This document shows, piece after piece, positions 1-24,000 of a stretch of 24,000 bases of DNA. The notes under the pieces are model-generated. The model did no database searches, was not told the DNA's origin, and worked only from the letters and a program-made list of their open reading frames with translations. Both the position numbers and the translations under genes were made by a program. Source of the DNA: Cyanobacteria bacterium P01_A01_bin.123 (GTDB lineage: Bacteria; Cyanobacteriota; Cyanobacteriia; Phormidesmidales; Phormidesmidaceae); contig JBCBZT010000036.1 in assembly GCA_039815185.1 (NCBI GenBank), forward strand, positions 50,584 through 74,583. Direction: 5' to 3'. Within the stretch, counting starts at the first letter, position 1, and the number at the start of each line of letters is the position of its first letter.

Positions 1-2
1 GA

Positions 3-443
3 ATGTATCGCGTCACGAAGTGGATTTATGTCTCGGCCGGGCAAACCCAACGTCAGTTTCGCTGGAGCCTGATTCATACCCCCGTGATGATCACTGCGAC
101 CGCGATCGGTGTGCAATGGGGAGCCTATGGCGTTGCCGTGGGTTATACCGTCGGCATGTGTTTGTTGAGCTACCCCGCAGTGGTTTATTGCGTACGGCAA
201 GCGCCGATTACGCTGGGCGATTTTTTAGGGTCTGTTTGGCGACCTGCGATCGCATCTATTCTATCGGCAATTTTGCTTTATTGCGCTCAATTGCTGATAC
301 CGCCAACGAAGATTTTAATCGTTGATTTGTGTGCTTCAGGTCTGATTTATACCCTCTTTTATATTTGTATTTGGCCAATGTTGCCAGGAGGCTATGCCCA
401 GGGTAGATCTTTTATCTCAGCATTGCTGAGTAAGCTCCGCTAA
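3..443 (+). CDS. C-terminal fragment of a Wzx/PST-type polysaccharide flippase-like membrane protein (5' end outside window)
   Basis: The frame is open from the window edge. The translation is a series of hydrophobic helices (GVQWGAYGVAVGYTVGMCLL, AILLYCAQLLIPP, LIYTLFYICIWPML), as in the last TM segments of PST exporters. It lies beside GT2 and other envelope-polysaccharide genes. The family call is by resemblance only. Confidence 0.55.
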   Translation: MYRVTKWIYVSAGQTQRQFRWSLIHTPVMITATAIGVQWGAYGVAVGYTVGMCLLSYPAVVYCVRQAPITLGDFLGSVWRPAIASILSAILLYCAQLLIPPTKILIVDLCASGLIYTLFYICIWPMLPGGYAQGRSFISALLSKLR

Positions 444-645
444 CTGTGCGCTTAGGTCTGAGTCTTAGCAAGGTAAAGGGCTGATATAACTATCTAAAAT
501 TCAGCATTAGTGGCTTGAATGTATGCCAAGAAATGTGATTAAGGCCAGTTAGCTTTCACAGTAATCATTCAGGAAATATGGGATTTTTTCAGTAGATTAA
601 CGGGAACGTATTGAGTTTACAAGATGTTTTACAGGTGGGATTTAT

Positions 646-2187
646 ATGCTTATCGATAGTCTTGAGATGGGTGAGCAAACGAAACTGCGGGGGCAGATCG
701 TGGTACTTGGTTCTGGCATCGCAGGCGCTGAGGTGGCAACCTATCTAGCCCGCCATGGCCGAGAGGTCGTACTTGTGGAAAGCGGACGTGAACAATTCGA
801 CCCGTCGATTCAGGCATTAAATGATGTCATCTTTTTGGGCAAACGCCATCGCGATTTAAATCCAAACTCTTACTACCACCAATATTTGCCACCGGCACTC
901 CGGGGCGTGAGTCGCGTTCGTCAGTTTGGGGGGACAAGCAACGTCTGGACTGGTAAGTGGAAATACCTGCAGCCGTGGGATTTTGACGGTAGACCTTGGA
1001 TCGCTGACAGTGGCTGGCCTATTAGCTTTGCGGATCTGCTTGAACACTACCGTTCTGCAGCGAAAGATTACGGGTTTGGTGATTTAGAGGCAGAGGCCGT
1101 GCGTCCTGAGATTATGGCGCTGCGGGCCAAGCTTGCTACCAGCGGGTTGAAAATCAGCAGCTTCTACTGGGAGCAGACACCCACACGCACAGCAGTGCGC
1201 TTTGGTGAAGAAATGCGTCAATCCAAAAATTTACAAGTTGTGTTGGGGGCAACCGCCACTGAGTTGCAGCTTGATGCGTCCTGTCAACGGGTAAAGGCCG
1301 TAGCTTGTCGCTCGCTTGAGGGTCGAGAGCTGATTGTTGAAGGTGATACCGTTGTGCTGGCAACTGGCGCGTTTGAAACGGCACGTCTCCTCCTGGCTTC
1401 TGACCGTCAACTCCCAGGGGGGATTGGCAATGCCCATGATCTCGTGGGGCGCTTCTACACCGATCATCCCAAGCACCACACTGGAAAATTATGGCCAGGC
1501 TCCCTGGCTCAAGCGTATGCCCATGAATTGCAATATGCGCCCAAGCCCCGTTTCTGCATCTGCTTTGCCCTGGATGATGCGACCCAACAAGATCAAGAAC
1601 TGCTTGAACATGTTTTGTACCTGCAACCAATCTACGAAGGGTTAGTGGATCGACTGCAGCGAACTTTGCGAGGTCGTCCGGTTTGCCGAGATGGCAATGG
1701 CCCAGTGGTTCACTACCGCGTCAAGTTTGTGACTGAACAGGCTCCCCACAAAGACAGCCGGATTAAACTCGGAACAGAACGTGACACCCTTGGCCAACGT
1801 AAGCTAGCGGTCGATTGGTGCTTTACGGATCACGATCGGCATTCGATGGCGAAGACGCTACAGCTTTTGACGCAGCGATTTGCAGAAGTTGGGTTGGGAA
1901 CCTTTGACTTTGGGGAGGATCCGCCAAGTTTAGAAACCATGACTGACGCCGCCCACCAAATGGGTACTACGCGTATGGCCAATAGTCCTGAGGCGGGTGT
2001 GGTTGACACCAATTGTCGAGTGTTTGGCACTGAAAACCTCTATGTCGCAGGTTCGGCCGTGTTTCCGACTGGGCCGTCATATTCACCTACCTTTACCATC
2101 TTGGCGTTGGCGCGTCGTCTGGGTCAGCATTTGCTGCAAGCAACCCCGACACCGCTTGGCAGTTACAGTGAGCTACATCGATTCTGA
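646..2187 (+). CDS. GMC-family FAD-dependent oxidoreductase
   Basis: N-terminal Rossmann/FAD motif VVLGSGIAGAEVATYLARHGREVVLVESG. C-terminal GMC-type block HQMGTTRM...GVVDTNCRVFGTENLYVAGSAVFPT. 513-aa uninterrupted ORF. Confidence 0.85.
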   Translation: MLIDSLEMGEQTKLRGQIVVLGSGIAGAEVATYLARHGREVVLVESGREQFDPSIQALNDVIFLGKRHRDLNPNSYYHQYLPPALRGVSRVRQFGGTSNVWTGKWKYLQPWDFDGRPWIADSGWPISFADLLEHYRSAAKDYGFGDLEAEAVRPEIMALRAKLATSGLKISSFYWEQTPTRTAVRFGEEMRQSKNLQVVLGATATELQLDASCQRVKAVACRSLEGRELIVEGDTVVLATGAFETARLLLASDRQLPGGIGNAHDLVGRFYTDHPKHHTGKLWPGSLAQAYAHELQYAPKPRFCICFALDDATQQDQELLEHVLYLQPIYEGLVDRLQRTLRGRPVCRDGNGPVVHYRVKFVTEQAPHKDSRIKLGTERDTLGQRKLAVDWCFTDHDRHSMAKTLQLLTQRFAEVGLGTFDFGEDPPSLETMTDAAHQMGTTRMANSPEAGVVDTNCRVFGTENLYVAGSAVFPTGPSYSPTFTILALARRLGQHLLQATPTPLGSYSELHRF

Positions 2188-2256
2188 TAGGACTGTTCTA
2201 CCGACAGAATTTTTGACGATAATTCGTTGTCGTGTCAATGATTTGAAGCTTGAACT

Positions 2257-3177
2257 ATGACTCCCCAGAATCTTGAGTTTTCTATTGTTATTCCAACCTA
2301 TAATCGTCCCGAGCGTCTGCAACAGTGTTTGATGAGCATTGGTGTTTTGGACTATCCTCGCGATCGCTTTGAAGTGATTGTGGTAGACGATGGCAGTCAG
2401 ATGTCTCTGGAGCCAGTTGTTAACCGATTTGAATCGCAGTTTTCATTACGCTTGATGCGGCAATCTAATGCTGGCCCTGCAAGCGCTCGTAACGCTGGGG
2501 CAGCGGTAGCGCAGGGTCACTATTTGGTGTTCACAGACGATGATTGCCAACCCGCTAAAGATTGGTTGACAGCACTGGCAGAAACCCTAGAAAAATGCCC
2601 TGATACTTTGGTGGGGGGGCATACGATAAACGCATTGCCCGAAAATCTTTACTCGACTGCCAGTCAGCTACTGATTGATTACCTCTATGACTATTACAAT
2701 CAATGCCAGGAAGAGGTAACCTTCTTTGCCTCTAATAACTTTGCTGTACCCCGGACTCCCTATCAAACAATAGGTGGATTTGACACCAGTTTTCCCCTAG
2801 CCGCAGGAGAAGATCGTGAGTTTTGCGATCGCTGGCGACACCACCAATTTAAAATGTGCTACGCACCCGCGATGCAGATTAATCACACCCATACGCTGAC
2901 GTTAAAGTCCTTTTGGCGACAGCATTTTAATTATGGTCGAGGGGCTTTCTATTTCCACAAAATTCGGAGTCAACGGCAGGCAGAACCCATTAAGGTGGAG
3001 CCACTTTCCTTCTATATCAACTTGCTAACCTATCCTGGGTTGCAGAGCCTAGGTTGGCGTGCGCCGTTTCTATCAGGCCTTTTCTTACTATCGCAAATTG
3101 CTAACGTGGTGGGGTTCTTTTGGGAAAGGTATCAACAGACCTCTCTTCCACCGACACCAACCTCCGCGACATCTTAA
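2257..3177 (+). CDS. Family 2 glycosyltransferase (GT2)
   Basis: Classic GT2 N-terminus FSIVIPTYNRPERL, then VIVVDDGS and the FTDDDC (DxD-type) motif. Hydrophobic C-terminal tail. Confidence 0.85.
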   Translation: MTPQNLEFSIVIPTYNRPERLQQCLMSIGVLDYPRDRFEVIVVDDGSQMSLEPVVNRFESQFSLRLMRQSNAGPASARNAGAAVAQGHYLVFTDDDCQPAKDWLTALAETLEKCPDTLVGGHTINALPENLYSTASQLLIDYLYDYYNQCQEEVTFFASNNFAVPRTPYQTIGGFDTSFPLAAGEDREFCDRWRHHQFKMCYAPAMQINHTHTLTLKSFWRQHFNYGRGAFYFHKIRSQRQAEPIKVEPLSFYINLLTYPGLQSLGWRAPFLSGLFLLSQIANVVGFFWERYQQTSLPPTPTSATS

Positions 3178-3204
3178 CCACCAAGGAGACACCGATTTTG
3201 CCAC

Positions 3205-4959
3205 TTATTCCAGGCCGGGATCGCTATTTTTGGCAGGAATAAATCCAGCTTTGAACCCTCTGTTGGGATTGCGGAGTCGGACATCCAAATTGTTTGGCGA
3301 ACAGGGAATCGGGGCATCCCAGCACTGTCCTCTTCTGTCATTGATGGGTTTCACATAGGCAATATCAAAGGACTGTTGGGGTTCTACTGCTGTCGTTGGC
3401 ATCATGGGTGGGAGTAACCAGCGCTCTCGAAGATTGGTACTCGTCAAATAAATTGCACCTAAAATTCCGAGCCCAAACCAAAAGATTTTGAGTCTACGGT
3501 TAGTTGGGAGTCGAGGGAAAGATGGCTGCAATCGCCACTGAACTACTTTTTGAGCGCAAGGGATGCCTAAAATCGCGATCGCGATCGTGGGAATTAGGGT
3601 GAAATATCCCAAGCCAAAGCGAATCATAGGTGCCTGGAAAAGAATGAATACCATACCGATCAAGCCCAGGCAAAATAGCCAGGGGGTGCCAAGGATGCCC
3701 TGGCGTCGAGCGGCCTTGTAGGTAAACCCTGTGAGGGCAACCGATAGGATGAGTAGTAGCAACATAATGACATTCAAGCGGGCAAACTTGAGCCATTCCC
3801 AAAGTCGCCACAGCAGGGCGTTGGTTCCGGATGGGGGAGATCCTAGGGCATGCTCCCAAAGCTGGACGACTTTAGCGGCCTCGCTGGCAGTGGTTTCAGA
3901 AACACGCCAGGGTAGGTCGATGCATAATGCTGAAGAGGGGTAGAGCGGACAGCCAGAATGGATAATCCCTGCAGCCGTAAAGGGGACTAAAAGCAAGATG
4001 GATAGCCCGCCACCGACAAGCAACCGCCGAAGGTTTTGAGGCTGTTGCCCCCAGTAAAATAACCCCGCAATGGGTAAAAGTGGCAGTGCTGATAACTTAA
4101 TGGAGATGGCTCCAACAGCCAGTATTAAGGGGATTAATGATGCATCCCAAAGGGGCTTGTGAAAAGGCACAGAATTAGCATTACCCTGTCTGGGTAGGGC
4201 AGGGTTAGCAACGGTCAAAATGCTCCAGGCGACGGCAACTGTAAGAAAGATGACCGGGATATCGGGTGAAGACGATATTAATATGGCTGATAGAAATGTC
4301 GTGAGGGTGATTGCAGGCAAAATTAGAACGGATGCAATCACGATAAATTTATCGGTGACTCTGGCACGTCCTGACATCCATCTGTGCAAGGCAATTAGCC
4401 CGTGCCCAGTTGCAACTAGTAGGATGAACCCGTTAGTCACGACACTGGTTTGAGAGGCGATCGCTGCGGGGTTAAACGGGGCTGCTAGGGCAAACCAAGT
4501 TGAGGTGAATCCAAAATTGCTCAATATTAATGCTAAACCAGGTACAGTCCCGAATTCTGAAAGCCACCGAATGGCGCCATAGTGATACAACCCGGTATCG
4601 AACCAATTGTTGCGTTGGCTGGTGTAGGCCGCGATCAAAATTCCCCATCCGATTAACCCGAATAGAACGGGGCGTGATATTGTCTGCCGAATTTTACGAA
4701 ATTCTACCCGCATGGGTGGCCACATCAGCAGCAGTAGCAATGCTAAGGCAATGCCCAGACCTACCATCGGCGATAGGGGCAGCGCGATTGCAATCAACAG
4801 TAATCCTTGGGAGAGCAATACCGTGCCAAGCCATAGCGCTACCATGACGCGATCGCCCACACGGTCAAAACAGTCTGCGTTTAACCCTTGGATCAACGCG
4901 GTGCCCACAATCCAAGCTAACGTAGCCAGTATGCTCCATGCAGCAATGAAATAAAGCAT
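3205..4959 (-). CDS. Large polytopic membrane protein, possibly an O-antigen/EPS polymerase-like (Wzy-type) enzyme
   Basis: More than 10 hydrophobic segments are visible along the ORF. I prefer the ATG at 4959 (MLYFIAAWSIL...), which is preceded on the minus strand by AAGAGGAAAA, over the track start at 5016. Function is inferred only from topology and from polysaccharide-gene neighbours. Confidence 0.55.
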   Translation of the reverse strand: MLYFIAAWSILATLAWIVGTALIQGLNADCFDRVGDRVMVALWLGTVLLSQGLLLIAIALPLSPMVGLGIALALLLLLMWPPMRVEFRKIRQTISRPVLFGLIGWGILIAAYTSQRNNWFDTGLYHYGAIRWLSEFGTVPGLALILSNFGFTSTWFALAAPFNPAAIASQTSVVTNGFILLVATGHGLIALHRWMSGRARVTDKFIVIASVLILPAITLTTFLSAILISSSPDIPVIFLTVAVAWSILTVANPALPRQGNANSVPFHKPLWDASLIPLILAVGAISIKLSALPLLPIAGLFYWGQQPQNLRRLLVGGGLSILLLVPFTAAGIIHSGCPLYPSSALCIDLPWRVSETTASEAAKVVQLWEHALGSPPSGTNALLWRLWEWLKFARLNVIMLLLLILSVALTGFTYKAARRQGILGTPWLFCLGLIGMVFILFQAPMIRFGLGYFTLIPTIAIAILGIPCAQKVVQWRLQPSFPRLPTNRRLKIFWFGLGILGAIYLTSTNLRERWLLPPMMPTTAVEPQQSFDIAYVKPINDRRGQCWDAPIPCSPNNLDVRLRNPNRGFKAGFIPAKNSDPGLE

Positions 4960-5216
4960 CGCCGGTTTTCCTCTTTTCCAAACGTTGTGTTTGTCGCAGG
5001 ATGTAACTCCATCCACTGACTTGAAGCTACTCTGTTGGAGTCGTCAAGGACTTAGCACAGCCCCACGGAGGAATCACTCCCTCTAACTTAGTCCTAAAGT
5101 TGGGACTATTGGGACTATATTGTTTTGGCCAGGGCAGCCTCATTATATTTTGATGCAGCATCAACGCGGAAGTAGACATTGCAGGGCTTTAATGCCAGGG
5201 TTTCAATGGCTTTGAT

Positions 5217-5262
5217 CTGACAACCCTGCCCCCAGATCAAATCTGGGGGGCAGGGTTGTCAG
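5217..5262. repeat. 46-nt near-perfect inverted repeat (about 21-bp stem, 3-nt loop)
   Basis: ctgacaaccctgcccccagat-caa-atctggggggcagggttgtcag. The arms are complementary apart from one extra G (C5 versus G6). It lies in the eno-downstream intergenic space. Neither strand has a flanking U-tract. Confidence 0.85.
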
Positions 5263-5288
5263 AAGAATTTCTAGCGTGGGGACTTTAC

Positions 5289-5328
5289 GGTTGGGGTAGG
5301 GATGGGAGTCTTCTCACCCCTACCAACC
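5289..5328 (-). terminator. Candidate stem-loop about 65 nt downstream of the eno stop
   Basis: ggttgg(gg)taggg ... cccta-ccaacc gives 6+5 bp with a 2-nt bulge and a 16-nt loop. There is no clear U-run, so the terminator role is tentative. Confidence 0.3.
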
Positions 5329-5393
5329 TGTGCCAAGAATTCCTTTGTTTGCTTGAAACGACACAGTTACAGCGGGAGCGGCGGCGTTAACCC

Positions 5394-6734
<1,341 letters not shown>

Positions 6735-6812
6735 TTACCACCCCTAACTTACCGATCGCTTTGCCCAGTTCCTTAGAACCGCAGACAATTTAAATCTTTC
6801 CGGGGAAATATG

Positions 6813-6910
6813 GCGCTGGCCAGATTGCTTAATGCACCGGGTAGCACTGGGATACTCAGCACACAGGCAATCTGGGTCGCTGTAACCACAAAGCTTTGTG
6901 GTTACAGCGA
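6813..6910 (+). repeat. Structured ~100-nt dispersed repeat, copy A (MITE/REP-like)
   Basis: Roughly four-fifths identical, by hand alignment, to the reverse complement of 8303-8406. Contains an internal inverted repeat CCAGATTGC (6821-6829) / GCAATCTGG (6867-6875). Also contains a perfect 34-nt palindrome tcgctgtaaccacaaag|ctttgtggttacagcga (6877-6910). Confidence 0.75.
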
Positions 6911-6978
6911 TATCCCAACACGCGCTTTTAAGATTTTGCTCCACAATAGAAGAGTTGCTCCCCAATGAACACAAGCTT

Positions 6979-7416
6979 ATGCGACTACTGCACACCATGC
7001 TGCGGGTGAAAAACCTAGAAGAGTCTTTGCAGTTTTACTGCGATGTCTTGGGTATGAAACTCCTGCGCCAAAAGGACTACCCCGGTGGCGAGTTTACCCT
7101 GGCCTTTGTGGGTTATGGCGACGAAGCCGACCATAGCGTGCTAGAGCTGACCTACAACTGGGGCAAAGACGAGTACGACCTAGGGGACGCCTATGGCCAC
7201 ATTGCCCTCGGGGTTGATGACATCTACGGTACCTGTGCTCAAATTCGCCTGAAGGGCGGCAAAGTGGTGCGAGAACCCGGCCCGATGAAGCACGGCTCGA
7301 CGGTGATTGCCTTTGTAGAAGATCCCAATGGGTACAAGGTGGAGTTGATCCAACTCAGCACCCGAGGCTCGGCTCAGGCTCAATCTTCCAGTCAATCTGA
7401 ACCCGTGGCGGGATAA
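6979..7416 (+). CDS. gloA: Lactoylglutathione lyase (glyoxalase I)
   Basis: [30 protein letters not shown]...[11 protein letters not shown]...VLELTYNWG...[15 protein letters not shown]...GYKVELIQ is the canonical GloA pattern. I place the start at ATG 6979. The track start at 6898 would add a 27-aa extension overlapping repeat copy A. Confidence 0.9.
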
Positions 7417-7426
7417 CGGAGGAACT

Positions 7427-8191
7427 ATGCATCTCATCTTGCCCAAACCCTACCGTAGCGGTCTCACTGCGCTTGCCAGCCTCGTCTTGATAGTCAGCCT
7501 AGGCTGTTCGCCCACCCCCCCTGAACCCGATCAACCCACTGACCCTGAGCCCCAGGCCGCAGTACCCGACGAAGCGGCTCAAGTTGATGCTCAAGCTGAG
7601 TGGGATGCTCAACAGCAACACATTGCCTCAGTGATTGAGACGAAGGATCGGGCTGAGCTGATTGGGAATTCACCGACCAAGGGCTCGCCGGATGCTGAGA
7701 TCGTGCTGTTTAAATTTTCTGATTTTGAATGCCCTTACTGCGCGATCGCCTCGGGAGACATGAAAACCTTCATGGACGGTCGCGAAGATGTGCTTTACGT
7801 GTATAAGCACTTCCCGCTGAATCGCATTCACCCAGAGGCGACCCCTGCAGCTAGGGCAGCTTGGGCGGCTCAGCAGCAAGACCAGTTTTGGCTTTATCAT
7901 GACGGGTTGTTTGCTTACCAAGCGCGTTTGGGCGAAGACCTATACATAGAACTTGCCGAAGAAATTGGGTTGGATGTTGAGCAATTCAATCGCGATCGCA
8001 ATAGTGAAGCTGCTGCTGCCGCTGTCGAAAGCGACCTAAAGTTAGCGGAAGAACTGGAACTCAGGGGGACTCCGGCGTTCTTGATCAACGATTTGCTGGT
8101 TCCCGGTGGTGCGCCGCTAGAGTTCTTTGAAGAGGCCGTGATCAGAATTCAAGAACATAACGAAGCGCAGTCCAGTCAGGCGGATAGCTAG
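7427..8191 (+). CDS. DsbA-family thiol:disulfide oxidoreductase, probable lipoprotein
   Basis: Signal peptide with lipobox (LIVSLGCSP). Proline/acid-rich linker. Thioredoxin-fold active site FECPYC (CxxC) and the downstream GTPAFLIN cis-Pro-loop region. GGAGGA lies 5 nt upstream of the ATG. Confidence 0.8.
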   Translation: MHLILPKPYRSGLTALASLVLIVSLGCSPTPPEPDQPTDPEPQAAVPDEAAQVDAQAEWDAQQQHIASVIETKDRAELIGNSPTKGSPDAEIVLFKFSDFECPYCAIASGDMKTFMDGREDVLYVYKHFPLNRIHPEATPAARAAWAAQQQDQFWLYHDGLFAYQARLGEDLYIELAEEIGLDVEQFNRDRNSEAAAAAVESDLKLAEELELRGTPAFLINDLLVPGGAPLEFFEEAVIRIQEHNEAQSSQADS

Positions 8192-8302
8192 GTTGTGTGG
8201 CAAGAGGGTATTGCCTGCCGAATCGACGGCTCGATACAGGTACCTGTTGCTCTTTTTAATTTTGATGTAGGTTTCATCCACTCGCCCGAATCATTGCTGG
8301 AT

Positions 8303-8406
8303 CTGGCTTGCCGTAGCGCACAAAGCTTTGTGGCTACGGCAAGCCAGATTGCTTGGGTGTTGGGCATCCCAGGGATACTAGGTGCATTAAGCAATCTGGC
8401 CAGTGC
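8303..8406 (-). repeat. Structured ~100-nt dispersed repeat, copy B (inverted relative to copy A)
   Basis: The reverse complement aligns to 6813-6910. Hairpin ctggcttgccgtagc-g-cacaaagctttgtg-gctacggcaagccag (8303-8347). Internal inverted repeat CCAGATTGC (8344-8352) / GCAATCTGG (8391-8399). Confidence 0.75.
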
Positions 8407-8547
8407 TATAGATACCGACGGTAACGCTGATCCAGTAACGGGCTACAAGCCTGCACCCAGCGATAGATTGTCGTGTGGCCAAACTCAATCCCGCACTCGA
8501 CCATCATCGCTTCTAAATCTCAGTAGCTCAAGCCATAACCATCTACA

Positions 8548-8574
8548 CTCTGTTTTTGCAACAGAGCCCTTTTG
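8548..8574 (+). terminator. Candidate intrinsic terminator
   Basis: ctctgtt-tttgc-aacagag (7-bp stem) followed by cccTTTTg. The stem is weak and the T-run short. It is downstream of dsbA and repeat copy B. Confidence 0.3.
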
Positions 8575-8802
8575 AAGACCTCAGACGCGAATGGCAGAAT
8601 CGTATGCCTTCATGATCGCAGAGAGCGATTTATGAAGACCGTTGAGGAACTGGAAGCCTGATTCCAGTCTGCTTAAACAGAAATAGGGAGAGGGGCGATC
8701 GCGAATGACGAGCAAGTGAAATTTGACTACTCAATTCTGACAAATTCCGCTCTGCTGGTCCATCACGTGATATTCCTACACTAGAGTGCCTTGAGAGTGA
8801 AC

Positions 8803-10251
8803 ATGATAATAGACCATGAACCCCTTACCCTTGTTTGGATTGTCCTGCCCTTGTTTGTGGGGTTCAGCATTTATCTTTTGCCCAAATTGGATCGCGTTCT
8901 GGCAGTCACCATTTCCTTGATTTCGTTGGGCTACGGGTTATGGTATGTACTCAATCCGGCACCTATAACTTTACAACTATTAGATAGCTATGGCGTCAGC
9001 TTGCTCATCGACGGCCTGAGCGGTTTCTTTATTTTGACCAATGCCATCGTAACCCTGGCGGTCATTCTTTACTGTTGGCAGAGTGGAAAAGAAGCTTTCT
9101 TCTACACCCAAGCCATCATTTTGCATGGCAGCGTTAATGCAGTATTTGTTAGTGCAGATTTGATCAGCGTCTATGTTGCTCTAGAAGTCATCAGTATTGC
9201 CGCATTTTTGCTAATCGCCTACCCTCGCACTGACCGTTCCATTTGGGTAGGGCTGCGTTATTTATTTGTGAGTAATACAGCCATGCTGTTTTACCTGATG
9301 GGGGCAGTGTTGGTCTATCAAGCCAGCAATTCGTTTGCCTTTACGGGAATATCACAGGCTCCAGCAGAGGCTATTGCATTCATTTTTGTCGGCCTTTTGG
9401 CCAAAGGCGGGATCTTTGTTTCAGGGCTATGGCTGCCCCTGACCCATTCTGAATCGGAAACACCGATATCCGCTTTACTGTCAGGCGTTGTTGTCAAAGC
9501 AGGTGTCTTTCCGCTCGTCCGGTTTGCACTCATGGTGCCTGAGATTGACTCTATCGTTCGCATCTTTGGTGTGGCAACCGCGCTTTTAGGTGTCAGCTAC
9601 GCCGTATTTTCTAAAGATGCCAAGCGCATACTCGCATTTCACACGGTTTCTCAGCTCGGGTTTATCTTGGCGGCACCGGCTGTAGGCGGCTTTTATGCGC
9701 TCACCCACGGCCTGGTGAAATCGGCCCTTTTTCTGATTGTCGGCAACTTACCGAGTCGCAACATCAAAGTGCTGAAAGAAAATCCCATACCCATCTCTCT
9801 TTGGATCACGCTGGCGATCGCGAGTTTTTCGATCTCGGGCTTTCCACTCCTGGCGGGATTTGGCGCTAAAGTACTCACCTCAAAGAATCTAGTCCCCTGG
9901 CAAGTGATCGGCATGAATATCGCCGCATTAGGAACAGCCATCTCATTTGCTAAGTTTATTTTTCTGCCCCATACTCTAGAGCGCTCTGCATATACTGTGA
10001 AAAAGGGCTTTTGGCCAGCTGTGGTGCTGTTACTGAGCGGATTGGTTCTGGCGAATGGCTTTTACTATGAAGCCTATAGCTTGCAAAACAGTGTTAAACC
10101 GCTCATTACTATTGCAGCCGGTTGGCTGGCGTATTTACTGATCTTCCAAAAGTTATCGATTAAATTACCACGTGCGGCTGAGCAGTTTGACCATTTGATC
10201 GGTGCCATGAGCCTAATGTTAACTTTCCTTTTTTGGATGGTGCTTGCATAG
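8803..10251 (+). CDS. Proton-conducting membrane transporter subunit, NuoL/M/N - MrpD family, with no partner subunits in the window
   Basis: About 14 hydrophobic helices and the family-typical core GLWLPLTHSESETPISALLSGVVVKAGVFPLVRF. The track start is TTG 8791; ATG 8803 (MIIDHEPL...) is more likely. No adjacent mrp/nuo/ndh or DabA-like gene. Confidence 0.8.
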   Translation: MIIDHEPLTLVWIVLPLFVGFSIYLLPKLDRVLAVTISLISLGYGLWYVLNPAPITLQLLDSYGVSLLIDGLSGFFILTNAIVTLAVILYCWQSGKEAFFYTQAIILHGSVNAVFVSADLISVYVALEVISIAAFLLIAYPRTDRSIWVGLRYLFVSNTAMLFYLMGAVLVYQASNSFAFTGISQAPAEAIAFIFVGLLAKGGIFVSGLWLPLTHSESETPISALLSGVVVKAGVFPLVRFALMVPEIDSIVRIFGVATALLGVSYAVFSKDAKRILAFHTVSQLGFILAAPAVGGFYALTHGLVKSALFLIVGNLPSRNIKVLKENPIPISLWITLAIASFSISGFPLLAGFGAKVLTSKNLVPWQVIGMNIAALGTAISFAKFIFLPHTLERSAYTVKKGFWPAVVLLLSGLVLANGFYYEAYSLQNSVKPLITIAAGWLAYLLIFQKLSIKLPRAAEQFDHLIGAMSLMLTFLFWMVLA

Positions 10252-10290
10252 ATTGGCTATCGAGACTTGCTGTTGCGGTTGGCGATCGCA

Positions 10291-10404
10291 CTGGTTCCCG
10301 GTGGTGCGCCGCTAGAGTTCTTCAAAGAAACCATTGTTCGTATCAAAGCCTATAAGAAGCGCAGTCTGAATAACGGACGTTTAGTGCGATTGTTCGCTTT
10401 GTAG
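10291..10404 (+). pseudogene. Orphan 3'-terminal fragment of a dsbA-like gene (37 codons plus stop)
   Basis: 10291-10322 is identical over 32 nt to dsbA 8097-8128 (ctggttcccggtggtgcgccgctagagttctt). The next ~60 nt are diverged but alignable. It translates LVPGGAPLEFFKETIVRIKAYKK..., compared with LVPGGAPLEFFEEAVIRIQEHNE... in the intact gene. There is no upstream dsbA body. Confidence 0.65.
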
Positions 10405-10661
10405 GATGCATTGCGACAAATCAATCCGTTAACTAGGAATACGCGTTTTGGGTTGGTATTGCAATTATATTCACCACAATCTGGTGCGGCATGGGTTGTG
10501 CAAAGGTTTAAGGACATGGTCATATATCAGCTTTCAGTGATTTATTAGCGATGGTGTCTATCTGCCAGATTAGGAGTAAGGGTAGAACCGAAAAAGCCTG
10601 CGGGGTTTTGGGATATTTGACTTGATGCATCGCGACACGTTCTACGCGATGAAGCGATCGC

Positions 10662-13488
10662 GCTTGATCCAGTAATTTTCGGGGTTGAGGGTTCATAGGT
10701 GGTAGATGCAGCACATGATCCTAACTTTGACATGCATAAATTGAGACCTACGGATAAACCTGGGTGACTATACTGTGACACCTTCAATATATCTACTCAA
10801 TGTCGATCCGATAAGAGTTAAACCTCTTGGCCTGAGCGTTATTGGCAACTCCTGCACATCAAATTCGTTAGCATACGTGCAACATTCAATACAAGAGGCT
10901 ATGATCGTGGGCAATTTTGAAGGCTTCCTCACAGAACATGTTAACCAGGAATGAGCTTTGGGATAAATTCGCAAATTATGAAAATTTTCTATTGGCTTGG
11001 CAAAGAACCGTAAATGTCACCAGCCGAATGGTTCATGAAAAGCTAGGAATGGAAATATTTGCATATAATCTCCAATCTAATCTTGAAGATTTGGTGCAGC
11101 AGGTCAAATCAGAAGATTTCCCTTACTCGCCTCTTGCTGATCACAAAGTTTACCTCCCAAAGCCATCGACTACTCTACGCACTATGTCATTGATGGCTGT
11201 TCCAGATGTAATTGTGTATCAAGCACTAGTTAATGTGATTGCTGATCACTCTCATTTTCACCTTGTAAGTCATGAAAATGAACACGTTTTAGGAAACCTT
11301 TATGCAGGAACCGGAAGGCGTTGGATGCTACAGCCATGGAAGCGCCAATATTCCAGGTTTGTAAAGCGCGTTGAGAAGTTATACGGCATTGGGAATTCTT
11401 GGATTGCCTCAACAGATATAGTGGCTTTTTATGACACTATTGATCATGAGAGACTATTGAGTCTAATTCGACAATATTGTGGCAAAGAAGATAAGTTTGA
11501 GAGCCTTTTTCGCCAATGTTTGTCCAAGTGGTCAGCACATAATGCAACTTCTACTATGGGTCGAGGTATCCCACAAGGTAGCAATGCATCTGACTTCCTT
11601 GCCAATCTATATTTACATGGAATAGATTGTAAGCTTATCTCTAGCGGATACCATTACATTCGATATGTTGATGATGTCAGAATTCTTGGGCCAGATAAAT
11701 CAACTGTTCAGCGTGGTCTTATATTATTTGATCTTGAACTAAAGTGTGCTGGATTGGTAGCCCAAGTTTCAAAAACAAGCGTTCATGAAATTGAAGATAT
11801 AGAGAAAGAAGTTTCGCGGCTCAGATTTATAATCACCGATCCAACTGGTACAGGTGAATATATTCTTCTTGAGACGCCTTCTCTACCTACTAGTGAGCAG
11901 GCTGGATCAGTCGAAAGCTTGGTAGAAAACACACCAAGTGAGCAAACAGAGTTTGAACAAAACGAATCGTGTAAAGATTGCCCTGATGAAGAGGAGGAAG
12001 GCTATGTTCCAGATCAAAATATTGATATACATGAATACAAATCTAAAAAACTTCAGGAACAATTACGCAATAAATTCTTAGAGGCATTTAACTTATTAAA
12101 CGATCTCGCCCGAGCTAAAGAAGCTGAGTCTCACATAACCTTTTGTTTATATCGACTTGAACCTCATATCACACTACGCAGCCAAGCAATTACCTTACTA
12201 TCTAGGTTGCCTTGGCGATCTGAAGCGATATCAGCTTTCTTAGGGCGATTTAAGAGTGATTCTTTTGTCATAGAGGAGTTAAGAAAATTTATATCTGAGC
12301 ATACAGTTTATTCTTGGCATCGTGCCAATACTCTTTGGACGCTATACAAAACAAGTGCAGCTAAGGATGTCGCACCTCAATGCAGGGAATGGTTGGCTAA
12401 TGATCAACTTGATTGGTATGCAAGAACAATTGCAGCAAGAATATTAGCAGAAGTTCCGAGTCAACACTCCTACCTAGTTGAATGCTTAAAAAAAGAGCAG
12501 AACAACACAAATGAAGATGGTGAGGCAACTTCTGTACTCCGTCAGGAATTAGCTTACAGTGCTTTTCGAAGAATAAAATCGTTTAAGAAACAATTAGCAT
12601 TACTACAACTTATTTGTTCAGATAAAAGCCCTATACTTCATCGACTAGCCATTTATATTCTTCAACAGCCTAAGTGCAAAGTAAAGTGGAACGATCTCAA
12701 ATCTTATCATAATAACTTAAGTATACTATCAGGTTTGATTGAGAAATTAGGCATATCAGATGATGTATCAAAGCCTTGCTTTATAGCTGAGACTATAACA
12801 AGAACATATCAAATTTATTTGCCTAAGACTGATCTTCGATTTCTCTATTCAAATCACTATGATAAGGCCATTGAAACTCTACGAGAATCCGTAATCTCTT
12901 TCCAAAAATCTCCTAGTTTATATGTGAGAAGCTTTCACCAATTTACACACACAACACTAATTGCATTTTATGAATATGCCCTTCCTTCAGAAGGAGGGAT
13001 ACGGACTTCGTATTACCACGATCTTATTCACAGAAAAGTATTTAAGGAAAAATGCCCGATTAGTGTGAGTACGTGGGAGAGGCTAAATGAGATGAGAAAC
13101 CTTGTTGATCACCCGATAGACAAGAAAACTCAATCTCATTCCAAAAAAATTACCGTCCAAGAAATTGAGTTTTTGCATAAACAAATTAAGGTGGCTCTTC
13201 AAGAACTCTTTGATTTTTGGTTGAGTATAAAGGTGCCGAAAAGCGATACAGCGACTTCAGATGCTATATTGACATCAGTTGAAGTCAGTACTGAAATAAT
13301 TGAAGCTACCGTAACTACTGTATCCTAGTCATGATGAAGTCTAATAATTCGCTTGGAGCACATTAACAGAAGCTCCTAGTGTATTGCGGTGGCTGTCTAC
13401 AGCTGCTCGAGCAAATCGTTAGGTAGTAGTGGATCTTCCCTTCCAAATCTTTAATTATACTTTCTGATGACGGGAAACTTCCTGTAGT
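10662..13488. other. AT-rich, HIP1-free insert (probable horizontally acquired cargo region) carrying the RT gene
   Basis: No GCGATCGC occurs between the copies at 10654-10661 and 13489-13496, whereas the rest of the window has roughly one per kb by eye. Base composition is visibly more AT-rich than both flanks. The exact borders are not defined, and no integrase or transposase is present. Confidence 0.55.
10938..13328 (+). CDS. Stand-alone reverse transcriptase fused to a HEAT-like helical-repeat region and a HEPN-like C-terminus (AbiA / UG class-1-like; candidate anti-phage RT)
   Basis: RT motifs 1/2: YLPKPSTTLRTMSLMAVPDVIVYQAL (about 11151-11231). Motif A: STDIVAFYDTIDH (Asp at 11415). 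Motif B: GIPQGSNASDFLANLYLHGID (from 11565). Motif C: YIRYVDDVRILG (YVDD at 11664-11675). Motifs D/E: GLILFDLELKCAGLVAQVSKTSV. These are followed by an acidic linker (11838-12035), HEAT-like repeats (e.g. DWYARTIAARILAEVP, SPILHRLAIYILQQP) and RNLVDH at 13095-13112. The track start is TTG 10917; ATG 10938 is more likely. Confidence 0.9.
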   Translation: MLTRNELWDKFANYENFLLAWQRTVNVTSRMVHEKLGMEIFAYNLQSNLEDLVQQVKSEDFPYSPLADHKVYLPKPSTTLRTMSLMAVPDVIVYQALVNVIADHSHFHLVSHENEHVLGNLYAGTGRRWMLQPWKRQYSRFVKRVEKLYGIGNSWIASTDIVAFYDTIDHERLLSLIRQYCGKEDKFESLFRQCLSKWSAHNATSTMGRGIPQGSNASDFLANLYLHGIDCKLISSGYHYIRYVDDVRILGPDKSTVQRGLILFDLELKCAGLVAQVSKTSVHEIEDIEKEVSRLRFIITDPTGTGEYILLETPSLPTSEQAGSVESLVENTPSEQTEFEQNESCKDCPDEEEEGYVPDQNIDIHEYKSKKLQEQLRNKFLEAFNLLNDLARAKEAESHITFCLYRLEPHITLRSQAITLLSRLPWRSEAISAFLGRFKSDSFVIEELRKFISEHTVYSWHRANTLWTLYKTSAAKDVAPQCREWLANDQLDWYARTIAARILAEVPSQHSYLVECLKKEQNNTNEDGEATSVLRQELAYSAFRRIKSFKKQLALLQLICSDKSPILHRLAIYILQQPKCKVKWNDLKSYHNNLSILSGLIEKLGISDDVSKPCFIAETITRTYQIYLPKTDLRFLYSNHYDKAIETLRESVISFQKSPSLYVRSFHQFTHTTLIAFYEYALPSEGGIRTSYYHDLIHRKVFKEKCPISVSTWERLNEMRNLVDHPIDKKTQSHSKKITVQEIEFLHKQIKVALQELFDFWLSIKVPKSDTATSDAILTSVEVSTEIIEATVTTVS

Positions 13489-13506
13489 GCGATCGCTTCT
13501 AGTGCA

Positions 13507-14949
13507 CTAAGGGGCAAACAGCTTCTCTAACTGCTTTTGCACCCAGGCGACCGGATTCGTATCGTAATCATTGTTGATCAACCCAAGCTCTCGCAGGCGG
13601 CGATTTTGCTGGGTGAGTTCTTTTTCGTGGCGACCCATTTCTTTCACGATCAAATCATAAAGGCGGGGCTGGCTTTTTAAAATCTGATTGAAGCCTTGGG
13701 GCGTGATCGCAAATACAGTCGTTTCTTCGACGGCTTCGATAGTGACTGTGCGGGGAATACCGAGCATCAACGAGAATTCACCCACGAACTGTCCTGCTTT
13801 GAGCACCGTGGGGGGGTGCTCGGCGTCATCGATGGTATAGCTCACCGCGCCGGTCAAAATGATATAAAACGCATCACCGGGATCTCCCTTCTTAAACAGC
13901 ACTTCACCCTTGCTCAAACGTCTGCGATAGCCAATTTCCACCAGCTTCCGCAACTCCACTGTGCTGCATTTTTCAATGTAAGGAATCTGACGCAGCAAAT
14001 CTCTGACGGCGACAGGTTTGGGGTAGGTTTCATTGAAGGTTTGAGTCTCCCGATGCATCTGGATATGGCGTTCATAATCTGCCGGAGAGGACTGGACCAC
14101 CAAATTAGGGTTGCGGTGCCAAACGTCATAGCGGGGTGACGCCAGTCGAATGCGGTGCTGCCTCAGGTTTTGATCGATGATGAACCGTAAAGAACTTTCG
14201 GTTTTGTGCTTCAGATCAATGTGATTGATCCAAATCCACAGCACAAAGTCTAAAGAGTTTTCGCCAAAACCCGTGAAATAAACTTCTGGCGGATATTCGT
14301 AAGAGACGGTTGCTTCTAAATATGCCGAATCGAGTAGCGCCTCAATCACCACCACAGGATCGCTTTCGTGGGCAACGCTAACGTAGACAGGCACCCAGCC
14401 TTTGGTGTTGTGATAAGTCCAGTTGATCACATGGGTGCCCACAAGGCTGCTGTTGGGGATGACGATATGCCGTTTGGTAATGGTCTGAATCACCGTAGAA
14501 CGCAGGGAAATTTCGGCAATGTATCCCGAGAGCCCTTCCCACTCTACAAAATCGCCCACTTTAAGCTTTTGTTCGACCAATATGGCGATGCCGCTGGTGA
14601 AGTTGCGAGTCAGATCTTGCAAGCCAAAGCCAATGCCAATGCCCAAGCTACCCACCAAGACGGCAATAGAGGCAAGGTTGATGCCTAGGGCTTGCAGCAA
14701 TATGATGCAAACCATCATCCCTGCCCCGTAGCTGGTAATCGTGGCAATCGATTCACGGGTACCTTGCTTAAATCCTAAGCGTCCTAAAATCTGGTTCGAT
14801 AGTAGACGCTTAAAACCTAGGGAAAACAGCAGCGCCATCAGCAGGGCGAGCATAAACTGCGCGATCGCGCTCAGGGTCAAAGCTGAGCCACCAATGTTGA
14901 GAAATGGCGTGTCCAGCACTTGCTGAAGCGTCTCTAGAAAATTGCCCAT
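13507..14949 (-). CDS. MscS-family mechanosensitive channel with C-terminal cyclic-nucleotide-binding domain
   Basis: N-terminal TM helices and the MscS beta-domain block (GDFVEWEGLSGYIAEISLRSTVIQT...IVIPNSSL). C-terminal cNMP-binding signature (LFKKGDPGDAFYIILTGAV...GQFVGEFSLMLGIPRTVTIEA). Confidence 0.85.
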   Translation of the reverse strand: MGNFLETLQQVLDTPFLNIGGSALTLSAIAQFMLALLMALLFSLGFKRLLSNQILGRLGFKQGTRESIATITSYGAGMMVCIILLQALGINLASIAVLVGSLGIGIGFGLQDLTRNFTSGIAILVEQKLKVGDFVEWEGLSGYIAEISLRSTVIQTITKRHIVIPNSSLVGTHVINWTYHNTKGWVPVYVSVAHESDPVVVIEALLDSAYLEATVSYEYPPEVYFTGFGENSLDFVLWIWINHIDLKHKTESSLRFIIDQNLRQHRIRLASPRYDVWHRNPNLVVQSSPADYERHIQMHRETQTFNETYPKPVAVRDLLRQIPYIEKCSTVELRKLVEIGYRRRLSKGEVLFKKGDPGDAFYIILTGAVSYTIDDAEHPPTVLKAGQFVGEFSLMLGIPRTVTIEAVEETTVFAITPQGFNQILKSQPRLYDLIVKEMGRHEKELTQQNRRLRELGLINNDYDTNPVAWVQKQLEKLFAP

Positions 14950-15140
14950 CGACTCAAAGACCGCGATTACTTTTCCAAGGGAATTATGACAGGCAGGTTG
15001 TGCCGACGGGGGGCAGGGGTAAAACGGTTACCCCTGCAGATCGGCTTGAAGAACGACCCCAAAGATCCAGCTAGCCTCTCTCAATGGTCAGTTGTGAAAA
15101 TGTTAGATTCGAAGCAATGGGTTTTGAGCCAGGTTGTAGT

Positions 15141-15170
15141 GGGGGTGGCTGCGGCGGGGGTGGCTGCGGT
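15141..15170. repeat. 15-bp tandem duplication (gggggtggctgcggc / gggggtggctgcggt)
   Basis: Two adjacent units differing only at the last base, in the intergenic region between mscS and the 15250 ORF. Confidence 0.9.
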
Positions 15171-15249
15171 GAGGGATAGGCAGGTTGTTCTCAGAGCATG
15201 AAAACCAGGATGGATGGCAATTTTTTTACCTTAATACCGATCTAGATCT

Positions 15250-16095
15250 ATGCAGAAATCTGGTTGGGATGCCCGCCGTCGAAATCGCAATATGGGTACT
15301 GCCAAGTCTGGTCATGGCCAAGACAAGCGGCTCACTATCCCAGAGTCATGGGCCGACAACCGTCGCTTTTACGAAAGGCTCCACAACCCAGTTGCACTAG
15401 CACGTGAAATCAACGGACATAGACTTACGTTTCTGATCGAAGCGACGCACGCTGATTTTTGTCATGCCTGCACCCCCCAAGATATTGAACGGGTGCTTGA
15501 GCTGATACCACTGGATCATCTCGCGCCGATCAGACTGATTGTGTTGAGACAGCCGAAGCGTAAAGAACTTATCCTCAATCCGGTTTGGGGGAGGCTCCAG
15601 TATTGGGCTGATATGGGGCCATACTCAGGGCCTGCGATCCACCTCGAAGCACAGCCTGTCAATGCCACCTATCGATGGCCCAAGTCGCTAACCCCAGATC
15701 AGGCACTTGAATTGAACCGTCTCGAACAAGAGGGGCACCAGATTCGCAGCGATCGCCGATATCATCACATCACGAGCAACTTCGAAGCCCTGCGGTATAC
15801 CCAGCTTTATCGCACCACCCCCCATGAGATTGGCCACTATGTCGATTATTTGGAAAGCGTGACGATCCCCGCAGGCGAAGATGTAGTTGAACGGCAGCAG
15901 TTAGACAATCGGTATGCGTCTAAACCCACGAAAGATAAAGAAGACTTCGCCAACCGCTACGCAACTGAGTTCCTGACACAGCAAGTCCAAAGAGGCCGTT
16001 TACCGTTCGATCGATTATTGGATCGTAAACAACTGAAAAAGGCTGGGCTTGATCCTGCATGGTTTAGTCATCCTCATGCGGTTGATCCGCTTTAA
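15250..16095 (+). CDS. Hypothetical protein with an HExxH (zinc-metallopeptidase-like) motif
   Basis: 281-aa ORF with native-looking composition, a basic N-terminus and a single TPHEIGHYVDY motif. I do not recognise the family. The start could instead be the second ATG at 15292. Confidence 0.5.
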   Translation: MQKSGWDARRRNRNMGTAKSGHGQDKRLTIPESWADNRRFYERLHNPVALAREINGHRLTFLIEATHADFCHACTPQDIERVLELIPLDHLAPIRLIVLRQPKRKELILNPVWGRLQYWADMGPYSGPAIHLEAQPVNATYRWPKSLTPDQALELNRLEQEGHQIRSDRRYHHITSNFEALRYTQLYRTTPHEIGHYVDYLESVTIPAGEDVVERQQLDNRYASKPTKDKEDFANRYATEFLTQQVQRGRLPFDRLLDRKQLKKAGLDPAWFSHPHAVDPL

Positions 16096-16846
16096 GCATT
16101 GCCATCCAGGTCATGTCATCCTGACTCAATGAAGGATTAGGGGGTTGTGCATAATCAATCGCTAAATCTAGAGCTGCCTCGGCATAAATTTGGTTTAGGA
16201 GGGCAGCTAAATCAATCACAGGTTCAGGGTCACTTGACCTCAACGGTAATGGAAAGCGAGGGATCGCTTCCCTTAAGTCAAACGGATAGCGAGCTGCTGT
16301 TGGACGGTCGCGGACACAACTGACCAAGATTTGATAATCAGACTTCCGTCCTCCTTCTACTGGCATTGGTTTCCCGGTTCTGAGCAAATCAATTTCAACC
16401 AGATGAGTCGGACTCGATAAGATGCTTTGCCGTTTCTCCAAATATTGAGTACGACCTTCCCCAGCACGTTTGTTCTTGGGGGAAAGCAGCTCAACAACTG
16501 TAACAACTCGGTTTGTTTCCACTTCCCGAATTTCTAAGTAGCGTTCAGTAATTTCTTCGGTCATCGGCACGCTAACACGCTCTGGTTTGCTCAATACAGC
16601 AGTCCGTTGAGCAGCCTCAACCCTAACTGTGGGTCTTTTTTCAAATACTGATGTATCTGGGATACCGACCAAAATGGCATCCAAGTAAACCCTTTTTTCC
16701 ACCGCAGCTCGATATTTAGGGGTTATTTCCAGATTCAGCGTTCTCATCAGAGCACCGATTAGCCCGTAGTGAACCTCTGGCCACAGAGCAGGGTTTTCGA
16801 GATATGGGTTCATGCCTGGAAAAGCAGGTCGATTAGCCATAGTCAT
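16064..16846 (-). CDS. DUF4058-family protein (Uma2/PD-(D/E)xK-like fold suspected)
   Basis: The N-terminus PAFPGMNPYLENPALWPEVHYGLIGAL is the hallmark DUF4058 start. VVELLSPKNK and LVEIDLLR blocks are present. The start is set at ATG 16846 or 16840 (MTMANRP...) rather than the track start at 16906. Confidence 0.7.
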   Translation of the reverse strand: MTMANRPAFPGMNPYLENPALWPEVHYGLIGALMRTLNLEITPKYRAAVEKRVYLDAILVGIPDTSVFEKRPTVRVEAAQRTAVLSKPERVSVPMTEEITERYLEIREVETNRVVTVVELLSPKNKRAGEGRTQYLEKRQSILSSPTHLVEIDLLRTGKPMPVEGGRKSDYQILVSCVRDRPTAARYPFDLREAIPRFPLPLRSSDPEPVIDLAALLNQIYAEAALDLAIDYAQPPNPSLSQDDMTWMAMLKADQPHEDD

Positions 16847-16991
16847 GCGATCGCGCCTAATACTTGCTCTTATTCTATCGATGCGGCATCCGATGACGTT
16901 GTTCAAGCCAAACGCGAATTTCGGTGTCTATTCTACTCATCCCCTCCACCGTAAGCAGTCTTAATTAGACAAACAAACAGTTGATTGCATT

Positions 16992-17018
16992 GCATCTATC
17001 AGGGAAGTTGATAGATGC
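16992..17018. promoter_or_regulatory. Candidate LysR-type (T-N11-A) operator upstream of the LysR gene
   Basis: Perfect 10-bp inverted repeat gcatctatca-N7-tgatagatgc, 53 bp upstream of ATG 17071. The inner TCA-N7-TGA fits T-N11-A. Confidence 0.35.
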
Positions 17019-17070
17019 GATCGTTCATCACCTGCCACAATGCGGATATTGAAAGTGGGATAGGTTTGCA

Positions 17071-17982
17071 ATGGGGCTTGAACGATCAAACCAGCTTAAA
17101 CCCGCTCAGCTCCAAGTGTTGCTTACGGTGGCCGACTGCGGCAGTTTTAGTGAAGCGGCACTACAGCTCCAGCTTTCACAGTCTGCGATTAGCTATACCA
17201 TTGCCAGCCTCGAAGAAGAACTCGGTGTGGTGCTGTTTTCCAGGGGACGCTATGGGGCCACGCTAACGCCAATTGGGGCGGAAATTACCGAGCGGGCAAA
17301 GCAACTGCTGTATTTGGTCGATGACATCTACCACCAAGCCAATTTAGCGAAAGGGTTGCAGGGAGGCCAGATTCGGATTTCCGCCTTTCGCAGCGCGGGC
17401 ACCCATATCTTGCCTGAGGTGATTGCCCAATATTGCCAGCGATACCCCGAGATTGCAGTCCGCATTGCCGAACACGATGACCGTCCTGATGTTGAGGAAG
17501 ATTTACGTAAAGGTAAGGCCGATGTGGGCATCACTTATCTCCCGGCAGCTCGATATTTAGAAATTTGGCCGCTGATGCAGGATGAGTTTGTGATTTTATT
17601 TCCACCAGGGTTTGAGCTGGCTGGGGAAAACCTGACTTGGCAAGAAGTAATGGCTTACCCACTGATCATGGCTCCTGACGGGGACCTCTGCGACGCGATG
17701 GTCTATGCCCACTGTGCCAAATACGGCATCGATTTAAAGCCGACCTATCACATCCGCTCAGATGCCACCATCGTCAACATGGTGGCCCAGGGGATTGGTG
17801 CAGCCATTAGCCCCCGGTTAGCGGCAGAACCGATTCCGGCAGGGGTGAAAGTATACAGCTTACCGAAACCAGTCTTTCGTAACATCTGTGTGGCAACGCT
17901 GGCGGATGCGCTGCTGTCTCCAGCCGTGTTTGCGTTTTTGGATTTGCTTAAACAGACGGTGAGCTCAGGCGATAGTGTGTAG
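17071..17982 (+). CDS. LysR-family transcriptional regulator
   Basis: N-terminal wHTH LQVLLTVADCGSFSEAALQLQLSQSAISYTIASLEEELGVVLFSR. About 300 aa with a periplasmic-binding-protein-like effector domain. Confidence 0.9.
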   Translation: MGLERSNQLKPAQLQVLLTVADCGSFSEAALQLQLSQSAISYTIASLEEELGVVLFSRGRYGATLTPIGAEITERAKQLLYLVDDIYHQANLAKGLQGGQIRISAFRSAGTHILPEVIAQYCQRYPEIAVRIAEHDDRPDVEEDLRKGKADVGITYLPAARYLEIWPLMQDEFVILFPPGFELAGENLTWQEVMAYPLIMAPDGDLCDAMVYAHCAKYGIDLKPTYHIRSDATIVNMVAQGIGAAISPRLAAEPIPAGVKVYSLPKPVFRNICVATLADALLSPAVFAFLDLLKQTVSSGDSV

Positions 17983-18014
17983 TGATTGCTCATGACTATT
18001 CTTTAAAATCCAAT

Positions 18015-19559
18015 TCAGCTTGAACCACTACCCAGTAAAAATAATCCAATCATGGTGACACTATTCCAGGCGCTGTGGAGCATAATCGGGGCGAGTAAGT
18101 TACGCGATCGCGTATAGACAAACCCGAGCATTGCCCCCAGTGTCATCAACGGCAGCACCTCTGACAGGCTGAGGTGGGCGGCGGCAAAGACAAAACTGCT
18201 GAGCGCGATCGCGCCCCAAACCGGCATATACCGCGTTAGCGACGGCAGCAAAAAACCGCGAAATAGAATTTCTTCAAAGATGGGCGCGGCGACTGATGCA
18301 GTCAGCAAAAACGCAATCAGCGCCACTGAATCGCTCTCTTCTAAAACCGTTTGCAACAGCGGATTGCTACCCCCTTGTCCTTGCCAAAACTGTTGGTTGA
18401 GCAACGATATGCCAATCATCAGGGGTAGGGCACAAAAGTAGCCACCGATGCCCCACAATAGCCAATTGCTACGCCAGCGAAACTGAAACCAACCTTCTGG
18501 CAGGGGTAGATAGGGGCGAATCGAGGCGTAGATGACACTCACGCCGATGACGGCCATTAGCACGTAGTAGCCCATGGAATATAGCGCCCGCCCCCGACTC
18601 CCGAGGGCCGCAATATTTAAACCCAACTGCCCGAGCAAAAAGGGAAGCAACAGTTGACCCGTGAAGAAGAATCCTAAAATCAATACCTGCCAAATGATTT
18701 CCCCTGTCCAAGGCGTTTCCCAACCCTTATTTTCATTTTGGGCAATCCAGGCGTCTTTGCCCCGCAGCAGACGCTGGGTGATCAGCGTAATCAAAGTGGC
18801 CGCGCCCAAGAGACACCCCACCGTGGGTAACACACCGACAACAATCACCTTGTACAGGGCGCTTTCAGCAGCATCCTGTTCGGCTGCTTGGAGACGACGT
18901 AGGGCACTGGTGCGGTTTTGCAACCCGTAAAGCTGGGCTAGGGCTTGATTGCGAAACCAGCCGTCCAGATTCGTTTCAATTAACCCTTCCGCACCGTTAG
19001 GTAAGCTGGCTGGCTGGCTCCAAAGGCCGCTGAGGGTGGTGGCAGTTTGGGCGATCGCATCCGTACCGCTACCCGACTGTTGCAGGATGCGCCAGGTTTT
19101 CAACGCAGCGTCTGTCTCACCCAGTTCTGCTTGTAAGAGACCAATCCGCAAATCTAACTGCTGCTGCAAGATCACCTGCTGCTGGATAGCGATCTGGAGT
19201 CGATTGGGCCGGGCTAGCGAACTGCCATTACCCGAATTGTCTAGGGGAGCTTGGGCGATCGCGGTTTCCGCTTTATCGATATTATTGGTAGCGTCTTGGC
19301 GCACTGATTGGTACTGGTCTAAGGTCGTTTGTAAGGGCTCATCCCCCAACAATGCTTGCCGCAACTGCTCGACAGTGGCCGAGTCAACCCCTTCCCCTTG
19401 CCACTCGGTTGCCTGCAAGAACAAATCAGCCTGATAAAGCTGCAGGCGGCTGGTCACCTGGGGCTGTTGCCAACTGCTAATTAAGGAACTCCCGACCGCG
19501 AGGGCTACTAACGCCGTCAACACGGTCAAAATCAGTCGTCTAAGTACGGTCATACCCAT
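18015..19559 (-). CDS. CPBP-family (CAAX/Abi) intramembrane glutamic endopeptidase with a long N-terminal extracytoplasmic domain
   Basis: C-terminal CPBP motifs PIFEEILFRGFLLPSL, FAAAH and LAPIMLHSAWN. The start is set at MGMTVLRRL (ATG 19559 or 19553). The track extension to 19748 overlaps the neighbour's 5' end and looks non-coding. Confidence 0.8.
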   Translation of the reverse strand: MGMTVLRRLILTVLTALVALAVGSSLISSWQQPQVTSRLQLYQADLFLQATEWQGEGVDSATVEQLRQALLGDEPLQTTLDQYQSVRQDATNNIDKAETAIAQAPLDNSGNGSSLARPNRLQIAIQQQVILQQQLDLRIGLLQAELGETDAALKTWRILQQSGSGTDAIAQTATTLSGLWSQPASLPNGAEGLIETNLDGWFRNQALAQLYGLQNRTSALRRLQAAEQDAAESALYKVIVVGVLPTVGCLLGAATLITLITQRLLRGKDAWIAQNENKGWETPWTGEIIWQVLILGFFFTGQLLLPFLLGQLGLNIAALGSRGRALYSMGYYVLMAVIGVSVIYASIRPYLPLPEGWFQFRWRSNWLLWGIGGYFCALPLMIGISLLNQQFWQGQGGSNPLLQTVLEESDSVALIAFLLTASVAAPIFEEILFRGFLLPSLTRYMPVWGAIALSSFVFAAAHLSLSEVLPLMTLGAMLGFVYTRSRNLLAPIMLHSAWNSVTMIGLFLLGSGSS

Positions 19560-19734
19560 TGAAAGAAGGTTTAATCCAAACAGCCATCGTTGCAATAGCG
19601 GGGTTTGCCCAGCTCGGCTACTGGGTGCATTATCGCATCGTTTCTTAACCAGATTCAGGAAGCAGATTGGGTGTAGGATAGCGCAACCCATCGGGTTAGA
19701 ATCTGACTGGCTGAGCGACAGAGAGGATAAACCC

Positions 19735-21108
19735 CTGAAAACCCGCATTATTCTAGTCCGACATGGTCAAAGCTCCTATAATCTCCAAGGCCGAATTCAA
19801 GGCCATTGTGACGAGTCTTCCCTGACTGAGCTGGGTCAACAGCAAGCTCGCAAAGTCGGTTCTGCTTTGCTGGGCATCAGCTTTGACGCCGTTTACGCCA
19901 GCTCGTTGCAGCGGGCTAGTCAAACAGCCGCTTTAGTGGTTGCAATGCTGCGATCGCAGACACCCAATCTCCCCGATCCCATCTGCCAAGACACCCTCAA
20001 AGAAATTAGCCTTCCCCTGTGGGAAGGCTTATCTTTTGAAGCGGCAGAGACCAAATATCCTACGGAATACAAAGCTTGGCGACAGCAGCCTGAAGCGTTT
20101 TGCATGCAGTTGCCCAAAGATCAGGATTCCGGAGATGGCGGGACAGAAGCGTTCTATCCCATGCGTGAGCTGTATCAGCGGGCTCAAGAATTTTGGCAAA
20201 CCCTATTACCTAACCATCCGGGTCAAACGATATTGGTGGTGGCCCATAGCGCCATTAACCGCGCCCTGATTAGCGTTGCGCTAGACATTGGCCCCGAAAA
20301 GCACAACCAACTCGATCAAGCCAACTGCTGCATCAGCGTCCTCAACTTTTCTGGCACGCTGGGAGACAAGGTTCAGATCGAGTCTATGAACCTGACCAGC
20401 CATATGGGCCAACCATTGCCACCCATGCGCAAAACCCACCGGGGGCCCAGGATGTTGCTGGTGCGCCACGGCGAAACCGACTGGAACCGCGACAAACGCT
20501 TCCAAGGCCAGCGGGACATCCCCCTCAACGATAATGGACGGGCTCAGGGGGCGAAAGCGGCCGAATTTCTCAAAGCCATCCCCATTGATGCCGCCGTCAG
20601 CAGCTCCATGCTGCGCCCTAAGGAGACCGCCGAACTCATTTTGCAACATCACCCTGGCCTTGATCTGCGGCTCGAAGATGGCCTACGGGAAATCGGCCAC
20701 GGTGAATGGGAAGGCATGCTTGAAGCGGACATTGAAGCGGGATATCCTGGCCTGTTGCAACAGTGGCAAGACGCCCCCGAAACGGTGCAAATGCCTGGGG
20801 GTGAAAACTTGCAGGAGGTCTGGCAGCGAGCGATCGCAGCTTGGAAAGCTATCGTTGCCGCCCACAGCGGCAGCGACACCCCTAAAACTGTATTAGTCAC
20901 CGCCCACGACGCCGTCAACAAAGCCATTCTTTGCCACGTGCTGGGGTTCGAGCCCAATCAGTTTTGGACTTTCAAACAGGGTAACGGTGCCGTCAGCGTC
21001 ATTGACTACCCCGACGGCGTTGGTAGCCCGCCAGTCCTCAAAGCCATGAATATTACCACCCACCTGACTGCCGGGATTTTTGACCAAACGGCGGCGGGAG
21101 CGCTTTAG
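19735..21108 (+). CDS. Tandem (two-domain) histidine phosphatase / phosphoglycerate-mutase-family protein; start codon non-canonical or lost
   Basis: Domain 2 begins MLLVRHGETDWN. Domain 1's catalytic motif IILVRHGQSSYN is encoded at about 19747-19782, which is upstream of the first in-frame ATG/GTG/TTG (TTG 19867). The frame is open from 19438. GAGAGGA lies 7 nt before CTG 19735. Confidence 0.7.
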   Translation: MKTRIILVRHGQSSYNLQGRIQGHCDESSLTELGQQQARKVGSALLGISFDAVYASSLQRASQTAALVVAMLRSQTPNLPDPICQDTLKEISLPLWEGLSFEAAETKYPTEYKAWRQQPEAFCMQLPKDQDSGDGGTEAFYPMRELYQRAQEFWQTLLPNHPGQTILVVAHSAINRALISVALDIGPEKHNQLDQANCCISVLNFSGTLGDKVQIESMNLTSHMGQPLPPMRKTHRGPRMLLVRHGETDWNRDKRFQGQRDIPLNDNGRAQGAKAAEFLKAIPIDAAVSSSMLRPKETAELILQHHPGLDLRLEDGLREIGHGEWEGMLEADIEAGYPGLLQQWQDAPETVQMPGGENLQEVWQRAIAAWKAIVAAHSGSDTPKTVLVTAHDAVNKAILCHVLGFEPNQFWTFKQGNGAVSVIDYPDGVGSPPVLKAMNITTHLTAGIFDQTAAGAL

Positions 21109-21119
21109 TCGCTGAACCA

Positions 21120-22382
21120 ATGACAGCAACTTTAATCCAACAAGTGCGCATACTTGACCCGGTCTCTGGGACAGATCGAGTCGGGGATGTGCTGATTGAG
21201 GCGGGGGTGCTGAGCGCGATCGCAGACCAGATTCCGCCACCACCAGAGGCAGAGTGTATTAACGGAGCAGGCAAAATTTTTGCCCCTGCTCTAGTTGATC
21301 TCTATAGCCACAGTGGGGAACCGGGCTATGAATCGCGGGAAACCTTGGCGTCGTTGCGGCAAAGCGCGATCGCGGGGGGGTTTTCGCGGGTGTGTTTGCT
21401 GCCAACGACGCAACCAGCTCTGGACAATCCGGCATTAGTCGGGCAAATTCTAGCCGGCAATCATCAGGGGCAGGGGGCTAATTTTTTTGTCTGGGGCACG
21501 GCTACCCAAGCGGCCCAGGGGCAGGCGATGGCTGAACTGGGGGACTTAGACCAGGCAGGGGTGGTTGGGTTCGGGGATGGTCGCCCCTTAGCAGACTGGT
21601 TATTAGTTAATCGCCTGTTGGACTATGCTCAACTGTTTGGCAAACCCGTAGCCCTGTGGCCAAGATTGACTGCCTTAGCCGGGAGTGGCGTGATTCGGGA
21701 TGGCGTGACGGCTCTCCAACTGGGCATGCCAGGAGATCCGGTGTCTTCGGAAACTGCTGCGCTGGCGGCATTGTTAGAATGTGTGGCTGATTTCAAGGTG
21801 CCGGTGCACCTCATGCGGATTTCCACCGCCCGTGGCGTCGCCCTGATTGAGCGGGCTAAAGCCCAAGGGCTGCCGATTAGCGCCAGTACGACCTGGATGC
21901 ACCTGTGTTTCAACACTGCCGATTTACAGTCCTATGATCCCAATTTGAACCTCGCCCCACCCCTAGGCAACCCTGAAGATCAGCAGGCGTTGATTGCTGC
22001 GGTAGCAGGGGGCATCCTCGATGGCATCGCTGTGGAACATACCCCTTACACCTACGAAGAAAAGACCGTCGCCTTCAGCGATGCCCCCCCCGGCGCGATT
22101 GGCCTAGAACTGGTGCTGCCCCTGCTGTGGCAAAAACTGGTGGCTACCCAAATTTGGTCGCCGCTGACATTGTGGAATGCCCTGAGTGCGCACCCTGCCA
22201 GGTGTCTACAGCAATCGCCTCCCCAGTTGGCTGTCGGCGACTCAGCCGAAGCGTTGTTGTTTGATCCCCACCAAACCTGGCAGGTGCGTCAACCCATGCT
22301 CAAATCTTTAGCCACTAATACCCCCTGGTATGGCAAGATGCTCACCGGCAAAGTGCTCCAAACCTGGACTCAGCCCGCTTAA
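21120..22382 (+). CDS. Dihydroorotase-like amidohydrolase with degenerate metal-binding residues (PyrC'-type pseudoenzyme suspected)
   Basis: Collinear with class I DHOase, but key motifs are altered: DLYSHSGEPG (for DxHVHxREPG), GFGDG, VHLMRISTARG, WMHL (for PHHL), AVEHTPYTYEEK (for ATDHAPHxxEEK). Confidence 0.8.
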   Translation: MTATLIQQVRILDPVSGTDRVGDVLIEAGVLSAIADQIPPPPEAECINGAGKIFAPALVDLYSHSGEPGYESRETLASLRQSAIAGGFSRVCLLPTTQPALDNPALVGQILAGNHQGQGANFFVWGTATQAAQGQAMAELGDLDQAGVVGFGDGRPLADWLLVNRLLDYAQLFGKPVALWPRLTALAGSGVIRDGVTALQLGMPGDPVSSETAALAALLECVADFKVPVHLMRISTARGVALIERAKAQGLPISASTTWMHLCFNTADLQSYDPNLNLAPPLGNPEDQQALIAAVAGGILDGIAVEHTPYTYEEKTVAFSDAPPGAIGLELVLPLLWQKLVATQIWSPLTLWNALSAHPARCLQQSPPQLAVGDSAEALLFDPHQTWQVRQPMLKSLATNTPWYGKMLTGKVLQTWTQPA

Positions 22383-23200
22383 TAGAGTGCCTGCATCAAG
22401 CGTCGTCGATAGGGTTGGGTCAGTTCATGGTCTTCGCCTAAGAGGTTAAACAGGCTAACCATGGCTTTGCGGGCACCGTCTTTTTGATAGGCGCGATCGC
22501 GCCCGACAATCTCTAAAAATTCTGCTAGAGCGGTTTCATAATCTGCGGCGATCGCAGCCTGACAACCCTTCAGATACCGCTCATCGAGTTCTGTTTCAAC
22601 CGTTAAATTTGCCGCCTGCTGTTTGAAGCCAATCAGCGATCGCAGTCCTTCTGCCTTGGGAAAAAACGCTTTGTCTTGGGGAGTAATGCCCTGCAATAGT
22701 TTTTCAGCCGAATCAATCCGATCTTGGCCGATCAAAAACTTTGCTGCCTCAATGATCAACCGTTGATCGTTGGGATACTGCTCAATTAACTGGACGAATA
22801 ACCGCTTGACCGTATCCAGCTCACCCTTAGACTGAGCTGTTCGAACTGCGGCCAACCCTGTTTCTAGCCCAGAAGACAACCCCAGTTTGCCTAACAAAGC
22901 CCGAATGTCAGATTCAGGAATAACCCCAACAAAGCCATCCACCACTTGCCCTTCCCAAAACACTTTGACATCGGGTACGCCCTCCACACCGTAGGCGTTG
23001 GCCAAGGCTGGATTTTGGTCAATGTCAACTTTTGCTAACACCATGTCGTAGTCTTGGGCCAAGTTTTCGAGCATGGGTTTGAGCATTTGGCAAGGGCCAC
23101 ACCAAGTCGCAAAAAAATCCACAACCACCGGTTGATTGTGGGACTCAATCAACACGGCTGATTCAAATTGTGAATCGCTCACCTCAACAACGGTACCCAT
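22379..23200 (-). CDS. Thioredoxin-domain protein with C-terminal TPR-like helical domain (YbbN/CnoX-like)
   Basis: N-terminal thioredoxin fold with an intact WCGPC active site, then a ~170-aa helical region. Its stop codon overlaps the DHOase-like stop within TTAA (22379-22382). Confidence 0.8.
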   Translation of the reverse strand: MGTVVEVSDSQFESAVLIESHNQPVVVDFFATWCGPCQMLKPMLENLAQDYDMVLAKVDIDQNPALANAYGVEGVPDVKVFWEGQVVDGFVGVIPESDIRALLGKLGLSSGLETGLAAVRTAQSKGELDTVKRLFVQLIEQYPNDQRLIIEAAKFLIGQDRIDSAEKLLQGITPQDKAFFPKAEGLRSLIGFKQQAANLTVETELDERYLKGCQAAIAADYETALAEFLEIVGRDRAYQKDGARKAMVSLFNLLGEDHELTQPYRRRLMQALY

Positions 23201-23515
23201 GGAATGTCACACCCCAACTGAAGAACAACAGGACAATCTAAATAAACCCTATCCCAGGCTAGACCTGGCGTTTTACCGACAGGGAAACTCCCCATTCCAA
23301 GCTAGATTTGGGATAACTCGACAAGACATCCCATCCGATTTGAGCCTGAGTTTTTAGCTTAAGAAAAAACCATGGATTTAAATAGGGACGGAATTTAATT
23401 CTAGACTGGCGGGCATAATTGCTGGAGGGCAACCTACTGGAATATCCCTACATCAGTAGAATAACTAAATGCTATTCTGCGGATCTTCGGGTAACTCGAC
23501 CGTTTCACGCTGACT

Positions 23516-24000
23516 ATGTCGCAGTCTCCATTGTCTTCTACGCCAGCAATCTCTCCTGCCAATATTTTGGTGGTAGACGACAATCCCATGAATTTACGCG
23601 CATTGTCAAAACTCCTACAGCAACAAGGGCATCAAGTCCGTAAGGCCCGCAGCGGCATGATGGCGCTTAAAGCTGTCCATGCAGACGCGCCAGATCTGAT
23701 TCTGCTGGATATTCGCATGCCAGAGATGGACGGGTTTAGCGTTTGTGAACAGCTTAAAGCTGCTCCAGAAACTCGGGAAATCCCAGTGATTTTTCTGAGC
23801 GCATCAGACAGTACTGAAGATAAAGTCCGCAGTTTTCAAGTGGGCGGCAATGACTTTATCAGTAAACCCTTCTACCTGGAAGAGGTGATTGCTCGCGTTT
23901 CTAGCCAATTGCATCTCTTGCGTCAACGGCAGCACCTGAGTGAGCAAAATGCCGCCTTGCTCCAAGAGGTGCGAGAACGCGCTAAGGCGGAAGCAGCTTT
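23516..24000 (+). CDS. Response-regulator receiver domain protein (3' end outside window); absent from the supplied ORF track
   Basis: My own translation from ATG 23516: MSQSPLSSTPAISPANILVVDDNPMNLRALSKLLQQQGHQVRKARSGMMALKAVHADAPDLILLDIRMPEMDGFSVCEQLKAAPETREIPVIFLSASDSTEDKVRSFQVGGNDFISKPF... It shows the DD...D...S/T...K receiver signature, then a coiled-coil-like segment running to the window edge. Confidence 0.85.
   Translation, partial: MSQSPLSSTPAISPANILVVDDNPMNLRALSKLLQQQGHQVRKARSGMMALKAVHADAPDLILLDIRMPEMDGFSVCEQLKAAPETREIPVIFLSASDSTEDKVRSFQVGGNDFISKPFYLEEVIARVSSQLHLLRQRQHLSEQNAALLQEVRERAKAEAA

Follow-up and report, generated by a model that had tools for sequence, protein, structure and literature searches.

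A duplicated dsbA 3′ end in a cyanobacterial genome as the probable scar of an integrase-free insertion beside HIP1

We analysed a window of 24,000 nucleotides, positions 50,584 to 74,583 of contig JBCBZT010000036.1 from Cyanobacteria bacterium P01_A01_bin.123, in which a short exact repeat brackets a segment inserted at the 3′ end of a dsbA-like gene. The closest relative found, represented by TARA metagenome contigs (L056), carries the gene order enolase-glyoxalase-dsbA-TetR-h153-mscS and served as the reference for the assignments below. From dsbA to mscS, the window contains the following features.

7427–8191, plus strand: intact dsbA-like thioredoxin-fold gene, 254 aa (Pfam DSBA/Thioredoxin_4; translation; 79% nucleotide identity to the relative's dsbA)
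8096–8127, plus strand: core copy 1, a 32-nt identity block encoding LVPGGAPLEFF, the putative crossover site
8128–8191, plus strand: tail A, assigned as an imported replacement dsbA 3′ end by comparison with the relative
8128–10290, plus strand: inserted segment, 2,195 bp with one core copy included, absent in the relative
8301–8410, unstranded: one copy of a dispersed hairpin repeat of about 100 nt with more than 200 genomic copies, lying outside the dsbA duplication
8803–10251, plus strand: stand-alone mrpD-like gene of the cation:proton antiporter family, 482 aa, ATG at 8803 (PF00361; NF005564, 824 bits)
10282–10289, unstranded: HIP1 (GCGATCGC) at the non-homologous joint J, ending 1 nt before core copy 2
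10291–10322, plus strand: core copy 2, located by exact-match search of the whole assembly
10323–10404, plus strand: tail B, assigned as the displaced ancestral dsbA 3′ end from its alignment with tail A and the relative's sequence
10405–10666, unstranded: ancestral intergenic DNA downstream of dsbA, colinear with L056 7751–7937 and ending at a conserved HIP1 (10654–10661)
10667–13488, plus strand: AT-rich island (GC 0.34–0.41) with a UG19-class reverse transcriptase at 10917–13328 (PADLOC RT_UG19, 1.3e-155)
13507–14949, minus strand: MscS-cNMP channel gene (Pfam), the conserved right neighbour of the slot, its 3′ end 86% identical to L056 9148–9243

The 32-nt core occurs twice in the window, where chance predicts no such repeat (100 shuffles). 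The 8.09-Mb assembly also holds just these two copies, even with three mismatches allowed, which excludes a dispersed repeat. The exact repeat around about 2.2 kb claimed by the original prediction is therefore real, and its letters were quoted correctly; its first copy had been placed at 8097–8128, one nucleotide too far right. Beyond the core, the two copies remain alignable for about 45 nt more, at 77% identity over 65 nt without gaps and 79% over 77 nt with gaps, and each leads into its own C-terminal tail and stop, at 8191 for tail A and 10404 for tail B. On the 5′ side the two arms are unrelated sequence. The contrast between unrelated 5′ sides and diverged 3′ flanks had likewise been read correctly. 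Identity breaks at the core end, from 32/32 inside to about 18/33 (~55%) in the next 33 nt, as two alleles would differ. Such a sharp mosaic is consistent with diverged alleles that crossed over where they were identical; it does not agree with uniform divergence.

Comparison with the relative polarizes the duplication. Fragment B and its downstream flank (10291–10452 and 10567–10666) are colinear with the relative's dsbA 3′ end and intergenic region, between which the insert is absent; the DNA 3′ of tail A has no counterpart there. Tail B is about 80% identical to the relative's tail and tail A about 68%. In tail B one nucleotide has been lost between 10355 and 10356, which changes the frame; translated in the ancestral frame, the tail ends in ...KAYNEAQSE*, next to ...KAYNEAQAE* in the relative. 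Owing to this colinearity, sequence comparison assigns B as the original dsbA end, now frameshifted, and A as the end that came with the 2,195-bp insert, as had been proposed when the incoming DNA was held to have supplied a new 3′ end and pushed the old one downstream. The displaced copy is thus ancestral and contiguous with its ancestral 3′ flank. Tails A and B differ by about 40%, more than the 17–21% nucleotide divergence between host and relative in flanking genes, although no insert is present in the relative; this rules out tail A as a diverged local copy. A direct repeat of the gene's 3′ end brackets the insert while dsbA stays intact, and by the same comparison the gene would consist of resident sequence 5′ of the core and an imported 3′ tail. 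The case suggests that the C-terminus of a housekeeping gene can be exchanged without loss of function. Synteny with ten GTDB relatives was uninformative, dsbA alone being in common; relatives with 68–70% identical DsbA have the arrangement GidA-dsbA-NAGPA instead.

In composition the insert resembles native DNA, and it carries an ordinary, conserved chromosomal gene. Its GC content is 0.45–0.52, and it contains internal HIP1 sites at 8695 and 9814. As anticipated from the letters, the bracket holds a repeat copy, non-coding DNA and the MrpD-like gene. The dispersed repeat family is common to host and closest relative, and in view of its abundance we rejected the inverted copies at 6809–6900 and 8319–8410 as the ends of a composite element around gloA-dsbA. 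Orthologues of the mrpD-like gene, 75–91% identical, occur in many Leptolyngbyaceae in variable contexts. The closest (90–91% amino acid identity) belong to the same lineage as the closest relative, where mrpD is located at another site. Homology to that locus covers 8745–10251 only, leaving the outer parts of the insert untraceable. No second orthologous mrpD copy was found in the host genome; together with the different site in the relative, an insertion model consequently needs either loss of a native copy or an unseen donor context. The expected donor arrangement, a tail-A dsbA directly 5′ of mrpD and no bracket, was absent from 80 mrpD genome loci, 53 dsbA loci and 34 metagenome loci, a sample in which close relatives are thinly represented.

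To the right of tail B, the reverse transcriptase had been placed immediately after the displaced fragment. This was wrong: 10405–10666 is ancestral intergenic sequence, and the island follows from about 10667. Homology to the relative breaks at HIP1 sites at 10654 and 13489, so that both edges of the slot are conserved HIP1. The dsbA-mscS interval is a variable slot, occupied by the reverse transcriptase here and by TetR and a 153-aa ORF in the relative. The core has no third copy and the slot lies separately between two HIP1 sites, so the reverse transcriptase did not arrive by tandem accretion at the core. Of the suggested hotspot with successive acquisitions, variability thus stands, also in view of an independent dsbA bracket in another genus, but accretion at the core does not.

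The same architecture recurs in this genome. A whole-genome scan, whose required seed of at least 26 nt pre-selects brackets with identity blocks, found eight more brackets; the genes are unrelated and no core is shared between them. Toxin-antitoxin pairs are the cargo in four of the eight (HepT/MNT twice, BrnT/BrnA and PIN/FitA), and further cargo includes a methyltransferase and GCS2. The housekeeping genes affected, namely dsbA, spoU, cysS, a flotillin gene and a GGDEF gene, bear no functional relation to the cargo. Outside this genome, an mrpD orthologue is bracketed at radC in Cyanothece BG0011 and SU3; as this is one further independent case, enrichment of mrpD as bracket cargo is not significant. 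Among 53 other dsbA loci, neither the same core nor related elements at the same target were found. These loci hold one further bracket, in another genus, with a 166-nt repeat and DUF433/DUF5615 cargo.

For 30 years the function of the cyanobacterial palindrome HIP1 has been under debate. In six of the nine brackets, HIP1 lies no more than 3 nt from the 5′ edge of the duplicated piece, against a background of 3.1% (P = 7e-8). At the 3′ edge the count is 1/9, and unrelated repeats gave 2/35 and 1/35. Both copies carry HIP1 at brackets C70 and C67. Bracket C63 has HIP1 in the fragment copy and a 7/8 match in the gene copy. The dsbA locus, C71 and C24 have it on one side only. At dsbA this is the cargo side. 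HIP1 is missing at that point of the resident dsbA, which does not suit a simple HIP1-by-HIP1 joint; on inspection the sequences do not fit a CGAT-microhomology joint either. The HIP1 sites inside the insert also argue against a single HIP1-to-HIP1 piece and disfavour a circle made from a single restriction fragment cut at CGATCG. HIP1 was found at no mapped edge of six other host-versus-relative breakpoints (TehB-SacDH block, C43 gap and the 14.6-kb insert upstream of enolase); it is therefore not universal at rearrangement joints.

We consider the repeat to be, probably, the scar of an integrase-free insertion through recombination inside dsbA, with a second, non-homologous joint beside HIP1. 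The donor would have been DNA of a related cyanobacterium carrying the terminal ~100 nt of that organism's dsbA allele (core and tail A), then a spacer of about 600 nt with the dispersed repeat, then the mrpD-like gene. This DNA would have paired with resident dsbA and crossed over within the 32 nt of perfect identity, which encode the conserved LVPGGAPLEFF motif. Its other end would have been joined without homology immediately 5′ of the resident core copy, at HIP1 10282–10289, where HIP1 may have played an active part. The geometry is that of a Campbell-type integration of a 2,195-bp circle, or of a one-ended invasion followed by end joining; either intermediate would yield dsbA(5′)-core-tail A-cargo-HIP1-core-tail B-old flank. 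The gene would thereby have stayed intact with a new C-terminus, and the old end would have become an untranslated remnant that gained its frameshift later. A 97%-identical strain, assembled independently, has the same left junction; data for strains at 97–98% identity are under GCA_039818555.1 and SRR22824280.

The original prediction had read the repeat as an att-like scar left by an integrating element. The layout, in which an exact core is flanked by unrelated sequence on the 5′ side and by diverged homologues on the 3′ side, is indeed the classical attL/attR picture, and the dsbA bracket of the other genus overlaps the same conserved motif. The 32-mer could then be the att core of an integrative element that now lacks an integrase or is mobilised in trans, and whose target is the 3′ end of dsbA, for which it supplies a replacement. 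We regard this as unlikely. The prediction that no recombinase is left in the window agrees with a Pfam search of the window's main ORFs and the 126-aa ORF inside the insert, which returned no recombinase domain. Within the genome the core is unique to this locus, and the mrpD-like cargo is conserved, chromosomal and native in composition. A single sequence-specific recombinase does not account for the eight other brackets, whose cores are unrelated, and the bracket in the other genus differs in length, in cargo and in its left boundary, which starts inside HIP1.

The polarity might also be reversed, with dsbA (tail A) and mrpD native and the DNA from the core through tail B, flank and slot to mscS a newcomer, joined at HIP1 by homology-facilitated illegitimate recombination with its homologous anchor further right. 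The host's mrpD is the only orthologous copy in its genome, dsbA with tail A is followed by mrpD in the 97% strain as well, and a 97.8%-identical metagenomic contig departs from the window inside HIP1 at joint J. That contig, however, enters a MITE-like dispersed repeat and may reflect a mere insertion into HIP1. The order enolase-glyoxalase-dsbA-flank-slot-mscS is common to host and relative, which makes both flanks look resident, and the 32/32 identity of the core would become a coincidence of roughly 0.8^32, or about 1e-3; we hold the reversed polarity to be quite improbable. The contig's departure at the joint could also mark an assembly artefact, a chimera of two co-assembled strain variants through the shared 32-mer, in an assembly of 133 contigs with an estimated 6% contamination. 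Yet reads joining the mrpD 3′ flank to the core would be required for a cycle through it, the left junction recurs in the independent 97%-identity assembly, and analogous brackets appear in assemblies of other genomes, making an artefact very unlikely. Both tails are genuine dsbA tails, as would be expected if a local duplicate or tandem paralogue of dsbA had decayed and later gene conversion had preserved the 32 identical nucleotides. This reading is largely refuted and scarcely credible: tandem dsbA genes occur in no relative and at none of the 53 loci, the tails diverge more than host and relative do although the relative lacks the insert, and the cargo is not duplicated.

Beyond this locus, we tentatively suggest, as a possibility we ourselves regard as doubtful, that cyanobacteria have a general integrase-free cassette route. 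Short segments that start at HIP1 in a gene's 3′ end and include the downstream gene or genes might be released, for example as HIP1-joined circles, and enter a different chromosome or strain through a homologous crossover in that gene end; they would leave HIP1-jointed brackets and preferentially keep addictive toxin-antitoxin cargo. If so, HIP1 would serve in nature as a joint at which flexible genes recombine. Inner joints that fall on HIP1 far above chance offer a comparative-genomic handle on the function of HIP1 and on its possible part in recombination or gene transfer. The nine brackets here and those in other genera provide dated, polarised natural cases of integrase-free gene insertion in cyanobacteria. 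They could also give a simple account of how toxin-antitoxin pairs and single-gene cassettes move between sites without the hallmarks of mobile elements.

Several known systems resemble the dsbA locus in part. Phage 21 and e14, integrase-encoding prophages with a fixed att core, enter the 3′ end of E. coli icd. As at dsbA, they leave an identical core with a diverged 3′ arm, and the gene stays intact with a diverged replacement end while the original end remains downstream. The dsbA locus differs in having no integrase, a 2.2-kb insert, ordinary chromosomal cargo and an architecture found at many unrelated genes. C-terminal displacement that leaves orphan fragments is familiar from rhs and cdiA loci: by recombination, a conserved stretch close to the gene end receives a new 3′ end together with linked cargo, and the old end accumulates downstream as a remnant, with no dedicated recombinase known to take part. 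Sequential displacement of T6SS effector genes in Vibrio cholerae (PMC5361080) is of a similar kind. Those systems swap toxin/immunity modules of polymorphic toxins, whereas here housekeeping genes are affected and the cargo is unrelated to their function.

Homology-facilitated illegitimate recombination and transformation-generated merodiploids (PMC3240628, PMC3784515) also combine one homologous with one non-homologous joint in naturally transformable organisms, and duplications are possible. The classical process usually replaces or deletes resident DNA; here a direct repeat is left and the non-homologous joint abuts HIP1. For HIP1 itself, earlier reports include smtB excision flanked by HIP1 (Gupta 1993, cited in PMC13756078) and plasmid recombination at GGCGATCGCC in PCC 7002 (Akiyama 1998, cited in PMC4390886), and a Chi-like effect of HIP1 in transformation has been described (bioRxiv 10.1101/2024.09.10.611283). 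These systems share with our brackets the presence of HIP1 at joints, here at joint J, at both edges of the reverse transcriptase slot and at the 5′ edges of six of nine brackets. Within the limited HIP1 literature consulted, we met no precedent for a natural chromosomal insertion with both a gene-end duplication and a HIP1 joint. The cited HIP1 events are laboratory or plasmid ones, whereas those described here are natural chromosomal insertions, with HIP1 on one partner at dsbA; the scar is of a known kind, and its link to HIP1 is possibly new.

There are exactly two copies of the 32-nt sequence in the window, one at 8096–8127 within the 3′ end of an intact dsbA-like gene and one at 10291–10322 in a dsbA 3′ fragment; chance predicts none. 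The original prediction had the sequence and its two exact copies right, but placed the first copy one base too high. These are also the only copies in the 8.09-Mb assembly, with up to three mismatches allowed, and the 32-mer is thus not a common dispersed repeat. Alignment bore out the predicted flanks: the copies are unrelated 5′ of this core, and alignable but diverged 3′ of it (77% identity over 65 nt ungapped, 79% over 77 nt gapped). The identity profile breaks abruptly, from 32/32 to ~18/33. The features of the locus are:

5394–6692, minus strand: enolase
6898–7416: glyoxalase (gloA)
7427–8191: DsbA-like gene, 254 aa, intact
8301–8410: dispersed ~100-nt hairpin repeat, one copy inside the insert (>200 genomic copies)
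8803–10251: stand-alone mrpD-like gene (PF00361; NF005564, 824 bits)
10291–10404: dsbA 3′ fragment (fragment B)
10917–13328: UG19-class reverse transcriptase (RT) (PADLOC, 1.3e-155)
13507–14949, minus strand: MscS-cNMP channel gene

Among GTDB relatives, synteny is lost and DsbA is 50–67% identical, too distant to inform polarity. A large protein collection yielded a closer relative, on contigs of one TARA metagenome sample, whose DsbA (P0122) is 78% identical and whose mrpD orthologue is 91% identical. Its dsbA locus (L056) runs enolase, glyoxalase, dsbA, TetR, a 153-aa ORF and mscS. Fragment B and the DNA that follows it (10291–10452 and 10567–10666) are colinear with the dsbA end and intergenic region of L056, and the match resumes from 13489 at the mscS end. 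The tail of fragment B is ~80% identical to the relative's tail, the level of the flanking genes; the tail of the intact gene (tail A) is ~68% identical, and the DNA 3′ of it has no counterpart in the TARA relative. Fragment B has a one-base deletion between 10355 and 10356, and in the ancestral frame it ends ...KAYNEAQSE-stop, where the relative's dsbA ends ...KAYNEAQAE-stop. This colinearity and these tail identities identify fragment B as the ancestral end, now displaced, and show that tail A arrived with the insert. The predicted displacement of an original 3′ end by an incoming one is therefore supported, since fragment B and its flank are colinear with the relative, whereas the flank of tail A is not. 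A local duplication whose copies drifted apart is excluded: the two tails differ by ~40%, more than host and relative differ, although the relative lacks the insert.

Three further observations concern the surroundings. Hairpin repeats at 6809–6900 and 8301–8410 flank gloA-dsbA, and their family also occurs in the TARA relative. Upstream, ~14.6 kb (contig C2, 41386–55977; window 1–5393 plus upstream DNA) is extra compared with the TARA relative, whose metallophosphoesterase gene abuts enolase; its content includes a GMC oxidoreductase, a GT2 glycosyltransferase and an LIC_10190-family membrane protein. Another relative (G016, C64, 21065–21632) has a second dsbA-like copy, matched as two adjacent pieces and likely a frameshifted pseudogene.

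At 2,195 bp, the inserted unit has a GC content of 0.45–0.52 against 0.50 for the genome; it contains two sites of the HIP1 motif (GCGATCGC; 8695 and 9814) and a dispersed repeat whose family the closest relative also has. The mrpD-like gene it carries is conserved in cyanobacteria (75–91% identity in many Leptolyngbyaceae), with its closest homologues in the lineage of the TARA relative. There the order is TehB, SacDH, mrpD, ABC transporter; in the present genome, neither SacDH nor the ABC gene shares a contig with mrpD, of which no second orthologue exists. Native composition and a conserved chromosomal mrpD closest to the relative's lineage point to a fairly close relative as the donor, not a phage or plasmid. 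The left junction is common to a 97%-identical strain (GCA_039818555.1). No donor arrangement joining tail A to mrpD was found in mrpD-locus, dsbA-locus and metagenome searches, and in 80 other species mrpD has varied neighbors, never dsbA. The relative's TehB-SacDH-mrpD block is split here, with TehB-SacDH on C121 (152613–154867) and mrpD at dsbA; on C43 (146892–147181), the UPF0426 and ABC genes of its flanks lie side by side.

We searched the whole assembly for unique direct repeats standing in isolation (seed of ≥26 identical nt, copies 400–15,000 nt apart) and kept those in which one copy marks the 3′ end of an ORF of ≥120 aa while the second falls outside any ORF of that size. Nine such brackets emerged: that at dsbA and eight others (loci L043–L049).

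Further brackets in the assembly: contig, gene with duplicated end, cargo
C63: spoU-type methylase; HepT/MNT
C70: GGDEF gene; BrnT/BrnA
C24, two successive inserts: NicO/DsbD_2-like gene; MNT/HepT and FitA-like/PIN
C5: cysS; methyltransferase
C67: flotillin gene; GCS2 ligase
C71: 189-aa ORF without Pfam match; 7.7-kb three-gene segment
C29: HHH_6/OB-fold gene; unassigned 312-aa ORF and TMEM164-family gene

Toxin-antitoxin pairs are cargo in four of the eight further brackets (HepT/MNT twice, BrnT/BrnA and PIN/FitA-like), and may be over-represented as addiction opposes loss by repeat recombination. A genome of another genus (G022, C110; L035, 4368–5481) carries an independent dsbA-end bracket, a 166-nt direct repeat of 93% identity around a DUF433/DUF5615 pair. 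The longest stretch of identity in that repeat spans the conserved motif that the window core also covers. In Cyanothece BG0011 (L125, 3542–5794) and unicellular cyanobacterium SU3 (L134, 3631–5708), the mrpD orthologue is itself bracketed by ~160 nt of the upstream radC 3′ end. An integration hotspot, as originally predicted, is supported together with displacement. The att-like, integrase-driven origin is not: no recombinase domain was detected in the window ORFs tested, and the nine cores are mutually unrelated. Such diverse cores cannot be explained by a sequence-specific integrase, but can be by a general route of recombination.

The 9,126 HIP1 sites of the genome put 1.6% of its positions no farther than 3 nt from one. 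In this small class (n = 9), six brackets have a HIP1 no more than 3 nt from the 5′ boundary of the duplicated piece, counting either copy (binomial P = 7e-8), and one has it at that distance from the 3′ boundary; among non-bracket repeats, 2/35 and 1/35 come as close. At the window locus, HIP1 at 10282–10289 ends one base 5′ of core copy 2, on one recombining partner only, and in G022 the fragment copy starts mid-HIP1. A 97.8%-identical metagenomic contig (SRR22824280; L174, 1819–2009) tracks window 8494–10287, then diverges inside the HIP1 at the right joint of the insert (10282–10289) and runs into a ~170-nt MITE-like dispersed repeat, with diverged 69–77% copies on C76, C121 and C43. The contig may carry an insertion within HIP1 or be arranged differently. 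The RT island (10667–13488, GC 0.34–0.41) stands where the relative has TetR and the 153-aa ORF. Homology to the relative ends 5 nt past a conserved HIP1 (10654) on its left and restarts exactly at a second (13489) on its right. No HIP1 was found near six other host-relative breakpoints, whose mapping is imprecise in diverged intergenic DNA. HIP1 has been linked to illegitimate excision (Gupta 1993, as cited in PMC13756078), to plasmid site-specific recombination (Akiyama 1998, as cited in PMC4390886), and to transformation, in a Chi-like or uptake role (bioRxiv 10.1101/2024.09.10.611283).

The best reading is a two-joint model. An incoming, diverged dsbA allele carrying tail A and cargo would have undergone a homologous crossover with resident dsbA in the 32-nt identity block, and the second joint would be non-homologous, beside HIP1. 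In geometry this amounts to a 2,195-bp circle integrating in Campbell fashion, or to one-ended invasion with subsequent end joining. In RecA-dependent recombination, crossovers between diverged sequences are expected in blocks of perfect identity.

The dsbA scar alone is ordinary; it gains moderate interest from belonging to a class of HIP1-associated brackets. Among the closest known parallels are phage 21 and e14 at icd, and rhs/cdiA loci, where C-terminal displacement leaves orphan remnants. T6SS effector loci are a related case of displacement (PMC5361080). These three, and homology-facilitated illegitimate recombination, resemble the present case in displacement geometry. It differs in that no recombinase was found in the ORFs tested, housekeeping genes are the targets, the cargo is unrelated, and HIP1 lies close to the joint.

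Follow-up and report, generated by a model that had tools for sequence, protein, structure and literature searches.

UG19 is a group of UG/Abi reverse transcriptases (RTs) known so far from classification. In UG19-large, as described, a Class 1 UG/Abi RT is joined to a domain with distant likeness to HEPN, UG19-small carries the same HEPN-like domain as a separate gene, and a defence role has been predicted for UG19 (Mestre et al. 2022, PMC9226505). The literature that we found on UG19 consisted of classification studies only, with no experimental test of any UG19 protein. AbiA from Lactococcus (PDB 8oz7) is the only RT-HEPN fusion that has been studied. Its HEPN domain mediates dimerisation, and deletion of that domain abolishes polymerase activity; the priming tyrosines lie in the loop that links RT and solenoid; and R581A/H588A leave defence intact, with no RNase activity detected (PMC11077055). 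In DRT4, the priming residue is Tyr125 (PMC12783706).

The gene described here lies in a cyanobacterial window (the whole stretch of DNA that was analysed, 24,000 nucleotides), and its product is almost certainly a UG19 member. It belongs to a known, catalogued group and not to a new kind or a new subgroup, and the locus would open no new category of system. Its bearing is on whether the untemplated synthesis of Class 1 reaches UG19, and on whether the conserved HEPN motif matters in RT-HEPN fusions. The locus makes a clean specimen: its single-gene cassette is intact and has what appears to be its own promoter, a well-defined domain map (Table 1) and specific residues that can be mutated (D245/D246, R720/H725, Y122 and S319), and its source is cyanobacterial, where defence RTs have been little explored.

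The gene and its place in UG19

The open reading frame on the plus strand, which ends at 13328, has possible starts at TTG 10917 and ATG 10938. The ATG gives a protein of 796 amino acids, agrees with the N-termini of the homologues and is the start used by an independent gene caller, and the single-gene RT of about 800 amino acids that had been predicted at 10938-13328 was found intact. The exact protein sequence was already in NCBI, labelled 'RNA-directed DNA polymerase'. When the protein was searched with the PADLOC models, the best match was to RT_UG19 (PDLC03756), with an E value of 1.3e-155 and residues 8-761 aligned to positions 3-561 of the 562 in the profile. The runners-up were UG21 (E 9.6e-66) and AbiA (E 1.8e-16), and several NCBIfam models fell short of their cutoffs (Drt4 48.3 against 450, Drt2 44.3 against 390, Drt3a 55.3 against 200 and Drt5 36.5 against 550). 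In a rough Neighbor Joining tree of the RT domain (228 columns), built from the window clade, canonical UG19, GIIM and RT-Cas1 sequences, the window clade was monophyletic (100/100) and grouped with canonical UG19 (87/100), apart from the GIIM-type and RT-Cas1 sequences.

Judged from its sequence, then, the protein is a UG19-large RT of Class 1 UG/Abi, within a divergent branch of Cyanobacteria and Chloroflexota. The original prediction had proposed an uncharacterised member or a new subgroup. The first part holds, since no UG19 protein has an experimental test on record, but the second overstated the novelty of the gene, given the strength of the RT_UG19 match and the publication of UG19-large in 2022. 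The window branch shares with canonical UG19-large the RT, the helical domain and the fused, distantly HEPN-like tail, with an R-N...H-P-x-D signature common to both. However, identity between the two is only 31-35% for the RT and 22-26% for the tail, the HEPN spacing is Rx4H in the window branch and Rx6H in the canonical one, and the main canonical group carries Val at the position of Tyr122, which does not vary in the window branch. The window protein is also about 100 amino acids longer because of an acidic disordered linker of about 70 amino acids with a conserved SEQA island.

Table 1. Positions in the window of the UG19-large gene, its encoded domains and its flanking elements
Feature	Position	Strand	Basis
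Leader conserved with the gene	10840..10937	+	-10-like block and short 5' UTR; blastn homology to L001
-10-like block GGCTATGATCGTG	10897-10909	+	TATGAT at 10900-10905
UG19-large gene	10938..13328	+	796 codons plus stop codon
RT fingers/palm domain, residues 1-296	10938..11825	+	RVT_1, invariant motifs, Foldseek
Catalytic YVDD, residues 243-246	11664..11675	+	motif search, homologue alignment
Disordered acidic linker, residues 297-366	11826..12035	+	pLDDT <50, composition
SEQA island, residues 319-322, inside linker	11892-11903	+	S319/E320/Q321/A322 conserved
Helical solenoid (alpha-Rep-like), about residues 367-580, 12 helices	12036..12677	+	AF2 model, Foldseek
C-terminal helical tail, about residues 581-767; HEPN-like core about 634-763	12678..13238	+	model, structure neighbours, profile
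Rx4H HEPN signature R-N-L-V-D-H, residues 720-725, then P-x-D	13095..13112	+	alignment
3' untranslated end of cassette, two hairpins	13329..13414	+	fold z -1.0

Domains and conserved residues

The only Pfam domain found in the protein was RVT_1 (residues 151-283). D160, D166, Y243, D245 and D246 were invariant among 27 homologues, an invariant RGIPQGSNASD was present in the RT domain of the homologue alignment, and the palm and finger motifs, including the catalytic YVDD, are intact as first reported. Foldseek matched the RT domain to group II RTs and to UG/Abi RTs, and the best local matches of the palm, by sequence and by structure, were RTs of the group II intron type. These matches would suit a gene without a defence function, either the remnant of a selfish group II intron-like or retron-like element or a domesticated housekeeping RT in a variable region, but we consider such an origin very improbable. 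Pfam found no maturase/GIIM or endonuclease domain in the protein, TIGR04416 (group II intron RT) scored 94.8 bits against a 300-bit cutoff, intron RNA was not found, and the clade stood apart from GIIM RTs in the tree. An Rfam search gave no match at the gathering threshold in the whole window, and only one chance match at E<=1 over 10250-13600. The retron motifs VTG and NAxxH are absent from the protein, and the retron NCBIfam models reached at most 32.7 bits against cutoffs of at least 235. No TR/VR pair of a DGR was found in 7000-14000, where no direct repeat exceeded 28 nt besides a 65-nt duplication of DsbA sequence. All of these searches bear out the original prediction, in which maturase/X and endonuclease domains, flanking intron RNA, the VTG/NAxxH signature and DGR template or variable repeats had each been listed as lacking.

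Tyr122 lies in a flexible loop (GNLYAG) of the RT domain, and its number is close to that of the DRT4 priming residue, a correspondence by number alone. A profile search against PDB sequences, run to match Tyr122 with DRT4 Tyr125, aligned DRT4/UG15 only at residues 204-285 (E about 0.009). No priming residue common to the whole family could be nominated, Tyr122 being invariant in the window clade but Val in the main canonical group.

The linker, which had been noted as some 65 residues of acidic low complexity after about residue 300, contains 19 acidic residues and one basic residue (net charge -18), was modelled at pLDDT <50, and is specific to the window clade, being absent from canonical UG19. 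Among the hydroxyl residues of the linker, T300 and S319 are conserved but Tyr309 is not. In the AF2 model (pLDDT 78 overall) the linker is followed by 12 solenoid helices at residues 370-575 with pLDDT of 84-97, where at least three HEAT-like helix pairs had been recognised from the sequence. The Foldseek comparison that had been suggested gave long alignments extending past the RT, with DRT6 9wy8 (TMt 0.63), DRT4/UG15 9vdo (0.59), AbiK, Abi-P2 and AbiA. Together with the end-to-end RT_UG19 match, these alignments agree with the predicted Class 1 UG/Abi architecture of an RT with a C-terminal alpha-repeat. Both the solenoid (+9) and the tail (+5) are basic.

The best global structural matches were DRT4 (UG15) and DRT6 (9vdo, 9l9s and 9wy8; TMt 0.59-0.63 over 530-640 columns), which resemble the window protein in being single-gene systems with an RT and a helical domain. 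In contrast to it, they have no HEPN tail and are hexameric, whereas a HEPN-driven dimer would be expected for the window protein, and the Drt4 NCBIfam model scored only 48 bits against its cutoff of 450. AbiA, which Foldseek aligned over about 790 columns, likewise has a flexible loop between RT and solenoid. It nevertheless belongs to a different UG/Abi group, and its PADLOC model matched residues 68-250 only (E 1.8e-16). The UG19 tail profile had no match to 8oz7 even at E<=10, and AbiA has Rx6H and a loop of 20 residues in place of the acidic linker of about 70. Its activity has been demonstrated, whereas that of the window protein is predicted.

The tail of about 160 amino acids that was originally described as HEPN-like was modelled as a confident helical domain (pLDDT 92). 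All of its well-superposed structural neighbours were HEPN proteins (3o10, 2hsb, 1ufb, 1wol and 8yuf; TMt 0.48-0.70), and every one except 8yuf gave a TMt of 0.59-0.70. It is homologous along its whole length to the tail of canonical UG19-large and is part of the RT polypeptide, not the product of a separate gene. All 62 clade members compared have R720 and H725, which the canonical branch also keeps, with the Rx6H spacing. R, the next N, and H-P-x-D are invariant in both UG19 branches, whose tails are only 22-26% identical. The top PDB matches of the tail profile were HEPN toxins of HEPN-MNT pairs, 8xdj (E 8.8e-4) and 8yuf (1.2e-3), both marginal, with the motifs aligned (RNQTSH in the HEPN toxin, RNxxxH in general form). 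The Pfam matches were weak (NTase_sub_bind 0.0046, HEPN_RiboL-PSP 0.075 and Abi_C 0.11), and the likeness to the toxins, seen also by structure, is itself marginal at E of about 1e-3. Those toxins are stand-alone proteins of about 139 amino acids that are neutralised by an MNT antitoxin, whereas the window domain is part of an RT protein and has no MNT gene nearby.

Predicted activity of the RT and the HEPN-like tail

We regard as fairly likely an overall explanation in which the gene is a UG19-large defence cassette whose product carries out protein-primed untemplated synthesis and whose protomers are paired through HEPN. By analogy with AbiK, AbiA, Abi-P2 and DRT4, the RT and the solenoid would synthesise single-stranded DNA with no nucleic acid as template and with one of the protein's own hydroxyl residues as primer; for this step considered by itself the analogy tips the balance slightly in favour. 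The HEPN tail would pair two protomers, as in AbiA, and the pairing would unite two R-x4-H motifs into a cleft that binds nucleic acid and possibly cleaves RNA. On infection, DNA synthesis, perhaps together with RNase activity, would then become a means of blocking phage replication or host growth. Lying where AbiA has the loop with its priming tyrosines, the acidic linker may hold the priming residue, or may mask basic surfaces until triggered.

Catalysis by the HEPN tail is a tentative proposal that we rate below even odds, and conservation of the motif does not prove it, because substitution of the corresponding R and H in AbiA left defence unaffected and RNase activity was not seen. An alternative that goes further makes the tail an active RNase and the actual toxin, with the RT and solenoid as its sensor or licensing module. 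DNA synthesis or the binding of a phage protein, for instance, would free the HEPN dimer, and RNA cleavage and growth arrest would follow, as in HEPN abortive-infection and toxin-antitoxin systems. The invariance of R, N and H-P-x-D across two branches with such dissimilar tails would fit this alternative, as would the position of a catalytic toxin from a HEPN-MNT pair as nearest neighbour in both sequence and structure, the basic charge of tail and solenoid, and the existence in UG19-small of the domain as a separate gene, which is often so for effectors. We nevertheless think it unlikely. The only studied RT-HEPN fusion, AbiA, speaks against it on the grounds just given, a cognate antitoxin or MNT gene was not found nearby, and the catalytic residues of the RT are just as invariant as those of the tail, so that polymerisation must also be under selection.

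Beyond the favoured explanation of protein-primed synthesis by HEPN-paired protomers, it is interesting to speculate on the features peculiar to the window branch, in a joint reading that we consider quite improbable. The SEQA island of the linker might supply a serine priming site, or the linker might act as a nucleic-acid mimic that masks the basic cleft of solenoid and HEPN and is moved aside by a cue from the phage. The HEPN domain, with its invariant Rx4H, would then be an RNase with catalytic activity, for which DNA synthesis gives the licence, and the branch-specific features would be functional innovations and not drift. If true, DNA synthesis without a template and the cleavage of RNA would be coupled in one polypeptide, a combination that no UG/Abi enzyme is known to have.

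Flanking sequences, mobility and genomic context

DNA homology to the nearest relative, a locus in a different context (L001), spanned only 10840-13321 by blastn, which places the left limit at 10840. Within the leader, 8 of 11 loci kept a GCTATAnTTGT block, which precedes the ATG by about 45-55 nt in the alignment and by 29-41 nt in the window. No neighbouring ORF was conserved across the homologous loci, in agreement with the predicted absence of a partner gene. By sequence comparison the conserved unit is the gene with its 98-bp leader, a stand-alone cassette.

Upstream of the gene is a spacer of 686 bp with no convincing ORF, which could be thought to supply an RNA template. Several defence RTs are known to work in that mode, and in a scheme modelled on DRT2, DRT3a, DRT9 and the retrons an adjacent or embedded ncRNA would be copied into a defined cDNA for defence. 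For this gene we judge such a scheme very improbable. The closest relative shares nothing downstream and only the 98 bp upstream, and those 98 bp resemble a promoter with a short UTR and fold less well than shuffled sequences (z +1.7). The remainder of the spacer holds gene debris, the 65-nt duplicated 3' end of DsbA, and the flanks showed no conservation, stable structure or Rfam match that would indicate an upstream or downstream ncRNA. The Rfam and retron-motif searches were empty, and UG19 belongs to Class 1, whose studied members are untemplated. The comparisons of conservation and folding covered the flanks of the ORF. A minus-strand ORF at 10520-10714 ('NPQPRKLLDQ'), which we had taken to resemble an integrase N-terminus, was without Pfam support and was dropped.

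The gene lies in a GC trough (0.34-0.41 against about 0.50 in the flanks), and its GC content was below that of the flanks in 15 of 15 loci. None of the 11 cyanobacterial copies of the gene contains HIP1, against an expectation of about 18 sites that we estimated from local densities. The AT-rich, HIP1-free insert of the original prediction is thus supported as AT-rich foreign DNA, but the HIP1-free gap at 10662-13488 is not significant alone (P about 0.63), for which reason only the pooled absence of HIP1 across loci is informative. A HIP1-containing inverted repeat that flanks the AT-rich segment (10651-64 and 13486-99) was considered as the cassette ends and was not accepted, because it consists mostly of the palindromic HIP1 core. 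In a sister strain (L050; GCA_039820305.1) the site carries a different AT-rich sequence and the gene is absent; collinearity with that strain ends at 13414, the right limit of the strain-variable segment. The left boundary was sought in the sister strain by looking up the exact proteins of the DsbA-like gene and the antiporter gene, neither of which was on record. From its composition and distribution, the gene is evidently a self-contained single-gene cassette that moves horizontally.

In the window itself, the genes next to the RT encode an Mrp-type antiporter subunit and an MscS/cNMP channel, both of a housekeeping kind, and the lack of defence genes among them would favour a role other than defence. 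PADLOC models of TIR effectors matched the channel, but only at its residues 334-450, which coincide with the Pfam cNMP-binding domain; the match was therefore read as a shared domain, and the channel was not taken as a defence gene. Against a housekeeping role stand the patchy distribution of the gene, driven by horizontal transfer, its absence from the sister strain and the repeated occurrence of homologues within defence loci. The survey of homologues that had been called for found them adjoining BrxC and PglX (BREX), type I methylase and specificity subunits, an SspF-like gene, HmaA and HmaB, PD-T4-6 and DpdJ (Dpd). This context of BREX, type I R-M, Hma, PD-T4-6 and Dpd genes supports the candidate RT defence system first proposed, and by analogy with such loci an anti-phage defence role is probable.

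Family membership and phylogenetic placement

The best PADLOC model for the RT protein was RT_UG19, matched at E 1.3e-155 by residues 8-761 (profile positions 3-561 out of 562), followed by UG21 (1e-65) and AbiA (1e-16). No NCBIfam model scored above its cutoff (group II RT/maturase, 94.8 vs 300; Drt4, 48 vs 450; retron models, at most 33), and RVT_1 was the sole Pfam domain. UG19 was defined as a Class 1 group of the UG/Abi RTs by Mestre et al. 2022 (PMC9226505), who described a 'large' variant, in which the RT is fused to a domain very distantly related to HEPN, and a 'small' variant in which this domain is encoded by a neighboring gene, and who predicted a defense role from individual loci. 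Our literature search for UG19 returned classification studies only, that report among them, and no experimental work. The HMM match, the architecture and the homology of the tail agree that the protein belongs to UG19-large, and the phylogeny roughly supports this. The suggestion that it might form a new subgroup was not borne out, since RT_UG19 is already in PADLOC and UG19-large has been published (PMC9226505); it is an uncharacterized member of a known group. An identical protein from a cyanobacterial MAG is deposited in NCBI as 'RNA-directed DNA polymerase'.

Approximately 85 full-length relatives (760-814 aa, 42-88% identity) were found in Leptolyngbyaceae, Nostocales, Microcoleus and several Chloroflexota MAGs. 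Proteins of about 700 aa, found in Firmicutes, Bacteroidota and other groups, formed a second tier in which the BLAST match was confined to the RT. Their RT_UG19 scores (up to E 1.6e-182) surpass that of the window protein, and they therefore represent the canonical UG19-large. In a rough Neighbor Joining tree of the RT core, from a set that left out retron, DGR and other UG reference sequences, the window clade was monophyletic (100/100) and joined canonical UG19 (87/100) apart from GIIM-type and RT-Cas1 sequences; the RT domain thus does not nest with group II introns. The traits that set this branch apart are its acidic linker, its Rx4H spacing and Tyr122. Three relatives from Nodularia and Tolypothrix (P0084, P0085 and P0086; 444-473 aa) lack the RT and consist of the solenoid and HEPN-like tail alone, P0084 covering UG19 profile positions 283-561, and in a Chloroflexia locus (L017) the gene is split into four ORFs. 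Such forms may represent either degenerating copies or variants with a split gene.

Location of features in the window, the RT protein and related loci
Feature	Location	Remarks
DsbA-like gene 3' end	8096-8160	…LVPGGAPLEFF…
Repeat of DsbA 3' end	10291-10355	65 nt, 77% identity, initial 32 nt identical
IS240-family transposase remnant	8120-8281 (-)	PF13610, E 5.3e-8
Perfect 17-nt inverted repeat	8301-8317 / 8333-8349	adjoins IS240 remnant
Interval with 0 HIP1 sites	10662-13488	28 sites in window
DNA homology with L001	10840-13321	98 bp leader + ORF
-10-like block	10900-05	TATGAT
RT ORF	10917 (TTG) or 10938 (ATG) to 13328 (+)	796 aa from ATG
Collinearity with L050	22241 down to 13414	ends 86 bp past RT stop codon
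MscS-type channel	13507-14949 (-)	C-terminal cNMP-binding domain
281-aa ORF	15250-16095 (+)	no family match; HExxH-like 'HEIGH' motif
DUF4058 gene	16064-16906 (-)	E 7e-90
RT fingers/palm	residues 1-296	modelled confidently save some loops
RVT_1	residues 151-283
YVDD	residues 243-246
Linker	residues 297-366	disordered, pLDDT below 50; 19 acidic + 1 basic, net -18
S-E-Q-A island	residues 319-322	conserved, in linker
Helical solenoid	residues about 370-575	12 helices, pLDDT 84-97
Helical tail	residues about 581-767	all-helical
C-terminal end	residues 768-796	disordered
Alternative sequence in L050	JBCBQJ010000288.1, 9147-9679	36-40% GC
~89-aa downstream ORF	L005 5734-6003; L006 12472-12741; L012 12480-12749
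Split RT gene	L017 10697-12350	four ORFs

Domain organization and the HEPN-like tail

The ATG start agrees with the N-termini of homologues and with the choice of an independent gene caller. As noted, the RT motifs are intact: 27 homologues share without exception D160, D166, the RGIPQGSNASD block, Y243, D245 and D246, and the retron VTG and NAxxH motifs were looked for in the protein and are indeed absent. An AlphaFold2 model built from 27 sequences (pLDDT 78.4, pTM 0.79) was compared with the PDB using Foldseek. The best local matches were group II-type RTs, while long alignments of 530-800 columns through RT and solenoid were obtained with DRT6 (9wy8, TMt 0.63), DRT4/UG15 (9vdo, 0.59), AbiK, Abi-P2, AbiA and DRT9. 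These long alignments fit the Class 1 plan. The protein is a member of neither the DRT4 nor the DRT6 family and, although similar in plan to AbiA, does not belong to that family either. In the alignment, the acidic linker is an insertion particular to the window branch, canonical UG19 having roughly 15-25 residues there.

Four concordant lines of evidence (motif, fold, profile and Pfam), each modest, indicate that the tail is HEPN-like. All 62 clade members carry R720 and H725 (R-N-x-V-D-H-P-x-D); the aligned counterpart in canonical UG19 is R-N-Q-K-T-E-A-H-P-Y-D, and both the Rx4H of the window clade and the canonical Rx6H fall inside the HEPN Rx4-6H signature. When the tail was modelled separately (residues 540-775, pLDDT 92), all Foldseek E-values exceeded 0.6, yet the matches that superposed well were all HEPN domains, namely sacsin 3o10 (probability 0.97, TMt 0.62), AF_0298 2hsb (TMt 0.70, rmsd 3.1 A), TT1696 1ufb, ST0689 1wol and the HEPN toxin 8yuf. 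The same set of neighbors was reported for the AbiA HEPN domain by its authors (PMC11077055). A tail profile of 141 positions covering both branches had as its top two PDB matches the HEPN toxins 8xdj (E 8.8e-4) and 8yuf (1.2e-3), with RNxxxH aligned onto the toxin's RNQTSH, and weak Pfam matches were to NTase_sub_bind, HEPN_RiboL-PSP and Abi_C. The original structural reading of an RT, a helical repeat and a HEPN-like module on the Class 1 plan was accurate.

A mobile single-gene cassette and its neighborhoods

The analysis revealed single-gene autonomy, horizontal mobility and association with defense loci. No conserved neighbor ORF of at least 80 aa was found across 17 close loci beyond the local synteny of related Nostocales, and DNA homology with L001, which among genomic relatives is the nearest (81% aa identity) and has a different context, is limited to leader and ORF, in agreement with the predicted lack of a partner; as far as can be seen, the RT gene stands alone. 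An ORF of ~89 aa directly downstream of the RT is conserved in three closely related Nostocales-type loci and absent from the window and the other loci. The leader, whose -10-like block is conserved, folds more weakly than shuffles (z +1.7), the 86 bp 3' of the ORF contain two unremarkable hairpins, and an Rfam search found no RNA family around the gene. ORF-embedded RNA aside, we saw no evidence of a DRT2-, DRT9- or retron-type ncRNA at the locus.

The gene sits in a GC trough (0.34-0.41, flanks ~0.50), as had been noted, and its GC lies below that of its flanks in 15/15 loci. The absence of HIP1 was also correct, but this single gap is unremarkable (P about 0.63); the pooled copies are informative, HIP1 being missing from the gene in 11/11 cyanobacterial copies where ~18 sites in total are expected, as estimated from local densities. 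The sister strain GCA_039820305.1 (L050), whose flanks are 96-97.5% identical, carries 533 bp of unrelated, likewise AT-rich sequence in place of the RT, so the site holds different foreign cargo in each strain. Within that sequence is an ORF of 84 aa that matches no known family, and the contig stops at the end of the 533 bp.

Outside the leader, the upstream spacer of 686 bp contains debris, including the duplicated DsbA 3' end, a gene fragment 2.2 kb downstream of the original. One public Logan contig from this strain breaks at precisely position 10291; the repeat presumably accounts for the break. The IS240-family remnant is a truncated DDE transposase that retains only the first 27 residues of its domain, and it overlaps the DsbA-like gene at its 3' end. 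The 281-aa ORF is convergent with the DUF4058 gene (32-bp overlap), and the pair is also conserved in the sister strain.

Within the window the neighbors of the RT are not defense genes (Mrp-type antiporter subunit, MscS/cNMP channel, DUF4058 protein, LysR regulator). The channel matches PADLOC models for TIR effectors and PycTIR (E 5e-14), and a defense reading was rejected: the match spans only residues 334-450, the cNMP-binding domain, and thus looks like a shared-domain match open to misreading by automated defense annotation. In other genomes the RT gene is directly adjoined by BrxC and PglX of BREX (L008), HmaA and HmaB (L010), a PD-T4-6 kinase (L011) or DpdJ (L005, with homologous upstream ORFs in L012 and L016), while in L009 the methylase and specificity subunits of a type I R-M system lie upstream and an SspF-like gene lies downstream. 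This is a classical defense-island association, in line with the published UG19 prediction (PMC9226505). The taxonomic labels of L005 (Acetobacteraceae MAG) and L008 (Epsilonproteobacteria MAG) look doubtful; six HIP1 sites in 8.6 kb of L005, and non-coding RT flanks about 91-96% identical to Nostoc locus L012, suggest a mis-binned cyanobacterial contig.

Possible mechanism by analogy with Class 1 enzymes

In this protein the polymerase site is intact and conserved, a solenoid takes the place of accessory RT domains and the HEPN signature is conserved, and its gene is a useful, well-delimited test case for the UG19 group. The Class 1 enzymes studied (AbiK, Abi-P2, AbiA, DRT4) synthesize ssDNA without template, primed by a protein hydroxyl (PMC11077055, PMC12783706). 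AbiA dimerizes through its HEPN domain, whose deletion abolishes polymerase activity (PMC11077055), and in DRT4 a phage ssDNA-binding protein shields the product, which accumulates and becomes toxic (PMC12783706). The best model from these analogies is therefore that the window protein may be a HEPN-dimerized, protein-primed, untemplated ssDNA synthase, whose product, perhaps together with HEPN nuclease activity, would block infection. That the tail itself acts as a nuclease is kept alive by the deep invariance of its R and H, and we consider it rather unlikely; AbiA had no detectable RNase activity on the substrates tested, and R581A/H588A was without effect on defense (PMC11077055).

The priming tyrosines of AbiA are located in a flexible loop at the RT-solenoid junction (PMC11077055), topologically the same place as the acidic linker, where Ser319 and Thr300 are candidate priming residues. 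Tyr122 is a further candidate, invariant in the clade and located in a low-confidence loop, with Val in the main canonical group.

Follow-up and report, generated by a model that had tools for sequence, protein, structure and literature searches.

UG19 is among the reverse transcriptase (RT) groups predicted to be defensive, and its anti-phage function is presented as a prediction by Mestre et al. 2022 (PMC9226505). In the UG19-large proteins, an RT is followed by an alpha-Rep region and a fused extra C-terminal domain, which is listed as 'unknown' with "very distant homology with HEPN"; a stand-alone version of this domain, adjoining UG19-small, is reported in the same work (PMC9226505). No experimental test of any UG19 was found in the literature searched or among solved structures. 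The only characterised RT-alphaRep-HEPN protein, and the closest precedent, is lactococcal AbiA, which consists of an RT, a helical domain and a HEPN domain (PMC11077055). The HEPN domain of AbiA shows no RNase activity in vitro on several substrates, and the R581A, H588A and double mutants all keep full antiphage activity, although this mutant result was obtained in a heterologous host with a few phages, and the authors leave room for another role (PMC11077055). When the HEPN domain is left off (construct of residues 1-478), the protein stays monomeric and does not polymerise. Both dimerisation and polymerase activity require the domain, the motif of which is dispensable for defence, and the domain appears to be non-catalytic (PMC11077055).

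We analysed a stretch of 24,000 nucleotides of cyanobacterial DNA (the window), in which a UG19-large RT gene occupies 10938..13328 of the + strand, as located from the ORF list and its translation and by PADLOC. The database gene starts at the ATG at 10938 and ends with the TAG stop codon at 13326-13328, which gives a protein of 796 aa, and the identical protein is recorded as P0002. Translation of 10917-13328 yields a frame of 803 aa, with the TTG at 10917 as an in-frame alternative start. The PADLOC model RT_UG19 matches residues 15-768 with E=1.3e-155 over profile positions 3-561 of 562, while the next-best UG/DRT/Abi model, UG21, reaches only 1e-65. By profile match, the protein belongs over its full length to UG19, one of the class 1 UG/Abi RT groups. 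Its layout is an RT with the YVDD motif, an acidic linker, an alpha-Rep/HEAT solenoid and a C-terminal four-helix domain, the same order as in UG19-large (PMC9226505). The C-terminal domain lies in the same ORF as the RT, which makes this the 'large' variant, and it is covered by the UG19 profile up to residue 768. Compared with the UG19 model, the cyanobacterial clade to which the protein belongs is longer (796 aa versus a 562-position profile), with the acidic linker and extra repeats. The precedent of an RT-repeat-HEPN arrangement in AbiA, which the original prediction had invoked, is correct, and the order of domains is the same in both proteins (PMC11077055). Nevertheless, AbiA is a different family, given that the PADLOC AbiA model matches residues 75-257 only, with E=1.9e-16 versus 1e-155 for UG19. 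No AbiA chain appeared among the PDB sequence matches of the domain profile or of a full-length profile of a distant UG19 clade, the latter giving RT domains only.

The RT (fingers/palm) domain spans 10959..11816 (+). Pfam RVT_1 matches residues 158-290 with E=2e-14, the catalytic YVDD lies at residues 250-253 (nt 11664-11675), and PDB profile matches of this part are to group II intron RTs, DRT9, DRT2 and UG15. The acidic linker at 11817..12032 (+) is poorly conserved and predicted to be disordered (AF2 pLDDT <50 at residues 269-368 of P0002); it opens with a conserved block, TDPTGTGEY (11835-11861), whose Y is present in 22 of 25 sequences. The alpha-Rep/HEAT-like helical solenoid follows at 12033..12749 (+) and is predicted as all-helical with pLDDT 75-95. 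Its Foldseek matches are the HEAT solenoids of AP2, COPI and PP2A and the designed alpha-Rep 3ltj (target-normalised TM-score, TMt, 0.61), and weak HEAT_2 Pfam matches are found in homologues of the protein. Such a solenoid is typical of class 1 UG/Abi RTs. In the full-length AF2 model the RT part is poor (pLDDT <50), and Foldseek searches with that model are swamped by HEAT solenoids.

The C-terminal domain, at 12780..13226 (+) with its boundary at about residues 622-770, was modelled separately. AF2 predicts four helices (pLDDT 82.6, pTM 0.75) in the order H1-H2-insert-H3-loop-H4, all encoded on the + strand: H1 at 12837-12902 (helix 17-38 of the domain model), H2 at 12912-12980 (helix 42-64), an insert of 28 residues after H2 at 12981-13064, H3 at 13065-13112 (helix 93-107), a loop at 13113-13154 and H4 at 13155-13226 (helix 123-146). 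Behind H4 lies a low-complexity tail rich in T, S, V and E (13227..13325, +), which is unconserved, with a ragged alignment, and predicted to be disordered (pLDDT <50). The original prediction had proposed a HEPN ribonuclease in a segment at 12830-13328, the end of which coincides with that of the gene; its start falls one base before a codon boundary and is out of frame, the in-frame start being 12831. The motif on which that proposal was built, R-N-L-V-D-H, is indeed encoded at 13095-13112 (+), as residues 727-732 of the 803-aa frame, and reads as the R-x4-H signature of HEPN domains. It lies 71 residues from the C-terminus, where about 70 had been given, and the three helix-like peptides quoted around it are all present. 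In the domain model the motif takes up residues 103-108, at the end of H3 and next to the loop, in keeping with its anticipated place in the last helices of a HEPN-type bundle. Structure prediction, a check that had been named beforehand, thus returned a HEPN-type four-helix topology, and the predicted helix order and motif placement match the HEPN definition of Anantharaman et al. 2013 (PMC3710099). The acidic residue of helix 2 (E-x3-[KR]), which is present in many HEPN families and not in all, is not conserved here, the E of AFYEY in H2 being replaced by R, Q, N or K in homologues. The invariant acidic residue of the domain is E125, at the start of H4.

Structural comparison points in the same direction as the topology. 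The better-fitting PDB matches of the domain in Foldseek are mostly HEPN domains, although the best E-value is 0.17 and none is significant. They are 2hsb (probability 0.99, TMt 0.65), sacsin 3o10, the HepT toxins 7ae6, 5yep, 6m6u and 7bxo, as well as 4nqf, 1wwp and HepS 9oik. The best structural neighbours belong to the canonical HEPN family PF05168 (AF0298 2hsb and sacsin 3o10; TMt 0.54-0.65) and have the same four-helix topology, yet profile similarity of the window domain to that family is undetectable, with an hhalign probability of 0.2% against the PF05168 alignment. The profile-profile search, also named beforehand as a check, instead aligned the domain best with the HepT-like family (DUF86, PF01934), at a probability of 63.8%, a pairwise E=6.6e-5 and a score of 30. 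W, R and H line up in this alignment, and the W-x6-R-x4-H register is identical to the W...R-x4-H-x-Y of HepT. Forty column shuffles of the template gave a mean score of 10.2 (sd 1.7, max 15.1), so that the real score lies about 12 sd above them. As a control, HepT against NTase_sub_bind, two known HEPN-clan families built in the same way, gave a probability of 72%, and the domain against NTase_sub_bind gave 9.5%. The window domain differs from HepT in that it has P-x-D rather than x-Y after the H, that H1 and H2 are longer, and that it is fused to an RT, whereas HepT is the free toxin of an MNT-HEPN toxin-antitoxin pair with an MNT antitoxin.

Direct database searches gave no statistically significant match. 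In Pfam and NCBIfam scans, which covered the domain and 26 homologues, no HEPN family reached threshold; PF01934 had no Pfam match to the window domain or to the 17 homologues scanned with the limit relaxed to E<=10, and the profile HMM of the domain matched nothing among PDB sequences at E<=10. A weak NTase_sub_bind match (E=0.021) falls on the motif stretch of one homologue. A weak match to Ribonuc_2-5A (E=0.058) was discounted because it lies over H1-H2 rather than the motif. The domain is covered by no Pfam family.

By itself, the motif is weak evidence, as had been conceded from the start. The loose pattern R-x4-6-H occurs six times in the protein where composition predicts 4.4, and is therefore meaningless alone. 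The strict form R-N-x3-H is expected 0.057 times per protein; it arises in 5.3% of whole-protein shuffles, or in 1.1% when the count is confined to the final 170 residues, and is only mildly unusual by chance. Hence, the significance of the motif comes from conservation, fold and profile evidence. Conservation, likewise proposed beforehand as a check, was read in an 80-sequence alignment as well as in A1, A3 and A4, and it too came out in favour. R and H never vary among 25 close homologues, 17 domain-only sequences with identities as low as 28%, or about 80 UG19-large proteins of both clades; the two residues are invariant in every C-terminally complete homologue recovered. The polar residue said to follow the R is N in the window protein and most homologues, a minority having I, K, V or L. 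The motif is followed by a conserved P-x-D; in the close clade its P is invariant and its D nearly so (at least 90%). In the distant clade (P0131-P0143; about 30% RT identity, also UG19 by PADLOC), the motif takes the form R-N-x5-H-P-x-D, with a 2-residue indel, so that R-x6-H there stands against R-x4-H in the clade of the window protein; AbiA likewise has x6. R653, H660 and E676 are among just five invariant positions of the C-terminal domain in the distant clade. That R and H are invariant in two deeply diverged clades despite the indel suggests selection on the pair itself, beyond the fold alone.

In the window, the UG19 gene forms a low-GC island free of HIP1 and is flanked by housekeeping genes, with no defence island; we take it to have been horizontally acquired. 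It occurs sporadically among cyanobacteria (10 of 401 genomes), and decayed copies are found. A single-sequence locus search of genome contigs found one relative only, and the domain gave no tblastn match in plasmids or phages. As regards defence the context is mixed: the neighbours here are housekeeping genes, and one relative adjoins Piwi and SIR2_2 genes, a pAgo-type pair. The 685-nt leader upstream of the gene has no match in Rfam, and its alignment with the closest related locus is confined to the final ~80 nt; with 12 loci compared, a conserved upstream ncRNA or template is unsupported. The stand-alone version of the domain was also sought, and every short match proved to be either a contig-end fragment, such as P0039, which stays open up to the edge of its contig, or a gene that is truncated; of L037, 361 aa remain after loss of the N-terminal part, and L038 is split. 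The split architecture, a free domain beside UG19-small, was thus not confirmed.

Taken together, our results are best explained by a divergent HEPN-superfamily domain at the C-terminus of a single-gene UG19-large RT, with R727 and H732 as an active-site-type motif of a putative RNase effector. We hold this explanation tentatively, at slightly less than an even chance. Its parts differ in strength: the HEPN fold and homology of the domain are very probable, and on catalytic use of the R727-N-x3-H732 motif our judgement is nearly balanced and leans a little towards the negative. An RNase or HEPN reading has against it the lack of a significant database match, the variable helix-2 acid, the replacement of N after the R in a few homologues, the absence of RNase activity and the normal defence by motif mutants in AbiA, and the housekeeping neighbours. 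The first of these would be accounted for if the domain were an unrelated four-helix bundle, whose R-N-x3-H resembles HEPN by convergence or chance. Such bundles are common, R-x4-6-H is frequent by chance, neither Foldseek nor the PDB HMM search nor Pfam reaches conventional significance, and hhalign against PF05168 fails. However, among the Foldseek matches that fit better the majority are HEPN domains, the HepT alignment is in register for W, R and H at about 12 sd above shuffles and is as strong as that between two accepted HEPN-clan families, and the R and H are invariant. An unrelated bundle is accordingly improbable.

A HEPN fold that lacks RNase activity is a more serious contender. The domain would then be an AbiA-like dimerisation or scaffold module that the polymerase needs, possibly one that binds the ssDNA product or RNA, and defence would be due to the DNA made by the RT. 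UG19 has the RT-alphaRep-HEPN order of AbiA, in which no RNase was seen, R581A, H588A and the double mutant defend, and the 1-478 construct is monomeric with no polymerase activity (PMC11077055); the usual helix-2 acidic residue is, moreover, not conserved in the UG19 domain. Such a module does not readily explain why R and H, despite the indel between them, belong to the handful of residues that never vary in two deeply diverged UG19 clades, and the AbiA result itself is limited to a heterologous host and a few phages, with another role left possible by the authors (PMC11077055). We regard a purely structural HEPN domain as a real possibility, short of probable.

For the UG19 protein we infer dimerisation, RNase activity, a defence role and a mode of DNA synthesis along the following lines. 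As in other HEPN proteins, two HEPN copies may come together and build one composite site from their R-x4-H motifs, which would be a metal-independent RNase effector or at least a site contacting RNA or ssDNA. The action of this site would be tied to the DNA synthesis that the N-terminal RT carries out when a phage infects the cell; judging from AbiK, Abi-P2 and AbiA, this synthesis is probably primed by protein and independent of a template. That the UG19 HEPN, unlike that of AbiA, is a live RNase switched on by its own RT activity or DNA product is conceivable, and we are inclined to doubt it.

The HEPN link for UG19 is not new, since it was already suggested by Mestre et al. 2022 (PMC9226505); the HEPN-type domain found here supports that tentative link. 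A published one-line remark on homology is turned into specific claims, namely a domain boundary, a predicted HEPN topology, the invariant R727 and H732 as candidate catalytic residues and a natural spacing variant in the sister clade. The finding is incremental rather than surprising under either outcome. If the motif is non-catalytic, the view of HEPN domains in Abi-type RTs as dimerisation scaffolds is strengthened. If it is catalytic, UG19 differs from AbiA with its structural HEPN, and RT-HEPN fusions use HEPN in more than one way. Were the UG19 HEPN a live RNase, one polypeptide would combine sensor, polymerase and effector, and the R-x4-H and R-x6-H clades would represent natural variation on a single active site.

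The reverse transcriptase (RT) gene lies on the + strand, opening at TTG 10917 or ATG 10938 and ending with the stop codon at 13326-13328, as read from the ORF list and the translation; the database copy of its product, P0002, uses the ATG start and has 796 aa. The PADLOC model RT_UG19 matches the protein from end to end (residues 15-768, E=1.3e-155), with UG21 as the runner-up (1e-65), while the AbiA model matches the RT core only (2e-16). The gene thus belongs to a described group, UG19. Pfam reports RVT_1 only, and the catalytic YVDD is intact (nt 11664-11675). AF2, run on the full-length protein with a 25-sequence alignment, models the RT part poorly, and confidently predicts (pLDDT 75-95) an all-helical solenoid (P0002 residues 366-604) and a separate helical C-terminal domain (P0002 residues 615-763); a disordered acidic linker spans P0002 residues 269-368. 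Foldseek with this model returned HEAT/alpha-Rep solenoids and defence RTs. Together with the UG19 match, these results give the layout RT, linker, alpha-Rep and C-terminal domain, and the order of the three folded parts is that of the class 1 UG/Abi plan (Mestre et al. 2022, PMC9226505).

The linker opens after the RT with the block TDPTGTGEY (11835-11861), the remainder being variable and disordered. The tyrosine of this block, Y315 (803-aa numbering), is kept in 22 of 25 close homologues. Given that the priming tyrosines of AbiA sit in an equivalent flexible loop (PMC11077055), Y315 may be considered, speculatively, a candidate priming residue.

The R-N-L-V-D-H put forward in the original prediction as a possible HEPN ribonuclease motif occupies residues 727-732 (803-aa numbering; nt 13095-13112), 71 residues before the protein end. 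Its position and the other items quoted there were correct, except for the start coordinate of the region, 12830, which is one base out of frame. The protein contains 6 R-x4-6-H matches versus 4.4 expected, and the strict R-N-x3-H arises in 5% of whole-protein shuffles, or in 1% if only the last 170 residues are considered. The caution that came with the prediction is thereby borne out: on its own, R-N-x3-H is weak evidence for HEPN.

The C-terminal domain is rare: phmmer, run exhaustively against 1.84 billion representative proteins, found it in only 16 clusters; tblastn against plasmids and phages found no copies. In the close clade the R, the H and the next P never vary, and conservation of the D in P-x-D is complete or almost so (at least 90%). 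A distant clade (P0131-P0143), recovered with a profile of the full-length alignment, has about 30% RT identity and is also assigned to UG19 by PADLOC (E<1e-136). Its motif is R-N-x5-H-P-x-D, i.e. R-x6-H, and only five positions of its C-terminal domain are invariant, R653, H660 and E676 among them. Across about 80 UG19-large proteins (UG19 RTs with the fused C-terminal domain) from both clades, R and H are present without exception, and the N is sometimes I, K, V or L. In P0043, a highly repetitive protein of 1171 aa, 15 separate stretches match domain query residues 75-103 (29 residues, E=3e-12); this is apparently a repeat artefact with no relation to UG19.

The domain profile was compared by hhalign with three accepted HEPN-clan Pfam families, using alignments from cyanobacterial genomic matches. 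HepT-like PF01934 was matched with a probability of 63.8% (pairwise E 6.6e-5, score 30, 67 columns), the W-x6-R-x4-H of the query falling on the W-x6-R-x4-H of HepT; NTase_sub_bind also aligned in register (9.5%, pairwise E 0.0034), and PF05168 was not significant (0.2%). Column shuffles of the HepT alignment scored 10.2 +/- 1.7 (n=40, maximum 15.1), and the reversed alignment 13.9. Among the accepted families themselves, HepT versus NTase_sub_bind gave 72% (pairwise E 3.3e-5), and PF05168 versus either of them <1%, not significant. On this profile-based measure, the match of the UG19 domain to HepT is on a par with those between accepted HEPN families.

The AF2 model of the domain alone, built from 17 sequences (pLDDT 82.6, pTM 0.75), predicts four helices (17-38, 42-64, 93-107 and 123-146) with a 28-residue insert after helix 2, and places the motif at model residues 103-108, closing helix 3. 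The predicted arrangement agrees with the definition of HEPN given by Anantharaman et al. 2013 (PMC3710099). Foldseek of this model against the PDB gave no significant match (best E=0.17); the better-fitting matches, none significant, are mostly HEPN domains, namely AF0298 (2hsb; probability 0.99, target-normalised TM-score 0.65), sacsin (3o10; 0.54-0.61), the HepT toxins 7ae6, 5yep, 6m6u and 7bxo, as well as 4nqf, 1wwp, 1ylm and HepS 9oik. Neighbours of the same kind, sacsin and HEPN toxins, were reported for the HEPN domain of AbiA (PMC11077055). A Pfam scan of the domain and its homologues found no HEPN match, the sole lead being NTase_sub_bind, which matched a single homologue across the motif stretch (E=0.021); a PDB sequence search with the domain profile found no match, and the helix-2 acidic residue of many HEPN families is not conserved in the UG19 homologues. 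On balance, we consider the C-terminal domain very probably HEPN, and a non-HEPN bundle improbable.

The RT-repeat-HEPN precedent invoked in the original prediction holds: Lactococcus AbiA is the only characterised RT-alphaRep-HEPN protein, and its product is a protein-primed, template-independent ssDNA (PMC11077055). Its HEPN motif is RNSNPVSH (PMC11077055), which the RNNLPGSH of the distant relative P0143 resembles. In AbiA, dimerisation requires the HEPN domain, the truncated protein being monomeric and polymerase-inactive; the domain showed no RNase activity in vitro, and defence against the phages tested was unimpaired in R581A, H588A and the double mutant (PMC11077055). In the light of AbiA, the UG19 HEPN could be either an active RNase that serves as effector and is coupled to the RT, or a structural domain that dimerises or binds nucleic acid. 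R and H stay fixed across two clades despite an indel inside the motif, and few other residues of the domain are fixed, which suggests that the pair itself is used. A functional site is thus slightly favoured, if tentatively, over a purely structural role.

The RT gene forms a compositional island, with a GC content of 35-41% versus about 48-55% in the flanks. HIP1 (GCGATCGC) has 28 sites in the window; their average spacing predicts about 3 between 10662 and 13488, and there are none. Low GC and HIP1 absence suggest horizontal acquisition of this segment. The neighbours are housekeeping genes: the upstream one encodes an Mrp/Nuo-type antiporter subunit, the downstream one an MscS channel that carries a cNMP-binding domain. 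The RT is preceded by an ORF-poor leader of 685 nt (10252-10937), of which only some 80 nt at the 3' end (about 10840-10921) can be aligned with L001, the closest related locus; an Rfam scan of the leader also found no family, and with 12 loci compared nothing points to a conserved ncRNA. Elsewhere in the same genome, at least 7 HepT-like (PF01934) matches and 1 PF05168 HEPN match occur (contigs C92, C114, C95, C76, C24, C133, C63 and C47). Presumably they represent MNT-HEPN toxin-antitoxin pairs, which would make free-standing HEPN toxins abundant in this organism.

UG19 matches occur in 10 of 401 cyanobacterial genomes sampled, and several copies are truncated or split: at L037:1441-2526 a 361-aa remnant without RT adjoins a tandemly duplicated 195-aa ORF, and at L038:1432-3620 a TAG stop accompanies 182-aa and 473-aa pieces. 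In the relatives, too, UG19 is a single gene with no conserved partners. P0143 lies in an apparent defence island (L042:1-10939) with Piwi and SIR2_2 (a pAgo-type pair), AAA_23/AAA_21, HATPase_c, GIY-YIG and a DDE transposase. In a metagenomic relative, the ORF directly downstream of UG19 (L002:754-1512) begins with its own R-N-x3-H (EVRNQAVHH), followed by the P-loop GGGKTHT; it is possibly another defence gene, of the HEPN-NTPase type.

Among the relevant papers found in our literature search, only two classification studies mention UG19, and no UG19 structure is among the PDB matches. A HEPN relationship has been suggested for this group before, tentatively (Mestre et al. 2022, PMC9226505). 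To this, our analysis adds the domain boundary, a confident fold prediction, the invariance of R and H together with the x4/x6 variation in their spacing, and a link to HepT that is in register.
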